Shown here: positions 1-48,007 of the stretch, one piece after another
Layout of the letters: each line of letters begins with the position of its first letter
Numbering within the stretch: the first letter of the stretch is position 1
Virus record (IMG/VR): IMGVR_UViG_3300022178_000593
Coordinates: 1-48,007 of that record
From: a virus
Lineage: Duplodnaviria; Caudoviricetes
Length of the DNA: 48,007 bases
Strand: one strand, 5' to 3'
Notes under the pieces: generated by a model
The model's database searches: none
What the model saw: only the letters and a program-made list of their open reading frames with translations
What the model was told of the DNA's origin: nothing
Position numbers and translations under genes: made by a program

Positions 1-2
1 AG

Positions 3-944
3 CCAAGAGTTCTTAGACTTTTAGACCTAGGCAATGTAGTAGAAGATCATTTGATTGAGAAGCTACGTAAGATACCAGGAGCCATTATCTATGATGTTCA
101 AAAGGATGGTAAGCAATTTAAAACAGAGGCTCTTGGAGGGCATGTCAAAGGACACATAGATGGTGTCGCTAGAAACCTACCAGGCTTGAAAGAAAACATA
201 CCCTATCTGTTAGAGTTTAAAACAGCTAACGACAATCGTTTTAAAAATTTAGAAAAGCTAGGTAGTTATTGTGCTTGGTCAGAAGAGTATGACGCACAGA
301 TTCATTTGTACATGGGACTTTTTAAAATGGATCATTGCATAGCTATCGTTTACAACAAAAACAATTCAGCTTTGTATACAGAAGTTATTGACTTTGATTA
401 CTTAAAGTTTGAAATGCTTATGGAAAAAGCAGAGCATGTATTGAAAACTAATACGCCACCTGACAACAACATACCCGAGACTGACTACAGAATACGTAGC
501 TTTATGTCTGCTAAAGAAAGGGCCGCATACCTTGGCAGATCTTTACCTGAGAAAGTTCATTGCAGATCATGTCGCTTTGCTAGTGTTGATATTAACAAGG
601 GTGGAGGGTATTGGCATTGCTCTCAACATGACAAAGGGATCAGCGAGGATAGACAGACCAAGGGATGTCCAAGACATAACTATATACCAGAGCTAATACC
701 AGCAACCATGATTGAAGAGGATGATAACTTTGTTATGTATGAGAAAGATGGGTTTAAGTTTATTAACGTAGCTAGTCAGAAAGAATCTACTGGCGACAAC
801 CTTTACTCTAGTGAGGAGCTGATAGAAGTAATCAACAGTGGCTTTCCAAAAGAATTACTAGAACAGTGTGCTTCTGCTAAGAGATTAATGAATGGTACGA
901 TCAAGAGTATCAGACCTTGGGTTGAAACAGGCGTGCCTTTCTAA
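3..944 (+). CDS. Cas4-like / PD-(D/E)XK phage exonuclease (5'-truncated)
   Basis: Frame is open from base 3 (PRVLRLLDLGNVVEDHLIEKLR). GHIDG...LLEFKT nuclease motif, AQIHLYM motif and a C-terminal Cys cluster (CRSC...C...C). Confidence 0.75.
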   Translation, partial: PRVLRLLDLGNVVEDHLIEKLRKIPGAIIYDVQKDGKQFKTEALGGHVKGHIDGVARNLPGLKENIPYLLEFKTANDNRFKNLEKLGSYCAWSEEYDAQIHLYMGLFKMDHCIAIVYNKNNSALYTEVIDFDYLKFEMLMEKAEHVLKTNTPPDNNIPETDYRIRSFMSAKERAAYLGRSLPEKVHCRSCRFASVDINKGGGYWHCSQHDKGISEDRQTKGCPRHNYIPELIPATMIEEDDNFVMYEKDGFKFINVASQKESTGDNLYSSEELIEVINSGFPKELLEQCASAKRLMNGTIKSIRPWVETGVPF

Positions 945-1270
945 GCTTTAGCTTTTTTTATTACTATAATTTCTACGCCTGGATACAGAGCTTCAACAAG
1001 TTTCTTCTTTAATCTAAACATAGGTGTCTCTATACCCTTGGTATCTTCTATGATCTCATCGCCATTGATGTTCTTATATTTAAAGTCAGCCTTGTAAAGA
1101 CATACCTTCTTCTCATTAACAAAGCATGGGAAGGGTGGGTGTACTTCTATGTCAGAGATTAGGCCTTGATCTTCTAGTTCTTTAAGATGATTGTATCGAG
1201 CTGCCTCAAGTTTGCTATCAAAAGTATAGCCATCGAGTCTTACTTTCTTTGCTCCGTATTTGTTATACAA
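941..1270 (-). CDS. DUF1064-family putative endonuclease
   Basis: NKYGAKK..DGYTFDSKLEA..Y, YKADF and EDTKG motifs; convergent 4-bp overlap with the exonuclease. Confidence 0.8.
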   Translation of the reverse strand: MYNKYGAKKVRLDGYTFDSKLEAARYNHLKELEDQGLISDIEVHPPFPCFVNEKKVCLYKADFKYKNINGDEIIEDTKGIETPMFRLKKKLVEALYPGVEIIVIKKAKA

Positions 1271-1271
1271 G

Positions 1272-4200
1272 TTAGATTCCTAGTATTTTCTTTTCTTCTT
1301 CTTCTCTTAATAACTGAGATGCTCTGCTAGGTTGAGCAAGATTAGGTGCTTCAAACTGTCCTTGTAAAGATTGTCCAGTTAAATCTATTGAAGCAGAAGC
1401 CAAGTCTCCAATAGGTACTTCTTGAGGTGCTTTAATATCTGTTCCTTGTAAAGCAAAGTTAAGTACATCTTGATTAACTTCACTAGGTTTAAATATACCT
1501 AGCATAACCAAGTCTCTGTTAGCTACCTTAGCAATCTTTAACTGTTCGCTAATAGCATAATCAGGAACTCCCAATGTTCTTGCATCTTCTATAGCTGTGT
1601 AAAGAGTTCTTAAAGAATTGTATCTGTCTTTGTTTGTATTGATGTAACCTTTAACAAAACTTTCTGCATCTCTTCTGTTATTTGATCTAAGCAATCTATT
1701 AAATTCATTAGTTGTTTCTCTTATAGCTCTCTTAGACTCTGCTGCTTTGTAATACAGAGATCTTTCTAGCTGTGGTTTAACAACTTTAATACCAGAGAAA
1801 GCTTGTACCATTGTCTCTGCTACATCAATAGGTTTTCCTTTTGGACTAATTAAATCTTCTTCTCCTGTAAAGACAGAGGCTGCAGCTGTTACAAAATCTT
1901 TAGGAACTATCTGTGTTCCTTCTGCATCAACTTGTACTGAAAAAGGCAGTGCTGTAGGTGCTATAGAATTAAAAACGTGAATCATTGATTTTAAACCCTT
2001 ATCACCTAATAAATCTGATTCGTTATAAATAATTTTACCTGTTGATGTTTGACCAGATTGTGCTTCAAGCAAGGCGTTAGCACCTATACTTGTAGATAAA
2101 AAAGGATTTGCCATTTCTCCTACTGAATCTATTGTTGCATTACTTGCTATGCTTAGTAGACTAGCTTCGTTTCTATTGCCAGTAGCAACTGCATTTAATA
2201 CAGCTCTAAATGGTCTTTGCAAATAATCATAGGGATTGGTGTAACTGTAATTAATAAATCCTGTAATATTTCCTTGTGCATCAGTGCTGGTTGGAATCAT
2301 AGTCGCAGTCTTTTCCCAAGGTGCAGCAAAAGATCTTTTATATGCGTCTATCTGTTCTTGACTTGAACCAGTTAGGGCTAGACCTGCTGCGGTTAAACCT
2401 GCTGGAACTCCAACAGTAGTAGTTAGTCCAGACGTTAGTCTTCTCATTCCTACTTTTTGTAATTCTGCATTGTTACTTGCTAGTTCTTTAATACCTCTTG
2501 ATATAGTGTTGCCAGTATTTCTTACTATCTCAGCAGGGAAAGCTGTAAAGTTACCTATGACTGGTATAAATTTTAATTGTTTTACTATCTCAGGAACTCT
2601 TGAGTAAGTGGGAGTTACATTCAAAGCTATGTCAGCAGACTCTGCTTTAATAAATTTATCTAAAGCATCATCGCTAACAGATTTTAATTCACCAACATTG
2701 ATAGTACCATCTTGTCTAATAAGTTTTTGAATATCAGTATTAGAAAAATTCTTAGCAGCATTGACAGGAATAAAGGCATCATCAGTAGAGTCAGCTATAA
2801 CCTTTGTAAGTTTTGCTTGTTCGCCATTCCAATTAATCCACCTAGCCGCGTTATCTGATCCTGTATAAATTCTTTCAACAGGTTTTAATGCTTTCTGTAA
2901 TTTATTTGTAAGACCGTTTGATTGTAATTTTTTCATCAAAGCAACATCTTCTATAGCATAAGAAGCTAAGTCAGCTATTTCTTCTAACTGCGTACCTCTT
3001 CCTACAACAATACCGTACTCTCTTCCTTCTTTAATATCTTTGTTGTATTTTGTTTTTTGCCTTGGATCAAAAACACCAGCAAAAGACTTTTGAAAAGTTT
3101 TTGTAAACTCAGCAGAAGGCCCAAGGTTTCCATTCATAGCAGCAAATAATGGGACACTTGTATTGTTTCTTATATGAGCACCAACAGATAACAAGGTTTT
3201 GTTATATTGTCCTACTGTTTTTAAACCTAACAAACCCTTGTAAACATTTTTTAAAATGTTAGGCATAGTATTCATAAAATCTTTTGATGATCCTGTAACA
3301 GCATCAACAAAAACTTTTGGTGCATAGGTATCTTGTAAAGCACCTTGCTTGTCATTAAATTTTACATAATCAACGCCGTCTATTGTAACTTCATCTCTTA
3401 GTGAAGGAATTTCTTTTCCTGTCTTTGGATCTTTTTTAGGAGCAATTTGTTTTCCTGTCTTTGGATTTATTTCAGGAGCTTTTAATACATTTATTCCTTC
3501 AGCTGTTAATTGATCAGGAGTCTTTAAAAAAGATGTGGTTCCTAATTGTTTTGCATTATCATTAATTAATCTTATATCATCATAAACTTTTATATTTCCT
3601 ACTGAAGTAGCAATTTTAGATATAGTAGAAGTAGCTGCAAAAGTCTCATCTACTAAAGCTTTTCTCCACTCAGATCCTTCTTTGTATGTAAGGGGAGTTA
3701 TCTCACCTAAAGCTTCCCTAACTTCAGGTAAGTTTTTTAATGTTTTTCCTTTTAGTAAGCCACCTTTTATATTGTTTACTAAAAGCTCTGGAGTTTCGTG
3801 AGGGTTTAAAGAGTTTTTAGGATTTCTTATATCATCAAAAATTTGTATTGCTTTAGATGTTCCAAGAGGATCACCCTCAAGTCCTGCTACTGTTTTAATT
3901 TTATCAATGGCTGCATCGTATACTTCTTTAGATGGCTCAAAACCAGAATCATTTATGGCTCTGTAAAGAGTTGTTCCATACAAACCTCTGTTTTTAAGTA
4001 ACGCATCTTTAAAATTTTGATCTAAAGTTAAACCTGCAACAGTAGGTCTATCAGAAACTAAATCAAATAATAGTTTTTGTTCTAATTCAAATATTGTTTT
4101 ATTGTTTTGAACTATAGAAGATATTGTATTATTAGGATCTATTCCTAGAGCCTCGTAATCTATTTTGTTTCCTGATCCTTCAAAACTTTTAATCTTTTTT

Positions 4201-5222
4201 AAAGCTTCGTCTTGAAGTTCTTTTGCTTTAATTCTTTTTGCATCGTCAGCTAAAGAAGGAAACTGTCTTTCAACAGCAAGCAAAGGTGCTCTATAAGTTG
4301 ATATAGATTTAACTAATTCTAAAGAGTCTTTATCATTTAATTTACCACCATTGGTAACAGCATCTTCCATTGTTCTTCTTATCTTATCTCCAGCATCAGC
4401 TATCTCTAATCCAAGATTAGATGCGTAAGCTTTTTGTGTTTGAAATACATCTGATATTAATTTATTATTTTTTGTAGTTTGTTCAAAAGTTCCACCGTAA
4501 CTAAAGTTTTTTCTTAAGTAATCAAATAAACTTTTATCTGCTTTGGTTGCAGAAGCAAGAGCTTCATTTGGGCTAACTTTTTTAGCTAATGCACTCATGT
4601 AAGGTGCAATTAGATCTAATCCAACACCAGCTGTTTTAAGAGTTCCTCCCACAACCTTGGGTGCAGCATAAACAAATGATGCTGTCTCAGCGAATACTTG
4701 CATTCTTTCTTTTAGTCTTGCAGCTGCGGCATCTCTGCCTGCAAGATTCTTAATTCTTTCTTCGTCACTTTCTTTATCAAAGATCATGTCAGCAAAAGTA
4801 TCAACATCATCTGTAGCTACAGCAGCATCGACTGCACCTATAGCTCCTAGTTGTTTTGCTTTACTTAATTTAGATAGAGCACTTGCTGTGCCAAGACCAG
4901 GTATACCAAACTGAGCAATCATTTGTGCTGTTTTACCAGCAGTGCCTTCTACTTCAGGTTTAATACCTTCAAAAAATTCGTTTACATTGTCAGTTACTTC
5001 TGTATTAAATAGAAGATCAATACCAGTTGTCGGTATGGTAGCAAGGCCTTGAGGTATAGAAACAACACCTGCTGCTATTCCTCTACCTATGTCTCCTGCT
5101 AAAGAACCAGATGATCCAGTTCTTTTTCTTTTCATTGATTTTTGTTTTGCTTTTTCTATTTCTTTAGGATCATTACTATCTACAAATAATTTTCTTCCAT
5201 CCTCAAGAACCACTAAAGGCAC
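1272..5222 (-). CDS. Large internal virion / DNA-ejection protein
   Basis: 1316 aa, last large gene of the structural operon after the tail nozzle. Position is typical of podovirus ejection proteins; no catalytic motif recognised. Confidence 0.55.
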   Translation of the reverse strand: MPLVVLEDGRKLFVDSNDPKEIEKAKQKSMKRKRTGSSGSLAGDIGRGIAAGVVSIPQGLATIPTTGIDLLFNTEVTDNVNEFFEGIKPEVEGTAGKTAQMIAQFGIPGLGTASALSKLSKAKQLGAIGAVDAAVATDDVDTFADMIFDKESDEERIKNLAGRDAAAARLKERMQVFAETASFVYAAPKVVGGTLKTAGVGLDLIAPYMSALAKKVSPNEALASATKADKSLFDYLRKNFSYGGTFEQTTKNNKLISDVFQTQKAYASNLGLEIADAGDKIRRTMEDAVTNGGKLNDKDSLELVKSISTYRAPLLAVERQFPSLADDAKRIKAKELQDEALKKIKSFEGSGNKIDYEALGIDPNNTISSIVQNNKTIFELEQKLLFDLVSDRPTVAGLTLDQNFKDALLKNRGLYGTTLYRAINDSGFEPSKEVYDAAIDKIKTVAGLEGDPLGTSKAIQIFDDIRNPKNSLNPHETPELLVNNIKGGLLKGKTLKNLPEVREALGEITPLTYKEGSEWRKALVDETFAATSTISKIATSVGNIKVYDDIRLINDNAKQLGTTSFLKTPDQLTAEGINVLKAPEINPKTGKQIAPKKDPKTGKEIPSLRDEVTIDGVDYVKFNDKQGALQDTYAPKVFVDAVTGSSKDFMNTMPNILKNVYKGLLGLKTVGQYNKTLLSVGAHIRNNTSVPLFAAMNGNLGPSAEFTKTFQKSFAGVFDPRQKTKYNKDIKEGREYGIVVGRGTQLEEIADLASYAIEDVALMKKLQSNGLTNKLQKALKPVERIYTGSDNAARWINWNGEQAKLTKVIADSTDDAFIPVNAAKNFSNTDIQKLIRQDGTINVGELKSVSDDALDKFIKAESADIALNVTPTYSRVPEIVKQLKFIPVIGNFTAFPAEIVRNTGNTISRGIKELASNNAELQKVGMRRLTSGLTTTVGVPAGLTAAGLALTGSSQEQIDAYKRSFAAPWEKTATMIPTSTDAQGNITGFINYSYTNPYDYLQRPFRAVLNAVATGNRNEASLLSIASNATIDSVGEMANPFLSTSIGANALLEAQSGQTSTGKIIYNESDLLGDKGLKSMIHVFNSIAPTALPFSVQVDAEGTQIVPKDFVTAAASVFTGEEDLISPKGKPIDVAETMVQAFSGIKVVKPQLERSLYYKAAESKRAIRETTNEFNRLLRSNNRRDAESFVKGYINTNKDRYNSLRTLYTAIEDARTLGVPDYAISEQLKIAKVANRDLVMLGIFKPSEVNQDVLNFALQGTDIKAPQEVPIGDLASASIDLTGQSLQGQFEAPNLAQPSRASQLLREEEEKKILGI

Positions 5223-5224
5223 TG

Positions 5225-6127
5225 TTATTCTCCAGCTACAATCATCTCAGCTAATTGTGTTATGTCTCCGCCAGTTTGTTGAAACATTGCTAAGAAACTA
5301 ATTAAATTTATTTCATTTCCATTAAGATCAGTTAGCTTTCCATCTTTCTTGTTTGTTAGTTCTTTTCTAAATTGAGCTAATAAAGCAGCTGCTCCAGCTA
5401 TTGCTGTTTGATCTATTGGGGAAGCACCAGCTTGAATTTTTTGTAACTTTTTAATATCTTCATCACTCATTGCTAGTAACTGTTCTTGATCTGTCATTGC
5501 ATCTTCTTGTCTTGCACCCTCTTCCATAGCAGCTTGACCAAAGTCAGAGATAGCATTCCTTGGAACAAAGCCTTCGCTTGGTTGCATCATAGCTAAGAAT
5601 CCTGCCATCATTTGTTTTGCAAACTCAGGATCTCTACTAACTTTTTCCATATAGCTTGATGGAAAAGCTTTTACATAATCAAGGAATACAGGTGATTCTC
5701 TTCCTGCTTCCATTGCAATCTCCATGGTTTTTTGTTTAAGAATATCTTTTAGTGCGTCTGAATCATTAACTTCTTTAAGTCCTGATACTTTTTCAATAGG
5801 AGGTGAAACTTTAGTTTTTTCATCATCGCCTGTTAGTCCCATATATAAACCTGCCGCTGGAACTCCACCGTAACCAGCCGCTCTAATTGCACCTGTTACT
5901 GCACTTCCCTCTGGTCTACCTGGATTTTTACCAATACTTCTTAAGGTTGATTGAATTACTTTTCCACTGCCAACAAAAGGAGCAACCATTTCTGATGGAA
6001 TAACTTTAGGAGATGCTGGTTTAGTTTTAGTAATAGCTGTACTAGGTTTGGGCTTAGGTTTGGGTTTAGGCTTAACTTTTTTAATTAAAGATGCTATTCC
6101 TTGTATTGCTTTCTTTTTTAATGCCAT
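5225..6127 (-). CDS. Putative internal virion protein with (KP)n N-terminal tract
   Basis: 300 aa, tightly packed in the operon; basic N-terminus with KPKPKPKPKP. Confidence 0.45.
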   Translation of the reverse strand: MALKKKAIQGIASLIKKVKPKPKPKPKPSTAITKTKPASPKVIPSEMVAPFVGSGKVIQSTLRSIGKNPGRPEGSAVTGAIRAAGYGGVPAAGLYMGLTGDDEKTKVSPPIEKVSGLKEVNDSDALKDILKQKTMEIAMEAGRESPVFLDYVKAFPSSYMEKVSRDPEFAKQMMAGFLAMMQPSEGFVPRNAISDFGQAAMEEGARQEDAMTDQEQLLAMSDEDIKKLQKIQAGASPIDQTAIAGAAALLAQFRKELTNKKDGKLTDLNGNEINLISFLAMFQQTGGDITQLAEMIVAGE

Positions 6128-6129
6128 AA

Positions 6130-6645
6130 TTATTGCTCCAACGTATAGCCTTCAGGCACTTCGTTATCTTCAAATAAATAATACTCTTCATCTACTGGAT
6201 CATAATAAAAATAATTTCCAGAATCTTCATCAATATAAGCCACACTAGGATTAGTGTAATCTTCGCTCAAGCCTTCTTTGATTGCATCTCCAATGGTATA
6301 AGCAAGAGCTCCTCCAGCTGCTGTATTTGTTACTGGATTAGAAAGTTTAGATGCTGCGTTAGCAGCTTTTCTCATTTTATTTCCTGTGCTTAATGCTTTT
6401 ATTCCAGCACCAGCTAATCCCAAACCTGGAATTGCCATCGCATAATCTAAGGGATTATATGGATCAAAAATTAAACCATCTCTACCGAAATATTTTGTCC
6501 CTGCTTCTCCACCCTCAGCAAATCCTTCTATGCCACGTCCTCTAAGAATATCTTTTTGAGTTACTTTGCCATCACCTGTTAGATCAGGAAAGCCACCGTC
6601 TTTTAATCTTACAGGAGCCATGCCTGACATTATTCCTCTGTTCAT
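6130..6645 (-). CDS. Putative virion protein with EF-hand/dockerin-like loop
   Basis: PDLTGDGKVTQKD loop; LKDGG and FAEGG motifs; acidic aromatic C-terminus. Confidence 0.45.
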   Translation of the reverse strand: MNRGIMSGMAPVRLKDGGFPDLTGDGKVTQKDILRGRGIEGFAEGGEAGTKYFGRDGLIFDPYNPLDYAMAIPGLGLAGAGIKALSTGNKMRKAANAASKLSNPVTNTAAGGALAYTIGDAIKEGLSEDYTNPSVAYIDEDSGNYFYYDPVDEEYYLFEDNEVPEGYTLEQ

Positions 6646-8198
6646 GAAAGAACCTTGGAGTAATCAACAGCATAATAACCATCTTTAACTACTACTGCAT
6701 CTGGTTTAACTTCTAATACTTCTTGAGCTAAAACACCTTCCGTTGGTTCTGATTCTGCTCCAAGCTCCATGGCTTTATCATTCCAATCCCATGTGTACCA
6801 ACCAATGTTAGGTTCAACTTCACCAATCTTTTTAATGTTAGTTTTTAATTCAACATCAGATATAGCAAATAAAGAAGCTATGGTTCCTGCCGCACCTAAT
6901 GCTTTTGATGCACTACTTGGCTCTTGATAAGATCCACGTTGATAAGCACTTGTACCAGTACCACCAGAGAGTCCTCCCATTGGTGATCCAGCAAGTAATG
7001 CTTGACCTTGTTGTAGTCTTTGCATTGGCTCGTTCGCAAGTTGCTGTGCTCCTTGGAACTGTCTTGATAGTGCAGCTTGTTGAGTTGCTTGACCTTGTTG
7101 ACCGAGTTGATTCAACATATTGATTTGGTTTCCTAACATTCCTTGTCCTTTTTGTCCTAGACCTGCAATGCCTTGACCTATCTGACCAAACTGTTGTCCC
7201 ATACCACTAGCTAATTGACCTAAGCCACCTAGTTGTTGTCCACCTTGCATAAGGCTAGAACCAAAACCACCTAGGGCTTGTCCTCTTTGTACTTGTTGTT
7301 GACCTAGACCAGCCATCTGACTACCTAGTGCGGCCTGCTGACCACCTATAGCTGCTTGTTGTCCGCCTAAACTTGCTTGCATTTGACCTAATCCAGCTTG
7401 TCTACCTTGTTGTGATTCAAAGGATTGTCTTGCAGCATCTTGAGCTCTGCCAAATCCTTGACTTCTAAGAGCACCAACTGCTTCAGCGGCCCCTCTTCCT
7501 GTTTGTCTTGCTAATTCTTCTTGAGTTATCCTACCTCTTGATCCACCAAAGGCACCAGCGGATACAGCTCTATCACGTAGCCCTATGTCTTGTTTTGCTG
7601 ATTGTCTGTTTATATCTTCTAATGTTTGTTGTACTACTTGATCTTCGTATGGATTATAAAAAGCAGATGAGCTACTAGGATCAAACATTTTAGTAGCACC
7701 CATTGCACTTTGTTCTGCTCTTTGTAATGCACCTATACCACCTGCTACAGTATCAGCTCCTGTACCTATCATCCTTTCTGCTGCATCTGAGAATCTTCCA
7801 GCACCTCTTGCTAAATCAGATCCTTCTCTTTGAAAGCCCATACCTTCTTCAATACCAGCTTGAGCCTGTGGCACAAAGCCCATGGCTTGATCTAGTGCAT
7901 CTTCTTGTCTGCCGTATAATCTACCAGCATCTTCTATATAAGGTTTAAATTCTCCTAAACCACCTGCTGCTTGACGTGCTTGTATTTGTAATGGTGTAAG
8001 ACCTGCTGTTTGTTCTATGGGTATATCTCTAGCTCGAGATATTAGTCCTTCGTATTCACCAGGAGAGCCAAAGTAGGAAGCAAGAAGTCTTCTTGAGTAG
8101 TCCTCCATGTAAGGAGATATAAAAGAATAACCTGTTTCTGGAGTTGTTATTACATCTGCTTCTGGCCCTTGTTTAGTTTTGCTACTAAATATTCCCAT
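6642..8198 (-). CDS. Gln/Gly/Ala-rich ejection (pilot-like) protein with C-terminal S74-like chaperone domain
   Basis: Long GQ-rich helical repeats; C-terminal SDVELKTNI...GVLAQEV...VDY resembles peptidase S74. Confidence 0.6.
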   Translation of the reverse strand: MGIFSSKTKQGPEADVITTPETGYSFISPYMEDYSRRLLASYFGSPGEYEGLISRARDIPIEQTAGLTPLQIQARQAAGGLGEFKPYIEDAGRLYGRQEDALDQAMGFVPQAQAGIEEGMGFQREGSDLARGAGRFSDAAERMIGTGADTVAGGIGALQRAEQSAMGATKMFDPSSSSAFYNPYEDQVVQQTLEDINRQSAKQDIGLRDRAVSAGAFGGSRGRITQEELARQTGRGAAEAVGALRSQGFGRAQDAARQSFESQQGRQAGLGQMQASLGGQQAAIGGQQAALGSQMAGLGQQQVQRGQALGGFGSSLMQGGQQLGGLGQLASGMGQQFGQIGQGIAGLGQKGQGMLGNQINMLNQLGQQGQATQQAALSRQFQGAQQLANEPMQRLQQGQALLAGSPMGGLSGGTGTSAYQRGSYQEPSSASKALGAAGTIASLFAISDVELKTNIKKIGEVEPNIGWYTWDWNDKAMELGAESEPTEGVLAQEVLEVKPDAVVVKDGYYAVDYSKVLS

Positions 8199-9628
8199 TA
8201 TCTGTATTTCCTCATCATTTGTTCGCCTTCTTTTTGTAGAGCATACATTTGACGTGCACCTTCTAGGCGTTGTTCGTATTCGTCTTGTGGGTTAGCACCT
8301 GCTGCCACACCCATACCTCTAACTGCTTCAGCATTAACAACAAACTCACCATCACTTAACATGGCTGGTATCTTGTCGCCACGCTCTCCACCTGGGCCTG
8401 TAATTAATTCGCTTCTATCTACAAATTTACCGTCAGCTGCATATAACTGACTGGCTATTCTTCTTGGTTGTAGATCATCTACATAAGTAGCTTCTTTAGG
8501 AGGTGCCACTAATGGTGAAAAAGATGTGCCTTTCATTTGTGAATAAAGTTTTGATACTTCACTAGGGTAGAATCTGTAAGCATCTGGTGTTTCATCTCTA
8601 GCATCAATAGATATAGATGCTCCAGGAGTTTGAAAGCCATAACTACTACGACCTGGTGCACCTGATCCTCCATAACCTTTTGCTAATCTAGCTGCTGCTT
8701 GTTTAGCTTTTTGTTCTGCAATCTCTTCTTCTGTTGGTGGTGTATAGCTATATCCTCCACCTCCACCTGGTAGGTTTATAATTCCACCAAAGTTACCAAA
8801 GTCTATATCACTAAAATCAAAATCATCAAACATATAATCATCAAAATTAAACTCTCTTTCACGTTCAAATTTTCTTTCATCAGCCATGCCACCTCTTCTA
8901 AATCTTTGTATGTCAACCTTTGATGCTCCTGTTCCTTTGATCATTTGACCTTCAGTCTGACCATAGGGTTCTGGCATAAAACTTTGTGCTTGCTCAAATC
9001 TATTAGCCATTTCTTCTGCTTTTGTTTTTCTAATAGCTTCATTAATATTTTCTGTATCGTTTGCAGCATCTGAAATAGAGTCATATTCTTTACCATTCAA
9101 TACATATTTTCCAGTTGTAGCATCATATTCAGGTGCTACAGATTTTGATAAACCAAAAGAATCTTTGTCTTCAAAAATATCATCTTCAAAATCTATATCC
9201 AAAATTCCACCATTTGCAAAACCAGCTATACCACCATCAGCAAGCTGAACAGAAGTATCTCTTTCTAAACTTTGTTGAAATTTATTAAAATCTTTTTGAG
9301 CATCATCAACAGCTTCAGGATTACCAGGTTTTATATCTGGAGTATTTATGTCAGATGAACCTATAGAAAAACCTTGCATGACTTTATTTTCTTCATCTCC
9401 TCCACTTAAACCACCTAAAGCACTAGCAATTTTTCCAAAATCCATACCTCCACCAGTACCTCCACCAGTACCTCCACCAACACTACCGCCAGTAAAAAAA
9501 TTAACTATGCCGCCATCCATGTAACTTGAAACATCAAAATCTTTATCATCTCTAAGTCCAGGAAGTAATTTTTTTAATAATGCTATTCCACCTAATGTTT
9601 TTAAAATTTTCTTGTGTGATTTCTTCAT
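8198..9628 (-). CDS. Putative internal virion protein
   Basis: C-terminal GPGGERGDKIPAMLSDGEFVV motif, familiar from tape-measure/ejected proteins; several xxxGG motifs; GGGT repeats. Confidence 0.55.
   Translation of the reverse strand: MKKSHKKILKTLGGIALLKKLLPGLRDDKDFDVSSYMDGGIVNFFTGGSVGGGTGGGTGGGMDFGKIASALGGLSGGDEENKVMQGFSIGSSDINTPDIKPGNPEAVDDAQKDFNKFQQSLERDTSVQLADGGIAGFANGGILDIDFEDDIFEDKDSFGLSKSVAPEYDATTGKYVLNGKEYDSISDAANDTENINEAIRKTKAEEMANRFEQAQSFMPEPYGQTEGQMIKGTGASKVDIQRFRRGGMADERKFEREREFNFDDYMFDDFDFSDIDFGNFGGIINLPGGGGGYSYTPPTEEEIAEQKAKQAAARLAKGYGGSGAPGRSSYGFQTPGASISIDARDETPDAYRFYPSEVSKLYSQMKGTSFSPLVAPPKEATYVDDLQPRRIASQLYAADGKFVDRSELITGPGGERGDKIPAMLSDGEFVVNAEAVRGMGVAAGANPQDEYEQRLEGARQMYALQKEGEQMMRKYR
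9445..9479. repeat. 12-bp tandem repeat (TACCTCCACCAG, about 3 copies) encoding a GGGT linker
   Basis: Directly visible in the sequence. Confidence 0.8.
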
Positions 9629-9634
9629 AACTAA

Positions 9635-9640
9635 ATTATA
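9635..9640 (-). promoter_or_regulatory. Candidate -10 box for a leaderless transcript
   Basis: TATAAT lies 6 nt upstream of the ATG at 9628; no Shine-Dalgarno; sits in one of the few intergenic gaps. Confidence 0.4.
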
Positions 9641-9684
9641 TACAATATTGTTTTAAGTGTACCATTTTTTCTATGTATCATCTC

Positions 9685-10020
9685 TTATGAGGTTGTTACA
9701 TTAATTGATATGTTTCCATCTGTCTTAACAGAAACAGATCCTAGTGATGCAGTTGTCTCGAAGCCTTGTGGATTCTTCGGAGTGTGTAACTGTACCCATT
9801 GGTTGCCTATATATACTTGTAAAACACCAATAGATGTATTCCATATTACATCACCTACGTTAAAAGCTAAAGTAGAAATTTGAGAATCATTAAACTGTGG
9901 TGTTGAGCTAGGATCGAATGTTCCTAGGTTTAACTCAAGGATTCTTATTAATCTGTTGAATACATTAGCATCAACCTCACCACTTGCTTGAGGTAATCTA
10001 CTTGCAAGAAGCTTGGCCAT
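9685..10020 (-). CDS. Hypothetical tail-associated protein
   Basis: 111 aa, coupled by TAATG to the upstream tail protein. Confidence 0.5.
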   Translation of the reverse strand: MAKLLASRLPQASGEVDANVFNRLIRILELNLGTFDPSSTPQFNDSQISTLAFNVGDVIWNTSIGVLQVYIGNQWVQLHTPKNPQGFETTASLGSVSVKTDGNISINVTTS

Positions 10021-11885
10021 TATCTTCTGCCGTCAGTTCTAATATCAATCCTGTTTGCACCTAGTCTCCATTTAAAACCAGTTCTTGATCCTGTTGCCGC
10101 ATCATCATCTGATTCAACTCTAAGAACAAGCTGTCTGCCTCTAGCACGTGTAAACGCTTGTTGAGTAGTGCTTGTAATATTGTTAGTTGAATTAGTTGTT
10201 AAGCTTTCTCCAGGAAAGTTACGAGTTTTTAATACAAAATTAATCTGTCCATCTGTAGGTGCTGTGCCAAAAAACTTAACATCTGGAATAATTCTGCTAA
10301 CAAAACCCAGTTGATTACCTTCTTCTATATCTATATCACCAGACTCTATGAAAACATTATCCATAGGTGATCCGTCATCATCATCAGTGCTTTCATGTAT
10401 ATATACATAGCCATCACCATCGCTGTCTTTACCTGTAGCTCTAGGCTTTTCAAATACACCATCATCTATCCATGCTGTTCTTGATAGATTGCCTATGCTC
10501 CATGCACCTTCTAAGTAGTTATAAGTTACATACCTATCTATCTCTTCAGAAGAAGAAGAACAATAGAACCAACCAACCTCATTAAATTCTCTGTTAGTAA
10601 AAGCTAATGTTTTAAATGATTGAGTAGTATTAATATCATCTAATACATAATTTAATACGCTACAAACTAATCTTTTAACTGATCCTGAGTAAGTATAGAA
10701 GCCATCTCTAGCCATCCAATAGACACCATCAGGTGCATTAATCATGCCACTAGGAGATATAAGACCTACATTTTCATTAACTAGGTTTAATCCAAAAGTA
10801 AACGGAGCACCAATAAATTGCATACTATACAAAGAAGTATCAGTCCAAATAAGTATCTCTTGTCTTGATCTTAATCCGCCAACTATCTGTGATCCAGATG
10901 ATAGCCTTAATGATCCAGCTGTATTGGTAGCTGTTGGTTCCCAATTTGTAACACTTTCTTGATCTGAGAAAGCTATAAGTAAAGGATCTATAGAACCAGA
11001 CCTAGAACTACCAACAATAGGATCAGCACCTAGTACAATAACATGTCTATCAATGTCACTTACTATAACTTGTAAACCTTTTGTTGGTGCAAGATTAGCA
11101 CCACTTAAAGTGCTAATAGCTACAGCTCTATTATCTTCACCACCAGACTCATCCCAGTAATAGATACTACCTGCTCTTGGATTAATAATTAAATCTTCAC
11201 CAAAAGCATCGTGTGACCAAAGCCTTAGCTGTCCTGTTTCTGATAGTGCGTTTGTTGATCCCCAACCACCCGCACCCCATGTACCTGCACCCCAACCTGT
11301 TGATGGTACATACACATCTAATCCTACATTTATTTGATAGGCTGCATCAGCTCCTGATCCGCCATTACCTGTATCACTTCCATTTGCTGTAGCTGTTGCT
11401 GTAAAAGTAAATGTATCTGCACTTGGTATAGAAGTTATTTGATACTCTTTATTTAAAACTGTTGCTGTTATGTTACCGCCAAGACTTACTGCACCACTAA
11501 TAGTTACAAAATCATTTACTACAGCTCCATGATCATTGTCAGTTGCAGTTATAGTAGCACTACCATTTGTTGCTGCAAAAGTAATGCCATTGGTTGTTGT
11601 AGCTCTAATTGGAGTTATATCAGAATAGTCTGATCCACTATTAACATAATATTTCCAAGTAGTTCCTAGTCCTAAATATTTTGTATACTCTAAATCAACC
11701 CATGCTAACAATGCTCTGCCTGTTCCTAAGTAAGAGCTGTTGTTTGATTTTTGCCAACCTCCTATTTTTTCTGGTAATCCTTTTCTAAATCTAACTAAAT
11801 TACCGTCAGCCCAGCCGCCTTTGTCCATAAGATCAGTCATCTCTTTGTTGATTCCTGGGGTAAATTGTAATTTACTTAACGGCAT
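10020..11885 (-). CDS. Tail nozzle / stabilisation protein (P22 gp10- or T7 gp12-like)
   Basis: Start reassigned to MPLSKLQFTPGINKE. Beta-rich, with FSDQE...W.P...NTAG.LRL..GS motifs typical of podovirus nozzle proteins. Confidence 0.65.
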   Translation of the reverse strand: MPLSKLQFTPGINKEMTDLMDKGGWADGNLVRFRKGLPEKIGGWQKSNNSSYLGTGRALLAWVDLEYTKYLGLGTTWKYYVNSGSDYSDITPIRATTTNGITFAATNGSATITATDNDHGAVVNDFVTISGAVSLGGNITATVLNKEYQITSIPSADTFTFTATATANGSDTGNGGSGADAAYQINVGLDVYVPSTGWGAGTWGAGGWGSTNALSETGQLRLWSHDAFGEDLIINPRAGSIYYWDESGGEDNRAVAISTLSGANLAPTKGLQVIVSDIDRHVIVLGADPIVGSSRSGSIDPLLIAFSDQESVTNWEPTATNTAGSLRLSSGSQIVGGLRSRQEILIWTDTSLYSMQFIGAPFTFGLNLVNENVGLISPSGMINAPDGVYWMARDGFYTYSGSVKRLVCSVLNYVLDDINTTQSFKTLAFTNREFNEVGWFYCSSSSEEIDRYVTYNYLEGAWSIGNLSRTAWIDDGVFEKPRATGKDSDGDGYVYIHESTDDDDGSPMDNVFIESGDIDIEEGNQLGFVSRIIPDVKFFGTAPTDGQINFVLKTRNFPGESLTTNSTNNITSTTQQAFTRARGRQLVLRVESDDDAATGSRTGFKWRLGANRIDIRTDGRR

Positions 11886-11886
11886 A

Positions 11887-12330
11887 TTAAACCTCGTGCC
11901 ATTCCTTGCCTTCAAATAGTAAGGCTTCTGCTTCTCTACGTCTTATAAGTCCTTCAAGCACTTTGCCACCAGCTTTATTCCATCTTTTAATTTGTGCAGG
12001 CACATTATCAAAATCACTTGAGTTCAATACTTTAAGCATAGTCGAAGCTTTTAAGTTAGCAGGCCCTAGGTTAAATACCCAAGATACCAATGCATCAAAT
12101 TGATTTTGATCAAGATCAACAGTAACGCTATCTTTAACATAACCTTCAAACTCTTTTATATCTTGATCTAATATTTCTTCTGCTTCTCTTTGACAAATTA
12201 AATCACCTTCTTTAACGCCAGCAGTATGACCATATCCTATTGTCCATACACCTGCTGCACATTTGTAAGCATTGTATTCAACACCTTCAAACTTTTTAAT
12301 TAAACTTAATCCTTCTTGCGATATATTCAT
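11887..12330 (-). CDS. Endolysin, GH24 phage lysozyme
   Basis: Start MNISQEGLSLIKKFEG with SD; WTIGYGHT, QFDALVS..FNLG and GL.RRR.AE motifs. Confidence 0.95.
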   Translation of the reverse strand: MNISQEGLSLIKKFEGVEYNAYKCAAGVWTIGYGHTAGVKEGDLICQREAEEILDQDIKEFEGYVKDSVTVDLDQNQFDALVSWVFNLGPANLKASTMLKVLNSSDFDNVPAQIKRWNKAGGKVLEGLIRRREAEALLFEGKEWHEV

Positions 12331-12334
12331 ATTT

Positions 12335-12706
12335 TTACTCTCCTTCTTTTGTAGTAACTTTTTTGTAATAGACAACAACTTCTTTAAGTTCATTTATATA
12401 CCTTTTTAATTCCTGCATATTATATGACATGAGCTCGTAATCGGGCACAGACATAGCTAAGAATACCACTTGACCTTGGTCTTTCTCAACTCTTGTTAAG
12501 AACTCTTCTAAATTTTTATCTGACACTACATACCAATACGGATCTTTTAGATCTATTTCTCTAGGCATTACAGGTTGCACTATAGTTCTTTCTATAGGTT
12601 TAGATATAACCTCAACCTGTTGTTTACTTGGTATCAGGCTGCAACTGCAAGCCATCATCAAGACTGTCAATGTTACGGCTGTCTTCTTCAATGCTATCAA
12701 ATACAT
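12335..12706 (-). CDS. Putative o-spanin (lipoprotein)
   Basis: Signal peptide with Cys (MMACSCS); overlaps the 3' end of the i-spanin gene; adjacent to the lysozyme. Start uncertain. Confidence 0.6.
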   Translation of the reverse strand: MYLIALKKTAVTLTVLMMACSCSLIPSKQQVEVISKPIERTIVQPVMPREIDLKDPYWYVVSDKNLEEFLTRVEKDQGQVVFLAMSVPDYELMSYNMQELKRYINELKEVVVYYKKVTTKEGE

Positions 12707-13019
12707 CTTTAGTTCCTTTGTTTACTCTTGGTTCAATCAAACCTGGTTTAGCTGCGGCTAATTTAGTTAAGTTATGTCGTTTAAATATGTCAAGGTATCT
12801 TGACATTTCTTGTTGAATCTCTTGATTTCTACTTTGTAAGTCTAGTAAGCTCGATGTCTGTAAAGCAAAATCATTTTGTAATGATTCTATTGCTAACCTT
12901 TGTTCTTGATTTCTTATTTCAAATGCTTGATTAAGAGCAGATAGTTTAGAGTTTTCATTCCATAGTAAATAAGTAGCTAATCCCATAACTACTATAATTC
13001 CTATCAAAACTTTAGACAT
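12624..13019 (-). CDS. Putative i-spanin
   Basis: N-terminal TM helix followed by coiled coil; Rz/Rz1-like overlap. Confidence 0.6.
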   Translation of the reverse strand: MSKVLIGIIVVMGLATYLLWNENSKLSALNQAFEIRNQEQRLAIESLQNDFALQTSSLLDLQSRNQEIQQEMSRYLDIFKRHNLTKLAAAKPGLIEPRVNKGTKDVFDSIEEDSRNIDSLDDGLQLQPDTK

Positions 13020-13204
13020 TAACTAATAACCTGCGACAAAACTATTGATACTAGTATGAATGGATACACAGCCCAAATCATATTCTCTAGCTTATCAAAA
13101 CGCTTTGCACCGTCTTCTAGTCTTTTATCAATACTTTTATATAATGCTTTGCATTCTCTTTCATGAGATTCTATTGCAGTAAGTGCGTCTTTTGCTGTTG
13201 CCAT
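13019..13204 (-). CDS. Small coiled-coil protein with C-terminal TM helix (XhlA/holin-like)
   Basis: MATAKD...HEREC...RFDKLE plus a hydrophobic C-terminus; lies in the lysis cluster. Confidence 0.45.
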   Translation of the reverse strand: MATAKDALTAIESHERECKALYKSIDKRLEDGAKRFDKLENMIWAVYPFILVSIVLSQVIS

Positions 13205-13212
13205 ATCTTTCC

Positions 13213-14961
13213 TCAAATTGTATATACGTTTAAAGATTTTTCTTTACCTTTAACTTTAATTGCTTCTAAAGATTTTAACTCAAAACTACAGTTTTTGGCA
13301 GTCTCTTCTCCTATAAGTATATCAACTCCAGCTTCTTTTGTACCAGACTCAAGTCTAGCTGCTATATTTACGCAGTCTCCGATAGCTGAAAAGTCAAATC
13401 TAGTATCAGATCCCATGTTACCTACCACAGCTGTACCAGTATTTACTCCCACCCCAATAGCAATCTCATGTGATAATTCTTTATTAAGTTCTTTTATACG
13501 ATCCTGCATTTCGATAGCAGTCTTTACTGCTTTGTCTTCGTGATCTTCTAAATCTAAAGGTGCTGAGAATATAGCCATGCAAGCATCACCAATAAATTTA
13601 TCTACCATGCCTCCATTTTTTTGTACGCATTCTACTTGTACTGTTAATGCTTTGTTCATTATCTCAGTAACTTCTTCTGGTTTTAGTTTTTCTGAAAGAC
13701 TGGTAAAGCCTCTAACATCTGTAAACAAAAATGTAGCGTATCTTTTTTCGCCACCAAGTTTTAATAGATTAGGATTATCTTGTAATTGTTTAACTTGTCT
13801 TGGATCAAGGTAATGTTCAAATTGTTTTTTAATTAATTGACGTAACTTAAACTGTTTTCTAAAGTTTAAATAGAAAGCTATAGCACCAGTAATGAATTGT
13901 GATACAAAAGTCCACGAAAAATCTATTAAATAACCCTTTTGAATGCTATAAGCTCCTGTAAGGCTTGTAGTAAAGAGTAAAATTACAGCTAGACTTACGC
14001 CTTTAGTTATACCAAGATAGTTAATTACAAGCCATGTCAACGACACAAATATTGCAAAAATTAATATTTCCAACGCAAGAGCAAAATCTGGGATAAAAGG
14101 AGAGTTTTCTAACAAAATTGACTCAGATAATGCTGCTTGAATTTTATGTGGCTCTAATAATCCAACCGGAGTTGCAACTTGCGGCATGATTCCTGGGGCA
14201 GTGACTCCAACAAAAACAAATTTACCTGCTACATCCATTTCTTTTAATGTTGTTTGTGGTGTATTAACCCAACTAATCCACTTACGACCAAGACTATCTG
14301 TTTTGACTGGTGGTATTCCTCTGACTGATATCTCTTGTATACCATTATCATTTGTAGTGATAATGTAAGTTTTAGCACCTGTTAATACTTTTAAGACTTC
14401 TGTGCCAAAAGAAGATACATATCCATCTGGTGTTTTTAATAATAATGGTATTCTTCTAACTAAATTATCTATATCAACCGGTGCACTTGCTATACCTTGA
14501 TTTGATTGATCTTGTAAGATATCAATATTTTGTATAACGCCTGGTGTAAACATACCACCTATATCATTACCTTTTATGACTGTTCCAGTTGTTTTAGGAT
14601 ACTTACCATTTCCGTTTTCAAACATAGCCAGCACAGATGGTGCATAACCTAAAGTAGTAGCAAAGGTTTCATCACCACCCATACGATCAGCTTGTGGAAA
14701 TCCTATAACCCAACCAACTCCCATAGCCCCTGCATTGATAAGATCTACTTGAATTTTTGCAAGACTTCTTCTAGGGAATGGCCAACCTCCTTGCTCTGAT
14801 ACATCGTTTTCAGTAATGTTTAATATTACAAAATTACCGCTTGGCTCGGGTGTTGTTACAAAAGCGTCAAATATTTTTAACTTAAGTATTTCTGTAGGGG
14901 TGCTTTGAAATATTAAAGGTAGTGATAGTAATATAAGTATAGGTAATAAAAGTTTATTCAT
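13213..14961 (-). CDS. CHASE2-domain class III adenylate cyclase
   Basis: N-terminal TM, CHASE2 motifs (GGWPFPR, D.LVRR.PL), three TMs, then the cyclase core [37 protein letters not shown]. Confidence 0.93.
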
Positions 14962-14966
14962 TAATT
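14951..14966. repeat. 16-bp direct repeat, copy 1 (AGTTTATTCATTAATT)
   Basis: Identical to 15621-15636; the pair flanks the methyltransferase gene. Confidence 0.9.
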
Positions 14967-15631
14967 CTTTTTTTAGCTATATCAAAATATTCTTTTATTG
15001 CTTCAAATCCTATAAAATTTCTGTTGCTATTTACTGCAACATAGCCTGTAGTTCCTGATCCCATATAAGGATCTAACACTGTTTTTGCATCAGGAAATAC
15101 TGCAAGCATATCAGCAACAAATTGTTCTGGAAAAGCTCTCGTATGTGAGCCACGAGTTCCAACAGGCTTCCACTCTGTCCAATCAAAAACATCGTGTTTA
15201 TTAATTGTATTAATAAGTTTTGTTTTAGGGCTTTTAGTTAGCCAGTAAATTCTTTCTGTCCAAGGATAAAATCTTATTTTATCAAAATTTTGGCTTCTAT
15301 TTATCCATACTAATTCTTGTTTAATAATAAAATTACTTTTAAGTAACCATTCGTAAGGAGATATTTGAATTCCTTTTTTAATTCTATTTTTATGATTATA
15401 AATCATACTTCCATCATCTTTTAAAACTCTAAAACATTCATTTAAAAGTTTTATTTGTGTTTCTTGGTATTCTTTTTCAGGCAAATTATCGTTGTATGCT
15501 TGATGTCTTTTGTTACCAGTATGATGGCTGTTGCCTAAATTGTAGGGTGGGGATGTAATAATAATATCTATAGATGAGTTATTTATTTTTTTAAAAGAAT
15601 TAAAACAATCGTCTAAATATAGTTTATTCAT
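14954..15631 (-). CDS. DNA N4-cytosine/N6-adenine methyltransferase, beta group
   Basis: N-terminal TSPPY (motif IV), C-terminal DPYMGSGTT (motif I), H...FP motif. Confidence 0.92.
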
Positions 15632-15636
15632 TAATT
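15621..15636. repeat. 16-bp direct repeat, copy 2 (AGTTTATTCATTAATT)
   Basis: Identical to 14951-14966. Confidence 0.9.
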
Positions 15637-16746
15637 ACTCTGAGTTATTTTTATAATACTACCATTTCCACCATTTATTTTAATTAAATTAGAAGTACCA
15701 TCTTGTATGAAGATTACAGTATAGCTTCCAGAAGAATCTATATCTACTCTAGCTGTATCGCTAACACTACGCATAAGTGTTAATACTTCTCCTGTTATAA
15801 AAGATGTTATCTGCGTGCCTAAGTCTTGACCTAGTTTAGTACCAACAATATTAGTAGATGTAGCGTCTTGTGCTAACTGATCTTCTTGTTGTATTTCTTG
15901 TAGTGCGTCTATGACATCTAGCAAATCTTCCAGGAAGTTTACATCAAGATAGTTTATATCTAACTCTGTAAACTCTAGTTCTTTTTCTGAGTCTAAAAAA
16001 TCTTCTTCTAAAAAGTCCTCGTCTAAACCATCAAAGTCTAATATGTTTTTCTTTTTGGTTTGTGTTGTTTCTTCTATAGCCACCTCTTCTTTAGGTGGAT
16101 TAACAATAAGCATATTATCTATAAGGTCTAGTGTTAGGTCTAAGATTACAGGTGAGCTAGGTGATTTTTCAAAAACATCTACCGTTGTAGCTTCGTAAGG
16201 TTTATTAAGTGTAACTGTACCCATAGCTGTAGTTACTAATATCTCACCACTAGAATTACCAAATTCATCTGGTAAAAGTATCAACAACGACCTGCCGATT
16301 TCATCTACGGTAACTGTGAAATCAGTACCACGAATTGCTATGTTTGCTGTGGGTGTTTTAAGATCTATATTGTTTTTATCTATTTTGTTTAGACCGCCAG
16401 TAATAAACCTAGCTGTACCAAGACCAAAGGTAATAGCCATTTTAGATTTACTAGGGTTAGGATCAAAGATGTATTCGTCTATGGTGAGCTGAGAGTTTTC
16501 TGTAAGTCTTACCTTGGAGTCGTCTAGGAACGTAATAGCCATACGACCATTGGTAGTAATTGCTTCATCATTTTGTTGTATATCAAAAGACTCTTCTGCT
16601 TGATAAGGCTTGTCTCTTACTATTTGTGCTGAACCATTTAGTTCAGATATGTTTCCTATATCAACAGCTTGTGGTTGTTCCGCCATCGTTCTGAACGACA
16701 CAAACAGTACCGTTAGAACCAGTAGAGTTAATCTGTAACCAATCAC
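15631..16746 (-). CDS. Exported FecR-domain protein
   Basis: Probable GTG start giving a signal peptide ([17 protein letters not shown]); [15 protein letters not shown] and [14 protein letters not shown] FecR motifs; acidic linker. Start uncertain. Confidence 0.85.
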
Positions 16747-17377
16747 TAGCAAGAGTTGATGACTGTATGATATTGAATGTTCTACTGTTTCCTGTTTGGT
16801 CGAGATAGAAGTAACCACCTGCATATCCGCTTCCTGTAAAGTTTACTGTGTTGCTATCTCCATCTACATCTACATAGTTAGTAGCACCATCATAGTTTAT
16901 ATCAAAATCAAATGTGTTGCTGTCACCATTTATAATCCAGTCTAAATCAAGAGAACCTGCAAGTGCAGATGTTCCTGTATCTAAGGTAAAAGTATTAGAG
17001 CTACCAGTTACGTCTACGTTATAATCTGAGCCATCAATACCATAAGTGTCTGTAGGATCCCCTTGAATAGTAAAGGTATTGCTATCTCCATCAAATTCAA
17101 AAAAACCTGTAATATTATCACCTAGAATATCTCCTAAAAATTTATTGGTATTACCTATTTGGTTTATATCTAGTGTTAAGTTTAAGCCATCTAAATCTAG
17201 TGCTGTAAGCGTTCCTGCAACAGAGTTTAGACCTCCAATAATGTTAGATGATCCTAACTGTTCTAAGTCTATATTTGCTGTGGCACCGCTTTGGTCTATA
17301 TATATTTCGTTATCAGCCGCGTATAGCACTGACACATTCATCAGTACAATTAGGCTCATTAATTTTCCAATATCCAT
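16661..17377 (-). CDS. Curlin-like (CsgA/CsgB-like) secreted repeat protein
   Basis: Signal peptide, then repeats EQLGSSN, NQIGNTN, DGDSNTF, TGSSNTF, NGDSNTF, DGDSNTV resembling curlin QxGxxN; directly downstream of csgG. Confidence 0.65.
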   Translation of the reverse strand: MDIGKLMSLIVLMNVSVLYAADNEIYIDQSGATANIDLEQLGSSNIIGGLNSVAGTLTALDLDGLNLTLDINQIGNTNKFLGDILGDNITGFFEFDGDSNTFTIQGDPTDTYGIDGSDYNVDVTGSSNTFTLDTGTSALAGSLDLDWIINGDSNTFDFDINYDGATNYVDVDGDSNTVNFTGSGYAGGYFYLDQTGNSRTFNIIQSSTLASDWLQINSTGSNGTVCVVQNDGGTTTSC

Positions 17378-18167
17378 TTGTAATTCCTTCCTTAATTGTT
17401 TGTAATACAGCCGTTTCTATAGCTGTTTGTAAGGCAATATTAATAGATTCGTTTCTTACTAAACCGTTTTCTATTTCAACAAGTTCTGTTGAATCGGTTA
17501 TAAACCTAAATACATCTTGATCTATAGATGCACTTAATATTGTTTTGGTTACAAGAACCTCTAGCAGTACCTTTCCTGTACTGACGGAAACTGTGCGTAA
17601 AGATATGGTTACGGTGTCTTGCTTGTATTGCCTAGACATTCCAATGCCTAAGTATCTAGCACCTGCACCACCAGATTTTACGTTGCTTTCGTATGATATC
17701 ACGCCACCTTGCATTATCAAACCTGCAAATAATAAATCTGGTAGCTTTTGTTTATTTTTATTTTCTTGTCTAGCACTCCTAATAATCTGTCTTTCTTTGG
17801 TTACATTGTCTAAACCAACTCTTTCAACCACTTCAAAAAAACCATCATATCTACTACCAGCGTGTTTTAAGGCTCTAATTAAGTATGCGTCTGGTGCCTG
17901 GGTTACTGCTGATGAAAAAGTTGCGTACGAACTATTACTTCGTCTTTGTCCTGTTTGATCTGTGAAAGAAGCTGCATAAATAGCTACAACTGGTTTTTTT
18001 TTGTTAGCTGTTTGTATGTTTGCTAGTTCAGGAACAAGTAATGTTCCTATCGTTGGCTTTTCTATCTTTTGTAATGGGGGTAAGTTGTTTTCTAATGGAT
18101 CTATTATTAATGCACAGCTAGAAAGTAAAGCTACCAATAGGAAGGGATATAGTTGTCGTATTGCCAT
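17313..18167 (-). CDS. csgG: Curli secretion channel lipoprotein CsgG
   Basis: Lipobox LLSSC; FTDQTGQ, SSAVTQ, VVERVGLDNVTKERQIIRS, GGVISYESN..SGGAGARYLGIG and TKTILS motifs. Confidence 0.93.
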   Translation of the reverse strand: MAIRQLYPFLLVALLSSCALIIDPLENNLPPLQKIEKPTIGTLLVPELANIQTANKKKPVVAIYAASFTDQTGQRRSNSSYATFSSAVTQAPDAYLIRALKHAGSRYDGFFEVVERVGLDNVTKERQIIRSARQENKNKQKLPDLLFAGLIMQGGVISYESNVKSGGAGARYLGIGMSRQYKQDTVTISLRTVSVSTGKVLLEVLVTKTILSASIDQDVFRFITDSTELVEIENGLVRNESINIALQTAIETAVLQTIKEGITNGYWKINEPNCTDECVSAIRG

Positions 18168-18645
18168 CTGAGTCTGTTATTTTTAAAGTTATTATTCCAT
18201 CTACAACATTATACTCTATCCTGTTACCTTCTAACTCTAGCACACCACTATCGCTAGGAGTTTCTCCAAATAGGTTTTCTACTAGCTGTCTTGATAATTG
18301 TGCATATATTCTTGATTCTAAGTTACGAATAAACCTAGCTAATGTTGTGTTTTCTTTGTCTCTTTCTATTTCGTCTTGTAAAGCTTTTATTTCTGCTTTT
18401 AGTGCTTGCTTACGATTAAACTGTTGATTCTCAATAGTAAGATAGTGTGCAGATGTACCTATACCAGAAAATGATGGAGACTTAAACTTATGTACCATTT
18501 CGTCTGCTTTCGTGTTTTGAACTAAAACTAATGCAAACATAATTAAACCCATAAATAAAAACCATGCACCCACTCTAGCTTTTGCAGCTTCTTCTTGTTC
18601 TATTTCTTTTTTTGTAAGTCCTCTTTTTTTATAACTTGCAGTCAT
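18118..18645 (-). CDS. csgF: Curli assembly protein CsgF
   Basis: Signal peptide, then EMVHKFKSPSFSG (CsgF N-terminal PxFxG motif) and LESRIYAQLSRQL; immediately upstream of csgG. Confidence 0.8.
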   Translation of the reverse strand: MTASYKKRGLTKKEIEQEEAAKARVGAWFLFMGLIMFALVLVQNTKADEMVHKFKSPSFSGIGTSAHYLTIENQQFNRKQALKAEIKALQDEIERDKENTTLARFIRNLESRIYAQLSRQLVENLFGETPSDSGVLELEGNRIEYNVVDGIITLKITDSDGNTTTISLPIGSFTF

Positions 18646-18995
18646 TAATCCTTCCTCTGGTCGTCTCTATCAGCTTTTGCTAATCTATCAGTATGCATTA
18701 GCTGTGGTACTCCAAGTATAGTCTTGAGAAGCGTATCTTGTCTAATAATCTCATTATCTACAGACCTAACTCTGTCTATAAGTGCTACTAATATACCGTG
18801 TTGTGAGTCTAGTTTTTGACCTAATCTTGCTTCTATTTCTGATATTTGAGCTGATACTTTTTCATCTAAAACATCTACTTTAGTTTCCATGCCATCAATT
18901 ATTTTGTTAATTAGCTTCCAGATAAACATACCAAGCCCTATAGCTGCTGCTATTGGAAAACCAACTTCATTAATTAATTGAACTACAGAATCCAT
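18645..18995 (-). CDS. Holin-like membrane protein (YvrJ-like N-terminus)
   Basis: EVGFPIAAAIGLGMFIWK TM segment followed by coiled coil. Confidence 0.45.
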   Translation of the reverse strand: MDSVVQLINEVGFPIAAAIGLGMFIWKLINKIIDGMETKVDVLDEKVSAQISEIEARLGQKLDSQHGILVALIDRVRSVDNEIIRQDTLLKTILGVPQLMHTDRLAKADRDDQRKD

Positions 18996-19000
18996 TAGGG

Positions 19001-19384
19001 TTAGTAATCACCCCAAACCTTACTTTTGGTACCCCCGTGGTACTCAACTGCATGACCTTCATCTATAAGCATTTGACAAATGTCTTTACCATTTTCTGTA
19101 TATGGTATTCCTAATATGCGGCCATACTTACCTTTGCCTAATGATTTAATTTTAAACTTACCAGTACAAAGTTCTTTTAATCTTTCTTTTGCTGCAAGAC
19201 CTAGTTTTTTTTCTGCAAGATCCCTAGTACGAGATTCTGGAGTATCTATGCCATGCAAACGAACACGTTGTTTATGTAGCTTTACATCAAATCCAAGATC
19301 GAGACAGCAATCAAAAGTATCACCATCCACTATACGTTCTAACGTAGCGTTATATACAAAGGCATCTGGTGCTTTTTTAGCCAT
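19001..19384 (-). CDS. Thermonuclease (SNase-like)
   Basis: IVDGDT, RVRLHGIDTPE and KYGRILG motifs. Confidence 0.9.
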   Translation of the reverse strand: MAKKAPDAFVYNATLERIVDGDTFDCCLDLGFDVKLHKQRVRLHGIDTPESRTRDLAEKKLGLAAKERLKELCTGKFKIKSLGKGKYGRILGIPYTENGKDICQMLIDEGHAVEYHGGTKSKVWGDY

Positions 19385-19563
19385 TAGCCTGTGTTGTTTA
19401 TGTTAATATTACTTTTTTTCTTAACTCTTTTTGTAGTGTAAGCTTCGTTGATGTTAGGAGTAGATTTATCATCTGCAACATAGTGTCCTTTTTTATTTCT
19501 TGATCTTACTTCAACTCGTTCAGTGCCAGTAACTTTATCCCAAAATTTACTAAGAATACCCAT
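19384..19563 (-). CDS. Small phage protein (59 aa), not in ORF track
   Basis: MGILSKFWDKV...RSRNKKGHYVADDKSTPNINEAY; fills the gap exactly with TAATG coupling. Confidence 0.7.
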   Translation of the reverse strand: MGILSKFWDKVTGTERVEVRSRNKKGHYVADDKSTPNINEAYTTKRVKKKSNININNTG

Positions 19564-19564
19564 A

Positions 19565-19723
19565 TTACTTTTCCTTTGCTTTACCTATGTTTAAAGCTAA
19601 AAGATCTACAAACTTATAAAGTTTACCGATCCAAGCATCATCTTTAGGGGTTGGCGTACTTGCAGCTATTAAACTAGCAACCGTAACTATTGTGGTAACC
19701 CACATAATAATATCTACCATCAT
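19565..19723 (-). CDS. Small holin-like membrane protein (52 aa), not in ORF track
   Basis: MMVDIIMWVTTIVTVASLIAASTPTPKDD...; TM segment plus TPTPKDD motif; ATGA overlap with the upstream gene. Confidence 0.6.
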   Translation of the reverse strand: MMVDIIMWVTTIVTVASLIAASTPTPKDDAWIGKLYKFVDLLALNIGKAKEK

Positions 19724-19926
19724 TTTTTCTCCTCTGAAATATCATCAGTTTGTGATTTCATGCTTTCAGCCAAGGCTTGCTGATACATATTCAGACTTGG
19801 CCTTAACTCGTCAATCTCAAATTGATGTTGATTTATTTTTGTTGACAAGCTTTGTATATGAGCTTGAAAACTTTTTTGTTCAGGCGTAAATTCTACCTCA
19901 ACATTATTTTTTTTGGCTTTTGCCAT
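19720..19926 (-). CDS. Small coiled-coil protein
   Basis: Start reassigned to MAKAKK after a GGAGG SD. Confidence 0.6.
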   Translation of the reverse strand: MAKAKKNNVEVEFTPEQKSFQAHIQSLSTKINQHQFEIDELRPSLNMYQQALAESMKSQTDDISEEKK

Positions 19927-20627
19927 TATTGCACCTCCTGGGGTGTTGGTTGTTGCACATCCCAACAGTTTAAGTTGGATGCGATGGTTCGTCTTTCTCC
20001 TTCACCTTTGAAGGGGTAGACCATGTGTTGTAACCAAGAAGGGAATACTAATAGTTTTCCTACTTCTGGAGTCATAACAAATGATTGAGCTGGTTTTAAT
20101 CTTTCACTATCTATAACGGAAACTTGTCCGTATTGAAATGCTATACAGCCGTCTGAATGTCCACTTTCGTTATATAGCGAATAAGTTGGTGATTGAGCAT
20201 TAACGTTACCTATTTGTGGTGGTACTTTAGTCCAGGCTGTTGTTGACATACCCATTAATGTTTTGGTGCCGTGATCGTGTATAGGATTGTAATCACCGTC
20301 ATAACTATGTACTGACCAAGTTTCGTCTATTGCTACTTGCTTCGGACCTTTAAGAGAGTTTTGCTTAGCAAAATTATTAATATACTCAACACCAAGGTTA
20401 CAGATAAAATTATTATACTCAACCATTCTTTTATCATTATGATCTAACAGTAACTGTTCTCCTTTATCTATTTGCCCTACTAAAGTATTAGCTAATGATT
20501 GTTTGTTTTTATCATGTTTATATTCGTCCATATAATCATTAACGCTATCAATCATATCTTGAGGCATTTGTGTTTCTAGCACATATACCGCAGGCATACT
20601 GTGCATCTGAAAAGGATGTCCGTCCAT
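19926..20627 (-). CDS. 2OG-Fe(II) oxygenase-like protein (TIGR02466-like)
   Basis: YNPIHDH, LLVFPSWLQHMVYPF and ERRTIASN motifs. Confidence 0.85.
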   Translation of the reverse strand: MDGHPFQMHSMPAVYVLETQMPQDMIDSVNDYMDEYKHDKNKQSLANTLVGQIDKGEQLLLDHNDKRMVEYNNFICNLGVEYINNFAKQNSLKGPKQVAIDETWSVHSYDGDYNPIHDHGTKTLMGMSTTAWTKVPPQIGNVNAQSPTYSLYNESGHSDGCIAFQYGQVSVIDSERLKPAQSFVMTPEVGKLLVFPSWLQHMVYPFKGEGERRTIASNLNCWDVQQPTPQEVQ

Positions 20628-20629
20628 AC

Positions 20630-20974
20630 TTAACTAGGAACGCTAAATGCTTGGTCTGGTGTGCTTTCAACTGGTGGGTTAGTTATAACGCTATCTACCT
20701 GACTAGCAAATATTGTATCCCATTTTGATACAGGGCATATAGCTACTAAGTTAGCATTAGACCAACTACCTTTAGCTTTTAGTGTAAAGTTAGTTGTTGT
20801 ACTACCGTCTGGATTAGTATCTGTTTGATTTACTGTAGTGCTAAAAGTAGTAGTATAGTAAGTGCTATCGCCCTCACTATCATTTTCATAAGTCATTTCT
20901 ATATTCCACTTATCTACTTTACTAGATGCATTTTCATAAGGTGTGCATTTAGTTATTGCTTTTGTTACTGCCAT
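20630..20974 (-). CDS. Tail-fibre-associated protein
   Basis: 114 aa, directly downstream of the tail fibre; assignment by position only. Confidence 0.4.
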   Translation of the reverse strand: MAVTKAITKCTPYENASSKVDKWNIEMTYENDSEGDSTYYTTTFSTTVNQTDTNPDGSTTTNFTLKAKGSWSNANLVAICPVSKWDTIFASQVDSVITNPPVESTPDQAFSVPS

Positions 20975-20975
20975 A

Positions 20976-23378
20976 TTATTCTCCTTTTAAAGTTTGTATT
21001 TCGGCTTTTAATTCATCTACTGTTGTAGACAGTTCTTTTACTGCGTTTACCAAGTACCAAGTTAGATTATCGTTGCTTACAGTTTTTACTCCTGTTGATT
21101 GTGTAGTAACCATTTCAGGTAAAATTTCTTCTATTTCTTGTGCTATAGCTCCTAGTTGTATTCCTTCTTTATATACAACTGCTGAAGCTGGATTGTCAAA
21201 ATCTACTATTTCTTCTAAAGTTCTATATTCAAAGTTTCTAACACGAATATCTTTTAGTTTATTTAAACCATCATTATTATCTGTTATGTTCTTTTTAATT
21301 CTTCTGTCAGAAGTTTGTGACCAAGCTGTTGCATTATTACCTTGAAATGCTCCGCCATTAGAACCAATCATAGATGTATTAGCTCCTTTACCTACTTGAG
21401 CTCTACCAATTACTACTTCATCAGAAACACCTACTGCACTTGGAGTTGCTACCATACCAACATAAGTGTTATTACTACCTGTTGTTAAAGCTGTAGTATA
21501 GTTACCTGCTCTTTGCCCTACAAAAATATTTTGGTTACCTGTAGTACAAGAACCACCAGCTTCATCACCAATTGCTGTATTTTCATAGCCTGTTGTGCAA
21601 TCGTTTAGAGCATTAAACCCAATACCTGTATTATTAGTTGCTGTAGTAGTTGAACTTAAAGCACCAGCACCAACTGCTGTATGTGAAGTACCTGTAGTGT
21701 TTGCACCAAGGGCTTGATAGCCAACTGCTGTATTATCAGAAGCTGTGGTAATTGCATCTCCTGCATCTACTCCAATAATGACACTTCTAGCTGCTGTAGT
21801 TGCTGCAGTAAAACTATTATATCCAACTGAAACATTAGCTGAACCAGTTGTTAAATTTGCTGCTGATGTATGCCCTAAAGCTGTGTTGTTATCCCCTGTA
21901 GTACAGTCTGTTAATGCTTCAACACCAAGTGCTGTATTTCTAGTACCAGTTGTATTAGCATCTAAGGCAAAAGCACCTACTGCTGTAACTTGGTCACCTG
22001 TAGTATTCAATTTCAATGCTTGATAACCTACTGCTGTGTTGCTAGAAGCGGTGGTATTTTCTTTTAATGATTCAAAACCAACAGCCGTATTATTACTTGC
22101 GGTTGTATTATTGTTTAATGCTTCAGTACCTATTGCTGTGTTATTACCACCTGTAGTATTTGCACCAGATGAGCCTTGACCTATAGATACGTTATTCGCA
22201 CCTGTAGTATTAGAACCCAAAGCACTATAACCAAGGGCAGAATTATTGTTTGCTGTTGTATTAGCATCTAAAGCAGCATAACCAACTGCTACATTATTTG
22301 CACCTGTAGTGTTTGCTTCTAAAGCACTTCTACCAACTGCTGTATTATTGTCTGCTGTTGTATTAGCTGATAATGCACTTGCACCAATTGCTGTATTTGC
22401 ATCACCAGTAGTGTTTCCTGTTAATGCGTCTGCACCAATTCCCGTATTTACAGTACCTTCGGTGTTTGCATCAAGTGATTGATAACCGACTGCTGTATTA
22501 AAGTTAGCTGTAGTGTTTTGATATAAAGCATTTTCACCTATAGCAGTATTAGCACCACCTGTAGTGTTGCTAAGTAATGCTCTCGCACCTATACCTGTAT
22601 TATTTGAACCTGTAGTTAAAACTGTAAGTGCTTTAAAACCTATAGCAGTATTATCATCACCGCTTGTTAAATCATCAAATGCTTCAAAACCTAATCCCGT
22701 ATTATTAGATGCTGTAGATAAAGTGCCTGTACCTGCATCATTACTGATAAGAATACCATTAGAGAAGTTAGTGATATTAGAAATAATACCTACGCCATTG
22801 ATTGTGCTTGAACCTGTAATAGCTCCGTCAACTTGTAGTGTAGAAGCCATATCTACAGCACCATCTATATCTACTACATCTAGGTTAGTAGTACCATCTA
22901 CGTCTATATCGCCTGAAATGTCTAGTGAGGTTGCTGTTAAAGCACCAACATTAAGACTAGCAAAAGCATCAACGACTGCTGCTCCGCTTCCTGCTCCGTC
23001 TGAATAAACTACTTTTACATCCCCTGGTGGAATAGTAATATTAGCTCCACTACCTTGGGAGATAATAATATTCTGAGATCCAGAAGTACCGTTTTCTATA
23101 AACCACATTTTGCTTATGGTGTTAGGGCCAATAGTAATAGTACAAGCTGAATCAAGAGTACCTGTATATTTAAGGTACATTGATCTTCCTGGATCAGTTG
23201 CTCCGTCAGCTATAGTTGTAGTGTGTGTATCAGCGTTAGTTGTTATAGCCTCAGTGCCAAAACTAAATGCTTCTGCGATTAATTCTAAATTAGTGTTGGT
23301 TGTGGCTCCCCATGTTCCTGACTGATCACCAGTACCAATTTCCTCAAGTCTTAAATCATTTACGTATGTTGATGCCAT
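20976..23378 (-). CDS. Tail fibre/spike with 14-aa beta-roll repeats and S74 intramolecular chaperone
   Basis: Many NTAVGxxAL repeats; C-terminal SDRRIKKNI...GAIAQE...LVNAVKEL plus coiled coil. Confidence 0.88.
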   Translation of the reverse strand: MASTYVNDLRLEEIGTGDQSGTWGATTNTNLELIAEAFSFGTEAITTNADTHTTTIADGATDPGRSMYLKYTGTLDSACTITIGPNTISKMWFIENGTSGSQNIIISQGSGANITIPPGDVKVVYSDGAGSGAAVVDAFASLNVGALTATSLDISGDIDVDGTTNLDVVDIDGAVDMASTLQVDGAITGSSTINGVGIISNITNFSNGILISNDAGTGTLSTASNNTGLGFEAFDDLTSGDDNTAIGFKALTVLTTGSNNTGIGARALLSNTTGGANTAIGENALYQNTTANFNTAVGYQSLDANTEGTVNTGIGADALTGNTTGDANTAIGASALSANTTADNNTAVGRSALEANTTGANNVAVGYAALDANTTANNNSALGYSALGSNTTGANNVSIGQGSSGANTTGGNNTAIGTEALNNNTTASNNTAVGFESLKENTTASSNTAVGYQALKLNTTGDQVTAVGAFALDANTTGTRNTALGVEALTDCTTGDNNTALGHTSAANLTTGSANVSVGYNSFTAATTAARSVIIGVDAGDAITTASDNTAVGYQALGANTTGTSHTAVGAGALSSTTTATNNTGIGFNALNDCTTGYENTAIGDEAGGSCTTGNQNIFVGQRAGNYTTALTTGSNNTYVGMVATPSAVGVSDEVVIGRAQVGKGANTSMIGSNGGAFQGNNATAWSQTSDRRIKKNITDNNDGLNKLKDIRVRNFEYRTLEEIVDFDNPASAVVYKEGIQLGAIAQEIEEILPEMVTTQSTGVKTVSNDNLTWYLVNAVKELSTTVDELKAEIQTLKGE

Positions 23379-23393
23379 TTTATATTCCTCTTA

Positions 23394-24155
23394 TTAAGCT
23401 ACTTCTTCCCAACTAGGAGTTTGTGTTTCATTATTTTTAGCAAAGGATGAACTTTGGTCAGTATTTATATTAGCATAATTTTTAGTTTGTGTATCATCTA
23501 TTAGTCCCCACACTAATACGCTTCCTACTGATCCAATGGCCTCAACGCCTATAGGAACAACATTTGCTTTAGCTATAATTATTATTGATCCAACTGATCC
23601 TGTGCTAGATACACCATCAATATTAAACTGTTCGTTATGGTGTACGGTTACAGATCCAACAGCAGATGTTCCAACGACTCCCGATATTATTACATTTGCT
23701 TCTCCATCAACATCAACACCAACCCCGCCAACAGATCCAACTGCCCCTGGTGCATTTGCAACTGCGTCTCCATTAACACCAACTCCTCCTATAGCAGTTG
23801 TCCCAACTTGAGAGCTAGGAACTATATTGGCTTTTGCAACAATAGATATTGATCCTACAGCACTCGTACCAGATTGACCAGTTACGTTTATATTAGCTTT
23901 TGCTATGGTTGTAGGAGTGCCTAGTGCAGAAGTTGCAGATTGACCTGTTGCACTTACATTGGCTTCACAATCGAGAGTAGGAGTTCCTACTGCTGTAGTA
24001 CCTACTTGACTTGCTGGAATTATATTAGCTTTCGCTACAATAGTTAAAGAACCAACAGCACTTGTTGCTGCTATTCCTGTGAGGGTAACTGGATTGGGTT
24101 CACCCCAGGTATTGGAACCCCAAGCTCCTCTACCCCAACCAGTTATATTAGCCAT
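23394..24155 (-). CDS. Repeat-rich virion/tail protein
   Basis: GWG..WG N-terminus and repeated A/S-VG-S/T..V.AKAN beta units. Confidence 0.55.
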   Translation of the reverse strand: MANITGWGRGAWGSNTWGEPNPVTLTGIAATSAVGSLTIVAKANIIPASQVGTTAVGTPTLDCEANVSATGQSATSALGTPTTIAKANINVTGQSGTSAVGSISIVAKANIVPSSQVGTTAIGGVGVNGDAVANAPGAVGSVGGVGVDVDGEANVIISGVVGTSAVGSVTVHHNEQFNIDGVSSTGSVGSIIIIAKANVVPIGVEAIGSVGSVLVWGLIDDTQTKNYANINTDQSSSFAKNNETQTPSWEEVA

Positions 24156-24167
24156 TCTCGGCTAACC

Positions 24168-24596
24168 TTAAGCTATTCTTATAATAGCTGTACTTGCTGC
24201 TGCTGCTGGAAAAACTATAGTGAAATCACCTGCGGTAGAAGTTTTATCTCCACCAAAGTCAATAGTTGCTACTGATCTGTCAGCGTTTGTGTCGTTATAG
24301 ATCATGCAACCTCTTGCAGTAATCGTAGCAGTACCAAAAGTTAAGTCAGCAAAATCAGTAAAGCCTGTAGTTCCACTAGATGTAGGATTTATATTAGTTA
24401 ATGCGGCTCCACCAGATGTATAGTTAGTTCCAGTAGCTTGACCAGTTGTAGTAAAAGCAGTTGTTGCTGCACCTAAAGTAGCTGAACTTGTGTATAGAGC
24501 TAGTTTAAAAGAGTTGCCTCCTGATGCTAAAAAATTATGTTTAGCTTCTAAAAGTTCCTTTTTAAAGCTGGTTGTCAATGTTGATGTTATTGCCAT
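24168..24596 (-). CDS. Virion structural protein (tail-associated)
   Basis: MAITS...SFKKELL, FKLALYTS and DFGGDKTST.G.FTI.FP pattern common in phage structural modules. Confidence 0.6.
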   Translation of the reverse strand: MAITSTLTTSFKKELLEAKHNFLASGGNSFKLALYTSSATLGAATTAFTTTGQATGTNYTSGGAALTNINPTSSGTTGFTDFADLTFGTATITARGCMIYNDTNADRSVATIDFGGDKTSTAGDFTIVFPAAAASTAIIRIA

Positions 24597-24597
24597 A

Positions 24598-24897
24598 TTA
24601 AATACCTTTAATTATTTTTGCTATATCTTCGCTACCTTGACTAGATAAATCTTGTATCAAAGTGGCTTTATAAGATTTTAAAGCATTTTTTATATAAATC
24701 AAACAAACCTTGTAAATCATGTCTCTATAGGCTCTAGCTTGTTCTTGTATATATGGATCTTGACTTTCACTGTTACTTACTATTTTTTCAACAAGCCTTT
24801 CTGCCCAGAACTCTGGTGGATGACCACCATACTGGGTTGTAGCAATTTCTACCATACCTAATTGTGGCAATCCATCGGGTGTAATTTTAACTACCAT
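24598..24897 (-). CDS. Hypothetical protein
   Basis: 99 aa, in operon; TT..GH.PEFWA motif. Confidence 0.55.
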   Translation of the reverse strand: MVVKITPDGLPQLGMVEIATTQYGGHPPEFWAERLVEKIVSNSESQDPYIQEQARAYRDMIYKVCLIYIKNALKSYKATLIQDLSSQGSEDIAKIIKGI

Positions 24898-25619
24898 TCT
24901 TTTGGTTCTTGTAAATGTGAGTCATATCTATCTGCTAATTTATATTTAGGTTCATCTTTATTTGTATTTGTATTGCTTTTTTTAGTAGCACAAAGAGAAC
25001 CATTTTGATCTACTGAAACAACTAAAGGATCTTTTAATCTATGATACCCATATAGCTTTTCATCAAGAGGAACACAAGTATCTAATAAACCACTAGAAGA
25101 TGCTACTTCAACTTGAATGCCAGCATTCATACATTTGCCTAACCAAAACTCTACAGAAGCTCTACCAGATTCTGCAAAATGTAAGTTACCTTTGTAAGTA
25201 AAATCAATGCCAAACATTTTTATAGTTCCTACCTTATTCCACAAAGCAAAAGCTACTGCGTATGCAACTGTGTTGTTTAAGTAATAACAATCAGTATCCT
25301 TTAAAACTTCGTGTATTGGGTATTCTACTAATCCTGGTGCACGATCATCTAACTCGCACGTATATATAGGCCCTTTATGATTTTTTAAAACCTCTAGCAT
25401 TCCATGTGTTTGATTGCCTGCATTGTCAGTATCAAAGAATCTACTTGCAGGATCCATCATAAATACTCGATCATGGTATATAACAGAAGCAACAGCGTTT
25501 ATCACCCATACTTCGTCAAAGTGAACTCCATGTGATTTTGCTACACAGTAATCAAACCAACTCTTGCCAAGACCGACAATAGCTATAGTTTTACCTTTTA
25601 GATTTTCTACTCTCTCCAT
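24891..25619 (-). CDS. Rossmann-like transferase (sialyltransferase/MAF_flag10-like fold)
   Basis: TIAIVGLGKS, WVIN, NTVAYAVAFA and MFGIDF motif order. Confidence 0.45.
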   Translation of the reverse strand: MERVENLKGKTIAIVGLGKSWFDYCVAKSHGVHFDEVWVINAVASVIYHDRVFMMDPASRFFDTDNAGNQTHGMLEVLKNHKGPIYTCELDDRAPGLVEYPIHEVLKDTDCYYLNNTVAYAVAFALWNKVGTIKMFGIDFTYKGNLHFAESGRASVEFWLGKCMNAGIQVEVASSSGLLDTCVPLDEKLYGYHRLKDPLVVSVDQNGSLCATKKSNTNTNKDEPKYKLADRYDSHLQEPKEW

Positions 25620-25630
25620 CTTCTCTCTCC

Positions 25631-26305
25631 TTAAGTGGTGGCGTTTCTAATAGAATCGTAACGATATTCGTCTTTTCTTCCTCTAGCCTCCGCTTTGTTT
25701 TTTAGTCTTGCAGTTTCTTGTTGAAATCTATTTTCATATAAAGCTAAAAGATCAGTATCGCCTTTCATAAAAGTATATGCTTCATATAAACATCCATATA
25801 ACAATGCGTTTCTAGCATTTTGTGATAACCATGTTCCTGTTGTATCAGTCACTAGACTATTAGGTTTGTATAAGTAATGTAACTCTACTGAATAATCTGC
25901 ATCTGGTATTGGTGCTACAATTAATGTAGATCCATTATTTGAAGCAGTAGATAGTTCTTTATCAAAATCTCCATAATATTTTGGCAATCCTCTTAATGAT
26001 GTGTCTGTAGGATCAGGAGTATATTCTCTCATAAAGCTTGCATGTTTTTTTTCTAAGTAATGATAATCACCACTAGCGTCTATAACAGCTAGTGAAAAAC
26101 TTAAATTAAAATCTGTGGGTGCTGTTAAATATGTATTTCCAGTTGTTAAAGTACCTGTTACATTTTTTCTAAAAAAATCAAACTGTATTAATTCAAATAA
26201 TCTTTCTTCTGTATTCTTGATCATATCGTCAAGAGTAGCTACAAAAGTAGTCTCTTCGTTTTGTACGTAATTTTTAATTAATGTTTTTAACTCTGATAAT
26301 GTCAT
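25631..26305 (-). CDS. Head-tail adaptor / tail tubular protein A-like
   Basis: 224 aa; PKYY, AP.PD..Y.VELHY and LLYG.L.EA motifs; position in the module. Confidence 0.6.
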   Translation of the reverse strand: MTLSELKTLIKNYVQNEETTFVATLDDMIKNTEERLFELIQFDFFRKNVTGTLTTGNTYLTAPTDFNLSFSLAVIDASGDYHYLEKKHASFMREYTPDPTDTSLRGLPKYYGDFDKELSTASNNGSTLIVAPIPDADYSVELHYLYKPNSLVTDTTGTWLSQNARNALLYGCLYEAYTFMKGDTDLLALYENRFQQETARLKNKAEARGRKDEYRYDSIRNATT

Positions 26306-26634
26306 ACTGTTATTGTAACCTCGCCAAGAGAACCTGTCATTTCATATCCTAATATCTTAGATCCTATAGGATCAGATGTCATTGAAGAATTAGAATTACC
26401 ATCATTTGTGTAAACAGCTCCATCTCCTAATTCTACATCATTATTAGGTCTAGGTTTATATAAAGCTTCTGCATCTGATACGTGTGGTAATGGCTCAAGC
26501 TGTGGATGTTTAGGTTCAAAACAATCTCTACATGTTTTTAAACCGTTCCATTCTTCTCTTAGTTGTGACAGCTTGTATTCAAATCCACATCTATCGCAAA
26601 GAGCTCTTGCAAATTTACCAGCTGCGTAAGCCAT
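26302..26634 (-). CDS. Zn-ribbon phage protein
   Basis: CDRCG...CRDC..PKHPQL. Confidence 0.6.
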   Translation of the reverse strand: MAYAAGKFARALCDRCGFEYKLSQLREEWNGLKTCRDCFEPKHPQLEPLPHVSDAEALYKPRPNNDVELGDGAVYTNDGNSNSSMTSDPIGSKILGYEMTGSLGEVTITV

Positions 26635-26635
26635 T

Positions 26636-27310
26636 TTAGTATCCGTGTCTTAAGTATGGTGCAATTCTAAATGAAGCACTATCTTCGTCTTGAGATAGAG
26701 CTCTTTCAAATTCATCTTCATACATTTGCTTTAACATAACAACTCTTTCTGGTGCTTTCTTAATAGCTATGTAATAAGCAAGACCAGCAGCGAAGCAAGG
26801 AAAAAACCTAAAAGGCATATCCATTGTATTTGTGGCGGTGTCGGCATCATCCATTCTCACTAGTTTATTAAAGACTAATACATCTGTACTATTCTCTGGC
26901 GTAGGCCATATATTTAAAACAGGACTTACTTGTTTATCAAGAAAGAACTGAGTAGGTCTAGCTTCAGTAGACTTGGTTGGAATATTTAGATATTCACTTC
27001 TGCTGATCTTAGACATTTGTAAATCAAGGTTAGTTCCATCAGTATCTCTTCTAATGGAGCAATCTAATATATCAATAACATTAGAGTTTAAAGTATATTG
27101 GTTAGTGCCTTTAGTAACTGTTTGAGTTGTCTGTTCTATAGTCCATTGATTAAGACCACGGTTAGCCCATTCAGCTAACATAAGATTAATAGATCTTTTT
27201 GCTGTTTTTAGATCATAACCAGTACGAAGTTCTAATCCACATCTTTCAAATGCTTCTTCTATAAACTCAGTTACATCTGGCTCAAAGTTTGTACTACTTG
27301 ATGTTGTCAT
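26636..27310 (-). CDS. Head-completion/adaptor protein (P22 gp4-like)
   Basis: IEEAFERCG, A.RSINLMLAEWANRG.N.W and GLAYYIA motifs. Confidence 0.6.
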   Translation of the reverse strand: MTTSSSTNFEPDVTEFIEEAFERCGLELRTGYDLKTAKRSINLMLAEWANRGLNQWTIEQTTQTVTKGTNQYTLNSNVIDILDCSIRRDTDGTNLDLQMSKISRSEYLNIPTKSTEARPTQFFLDKQVSPVLNIWPTPENSTDVLVFNKLVRMDDADTATNTMDMPFRFFPCFAAGLAYYIAIKKAPERVVMLKQMYEDEFERALSQDEDSASFRIAPYLRHGY

Positions 27311-27991
27311 TTAATCTTCCTCTGAAGCATATAAATTATTAAATGTTATGTTCGGATCCATATAACTCTCATGTTGTTCTGCTGAATGCGTCCATTGAGA
27401 AGGCATAAAGTCTGGTGCTCCTTCTCCAACACGCCATAAAGCAGGGTTTGTAGCTCTTACTCTGTTATTAGGTAAAGCTACAAAGTTACCAGTATACTCA
27501 CCAGCGTCTGTTAAATATAACACATGTGATTGCTTATGTTGAGCAGAATCATCAGCTATTGAATTTTCTGTATAATCTACTGTAAATAAATATTTTCCTG
27601 TATAAAACTCTCCACCTATTTTACATATCCAAGGAGATGAACTAACCCTATCTAAAACTACAACAGAATGATGATGGCTTAGACAATCCCATGGTTGAGC
27701 TAAATGATCTTCCATAGGAGAAGGCCATTCTTTTAATGGTATATCTGCTACTAAAGCTTGAATAGGCATTCTTGCCCACATAGCACCGCCATGAACATTA
27801 GGTGCATCTTCTTCGTTATCTATTTCGCAACCTGTAAAGACTACTTGAAACGATAAGGATCTATCTGGAATGGTATTAACAGCTATAACAAGAGCATGTA
27901 AATACTCTCCGTGATAATTACTATGGTTGGCTGTAAACTCTTTTCTCACCCAGCATTTAAACTGCGGGATGTTTGAAATTAAATATGACAA
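27311..27991 (-). CDS. Hypothetical phage protein
   Basis: TTG start with AGGAGAG SD; GA.WAR.PI, QPWDC, Y.FTVD and PNNR segments. Confidence 0.6.
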   Translation of the reverse strand: MSYLISNIPQFKCWVRKEFTANHSNYHGEYLHALVIAVNTIPDRSLSFQVVFTGCEIDNEEDAPNVHGGAMWARMPIQALVADIPLKEWPSPMEDHLAQPWDCLSHHHSVVVLDRVSSSPWICKIGGEFYTGKYLFTVDYTENSIADDSAQHKQSHVLYLTDAGEYTGNFVALPNNRVRATNPALWRVGEGAPDFMPSQWTHSAEQHESYMDPNITFNNLYASEED

Positions 27992-28024
27992 AACACTCTC
28001 TCCTTTGTTTTTGTAAAAAATTTA

Positions 28025-28216
28025 TTATACTTTTCCGCCTTTAGACATGTACTTAGTACCCTTCATAGCTCCACCTTTTGCCATATATTTAGTGCCTTTC
28101 ATTGCTCCGCCCTTAGACATGTACTTAGTACCTTTAGAAGCTGATCCGCCTTTGGACATATACTTAGTGCCTTTAACCATACCACCATTAGCATAGCCTT
28201 TGGTTTTTTTAAACAT
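28025..28216 (-). CDS. Small basic tandem-repeat protein (KGTKYMxKGG, 4 copies)
   Basis: Degenerate tandem repeat of about 36 bp visible in both DNA and protein. Confidence 0.7.
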   Translation of the reverse strand: MFKKTKGYANGGMVKGTKYMSKGGSASKGTKYMSKGGAMKGTKYMAKGGAMKGTKYMSKGGKV

Positions 28217-28225
28217 AATTTACTC

Positions 28226-28546
28226 CTATGAATATTTAGTTTTTTTTCTTCTATTGTTCATTACTTTACCACAACCTCTTGCAATCTTTCTAACCTCTCC
28301 GCCATTCTTAAAAGATACTTTAGCTTTCTTTGTGTTAGCAACAACAGTTTTTCCTCTAGCTCCAGCTGCTTTCTTTTTTCTAGCAGTTTTTGCTCTTTCT
28401 GATTTACTTAAACTTTGTGCTTTTGCTCTTGGTAAACAACGATCTGGATTTTTTTTATTTTCGCTTGTACCACATTTACCTTTAATAGATCCATCTGTGC
28501 CTATACGAACCCAGTCTTGATTAACCCATTCTTTTAATTTGCCCAT
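28226..28546 (-). CDS. Small basic protein
   Basis: L..W..QDWV, CG, CLP..KA, FKNGG and RGCGKV motifs. Confidence 0.65.
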   Translation of the reverse strand: MGKLKEWVNQDWVRIGTDGSIKGKCGTSENKKNPDRCLPRAKAQSLSKSERAKTARKKKAAGARGKTVVANTKKAKVSFKNGGEVRKIARGCGKVMNNRRKKTKYS

Positions 28547-28749
28547 TAAAATCTTTGCCTGTCTTGTCTAGCCTGTCTGCCTCCACCTACAAGTCCGCCA
28601 TCTTTCATTTTCTTTGGTTTCTTTTTTGATCCTTTGGCATAGTTTGGATCTTTACAATACTTAGACGCAGCCATGTTTGCATAAGCTGAGGGATATGTAT
28701 CAAATGTTCTTTTAGCCCATGCTTTTCCTTTCGGACATATTTTAGCCAT
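28546..28749 (-). CDS. Small basic protein
   Basis: Start MAKICPKG (TAATG coupling); YPSAYAN motif; MKDGG. Confidence 0.65.
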   Translation of the reverse strand: MAKICPKGKAWAKRTFDTYPSAYANMAASKYCKDPNYAKGSKKKPKKMKDGGLVGGGRQARQDRQRF

Positions 28750-29051
28750 TAGCACTTCCACCTTCGTCTTGCTTGACGTATTCTTGAATTTGGATCATTT
28801 CTTGTTTTAGCAGAGCTACGCTTTAATTGTCCTGCTGATCTTGCACAATAAGACTTGCGTCTTTTTGCGGCTTTGCTACCTTTTTTAACTTTGCCTGTTA
28901 CGGCTGTTTTTAATTTACTACCAGGATTTTTAGCTCTATAAGCTTTGACTCCTTTTTTAGTCATACCAGCCCCACTTTTGGTGGGGCGGTAATTAGCTGA
29001 TTTACCTTTGGTAGTTCTTCGTATTGGTTTAGATTTTGCTCTTGTAGCCAT
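28749..29051 (-). CDS. Small basic protein
   Basis: GMT.KG...YR..NPGSKLK, RRKSYCAR and terminal WKC. Confidence 0.7.
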   Translation of the reverse strand: MATRAKSKPIRRTTKGKSANYRPTKSGAGMTKKGVKAYRAKNPGSKLKTAVTGKVKKGSKAAKRRKSYCARSAGQLKRSSAKTRNDPNSRIRQARRRWKC

Positions 29052-29054
29052 TCA

Positions 29055-29456
29055 TTAATAGTTTTTTACCATCTCTAAAATGATATGGTAGGAATCGCCA
29101 CTACTATGACCAACAGTAGTAAAATCAATATCTCCAGTTACTCCTGATCCTGCATTATTTGGTATGCCTGTAAATGAATCATAATACTCATCTCCAGTAG
29201 CATCTGATGGTATGTGTGTAAGTAAAACATTTGTTGAAGCATCAAACTCCAACTTAACACTCATGCCAACAGTCATCCACCAAATTTTTGCAATACTTAC
29301 AGAAGTACAAGCTTGACCAGAGGAGTTAGCACTTAAAGCTGAAACATCAACTTTTTTAACAGCAGCTTCACCACTGCCATCGCTGACATTAGTAAACCGC
29401 ATAATTGCTTTCCTATCGGTATCTTGTATGGTTTGAGAAGTTACTGCATCTGCCAT
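29055..29456 (-). CDS. Putative virion protein
   Basis: 133 aa, beta-rich, downstream of the capsid gene; GGAG SD. Confidence 0.5.
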   Translation of the reverse strand: MADAVTSQTIQDTDRKAIMRFTNVSDGSGEAAVKKVDVSALSANSSGQACTSVSIAKIWWMTVGMSVKLEFDASTNVLLTHIPSDATGDEYYDSFTGIPNNAGSGVTGDIDFTTVGHSSGDSYHIILEMVKNY

Positions 29457-29466
29457 AATCTACTCC

Positions 29467-29973
29467 TTATGCGTCAGCAAATGGTGTTACTAAAGTTCCT
29501 GATCCTAAAATAATACCTTCTACAGCATACTTAGCAGAAGCCATAGCAGTTACTTTTACAATACTACCAACTAATCCACCTTTAGTTGATCCATTCATAG
29601 TAATAACATCATTAGATGCAGCTGAAATAAAAGTTTTACCAGTATTGTCATCTACGCCTGTATATACCCCACCAACAAACTTATCTGTTCCATCAGTTAG
29701 AATGTCCATATCTGTAGCTGCGGTTTCTACAACAAAGAAGAAAGAAGCTCCTAAATTATTTAACTGATTTGGATCTGTGTTATCTCCAGGATCTGTTGAA
29801 ACAATACTAGGTAAAGTAAATTTACCATCTGCATCGTTACAAGTAAGAATTTTACCTGCATGAGAGTCTACTGTTAATGTAGTGTCAGCCGTTAAGCTAA
29901 CTACGTTTGCATTACCTGCCGAAATAAATCCTGCTAAAGATTTTATTGGGCCTGAAAAAGTGCTTTTTGCCAT
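29467..29973 (-). CDS. Putative capsid decoration/head fibre protein
   Basis: MAKSTFSGPI N-terminus; first gene after the MCP terminator. Confidence 0.5.
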   Translation of the reverse strand: MAKSTFSGPIKSLAGFISAGNANVVSLTADTTLTVDSHAGKILTCNDADGKFTLPSIVSTDPGDNTDPNQLNNLGASFFFVVETAATDMDILTDGTDKFVGGVYTGVDDNTGKTFISAASNDVITMNGSTKGGLVGSIVKVTAMASAKYAVEGIILGSGTLVTPFADA

Positions 29974-29994
29974 AATTTTTCTCCCGAAAAATAA

Positions 29995-30053
29995 GTTCTA
30001 CTGTCTTGGCTTGTCTGCTAGGTCAGTCTGTAGAACAAGTTAATAAATCCTAG
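29995..30053 (-). ncRNA. Candidate structured cis-RNA (pseudoknot; possibly Mu-gpT-DE-like motif)
   Basis: Interleaved pairings CUAGG/CCUAG and GUUCUAC/GUAGAAC, between a TACAAT -10 box (30061-30066) and the next SD. Confidence 0.45.
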
Positions 30054-30080
30054 TCCTTCGATTGTATATTAGTTTGATCT

Positions 30081-30108
30081 AAAAAAAAAGGGAGCCGAAG
30101 CTCCCTTT
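30081..30108 (-). terminator. Intrinsic terminator after the major capsid gene
   Basis: GGGAGC-UUCG-GCUCCC followed by U9. Confidence 0.92.
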
Positions 30109-30124
30109 AAACAATCAGTTAAGA

Positions 30125-31033
30125 TTATGCACCTTGAGATGCAAACACTGCTCTTGGATTTGAGAATCCAAATGAGTATCTTTCTCTAGCTTTGAATCTG
30201 ACGTTGCCAGTATCAAAGTCACCTTCCATAGAAGTTGAAAGAGGAGATCTCTCGAAGTGTTTAAATCCATCAGGACAGTCTGTCAACAAGAACCACGCAT
30301 CGTTATCTGTTAAGAAGTTATTAACAGTGTACCCTTCGGATACCATGCCCATATTCTTAATAGAGTTGATGTCATTGTCAGATGTTCCTACTCTACCTGG
30401 TGTATTTAAAAGTCTATCAGCCACAAATTGTAGTTGTGGTGGTATTACTAATTTTTTACCTTGTAAAGCAATTACCATATTTCTGTCATCAACGAAAGTT
30501 GAAACTGAAATAATTGCATCTTCTAATGAAGTCTCGTTCAAGTCTGAATAAGTGCTAGGTCTATTACTTAATGTACCGCCACCTGTTAGTGGGTGATCAG
30601 TAGCAACAAGTGCCTTGCCATCTCCTCCAGTAAAGCTTGATGAGAATGCGTTGTTAAGCACAGAAGCAGCTTTCACTTGCTTTGTATGTGCCATGGATCT
30701 TGCTAGAGCTTTTGTGTATCGAGCTCCCAATCTGTCATACAGGTTATCTTCGATAGCCTCTTCAGTTAGTGCAAATGCTAACGCTATGGTTTCATGTGAA
30801 TACCTAGCAGTAAAACCTTCAGTAGCACTGTCAAATTCGACTCCTTGCCCTTCTGTTTTTACTTTAGCGTTACCGAAACCAACGATCATGGTTTCTTCTT
30901 CAAATGCTCTATCTGAGGATTCTGTCTCAAATATCTCTGCATGTTGTTGTTCGTACCTGTTGTATTCCATGCCAAATAAGGCATTTAAACCAGGCTCCAA
31001 TTCTTTAGCTAATTGTGCTCTTGAAATTGCCAT
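30125..31033 (-). CDS. Major capsid protein (Mu gpT-like, HK97 fold)
   Basis: MAISRAQLAKELEPGL, LVIPPQL and RFKARERYSFG motifs; follows the scaffold region and precedes a strong terminator. Confidence 0.88.
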   Translation of the reverse strand: MAISRAQLAKELEPGLNALFGMEYNRYEQQHAEIFETESSDRAFEEETMIVGFGNAKVKTEGQGVEFDSATEGFTARYSHETIALAFALTEEAIEDNLYDRLGARYTKALARSMAHTKQVKAASVLNNAFSSSFTGGDGKALVATDHPLTGGGTLSNRPSTYSDLNETSLEDAIISVSTFVDDRNMVIALQGKKLVIPPQLQFVADRLLNTPGRVGTSDNDINSIKNMGMVSEGYTVNNFLTDNDAWFLLTDCPDGFKHFERSPLSTSMEGDFDTGNVRFKARERYSFGFSNPRAVFASQGA

Positions 31034-31048
31034 TAGTTATACTCCTTA

Positions 31049-31633
31049 TTAAGCTAGACCTGCACCTTTTTGGCCGCAGATATGATTTTGAATAACAACT
31101 AAAACATTAGTGTTTGCCGAAGCAACGTCTGAATTTTCAGGATCTTCTGAAATATCAATCGCTTTGATCGGTAAACCTGCTGTTGTAGCACCTGTTGTGA
31201 CATCTAACTCTGCTCCTGAAATACCACTTAAGGTACTACCTGAGTTTGTGTAAACGATGTCAAAGTTACCAAACAGATCAGCCACTGGGAAAGTGTCGTC
31301 TGCTTGAATCTCGAAGACCACGTTGGGATCATCGACTATGAAAGCAATTATGTCTGAAGCATTTGTGCTTGCAGGGTAATAATTACTAAATACTTGTTCA
31401 CCCGAAGTAGGATCAGTGTAAGTACAGCCATTGAATACGCCAACAATCGGTACAGTTCCACCATCAGCATGTATTTCTACAGTACCTCCAGTTACCTGCA
31501 TTACCATATCTCCTTGGAAGATACTGGTTCCATAGTTAGCAGCGATTCTATAACGGCTTTGTCCACCCGAGTAAGGTGAACCACCCATCATTCTTACGGG
31601 TTTCATTCCAAATGAAGCATCTAAATTTGCCAT
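31049..31633 (-). CDS. Capsid cement/minor capsid protein
   Basis: MAN.DA.FG.KP, IFQGD.V and DDP.VVFEIQ motifs; directly upstream of the MCP. Confidence 0.6.
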   Translation of the reverse strand: MANLDASFGMKPVRMMGGSPYSGGQSRYRIAANYGTSIFQGDMVMQVTGGTVEIHADGGTVPIVGVFNGCTYTDPTSGEQVFSNYYPASTNASDIIAFIVDDPNVVFEIQADDTFPVADLFGNFDIVYTNSGSTLSGISGAELDVTTGATTAGLPIKAIDISEDPENSDVASANTNVLVVIQNHICGQKGAGLA

Positions 31634-31677
31634 TTTTTATGTTTCCTATAATTAAATTTATATATAGAGTTACAGAG

Positions 31678-32178
31678 TTATCCTCTGTTTCCTCCACCAA
31701 AAGTCACCTTTGATTTAACCTCTCTTGAGATTGGCATCGCTGGATTCTCTTCACGCATCAGGTCATTTTCTACAGCAGACATTTGATTATTGGTTTGTTG
31801 TTCAAAAAATTCATTTCTTTGATCTGCGATTTCTTTATCTATTTTGCACAGTATCAACCCACCAACTCCAATTACTCCTGCATGACGACCATCATCGACT
31901 GTAGGTAAATCATGAAATCCAGGTAATTCATCTGGTCTAACAACCTCAAATCCTTCACGAAATCTTTTTGAGACATTCGTTTTGTCATCTTGGCCCAGTA
32001 CAGATTCTCTGATCCAACGATAAGTAATACCTTGTGATTCAGCTACTTTAATAGCTTCGTCTGGTAGTTCTAACGCTGAAGGCATCTTCCAAACTTTAGG
32101 TCTGGCTTTTGTCTCTCTAGTATCAGAGTTTCTAGTAGCTCTGTTATCTTCAGTTTTATTATCTATTTCTTTGCTCAT
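31678..32178 (-). CDS. Head-module protein
   Basis: YRWIR, REG.E.V and VGGLILCK motifs; lies between scaffold and capsid genes. Confidence 0.55.
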   Translation of the reverse strand: MSKEIDNKTEDNRATRNSDTRETKARPKVWKMPSALELPDEAIKVAESQGITYRWIRESVLGQDDKTNVSKRFREGFEVVRPDELPGFHDLPTVDDGRHAGVIGVGGLILCKIDKEIADQRNEFFEQQTNNQMSAVENDLMREENPAMPISREVKSKVTFGGGNRG

Positions 32179-33170
32179 GATTTTTGTAACCTCGCTTTTT
32201 GTTTTGCGTAATCTTTAAATGACACTCCAAGCTTCTTAGCTAGTTGCTGTTCGCTCGGTGTCAACTCGATACGATTTTGTTTGCGTCCAGTCGATGTGTT
32301 GCGTGTAGCTGAAGCGACAGTTTGGACGGGTTTCTTGTCTGCTTCCACGTTAAATCTTTGAGGCAACTCTTGTCGCACTCGCTTATCTATTTCACTATAA
32401 TACTCATCACTCTCTGTGTCAAAGCCTTCATTCTCTAATTGTTTGTGAACTGCAAAGGCAACACTTGTTGCAACTTGATCTTTTCCAAACCAAGTATTCT
32501 TATTTGCCCATGTTCGAGCTTTGTCTGATGGTTCATTATATTCTTCTTGAATAGGTTGAGCTTGTTGATAAAACTGTTGTTGTTGAGCCTGTTCTATATA
32601 AGCTTGCTCTTGAGCATCGTATTGTTTTTGCTGTATTAAATACTGCTGATGTCTAGCTTTATCAGCTGTTGCCATGCTTAAAGCTTCTGTTGCTGTTGCT
32701 ATAGCTTCAGAATCTCCAGCTTCAGTTGCTTGTCTTAATGCTTGTTTTGATAAGCTAAGTTGAGATTCAACTCTATTACCAAACTCATCACCGTAACTAG
32801 ATTGAAAAGTTTTTTGAGACTGTCTTAGTTTTTCATTTTGATCTTTAAGATCTTTAGCATACTGAATGGCCATCAGCTCCCTTCTTTGAAACTCTTTGGC
32901 TTGTGCTACAGCTTTGTTAATTCTGTTTTGTGCAAGGGTAGCTCTCTTTTCTACCTCTGACTGATCCTTTGCTTTTTCTTCTACTTTAGGTGAAACTTCA
33001 AAGTCTTCTTGTATCTCATCTTCAGATGCTGCTGATACCTCTTCTTTAATTTCAACTTCTACAGGATTTTCTTGTACCTCATCTTCCACTCTCCTATTCT
33101 CTGGAAGTGCGGCCTTTTCAATTTTTTCATCTGTAATTTCTATATCTATATTCTGTGCTTCTTCGCTCAT
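32175..33170 (-). CDS. Capsid scaffolding protein
   Basis: Acidic N-terminus, coiled coil, W..KN.WFG, C-terminal AKKLGV...YAK helix. Confidence 0.7.
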   Translation of the reverse strand: MSEEAQNIDIEITDEKIEKAALPENRRVEDEVQENPVEVEIKEEVSAASEDEIQEDFEVSPKVEEKAKDQSEVEKRATLAQNRINKAVAQAKEFQRRELMAIQYAKDLKDQNEKLRQSQKTFQSSYGDEFGNRVESQLSLSKQALRQATEAGDSEAIATATEALSMATADKARHQQYLIQQKQYDAQEQAYIEQAQQQQFYQQAQPIQEEYNEPSDKARTWANKNTWFGKDQVATSVAFAVHKQLENEGFDTESDEYYSEIDKRVRQELPQRFNVEADKKPVQTVASATRNTSTGRKQNRIELTPSEQQLAKKLGVSFKDYAKQKARLQKS

Positions 33171-33179
33171 TCTTTACTC

Positions 33180-33674
33180 CTATAAAGATTTAATATCATC
33201 TGGATCAAGGATTGTCGCAATCACTTCATCATCGTTAATAATACGAACTTCGTTATCATCTTCTAATCTAAAACGAGTTCCTGCATATCTACCAATTAGA
33301 ATCCAATCTCCTTTATTACACCAAGGAGATCTTCTATCTGGCTCACCAAATTTATTATCTTTATAGGCTAATGGGCCTACTTTTAAAACATAGCAGATCA
33401 CTGTAGCCAAAGCTTCTTTATCTAAAGTTTCTTTAACTAGTTGAATACCACCATCAGTTTGACCTTTACCTCTGTATGGTAATACAAGTATTCTCCATCC
33501 AGTAGGATTTGGCATTCTGTCAAGTAGTGATTTATCTAGTAGTTTAGGATCGAGTACCCTTTCGTCTGATTTTATAAAAGCTTTGTCTAGTTCTGAATTT
33601 TCTTCAACTTTTTGTTTTGCAACATCTTCTTTGTGTTGTTCGAATTTTGTTTTTTTTGCGATTGTATCAACCAT
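33180..33674 (-). CDS. groES: Co-chaperonin GroES-like
   Basis: P.GWRILV, T.GGI.L, VLKVGP.AY, GD.I...RYAG and INDDEVIA motifs. Confidence 0.85.
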   Translation of the reverse strand: MVDTIAKKTKFEQHKEDVAKQKVEENSELDKAFIKSDERVLDPKLLDKSLLDRMPNPTGWRILVLPYRGKGQTDGGIQLVKETLDKEALATVICYVLKVGPLAYKDNKFGEPDRRSPWCNKGDWILIGRYAGTRFRLEDDNEVRIINDDEVIATILDPDDIKSL

Positions 33675-33861
33675 CGTTATCATCCATTTGCAGCGTTTCT
33701 CTTAAATCTTGTTGTAGGGAACGAATCGCTGATAACTCTCCCATAAGATATTTGTAATCTTCCATTGATTTTATATTGCCGCCAGCAATAATGTCAACAG
33801 TGTTTCTCTCTCTTTCTCGCAAAGTTTTAAAAAAATACTCTGCTAGTCTTATTCCGTCCAA
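33667..33861 (-). CDS. Small head-module protein
   Basis: 64 aa; EDYKYLMG motif; upstream of groES; SD present. Confidence 0.6.
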   Translation of the reverse strand: MDGIRLAEYFFKTLRERERNTVDIIAGGNIKSMEDYKYLMGELSAIRSLQQDLRETLQMDDNDG

Positions 33862-33896
33862 TTAGCTCTCTCCTAATTTTCAACTATTATTAAATT

Positions 33897-35765
33897 CTAC
33901 CTACCTCTTCTTCTTGGCATCATTGGCATTCTTGATTCTAAAGGCATTAACATTGGTTTGTTTGCCAAAGATAAATTTCTACTAGGCATAAAATCACGCG
34001 ATATAGACATTTGTCTATCCATTGAGTCTAATTCTTGTTGATCTAATCTCGGTAAATCTATTGGTGACATTGGCATAGGCGTTGCTATCGGAGCAGGCAT
34101 AGGCATCCTTGGTTGCATAGGCATAGGCATTGGATTAGGCATCATAGGCATTTCTTCAGGTAAAAAATCTGGAGTTGGAGGCATAATTCCTGGGCCAAAG
34201 CCAAAGTCTTGTGGAGGTAGTGGCACTTGAGGTATGGGTTGTTGGTTGCCAATCGCATCTACTCTAGGCCTTAACAAAGGATCATCGGCTGGTGATTGTA
34301 AGGGTGGAGGTGGTGTTATGGGTAAAGACACAGGCTCTTGTGTTCGTCTGTCTCTAGCTATTTGTCTAATTTCTCTGTCAATAGGACCAAGATTACTAAG
34401 ACCTGCGTCGTAACTATCGAGAATACTTTGTCCCATATTAGTAATGTCTATTGGGATTTCATTTGGTGGTAGTTTAGGTGGAAAGCCACCGCCAGCACCA
34501 CCGATTGATGGACGTGGAGTTGGTCTATATTCATTTTCATCAATAGGAATTTGATCTGCTATACGCATACCTTGTTGATTAGTGCCTTGATATTTATTTA
34601 TAAAATCTTGATTAAATGCATTACCAGCTACACCAGATACTTGCTCGTTAAAAGTTGGGCTACCTCCTAAAAAGGATACACCTTCATCTAATCTAGGATC
34701 TGGTACCCCACCTCTAGGTCCACCGATTGACATGAAATCATCACGTCCACGTCTAGTTGGTGCATTTATAATTTCTTTTAAGCTAGGCTGAGTAGGTATT
34801 GAACGCTGTGGTTCTTGTGGTATCGTGCCTCCTGCATCAGCTATTCTTTGATTTATTGCATCCATATCAATATTAGAAAAATCAAAATTAAATAAGTTTG
34901 GATTTTCCAAACCACTAATCATAGGACGATCTATCATCATGTTATCCATAGGTATATCCATAGGGGTTTCATCAACACTAGGATCCTCTACCATAATAGG
35001 AGGTTCTTCTCTACCAGTAAAAGGAGGCATTGGTGGCATTTTATTATGTGATACTACACCATCAACCATGTAGGTATGAGTATTAGAAGTAGTAAAGTTA
35101 TACACTTTTATAAAATCTTTTTTACTTTCAAGTTTTGTAACTTCTTCTACACCATCTTTAGTTATTAATTTATCACCTAGCTGTAATTCTTTAACCTCTA
35201 TTCCATAATCGTTATAAACTGTATTAGATAGTTTAGAGTTATTAGATTTCCACCCATCGTTAGTTAAGAAAGCATGAGCATCTGTAGCAGTTATTCTATC
35301 GTTTATAGTCCATAAACTTCTGTCAGCTTTCGGAATATCATGTACATAAGAAACTACATCTGTTTCACCATTTAGAGCTAATACTTCGTCTCCCATTGCA
35401 ATATTTTCAATAACTTTTTTAGTTCCATCAGCCATATCAATTTTAGTTCCTGCTACAAAACACATAATCGGAGGAGGAGTAATATCTCGAGGAGGCATTG
35501 GAGGTGGCCCAGGAATACTTCTTAATGGTGGCTGTGCTCTGAACATATCTCCAATAGGATCACCCATAGTATCTGTTGGCATGAAAGCCTGTTGTGGTTG
35601 CATGGGTGGTGTGTAACCTTCAGGAGTAAAATAAGCTGGGCCGCCTTGAACTAAGGTAGGTCTAGGTGCAGCAGGTCTAGCCATAGCTGATCCCATGCCT
35701 CCACCTGAATCTCTGCCAGGTATACCTTTTCTTGCTGACTTAACTAATTTACTAAAAAGTCCCAT
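33897..35765 (-). CDS. Pro/Met-rich low-complexity protein with embedded Hint domain
   Basis: CFVAGTKI...IENI..GD.V...T..H...VYNF...HTYMVDGVVSHN at 35462-35043. Confidence 0.8.
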   Translation of the reverse strand: MGLFSKLVKSARKGIPGRDSGGGMGSAMARPAAPRPTLVQGGPAYFTPEGYTPPMQPQQAFMPTDTMGDPIGDMFRAQPPLRSIPGPPPMPPRDITPPPIMCFVAGTKIDMADGTKKVIENIAMGDEVLALNGETDVVSYVHDIPKADRSLWTINDRITATDAHAFLTNDGWKSNNSKLSNTVYNDYGIEVKELQLGDKLITKDGVEEVTKLESKKDFIKVYNFTTSNTHTYMVDGVVSHNKMPPMPPFTGREEPPIMVEDPSVDETPMDIPMDNMMIDRPMISGLENPNLFNFDFSNIDMDAINQRIADAGGTIPQEPQRSIPTQPSLKEIINAPTRRGRDDFMSIGGPRGGVPDPRLDEGVSFLGGSPTFNEQVSGVAGNAFNQDFINKYQGTNQQGMRIADQIPIDENEYRPTPRPSIGGAGGGFPPKLPPNEIPIDITNMGQSILDSYDAGLSNLGPIDREIRQIARDRRTQEPVSLPITPPPPLQSPADDPLLRPRVDAIGNQQPIPQVPLPPQDFGFGPGIMPPTPDFLPEEMPMMPNPMPMPMQPRMPMPAPIATPMPMSPIDLPRLDQQELDSMDRQMSISRDFMPSRNLSLANKPMLMPLESRMPMMPRRRGR

Positions 35766-35932
35766 TAAGAAATTCCTTTAAACTTAGTACCTCTAAGAGC
35801 AGCACGGCCTCCTCTTGACTTGCCACCGCCATAACCTTGTGGTTGTGGAGCAGAGCCATTAGGAATCTTTTTAGGATCAGAGTAATTAACTGTCCCTTGA
35901 TCTTTAATCGTTACGCTTGATTTTACTTTCAT
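35765..35932 (-). CDS. Small basic protein (55 aa), not in ORF track
   Basis: MKVKSS...RGGRAALRGTKFKGIS; TAATG coupling. Confidence 0.7.
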   Translation of the reverse strand: MKVKSSVTIKDQGTVNYSDPKKIPNGSAPQPQGYGGGKSRGGRAALRGTKFKGIS

Positions 35933-35933
35933 A

Positions 35934-36074
35934 TTACTTTCCTTTTTTGGTTGACTTCTTTTTTGCTTTGCTTAAAGCAATAGCAATAGCAGTCTTTTGT
36001 TTCTTACCGCTTTTTACCAACTCTCCTATGTTAGCAGATATAGTCTTTCTACTGCTACCTTTTTTTAGTGGCAT
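35934..36074 (-). CDS. Small basic protein (46 aa), not in ORF track
   Basis: [34 protein letters not shown], a pattern common in phage head modules; fills the gap exactly. Confidence 0.75.
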
Positions 36075-36075
36075 T

Positions 36076-36360
36076 TTATTTCTTGTTCTTAGTTCCTGCT
36101 GGTCTGCCTCTTTTTTTAACTACGGTCTTAGCTTTAGGCTTAGACTTAGTTTTAGCTTTTGGCTTTTCTTTTTTAACTTTGACTGCGGTTTCTTTAAGGA
36201 GCTTCTCAGCATCTTTGTCTGCTTTCTTGGCGATTGCTTCGATGTCGATTTTTCTATCTGCATCTTCATTGATGATCGTCCCATTGCCATTGTTAATCTC
36301 CTCTTCTTTTTTAAGCTGTGCTTTATTAACAGCCTGCATTTTTTGTCTAACTGAACTCAT
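36076..36360 (-). CDS. Lys-rich protein with AT-hook-like KRGRP motif
   Basis: C-terminal KKRGRPAG. Confidence 0.6.
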
Positions 36361-36362
36361 AA

Positions 36363-38822
36363 TTATCCTCTCATTATATCCATTGCTTTAAATTGTGCGG
36401 CTTGATCCATACGCTCTCTAGCTATGTCGTCCTTCATTGTAGCTATTTCTCTTTGAATTGCCAAACGCTGTTCTGCAAGGTTGGTATTCTCCATAGATTT
36501 CATAGCATCAAACTCTTGTCTTTGTGCAAATTCTTCACGTTTTCTTTGTACGTCATCAGCCTTAATGTCTAATTCCTTACCTCTTAGTTCTACCAAAGGA
36601 TCAGGTTGTGGTTGTGGTGGCATAAACATAGCATTGATCTGTTCTGTCAACTGAGCAACTACTGCTGCTATATCTTTAGCAACCTTGTCTTGTATCTGTT
36701 GCATGTATTGAGCAGATGCTTCGGGCGGTAACTGTTGTATCTGTTGCATCATTTGCTGGAACTCTGGATTCTGTGCATTCTGCTCATCAACTATTTCAGA
36801 TGCTCTAAAAGATACATGCTGATAAATATGTGACTGAATTAAAGATAGCACCATAGGATTAGCTTGAGCTGTCATAGTTCCATATAACGACATGTGAGAG
36901 TTAATATGTGCATCGTGATCTTGTCCTGCAAAAGCTTGAGCAGGCATACCTGCTATCAAAGCTGCATTCTCATTAGCAGGATCCATAGGCATAGGTTGTG
37001 GAGGTGGTGGTAATAGCTGTTCGATATTCTGAACACCCATAGCACCATACATTCTTCTGTATGCTTCATGTAATCCAGCAGGGCCATGTATTTCAGGATT
37101 GCTTTGTACTGTTCTCAGTATTTCTTGAGCCATCATAACTCTTTGACTCATAGAGAAAGTATTAGGATCTGATACAGGTAATACGTCTACTCTTTCATCA
37201 AAGTCTTGAGCTTTAATAGTTTGGTTGCCGTTAGCTGTAAAGTAAGGATAGTCTGGTGGTAAATACTCACTGAATACAGATGCTAGTATCTCAAACTCAA
37301 TCCTTTGAGATGAATGTAATCTTTTGTGGATCGCACTCATTACACGAGTGCCACGTTCTAATAAAGCAATCGTTGTTCCAACAGGAGCATTCTGATTACC
37401 ATCGCCAACTTGTGTATCAGCTATAGAAGCGAAACGCCTTCCACTGTCGACCAAGATACCCAGGAGAGAGAGTAGGGTTTGGCTTGGTTCCTTAAAAGGT
37501 AACGGTACAAAGGCATCTCGCAAACTTCCGCCAGGGGCATCCATGTCTCTGAACTCGCCAGGTTGTAGTGGCTGATCATCATTACGAATACGAATGCCTC
37601 GGGCTTTAAATCCAGCAGGTAAGTTCGATAGAGTACCTGAATCAATTAGCTGTCTTAGAATCGAAGTCGATGCTTTAGACAAGCCACCTATCATGTGAGT
37701 CAAACCAAAGCCGTAGAATCCTAGCCCTGGTAAGAATTTATAGTGAACAAAGTAGTTAATACGTCTCTTTAATTGATCTGTTTCTTTGTAGTTTCTACGT
37801 ATAGATAACACCTTATCATTGGCTATAGTAATGATATAAGGTAGTTTTATGCCTGTTGGCTCTCCTTCAGAGTCAAGTTCTTCGTAGCCTTCTAAATCTA
37901 ATTCAGTATGAACTTCATGAACTCTGCACGTATCATTGTCATCGTAACTAGGGCTAACGCCTTGAAGCTCATCTATTTCTTCTTGAACCTCATCAATATC
38001 GTCAGCTATCATACTACCTGTAGATATATCTACGTCACGATAAAAGCCCATTTGCTGTAATTTCTTAATATCATTCATTGACATATCAATGACATGCGTA
38101 ATTCTTGTAGCACTATGTAAGTCAGTGGCAGCGTAAGGTACGATTAAGTCCTCACTAGGTATAAACTTTGATACAGCTCTGCCTAGATTCTGATCGTAGT
38201 AAACTTTTCTAAACGCAGATCCCGACAAAGGTAGATAAAATAACATCTGATCTGTTTCAGAGTCATACTCTTTCATAACCTGCATAAGCTGGTAGTTCAT
38301 AAACTCTTGAACTCTCGAAGCTTGTTGCTCTGTTTCAGCATTAGCCATACCGATAACCTGAGTTTTCACAGGCCCTTGAGATGGTAGTAATTCGTTATAA
38401 GCCTGTGCTTGGAACTGAGTAACAGATTCTGCTAAAAGCGGGTGCATAACTCCAGAGGCACCCTCGAATGGTTGGGATCTTTCCTCGTACTTCATACCTA
38501 AGTATTCAAGTCCTTCTTTGTAAGTCTTCTCCCAGTCAGATCTGGATTCTTTATCAGAATCAATGTTGCCCATCAGATCATTAACAACACTGGTGAGTTC
38601 AGAAGAATCTAATTCTTCAGCTAAATTAGCATAAAAGTCTGTATCTTCTATGGGTGGTGTGGGAGCACCAAACATAATAGAGCCATCTTCCATTTCTTCA
38701 AAGCCTTCAAAGTCAGGATTCTCCTCTTCGATGTCAACTTCAATTTCCATTTCCTTTGAACGATCACGAACCTCTAGTTCTATTTGATCCTCAAAGGTAA
38801 TAGCCTTATCTATGTCTGCCAT
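36363..38822 (-). CDS. Portal protein
   Basis: 819 aa near terL; HPLLAE, LPLSGSAFRKVYYD, GFYGFGL, LRQL.D.GTL.N motifs and a long Gln-rich helical barrel. Confidence 0.9.
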   Translation of the reverse strand: MADIDKAITFEDQIELEVRDRSKEMEIEVDIEEENPDFEGFEEMEDGSIMFGAPTPPIEDTDFYANLAEELDSSELTSVVNDLMGNIDSDKESRSDWEKTYKEGLEYLGMKYEERSQPFEGASGVMHPLLAESVTQFQAQAYNELLPSQGPVKTQVIGMANAETEQQASRVQEFMNYQLMQVMKEYDSETDQMLFYLPLSGSAFRKVYYDQNLGRAVSKFIPSEDLIVPYAATDLHSATRITHVIDMSMNDIKKLQQMGFYRDVDISTGSMIADDIDEVQEEIDELQGVSPSYDDNDTCRVHEVHTELDLEGYEELDSEGEPTGIKLPYIITIANDKVLSIRRNYKETDQLKRRINYFVHYKFLPGLGFYGFGLTHMIGGLSKASTSILRQLIDSGTLSNLPAGFKARGIRIRNDDQPLQPGEFRDMDAPGGSLRDAFVPLPFKEPSQTLLSLLGILVDSGRRFASIADTQVGDGNQNAPVGTTIALLERGTRVMSAIHKRLHSSQRIEFEILASVFSEYLPPDYPYFTANGNQTIKAQDFDERVDVLPVSDPNTFSMSQRVMMAQEILRTVQSNPEIHGPAGLHEAYRRMYGAMGVQNIEQLLPPPPQPMPMDPANENAALIAGMPAQAFAGQDHDAHINSHMSLYGTMTAQANPMVLSLIQSHIYQHVSFRASEIVDEQNAQNPEFQQMMQQIQQLPPEASAQYMQQIQDKVAKDIAAVVAQLTEQINAMFMPPQPQPDPLVELRGKELDIKADDVQRKREEFAQRQEFDAMKSMENTNLAEQRLAIQREIATMKDDIARERMDQAAQFKAMDIMRG

Positions 38823-38823
38823 A

Positions 38824-39048
38824 CTATTTGCCTTTTGTTAGCTTCATATACTCTTTTTTCATTTCAAGTATTTCTTTAGATTCTTTGTTAATAGTTTTAC
38901 TAGTTAAATATGGAGAATCTTGTTGAAGTCTGTTTTCTGCGTTATAAATTTTAGTTTTTAGTTTATCAACTTTAGGGGCTTTAGCTTTTTTTGTAACTTT
39001 TTTTACAAGCTTGCTAATATGTTTAAGCCCCTGTCGTTTAATTACCAT
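38824..39048 (-). CDS. Small basic protein
   Basis: 74 aa, Lys-rich, coupled to its neighbours. Confidence 0.6.
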   Translation of the reverse strand: MVIKRQGLKHISKLVKKVTKKAKAPKVDKLKTKIYNAENRLQQDSPYLTSKTINKESKEILEMKKEYMKLTKGK

Positions 39049-39851
39049 TATCTTAAAGCTTTGCCAAAACCTCTTTTAGCTGCACCAACTCCTCTTCTTG
39101 AAGATTTTTTAGGCTTGCTACTGTTTAGCATACCGCCTCCAGACATAAAAGTTATGTTTGGAGTTGTTTGAGTTTGTTTTTTAGTAGCTTTTTTCTTAGG
39201 CTTTCTAACGAAATCAATAAGTCCTTTATCGCCACCGAACTTTTTATCTTTACCTAAAAGAACTCTTTTAACTGCATTAATTACAGGTCTTTTTCTTTTT
39301 TTGTTTGTGTCTGTAGATTTATTGGCTGTTACTTTCTTTGCACCACCAGCTTTGTTATAAGCAGCTAAAGTTGAATAACCTTTTCTTTTAAGATCATCCT
39401 TAGTTACAGCAGTGTATTTTTTACCATTGTGAGTAAATAAAGTTGCTTCACCCTTAGCTCTAGCTTTTCTAAAAGCATCATCAAATGATTCTCCTTTGTT
39501 TTTTCTTGTTCCTTTGCTACCTGCTATGCCAGCTGTTACTCCTGCTATACCAGCTGTTATTGGAGCCACTCCTGGAACTTTACGTTTAGGTACTGGTACT
39601 GCTTTGTTTGCAGGACTTGTTTTCTTAGGTGGGGTTTTAGTTTTAGCGGTTTGATTTCTTACCTGTGCTTTTGGACTAGGTTTAGGTTTAGTTACAGATT
39701 TACTAGCAGGGTTCTGCATAGTGCCAACTCTTGTTCCTGGAGCTGGCTGTCCTTGTGCTATACGCTGTTTTGGTGCCTTTGGTTTTGGCTTTGGTTTTGG
39801 CTTTGGTTTAATAGTCTTTGCTATTTTTTTTGCTATTACTTTTTTTACCAT
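39048..39851 (-). CDS. Histone-H1-like Lys/Pro-rich protein
   Basis: Start MVKKV after a GGAG SD; (KP)n tract; F..AF..AR..G...FT..GK.Y motif; C-terminal RGVGAAKRG. Confidence 0.6.
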   Translation of the reverse strand: MVKKVIAKKIAKTIKPKPKPKPKPKAPKQRIAQGQPAPGTRVGTMQNPASKSVTKPKPSPKAQVRNQTAKTKTPPKKTSPANKAVPVPKRKVPGVAPITAGIAGVTAGIAGSKGTRKNKGESFDDAFRKARAKGEATLFTHNGKKYTAVTKDDLKRKGYSTLAAYNKAGGAKKVTANKSTDTNKKRKRPVINAVKRVLLGKDKKFGGDKGLIDFVRKPKKKATKKQTQTTPNITFMSGGGMLNSSKPKKSSRRGVGAAKRGFGKALR

Positions 39852-39861
39852 GTTATTACTC

Positions 39862-41334
39862 CTAATAATATATTCGTTGTCTAGGGACTGGCTCATCGTC
39901 TTCCTCGTCTGAGTCCAATCTTATAAAATTACCTTGACGAAATCTTAGTATAGCCTGTGTTGTTGAATCTACAAAATCATCATGCTCTCCAAATGGGAAA
40001 GCCGCACATTCTTCTATCACTTCTTCTGCGAAGATCGTATCTGGAGCCCAAACCATACCTGCTTCAAACACTGGCGAAGCTGAATGTACACGAGTAACTT
40101 TGTCTCTTCCTTTAGTCGGGCGATAGTTCACAACTGGGATCCCCATCATCCTCAACTCATGCGTCAAAGGTGTACCACTTGCTTGAGATTCTACCAACAC
40201 TATGTCAGGTTGCCAAGACATAAATTCATCGTAGGCTGTTGACTTTAATTCTGGAAAGTCCCAGCGTCCTTTTCTAGCATCGAGCAAGATAATAGATTCA
40301 GGAGCACCATCGCTAGGACGGAACACGCCCCATGTGGTAATCGCAGAATAGTCAGCTGTCTCCTTAGAACTAAACGCGGTATCGTAGGACTGTAATATGT
40401 AAGTGGTATTGGGCGGTTCATCGTGTTCCCATTTCTGCCACCAGTCTCGCTTAAGCAAAGCACCCTCTTCACTGGTAGGATTCTGCATATACTGAGCATT
40501 CCACTTAGATATAGGGATCGAAGCCTTAACAGACTCCAGCTCCTCAATCTTCCAAAACTCGGGCCATAAAGGTGTATTATCTTCTAATATCGCAGGTAAT
40601 TCTAAAATATCCCACTGATCTGCGTGGTCTTCTGACATTCTTTTGATGAGCTTCTCAGTAAGATCAAGCGTACTCCAACGCGTCATAACAATAACTATAA
40701 TTCCGCCAGGCTGTAAACGCTGTCGCGGCCCCGAGGTGTACCACTCGTATGCAGACTCTAGTGCGGAGGGTGAGAGGGCATCCTGTTCCGAATGAGGATC
40801 GTCAATGATAAGGAGGTCAGCACCTCTTCCCGTAATTGCTCCACCGACTCCCGCTGCGAAATATTCGCCGCCATGGTTGGTTTCCCATCTTCCTGCTGAC
40901 TTACTATCGGCTGAGAGTCTGACTTTTTCGAAGATCTGTTTGTACTCATCGGTATCCATAAGGTTTCTAACCTTACGTCCAAAACGGGCAGATAATTCTG
41001 CCGTATGGGTAGTTTGCATTATTTTCATGTCAGGATGCAAGCCCATGATCCAACTCGGAAAGAATACAGATGCGAACTCAGACTTGGTATGACGCGGCGG
41101 CATGTTGACTATGAGCCTCTTGGTCTTACCCATGGCTACGCTTTCTAGCTTCTTAGCGAAGAGTTTGTGATGTTCGCCCTCGATGAAGCCATCCCATACA
41201 TGCTTGACGTATTCGATGAAGTCTGTGTGTGCAGCATTGCTGACTTCCATCTGCTTTAAACGATTTTGTATCATGACCATCTCTTTTAGAGCGGCATCTG
41301 GTACGTGTTCTAGTTTAGTTTTTTTATTAGGCAT
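39862..41334 (-). CDS. terL: Terminase large subunit
   Basis: Walker A-like MPPRHTKS, Walker B LLIIDDP, nuclease YDTA...DYSA and HDDFVDS. Confidence 0.95.
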   Translation of the reverse strand: MPNKKTKLEHVPDAALKEMVMIQNRLKQMEVSNAAHTDFIEYVKHVWDGFIEGEHHKLFAKKLESVAMGKTKRLIVNMPPRHTKSEFASVFFPSWIMGLHPDMKIMQTTHTAELSARFGRKVRNLMDTDEYKQIFEKVRLSADSKSAGRWETNHGGEYFAAGVGGAITGRGADLLIIDDPHSEQDALSPSALESAYEWYTSGPRQRLQPGGIIVIVMTRWSTLDLTEKLIKRMSEDHADQWDILELPAILEDNTPLWPEFWKIEELESVKASIPISKWNAQYMQNPTSEEGALLKRDWWQKWEHDEPPNTTYILQSYDTAFSSKETADYSAITTWGVFRPSDGAPESIILLDARKGRWDFPELKSTAYDEFMSWQPDIVLVESQASGTPLTHELRMMGIPVVNYRPTKGRDKVTRVHSASPVFEAGMVWAPDTIFAEEVIEECAAFPFGEHDDFVDSTTQAILRFRQGNFIRLDSDEEDDEPVPRQRIYY

Positions 41335-41572
41335 CTCAAAATGTTTCTCTCCATGTGAAATATGGTACCTCATTATGGTACCTAATTAAAGCAAGGGGGG
41401 GGTGAAATGGTTTAGAGGCTAATTATTTATGTTGATAGTTATTTATATACTCAAAAAAAAATCGCCACGCCCCTATATGTGGGGGTACCCCCTAAGCAAA
41501 ACGCGACTTCAAAAAACGAGATTCAACCCAATAGAGTCCCATAAATTAATTTACATTAATGTGTGTAAAGTG

Positions 41573-41601
41573 TAGATAATGTGTGCAAAATAATATACAA
41601 T
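41573..41601 (+). promoter_or_regulatory. Candidate early promoter 1
   Basis: TAGATA-17-TACAAT with AATGTGTGCAA in the spacer. Confidence 0.5.
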
Positions 41602-41653
41602 CTATTATATAGATTGGTAGCAATTAAGCTGCTAACTAAATGGAGAACTTAAT

Positions 41654-41833
41654 ATGAGTAAAACATATAACGAGGATTACTTTAACAACCTCGATAAAAA
41701 TGAAAAAGAACAAGAGCAAATTAATGCTCTTGATGATTGGCAAAACGGCAACTTAATTAACAATGATGTTCTTAACAAGATGTCATTAAAAGAATTAGAG
41801 AGAGTTGCCAAAATACTAGAGGGAATTAAATAA
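41654..41833 (+). CDS. Small early protein (59 aa), not in ORF track
   Basis: GGAGA SD, MSKTYNEDYF...; TAATG-coupled to the next gene. Confidence 0.7.
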   Translation: MSKTYNEDYFNNLDKNEKEQEQINALDDWQNGNLINNDVLNKMSLKELERVAKILEGIK

Positions 41834-42195
41834 TGCAACAGTTAGAACTATACCAAAGACTAGGCATTAGAAAATCTTACCTAGAAAGTATGTCGAAAGA
41901 TGTACAAGAATTTGTAGAAATACAAAGAGCACAGAAACAATTGCTTAATGCAATACGCAATGAAATCAAGCCACATCTTATAGTGAAAGATAGTGGCTTA
42001 GGTCTTAGACATAGCATGAAGCATTGGAGCGAAGTATCACATTTACATCTTGATAAAGACAAGAAAAGATTTAGATGTGTCATGAACTATAAGAAAACTA
42101 TGGCTAATATATCAATTAGTTATAGACCATCTTATGAAGTACAACCTACATTCTCAATGAAGGTTGATAATATTATAACTAAGAGAGGGGCGTAA
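41833..42195 (+). CDS. Hypothetical early protein
   Basis: 120 aa, coupled to the previous ORF. Confidence 0.6.
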   Translation: MQQLELYQRLGIRKSYLESMSKDVQEFVEIQRAQKQLLNAIRNEIKPHLIVKDSGLGLRHSMKHWSEVSHLHLDKDKKRFRCVMNYKKTMANISISYRPSYEVQPTFSMKVDNIITKRGA

Positions 42196-42220
42196 GCCTC
42201 TCTCTGATCTGGAGAACTAT

Positions 42221-42529
42221 ATGAACTATGAAACTTACGAAGATACTAAGCTCACTTGCGAACAAGTGAACGGCAAGTATTTTGATCTGAAATTGAAAGT
42301 AAAATCATCTTTATCTTATCTAAAGAAATACAACGGGCAAATATGCAAGTTAGAAATCTTTATGTGGGAATCTGATGACAACCATATCGACTACACATAT
42401 TTCTTAAATAAGAATGAAGTGGACGGCGGCCAGCTTAGACCATGCGGTGATATGTTTGAAGATGAGATAGGCGACTTCGAATATGATGTGCTAGTCAAGG
42501 ACATCATCACCGAGGTGTATACACAATGA
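42221..42529 (+). CDS. Hypothetical early protein
   Basis: GGAGA SD; acidic, 102 aa. Confidence 0.6.
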   Translation: MNYETYEDTKLTCEQVNGKYFDLKLKVKSSLSYLKKYNGQICKLEIFMWESDDNHIDYTYFLNKNEVDGGQLRPCGDMFEDEIGDFEYDVLVKDIITEVYTQ

Positions 42530-42822
42530 GTCTTAGATTAGAGAAAGCAATTACCAATTTAAAAAACAATTGGTATGAAGATGAACTTAACAACTACGCC
42601 GAGTCATTCGGCGTAGATAATCCCGAGTGTATACCTTTAGATGATTTACAAGAAAGCAACTACAAGGATTTAAGAACTCTTATCAGTTGCCAAGATGAAG
42701 TAAATCTAATGCAAAAAGATAAAGATATCCTTGCTGATTATATAGAAATACTTTGGGAATACATATCCAATAAAGATATACCCGAAATTATGTCAAGATA
42801 TGAACAATTAGAAGAAAATTAA
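42526..42822 (+). CDS. Acidic hypothetical early protein
   Basis: GAGGT SD; ATGA overlap. Confidence 0.6.
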   Translation: MSLRLEKAITNLKNNWYEDELNNYAESFGVDNPECIPLDDLQESNYKDLRTLISCQDEVNLMQKDKDILADYIEILWEYISNKDIPEIMSRYEQLEEN

Positions 42823-42845
42823 AATAGGACTGGGGGCCTAACATG

Positions 42846-42870
42846 GGGAGCTGAGAAGCTCCCTTTTTTT
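42846..42870 (+). terminator. Intrinsic terminator
   Basis: GGGAGCT-GAGA-AGCTCCC followed by T7. Confidence 0.9.
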
Positions 42871-42880
42871 ATTCCTGGAT

Positions 42881-42964
42881 TTTTGATCTACGCAATCGGA
42901 CGCACATTTATTTTAGTACGCAATAGGTCGCAAAGTTTTTGATCTACGCAGGAGGCCGCAAGTT
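42881..42964 (+). repeat. Three 28-bp degenerate tandem units, each with CGCA-N6-CGCA
   Basis: CGCA at 42891, 42901, 42919, 42929, 42947 and 42957; TTTTGATCTACGCA exact twice. Confidence 0.85.
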
Positions 42965-43001
42965 TCCGATCCGATCAGATATCCAGCAGATCATTCAATG
43001 C

Positions 43002-43029
43002 TTGTAATGTGTAGGTAAAATGCTATAAT
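43002..43029 (+). promoter_or_regulatory. Candidate early promoter 2
   Basis: TTGTAA-16-TATAAT with extended -10 TG; AATGTGT motif. Confidence 0.65.
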
Positions 43030-43071
43030 TAAATCTGTTAAATAATAAGCGAAAGCAGGAGAACTTAACAA

Positions 43072-43491
43072 ATGGAACAAGAAAAAAAATGTGCTGATCT
43101 AGTACAAGAAAAATTCAATGAGACTGAAGCAGATTTTAAAGCTGCATCAGAATTTTTTGAAGCAATGGAAGAAGCAACAGAAGGAGAGAAAATAGCTCTG
43201 ATTGCTGTTGATAAACACAAAGGCAACTATTACCACGAATATGAGGATCTATTTGATTATGTAAATCAAACGGCGTTAAGTTGGGATCATGTAGAAGCTG
43301 ACGGTAAAAACGCTGGATATTATAGGATTCAGTTTTCTTGGGGTGGGCCTAGTGATGAATGCAGGATCTATTCTAACCTTACTGAATATTGGTATATGGA
43401 TTGGTTTGATGGTGCTTGTGTAGAAGTTCCTGAAGATTCATACACGGCCATGATCTGTAATATGCTTTACGATTGTTCAGAGGTGGCATAA
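43072..43491 (+). CDS. Acidic phage early protein
   Basis: AGGAG SD; SWGGPSDE and Y.DWFDG motifs. Confidence 0.65.
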   Translation: MEQEKKCADLVQEKFNETEADFKAASEFFEAMEEATEGEKIALIAVDKHKGNYYHEYEDLFDYVNQTALSWDHVEADGKNAGYYRIQFSWGGPSDECRIYSNLTEYWYMDWFDGACVEVPEDSYTAMICNMLYDCSEVA

Positions 43492-43661
43492 TGAAGGATC
43501 TAAAAATCGGAACTATCAATGGGATCATGGCGGCATTAGCTGTCATGGTTCCGATCACATTAACAGGTCATTATGTAGCTATCATTCCAGCAGTCGCAAT
43601 TTTTATATGCGGAGCTGTATTCGGGATCTGCGTTCTGATCTTTTTTAAGGGGGATGAATGA
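43491..43661 (+). CDS. Small two-TM membrane protein
   Basis: Start MKDLK by TAATG coupling; two hydrophobic segments. Confidence 0.55.
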   Translation: MKDLKIGTINGIMAALAVMVPITLTGHYVAIIPAVAIFICGAVFGICVLIFFKGDE

Positions 43662-43747
43662 GAAACTTTACAATTTCCAGGCGGGGTAGTATCATTCGCC
43701 ATGTCTATATCCATAGACTTTAAGTTCTCCAAAACTTAGATACATTG

Positions 43748-43774
43748 AAGGGGGCCGCAAGGCCCTCTTTTTTT
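43748..43774 (+). terminator. Intrinsic terminator
   Basis: GGGGGCC-GCAA-GGCCCTC followed by T7. Confidence 0.88.
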
Positions 43775-43790
43775 ATGTCTGATTTTTTTT

Positions 43791-43901
43791 TTACGCAATG
43801 GATCGCAAATTCTTTAGGACGCACAAGCTCGCAAAAGATCATATCCGATTTTTTAGCTGGCTCGCAAAAAGTTATGATCCATTAACACACCACAGGACGC
43901 A
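43791..43901 (+). repeat. Second CGCA-N6-CGCA array
   Basis: CGCA pairs at 43794/43804 and 43820/43830, singles at 43863 and 43898. Confidence 0.75.
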
Positions 43902-44004
43902 AAAATTTTGGCAATGTGTGGGTAAGATGTGGTTTTTGAGAATAATAAGTGTTTATCTAATGTTTTTTTTATCTTCTGTTATCTTATAAAGTGTGTGTAT
44001 ATAG

Positions 44005-44032
44005 TTGAAAATGTGTGCAATAAGAGTATAAT
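44005..44032 (+). promoter_or_regulatory. Candidate early promoter 3
   Basis: TTGAAA-16-TATAAT with AATGTGTGCAA. Confidence 0.65.
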
Positions 44033-44065
44033 TAGTGAGTATCATAAATAAAAAGGAGAACAAAT

Positions 44066-44446
44066 ATGACACGATTAAAATTTAATTCTAACAAGTCTTT
44101 AGTCAAGCTGGCTAAGGAAACTATCAAAGCTAGTAATTTCCAAGTAGCTTATAGAGATAAATACACAACAGATAAATCTTTCTATCTTGTAAAAGATGAT
44201 GGTATTTATTTAATGAACGCTTATCAAACACCAAAAGATAAGACACCAAAAACTAATAGCACAGTTGTCTATGCTAGTGGATTCAATCCTAAATATAACA
44301 AAGATGTTTGGGAAGATTCATATCTAGTAAGTAGAGATGACTTTGCTTTCAACTTACATTTAGAAGATGACCAACTAGAAAGAATTGCCAATGGTGGTTC
44401 TATTGAAGTTGGTTTAAGTGAAGATGAATATTCAGTGAGGGCGTAA
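44066..44446 (+). CDS. DUF3085-like protein
   Basis: LVKDDGIYLM, VYA.G.NP and DDF motifs. Confidence 0.7.
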   Translation: MTRLKFNSNKSLVKLAKETIKASNFQVAYRDKYTTDKSFYLVKDDGIYLMNAYQTPKDKTPKTNSTVVYASGFNPKYNKDVWEDSYLVSRDDFAFNLHLEDDQLERIANGGSIEVGLSEDEYSVRA

Positions 44447-44628
44447 TGGATATAACTAAACAAGACTTAAAAGAATTTGTTGTGAGAAGAATCACAACCA
44501 TAGTAGAGGAAACAGTTGTCATGGCTACTAATTGGGAACAAGCAGAAGATTTAGCCATTGATAATTGTGATGATATTAAATGGGAACATATAAGCGACCA
44601 TGAAACTATAGACGCTGAGGAGGTGTAG
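44446..44628 (+). CDS. Small acidic early protein
   Basis: Coupled ORF with V.A...EQAE..A pattern. Confidence 0.55.
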   Translation: MDITKQDLKEFVVRRITTIVEETVVMATNWEQAEDLAIDNCDDIKWEHISDHETIDAEEV

Positions 44629-44630
44629 CA

Positions 44631-44939
44631 ATGGGACTAACTTTAGTAAACGAAATGCCAAAGGCAAAGAAGAAATACACAAGAGATGAATTAGAAGTAG
44701 GGTTTAAAAGGTTTAACAAACTTGCACAGAAACTCTACAAGCTAAACAATTTAGGAAAAAAATCTGAACCATGGCATTGGAAAGATGAACAAGAAGCAAT
44801 AATCATGAAGAAAGATTTTGACCTAATGGACGAAGCAGTTGGTTATTTTTGTGGTAGCCACTTAGAAGTCGAAGAAAAAATAACACCATATAGACTGCAT
44901 GTTTACAGTGCAGGATATTGGATAAATATAGGAGCATAG
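44631..44939 (+). CDS. Hypothetical early protein
   Basis: GGAGG SD; WKD...A...F.G...GY pattern. Confidence 0.6.
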   Translation: MGLTLVNEMPKAKKKYTRDELEVGFKRFNKLAQKLYKLNNLGKKSEPWHWKDEQEAIIMKKDFDLMDEAVGYFCGSHLEVEEKITPYRLHVYSAGYWINIGA

Positions 44940-44940
44940 A

Positions 44941-45093
44941 ATGGATATAGAACATTCAAAACTTGAAAGCATACATTGTGCATTACAAGAACTACAACAG
45001 GAGTTTAATATTCCTAATGATCATGAGCATTTAGAAAATGCTTTTAAATTTACAGAAGATTTAAGAGAGAAATATTTAAAGGAGCAAGACTAA
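44941..45093 (+). CDS. Small early protein (50 aa), not in ORF track
   Basis: AGGAG SD; MDIEHSK...; fills the gap. Confidence 0.6.
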   Translation: MDIEHSKLESIHCALQELQQEFNIPNDHEHLENAFKFTEDLREKYLKEQD

Positions 45094-45200
45094 TGATTGA
45101 AGAACTACTAGATAAATACCATGTAGACGATTTTGATGATCTATTAATTGAGATTATCAAACAAATGCAAGAACAAAAAGAAACTAGGGAGCAAGACTAA
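45093..45200 (+). CDS. Very small early protein (35 aa), not in ORF track
   Basis: MIEELLDKY...; SD and TAATG coupling on both sides; flanked by a 16-bp direct repeat. Confidence 0.55.
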   Translation: MIEELLDKYHVDDFDDLLIEIIKQMQEQKETREQD

Positions 45201-45511
45201 TGAATACATATATATTAAAAATAAGGGGTGGCTTGGAGTTCGATATTCAAGCCAAAGACTTACTTGATCTACACTCGCAAATTAATCTTACCTTTATGAA
45301 TGAGCTGGGTTATTACCTAGATGATTTCATAAGCATAGAACTAAAGAAGCCAAACATGATAAGCGTATGCGAAGAATGTAGGACGCAATCATGGACTATG
45401 GAAGATGTAAATGGTCAACCAATTACTAACCATGCAGGAAAGGACGCATACTGTTTTAAGTGTGATGACTTTGCCCATGTCATTGAGATAGAGGAGGTAG
45501 TCAATGGATAG
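45200..45511 (+). CDS. Zn-ribbon early protein
   Basis: CEEC...CFKC. Confidence 0.6.
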   Translation: MNTYILKIRGGLEFDIQAKDLLDLHSQINLTFMNELGYYLDDFISIELKKPNMISVCEECRTQSWTMEDVNGQPITNHAGKDAYCFKCDDFAHVIEIEEVVNG

Positions 45512-46133
45512 AAGCAATATAAAAGTATTGGTTGCTTGTGAGTATAGTGGAACAGTAAGGGACGCATTCCTTGAACTAGGTTTTGACGCTTGGTCTTGCG
45601 ACATACTACCATGCGAAAGCGATATACAAGATAGACACTATGAGGGAGATGTCTTTGACATCTTGGATCAAGGTTGGGACTTAATGATAGGACACCCACC
45701 ATGTACTCATCTATCTGTTAGTGGAGCAAGGTGGTTTACTGAGGGTAAGAAACCAATGTATTTAAGAGATGAGGCTATTGAGTTTGTTCAGAAACTTATG
45801 GACGCACCAATCAAACACATAGCCATTGAGAATCCAGTTAGTGTTATCTCATCTTACATAAGGAAATCAGATCAAACGATTAACCCTTATCAGTTTGGAC
45901 ACAAAGAATACAAACGCACTTGCTTATGGCTAAAAGATTTACCCAAGCTGACTGAAACAGATAATGTTAAGGAAGCTACTGACAAACTACACCCTAAAGA
46001 AAAGCATAGGATTTGGTGGATAGGTAGTGGCAAGGGTAAAGAAAGGAGTATGTTCTACACAGGCATTGCTAAGGCCATGGCTGATCAATGGGGAACATAC
46101 ATAGAACAAAGTATCAACAAGGAGAATGACTAA
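45504..46133 (+). CDS. Short phage C5-cytosine DNA methyltransferase-like protein
   Basis: VLVACEYSG, WSCD, HPPCT (motif IV) and IENPV (motif VI). Confidence 0.8.
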   Translation: MDRSNIKVLVACEYSGTVRDAFLELGFDAWSCDILPCESDIQDRHYEGDVFDILDQGWDLMIGHPPCTHLSVSGARWFTEGKKPMYLRDEAIEFVQKLMDAPIKHIAIENPVSVISSYIRKSDQTINPYQFGHKEYKRTCLWLKDLPKLTETDNVKEATDKLHPKEKHRIWWIGSGKGKERSMFYTGIAKAMADQWGTYIEQSINKEND

Positions 46134-46432
46134 TGAGTTATAAAGAATGGGACAATTTTATTATGAGCATAGATAATGAAATTGATAAAAAAGTAATGGG
46201 CGAGGGTATTTATCTTACTACTGATAGTGGCGAGGGTTTGGGTTATTGGAACTCTTTAGTATTAAATGCGTTAGTAAATGAAATAGAAAAAGGCAATTTA
46301 GTTTTAAACGACTACAGCAAAGAAGATTTACGCAAGAGAGTTGAGGAATCTTATGCAGATTCCGATAGAGATTATTCTTTAAATGAACAAACTAAAACAT
46401 TTATTAAAGAGGTATCTAATGACAGAACATGA
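46133..46432 (+). CDS. Hypothetical protein
   Basis: SD and TAATG coupling. Confidence 0.55.
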   Translation: MSYKEWDNFIMSIDNEIDKKVMGEGIYLTTDSGEGLGYWNSLVLNALVNEIEKGNLVLNDYSKEDLRKRVEESYADSDRDYSLNEQTKTFIKEVSNDRT

Positions 46433-46712
46433 TCTAAAAGTAGAACGACAACGAACACTTATCAAGCTGGAGAAGTGGCGTAAAGAAATCAAGATGATCC
46501 TTGACGAAAAGAAAGATCCTGAAAAACCTTGGCAGTTTACCATTACATACAATGATGATAGCCAAGTAATTGAATGGTCTAACTCTAATCATAAGCAACA
46601 TATTCCTAGCCCACATAGTGAGGAGGATCTTATTGACATGATGAAAGGAGATGAACACGAAAGGCAAAGAAAATTATTTAACCAAAAAAGGAGAGAGAAC
46701 AATGGGATTTAA
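46419..46712 (+). CDS. Hypothetical protein
   Basis: Start reassigned to MTEHD after a GAGGT SD. Confidence 0.55.
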   Translation: MTEHDLKVERQRTLIKLEKWRKEIKMILDEKKDPEKPWQFTITYNDDSQVIEWSNSNHKQHIPSPHSEEDLIDMMKGDEHERQRKLFNQKRRENNGI

Positions 46713-46929
46713 AATAGAAAAAGATGTGCCACTAAAGAAAGCAAACTTTAGAACACCATTTACACAAGCACTCGATAAACTTTTAATCGGAGATACGATT
46801 ACAGGTTTAAGTAGAGATGAGGTCTACAAATACAGATCAAACTTCTACACAGCACACTTCAAGGATCGCAAGTTCCAATTCTGGAAGGACGCAACATCTA
46901 AAAGATATTGTGTGCAAAGGGTAAGCTAA
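46702..46929 (+). CDS. Small putative DNA-binding protein
   Basis: Start MGFKIEKDVPL after a GGAGAG SD; IEK.VP, L..GD and V.RV pattern. Confidence 0.5.
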   Translation: MGFKIEKDVPLKKANFRTPFTQALDKLLIGDTITGLSRDEVYKYRSNFYTAHFKDRKFQFWKDATSKRYCVQRVS

Positions 46930-47117
46930 TGACATTCGAAAAAGGCATGGCTAAGTTGAAAAACTTAGTCAGCTCCTTAGAAAAAGAAAACATATCCCTC
47001 GAAGAATCAATCCAATCTTTTGAAGAAGGAACTAAGGTCGCAAAGTATTGCGAACGCAAGTTACAGGCCGCAGAAGATAGAGTCAAAGCTATTCTTGATC
47101 AGTCTGATCTTCAATAA
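46929..47117 (+). CDS. xseB: Exodeoxyribonuclease VII small subunit
   Basis: TFE..M..L..LV..LE...SLEES...FEEG......C...L..AE.RV signature. Confidence 0.88.
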   Translation: MTFEKGMAKLKNLVSSLEKENISLEESIQSFEEGTKVAKYCERKLQAAEDRVKAILDQSDLQ

Positions 47118-47580
47118 GATCCTTATCATCTTCTACAGTTTCCGAAGTACCCAAGATAATCTGATTCTCTAACACCAACTCTTTCAATCTATTCTCTAGC
47201 TGATCCCTACTCATGTTATCTATCTTATGAATCTTCAACTCTTTCCTATCTACCATAAGCCCAGCAAGTTTAGCTCTTGCAATCTCTGCTGTGACCGCAG
47301 GCCCATAACTTCCATCGGCTAATGCAACATCTCTTATCTCACCTAACTTAGTTGCTATGCCTTCAAAAGTAATTTCATTCTTAGCTCTTTGCACAGCTTT
47401 GAGTTCCATGATCTTCTCTTGCACATGAGCATACTGCTGATCACTCAACAATCTCGTTGCCGCAACCCCTGGATTTTCATAGCCCGCAAGATGAGCACAC
47501 TTCGTCTGCTTATAATCTTGATACACCATAAGGTCGACAAATGTTTCCTGTTTTTTTGTTAATTTTTTTTTCTCTTCCAT
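47089..47580 (-). CDS. terS: Terminase small subunit
   Basis: LT.KQ..F...AGY....A.RLL HTH pattern and AV.A....AKL.GL motif. Confidence 0.75.
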   Translation of the reverse strand: MEEKKKLTKKQETFVDLMVYQDYKQTKCAHLAGYENPGVAATRLLSDQQYAHVQEKIMELKAVQRAKNEITFEGIATKLGEIRDVALADGSYGPAVTAEIARAKLAGLMVDRKELKIHKIDNMSRDQLENRLKELVLENQIILGTSETVEDDKDLIEDQTDQE

Positions 47581-47582
47581 GT

Positions 47583-48007
47583 CTATATTCTAACAAGATT
47601 TCTACTAGAGAATACTATCTCTCCTAAGTAAAGGTGTATGTTAATACACACCTTTCTATAGTTCTCTATAGAGATGCACGTACGCACAACCGCACGTACC
47701 AGTAAAACTAGGGCTTTCAGAGGTGCATGTGCGTATGTGCAGGCATGTGCAACTGCACAACCGCACAGACACCTAAATCGCATAGGAATGCACGTTTCAG
47801 AGGGGGGTGTGCAATTCGCCATTTCTCCATTGCACGTACGTTTTTGTATATTTTTTGTACAACCAGGATCATTTTTATTATGGGACATTTGTTTCTTTTT
47901 CTCTCCTTTATCTCTATTCTTACCAAAGATTCTATCAAAGTTCTCATTAAATTTATCACGATCTCTAGTACGATCACGACTACCTTTTCCACCATGCCAT
48001 TCAGTCA
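47583..48007 (-). CDS. Phage protein with WHGGKGS motif (5' end at window edge)
   Basis: Frame is open from the edge: TEWHGGKGSRDR...FNENFDRIFGK. The C-terminal part crosses a repeat region and may be fortuitous. Confidence 0.45.
   Translation of the reverse strand, partial: TEWHGGKGSRDRTRDRDKFNENFDRIFGKNRDKGEKKKQMSHNKNDPGCTKNIQKRTCNGEMANCTPPSETCIPMRFRCLCGCAVAHACTYAHAPLKALVLLVRAVVRTCISIENYRKVCINIHLYLGEIVFSSRNLVRI

Follow-up and report, generated by a model that had tools for sequence, protein, structure and literature searches.

An intact pelagiphage curli module with a FecR protein and a CHASE2 adenylate cyclase as a candidate pore-tethered envelope sensor

The viral record IMGVR_UViG_3300022178_000593 was analysed over a stretch of 48,007 nucleotides, referred to here as the window. 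Its minus strand carries, all intact, csgF (18118..18645), csgG (17313..18167), a gene for a degenerate curlin-like protein (16661..17377), a gene for a FecR-domain protein (15631..16746) and a gene for a class III CHASE2 receptor adenylate cyclase (13213..14961). An earlier note, made from the letters alone, had already named these genes, and a Pfam scan bears out CsgF (E 2.7e-18, model positions 6-132), CsgG (E 3.6e-49), FecR (E 2.6e-10) and, in the cyclase, CHASE2 and Guanylate_cyc (1.5e-26 and 5.7e-23). The note had described five overlapping genes confined to 13213..18645. All five are present, but they are not contiguous, as a 225-aa N6/N4 DNA methyltransferase gene (14954..15631, minus strand; Pfam E 7.6e-32) sits between FecR and the cyclase. 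The limits were also drawn too narrowly: a sixth gene of the block, m116 (18645..18995), lies just beyond csgF, and spanin and endolysin genes come after the cyclase. On this downstream side, still on the minus strand, we find a coiled-coil protein of 61-65 aa with a C-terminal hydrophobic segment (13019..13216), which travels with lysis genes, an Rz-like inner spanin (12624..13019; PHROG 739, E 2.8e-12), an outer spanin-like lipoprotein (12335..12706; PHROG 812, E 1.2e-11) and a phage lysozyme or endolysin (11887..12393; Pfam Phage_lysozyme E 6.8e-49). On the other side the block adjoins a minus-strand gene for an SNase-family nuclease (19001..19384), the location of which differs among relatives. 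The five genes are co-conserved, their order being the same in 85 of the 86 contigs that show all five.

The methyltransferase is a recent cargo insertion and stands outside the system. Its gene has 28% GC and, of 140 related contigs, only two have it, each almost identical to the window, while contig L060 lacks it and matches both flanks at 94-95%. Stop-start coupling is preserved at both junctions, each with a copy of a 16-nt exact direct repeat (14951..14966 between methyltransferase and cyclase; 15621..15636 between FecR and methyltransferase). Cargo genes are found between FecR and cyclase in 16 of 130 contigs, and the two genes are adjacent in 113 of the 130. An assembly chimera, which the note had considered, is not indicated: contigs from three runs in three studies cross both methyltransferase junctions, and 30/30 bins of the stretch are covered in 4/4 runs, no single piece covering all of it.

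The pelagiphage "curli" module is already in the literature and the block is an intact copy of it, so the novelty that the note had left open falls away: the same cluster with FecR and cyclase, in the same phage type, was described by Wittmers et al. 2022 (PMC9599517), whose supplement labels the cyclase CHASE2. The viral T8SS module of that study and of Zaragoza-Solas et al. 2020 (PMC7029224), from pelagiphage podoviruses and pelagimyophages, has the order small "HK" (one or two genes), csgF, csgG, csgA/B, fecR and cyclase, and is abundant among aquatic phages, at about 0.1% of assembled viral proteins (PMC9599517). The window shows the same csgF-csgG-curli repeat order, with a gene in the "HK" position before it, FecR after it and the cyclase downstream; it also shares the HTVC023P-type phage and the absence of CsgE, CsgC and CsgD. 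It differs in lacking the second curlin and in having a methyltransferase ahead of the cyclase, and its "HK" counterpart is not a kinase by the tests made here. That the phage is podovirus-like, as the note proposed, is confirmed by its terminase (59-61% identical) and capsid (64-70%) in comparison with HTVC023P, HTVC027P, 023Pt_psg01 and DSL-LC04; terminase, capsid and GroES all give an HTVC023P-type backbone. PolA falls outside the 48-kb contig, so the PolA clade of Wittmers et al. is not assignable. Two cultured phages carry the module as well, HTVC008M (gp011-gp019) and Melnitz (genes 97-104; Buchholz et al. 2022, PMC9004378). Identity to the window is 44% for CsgG (HTVC008M CsgG included), 32-34% for the cyclase (34% to HTVC008M gp019), 41% for FecR and 30% for the small membrane gene (HTVC008M gp012), and their FecR proteins have the same kind of terminal strand as described below. 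They differ in their T4-like backbone, two small membrane genes, a second curlin and the lack of annotated lysis genes alongside.

The sixth gene encodes a small membrane protein with an N-terminal hydrophobic segment and a coiled coil. Wittmers et al. (PMC9599517) place a "histidine kinase" at this position, and from this we infer that the two are the same gene. We considered a sensor histidine kinase and rejected it, as m116 is 116 aa long, hits no kinase model in Pfam or NCBIfam and shows no invariant His among 31 aligned homologues. Judged by its sequence, the gene published under that name encodes a membrane coiled-coil protein of 116 aa. In alignment, m116 resembles a mixture of two paralogues present in other phages; it is homologous to the genes at the same position in HTVC008M and Melnitz, is found in 59 of 80 jumbo-phage cyclase loci and has no match in the module-free HTVC023P and DSL-LC04. 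There is a weak match to a PHROG holin (E 2e-5) and, in one homologue, a sub-threshold match to YvrJ. It carries no cNMP-binding domain.

CsgG is an outer-membrane pore lipoprotein (lipobox Cys18) that matches E. coli CsgG structures (E 4e-42). CsgF has a long signal sequence, with a predicted mature start near residue 48, and direct sequence comparison with solved CsgF chains gives no match. The curlin-like protein matches no Pfam family, Curlin_rpt included, and no PHROG, and CsgB only below threshold (E 0.06); its profile matches HTVC008M gp016 (E 1e-31). Structure prediction gives, after the signal peptide, the beta-solenoid that the note had expected, with 16 strands (pLDDT 83). Against CsgA 8c50 the model scores Z 16.8 (rmsd 8.9, 193 aligned, 21% identity), a value to be read beside the Z 16-18 of unrelated SufBD-type helices, and the viral structures closest to it carry the name "Curlin associated" (TM 0.78). 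The Asn ladder is invariant (seven motif starts). The Gln ladder, on the other hand, is kept in the end repeats only, with Gln invariant at 4 of the 17 motif ends examined and hydrophobic residues at the central positions. The protein has a C-terminal Cys pair and is strongly acidic (31 D/E vs 2 K/R). Degenerate curlins are a recognised class of CsgA (PMC10192328), and by its sequence the window's curlin appears to fit that class. Compared with enterobacterial curli (CsgABC-DEFG), CsgG and CsgF homology and a beta-solenoid subunit are common to both, whereas the phage lacks CsgC, CsgD and CsgE, has a single degenerate subunit and is fused with the FecR-CHASE2 cyclase pair.

The published reading of such modules (PMC7029224; PMC9599517) is amyloid export: curlin secreted by CsgG and CsgF polymerises into fibres for aggregation ("sibling capture") or superinfection shielding, and FecR and the cyclase are accessory regulators. 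We regard it as rather unlikely here. In its favour, pore, CsgF and a curlin-fold protein all occur here and are conserved, the terminal repeats retain canonical Gln positions, the degenerate class has its precedent and expression of the module has been reported in metatranscriptomes. However, the central Gln ladder has become hydrophobic and Melnitz showed no clumping (Buchholz et al., PMC9004378), two points on which the note's amyloid surface structure also fares poorly. A lytic cycle would leave little time for fibre growth. Amyloid export also leaves unexplained why the cyclase clade and the small membrane genes persist when a TolC set replaces curli.

The FecR protein probably starts at a GTG at 16746, aligned with the ATG of relatives (the longest ORF starts at 16824), and its signal peptide is coded inside the 3′ end of the curlin gene in a different frame. 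It consists of the signal peptide, the FecR domain, an acidic 78-aa linker and a small C-terminal beta domain. Its predicted model is poor overall (pLDDT 42; about 80 for residues 270-330) and found no fold match in a structure search. The curlin-like tail (15634..15723, minus strand, about 1.5 repeats) ends in hydrophobic-x-hydrophobic-x-Gln, and residues Q321, G323, I338 and Q342 (mature-start numbering) are invariant in 41/41 sequences. Of 133 curli-linked podovirus and myovirus FecR proteins, 132 (43 distinct tails) end in a curlin-type strand, as do 3/3 curli-linked jumbo-phage proteins and 61 of 74 distant representatives of 330-410 aa. The strand occurs in none of seven phage FecR proteins linked to TolC (type I secretion set), one of which has RTX repeats in its place, in one of 37 cellular FecR proteins and in 19 of 1766 background ORFs, five of these 19 being myovirus curlins. 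The type of FecR tail thus follows the secretion system. The motif is short and was defined after the alignment was viewed; since a profile-profile comparison of tail and curlin is not significant (probability 1%) and an Atlas match to a cluster with 28% Curlin_rpt (score 0.82) is a lead only, the tail argument rests on this short post-hoc motif. We also considered whether the protein is itself a LapA-type retained adhesin; it has no retention-module match and the window has no T1SS genes, which leaves LapA as an analogy only.

The cyclase has an N-terminal membrane anchor, a periplasmic CHASE2 domain (about 14928-14047), further hydrophobic segments and a catalytic domain (about 13737-13234). 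D415, D459, K455, N532 and R536 are invariant in 42/42 aligned sequences, and position 525 is S in 30 (the window among them) and T in 12. By their established roles these are the two metal-binding Asp, the ATP-specifying Lys, the Asn/Arg pair and the Ser/Thr of the class IIIb position. The enzyme looks active, as the note had said, and is predicted to make cAMP. In a quick tree the 42 phage-type cyclases form one clade, the sisters of which are two cellular cyclases, L169 and L178, encoded in TolC-ABC-HlyD-CHASE2 cyclase-cNMP/EAL loci; the cNMP-EAL effector is missing from the phage. The L169 locus also has a BapA_N and FecR adhesin, and a profile search found no FecR neighbour for L178. A FecR-domain neighbour occurs at 37 of 57 cellular CHASE2-cyclase loci, a count dominated by Paenibacillus, and csgG at 0/70; FecR and CHASE2 cyclase are therefore a curli-independent pair in cells. 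Among 80 jumbo-phage loci with a related cyclase (two cyclases in three of them), 27 have a TolC/HlyD-type set, 11 csgF/csgG and two both, and 40 are too short or have neither. The outer-membrane part can be swapped, since cyclases of this clade also occur in related phages beside a TolC-type set in place of curli.

We favour the reading of the block as a pore-tethered, envelope-spanning surface sensor controlling cAMP synthesis, to which we give about an even chance. Late in infection CsgG and CsgF would come together in the outer membrane of the host, and the curlin-like protein would build a short stub or fibre on CsgF at the surface. The curlin-like tail would thread the FecR protein through the CsgG pore and stack on curlin, with the acidic linker spanning the pore. 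The folded FecR domain, too large for the pore, would be retained in the periplasm much as the LapA retention module is in its TolC-like pore, and would sit against the CHASE2 domain and tune the membrane cyclase, so that outside contact or load would alter cyclase activity. The model draws on the way the tail follows the secretion system, the swappable outer-membrane part, the cellular pairs that lack csgG, the single phage clade sister to TolC-linked cyclases and the adjacency of FecR and cyclase. It also has two precedents. In Sinorhizobium meliloti, the CHASE2 receptor cyclases CyaD1, CyaD2 and CyaK are activated via the outer-membrane component NsrA (PMC13001267), and the FecR-domain gene smc02177 is numbered next to cyaD1 (PMC5498481); NsrA differs in being a beta-barrel and not CsgG. 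LapA is held in its own outer-membrane pore, the TolC-like LapE, by an N-terminal periplasmic domain (10.1101/198937), and the FecR protein may work like it; the phage block uses another pore and export route (Sec, then CsgG), has no LapG or LapD and is not a member of that type. Against the sensor stand the poor FecR model, the short motif, the Paenibacillus-dominated cellular count, L178 without a FecR neighbour, the viral curli regions in which FecR and cyclase are not always present (PMC9599517), the dispensability of SMc02177 for signal perception (PMC5498481) and the lack of a cAMP receptor in the searches described next. Taken together, the comparisons strengthen the note's idea of an envelope-spanning signalling unit.

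As for that receptor, the Sinorhizobium pathway acts on the CRP-family regulator Clr, which has no counterpart in the window or in ten module-bearing phage records. In agreement with the note, which saw no csgE/C/D and no CRP-like effector, neither CsgE/C/D nor a cNMP-binding protein is among the 59 ORFs scanned in the window, and cNMP-binding domains are found in 0/10 of those phage records, six of them complete or near complete. The note had pointed to a host protein, or one encoded outside the window, as output. Among the recorded hosts of close relatives are both Pelagibacter and Gammaproteobacteria, and MAG matches are scattered across unrelated taxa; if the host belongs to SAR11, output via a host CRP is disfavoured, with cNMP-binding domain matches in only 4 of 101 Pelagibacteraceae genomes. 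The leading candidate target would be the small membrane protein or proteins retained alongside the cyclase, and the output might be lysis timing, which we consider improbable as it stands.

A lysis-timing device, in which the small holin-like membrane protein(s) receive cAMP, or a conformational signal directly, from the sensor and delay or trigger lysis according to outside conditions, is compatible with the sensor model and names its output; we judge it unlikely. Of 103 podovirus contigs, 84 carry named lysis genes no more than 1.5 kb downstream of the cyclase, 13 have just an unassigned holin-like membrane gene there and six have neither, three of these six having a lysozyme upstream of the block. 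The adjoining sets are non-homologous (lysozyme and spanins; 3TM holin and M15 peptidase) and occur on three backbones. The holin match of m116 points the same way, and Buchholz et al. (PMC9004378) proposed a lysis role on other grounds; the main text of Wittmers et al. (PMC9599517) mentions no holin, lysozyme or endolysin. On the other hand, DSL-LC04, which has no module, carries holin and M15 peptidase at this slot too, so that the neighbourhood may simply come from insertion into a late-gene slot and from joint transfer. HTVC008M and Melnitz have no annotated lysis gene beside the block, the window's lysozyme and spanins are matched in 0/80 jumbo-phage loci (a search for these lysin types only), and m116 lacks a cNMP-binding domain.

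Alternatively, the pore may be a passive channel for nutrient or cofactor uptake or for a pinholin-like or secretin-like opening, with an independent cyclase that, for example, reprograms a CRP-bearing host. The missing CsgE gate, the cargo tolerated between FecR and cyclase and a host that could bear CRP, given the relative recorded on Gammaproteobacteria, are in its favour. Such a channel gives no reason for curlin, FecR and its curlin-type tail to be so strictly kept together with csgG. Moreover, CsgG is an outer-membrane lipoprotein and pinholins act in the inner membrane. We consider it very unlikely.

This copy of the module is not new. New here are the distribution of the FecR tail, the TolC-type swap, the re-reading of the "histidine kinase" and the lysis-gene adjacency of most podovirus copies; in the passages of Wittmers et al. 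(PMC9599517) covered here, figures aside, the tail is not described. With these comparisons, what was vaguely a "curli auxiliary gene" becomes a model open to testing, in which a FecR protein tethered in the pore controls a CHASE2 cyclase, and tests are feasible because two cultured phages, HTVC008M and Melnitz, carry the module. More speculatively, and with little confidence, phages may repeatedly build a private trans-envelope sensor from FecR in a swappable pore (CsgG with a curlin tail or TolC with an RTX-type tail) and a CHASE2 cyclase, with non-CRP small membrane coiled-coil proteins reading cAMP and timing lysis in hosts that themselves lack cAMP signalling. If the sensor model is true, it would imply an unrecognised cAMP effector, given that a cNMP-binding domain is missing from the phages searched and from most SAR11-family genomes; CsgG would serve as a tether and not only as an amyloid exporter, and there would be a physical mechanism for the FecR-CHASE2 pairs that are widespread in bacteria.

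The window is one single virus record of 48,007 bases. Because its terminase (59–61% identical) and major capsid protein (64–70% identical) match those of HTVC023P, HTVC027P, 023Pt_psg01 and DSL-LC04, we class it on sequence grounds as an HTVC023P-type podovirus whose replication arm is absent. The block sits on the minus strand, with tail-associated genes on one side and the gene of a 631-aa virion protein on the other. Read along that strand, the genes encode an SNase nuclease, m116 (a small membrane protein of 116 aa), CsgF and CsgG; then come the repeat protein (238 aa), the FecR-domain protein and an N6/N4 methyltransferase, and after these a class III cyclase with CHASE2, a membrane protein of 61–65 aa, a pair of spanins and a lysozyme. 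The gene identities proposed in the earlier note all hold, but it overlooked m116, the methyltransferase between FecR and the cyclase, and the lysis genes. The novelty it considered did not survive: Wittmers et al. 2022 (PMC9599517) already report the module, FecR and cyclase included, from nine HTVC023P-type genomes and from myoviruses, and label the cyclase CHASE2 in their supplement. The block is thus a real, intact and ordinary member of a published module.

Elsewhere in the window, a 622-aa Pro/Met-rich low-complexity protein (33897–35765, minus strand), encoded between the portal and GroES genes, carries a Hint domain at residues 102–239 and is possibly a self-processing virion protein. 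A second DNA methyltransferase (45504–46133, plus strand) and a protein matching a PHROG "ferredoxin" (27311–27991, minus strand) are also present. A promoter scan gave fewer sites in the window (24) than in shuffled sequence (42), and a tRNA search found none. Of the 14 runs that match the window best, 12 carry a freshwater and 2 a microbial-mat metagenome label, so a marine origin is not indicated for this population; of five RNA-labelled runs, four contain only 8–13% of its words, and the fifth, with 51%, may be DNA.

Relatives came from two lists of viral matches, each limited to the best 80 (of 581 and of 598), giving 149 loci and, once 9 duplicates were dropped by contig name, 140 contigs that are close relatives by selection. 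Within this set the five genes that the earlier note had joined into one system are co-conserved: all five were seen in 86 contigs, 85 of which keep them in the order found in the window. FecR and cyclase genes are adjacent in 113 of 130 of these best-match contigs, separated by insertions in 16 and rearranged in one. The methyltransferase can be ruled out as a component of the system, since it occurs in only 2 of the 140 contigs (both >99% identical to the window), has 28% GC, and its junction holds other cargo elsewhere. A 16-nt direct repeat lies on both of its flanks, and contig L060 matches both flanks while lacking the methyltransferase itself. The FecR–cyclase junction is an insertion hot spot (L143, L085, L086, L098, L105, L134, L145, L146), and its unrelated cargo includes a C5 methyltransferase, a pyrimidine-dimer glycosylase and small unknown genes. 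Both methyltransferase junctions are bridged by contigs from three studies, so that an assembly chimera is ruled out as far as contigs show. Compared with window 15627–18652, contigs with an SU10-type capsid/portal backbone (L003–L012 and others) are 95–97% identical in FecR and only about 70% in the cyclase; this difference, despite the different backbone, suggests that the csgF-to-fecR segment was recently exchanged between phage lineages.

The repeat protein has no match in Pfam or PHROG. Its AlphaFold model is a 16-strand beta-solenoid (pLDDT 83), and the viral structures it matches best belong to proteins named "Curlin associated". Against solved structures the model reaches Z 16.8 with Pontibacter CsgA (rmsd 8.9, 21% identity), SufBD-type helices scoring close to it (Z 16–18, 4–6% identity); Foldseek returned no PDB match at E ≤ 0.001, and curlin and FecR profiles found nothing significant among the sequences of solved structures. 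Measured against the kernel that Sleutel et al. (PMC10192328) give for curlin, the Asn ladder is invariant and Gln is left in the end repeats only, and for this reason we regard the protein as a degenerate curlin.

The FecR protein begins with a signal peptide and the FecR domain; an acidic linker of 78 residues (27 D/E) leads to a small beta domain, whose end is made of roughly 1.5 curlin-like repeats in which Gln, Gly and Ile positions are invariant. The terminal pattern, defined after the alignment had been seen and then tested on other sets, was present in 132 of 133 curli-linked podo- and myovirus FecR proteins, in all three curli-linked jumbo-phage FecR proteins, which are twice as long, and in 61 of 74 distant representatives of 330–410 aa (out of 150 listed). 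None of seven phage FecR proteins linked to TolC shows it; one of 37 FecR proteins from cells does, and so do 19 of 1766 background ORFs. Profile–profile comparison of the tail with curlin was non-significant and so did not confirm homology, and the full-length AlphaFold model was uninformative (pLDDT 42, best Z 4.0). The coding region of the signal peptide overlaps the final 86 nt of the curlin gene (window 16661–16746) in a different reading frame; aligned relatives share this overlap, which may help to keep the C-terminus of the curlin conserved.

The cyclase residues D415, D459, K455, N532 and R536 are kept in 42 of 42 aligned sequences, with Ser/Thr at 525, in agreement with the active site read by the earlier note. 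A quick tree built from 61 selected cyclases (SH-aLRT support only, midpoint root) unites the 42 phage-type cyclases in one clade, and its sisters, the cellular loci L169 and L178, are on that basis their nearest cellular relatives. A genome search with the window's cyclase (best 80 of 129 matches) contained two phage-like contigs in which the curli genes are replaced by TolC/HlyD-type genes: a large FecR protein, TolC-family and HlyD-family genes, then the cyclase and two m116 homologues. A 248-aa gene between the TolC- and HlyD-family genes has no Pfam match and resembles an ABC membrane domain, the resemblance being the basis for that assignment. When the cyclase of such a TolC-linked locus was used in a viral search, the best 80 of 306 matches were jumbo-phage loci: 27 carry TolC-type genes, csgF/csgG occur in 11, two loci have both and 40, mostly short ones, have neither; m116 homologues occur in 59 of the 80, a different small membrane gene in the other 21. 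Several jumbo-phage contigs (L157:1243–11395, L258, L264, L274, L301, L244, L292) encode a FecR/RTX-type adhesin, TolC, their own CHASE2 cyclase, a 248-aa membrane protein with no ATPase match and a short HlyD-family protein; in L244 a TolC-type set and a curli set stand head to head, each with a separate cyclase.

Among the best 80 of 129 matches, 10 phage-like loci were set aside and 70 cellular loci considered; csgG appears in none of these 70, and a FecR-domain neighbour accompanies 37 of 57 cellular CHASE2 loci, many of them Paenibacillus. Since curli and TolC sets are exchanged beside related cyclases, cellular FecR–CHASE2 pairs occur without csgG, and the phage cyclases form one clade, gene content argues that the conserved core is the FecR protein, the CHASE2 cyclase and the small membrane gene or genes, the pore varying with the FecR tail. 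In Paenibacillus (L180–L226) the cyclase is followed by a FecR-domain protein of 500–700 aa; these Gram-positives have no outer membrane, and the pair must therefore be anchored otherwise there. The loci L169:3838–15820 and L178:4078–12342 combine TolC–ABC–HlyD genes and a CHASE2 cyclase with a convergent gene that joins a cNMP-binding domain to an EAL domain, L169 adding a BapA_N, FecR and FG-GAP adhesin; they are a candidate cAMP-to-c-di-GMP circuit for adhesin control. Literature searches, with most subscription journals beyond their reach, found no paper on a FecR curlin tail, a curli–TolC swap or cyclase-controlled lysis timing, and a search on CHASE2 with adhesins gave unrelated papers only.

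Two roles have been put forward for the module: capture of siblings (Zaragoza-Solas et al. 2020, PMC7029224) and lysis (Buchholz et al. 2022, PMC9004378, where clumping was not seen). Among 103 podovirus contigs with 1.5 kb of sequence past the cyclase, 84 have named lysis genes over that distance and 13 have just an unassigned membrane gene with two helices; the remaining 6 have neither, and in three of these a lysozyme lies upstream of the block. Across three backbones, the lysis sets are not homologous to one another. Counting against a functional link, however, the module-free DSL-LC04 has lysis genes in the same slot, and none were seen beside the block in HTVC008M and Melnitz (by annotation) or in the jumbo loci (compared with the window's lysozyme and spanins). 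The c7 family (for example L041:3322–3804; 161 aa, two C-terminal hydrophobic helices, PHROG 1544 of unknown function) adjoins the lysozyme where other phages hold a 3TM holin or spanins. By position and hydrophobicity it is probably an unannotated holin, and we call it only holin-like because its profile–profile comparison with the 3TM holin was non-significant. The protein m116, whose sequence argues firmly against a histidine kinase, gave a weak holin match only and no significant profile–profile match to other small membrane genes.

As to the output, a search for cNMP-binding domains came up empty in the window, as the earlier note had said of CRP-like effectors, and in the 10 phage records with the module that were searched. 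Of 101 Pelagibacteraceae genomes, whose completeness is not stated, 4 encode such a domain and 3 a class III cyclase; at least one of these three cyclases belongs to this phage module. Of two cNMP matches in the Pelagibacter MAG, the one inspected (L237) was rejected as a CRP, since it lies within a long ORF resembling an ABC transporter for secretion.

We propose that the FecR protein would be the substrate of the pore and be retained in it, much as LapA is held in LapE (10.1101/198937), and that its periplasmic domain would contact CHASE2. The contact is modelled on Sinorhizobium, where, as reported in PMC13001267 and PMC5498481, CHASE2 cyclases receive their signal from a receptor in the outer membrane. 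We consider such a mechanism to have an even chance of being correct. What the analysis adds to the published module is a sharper, testable sensor model.
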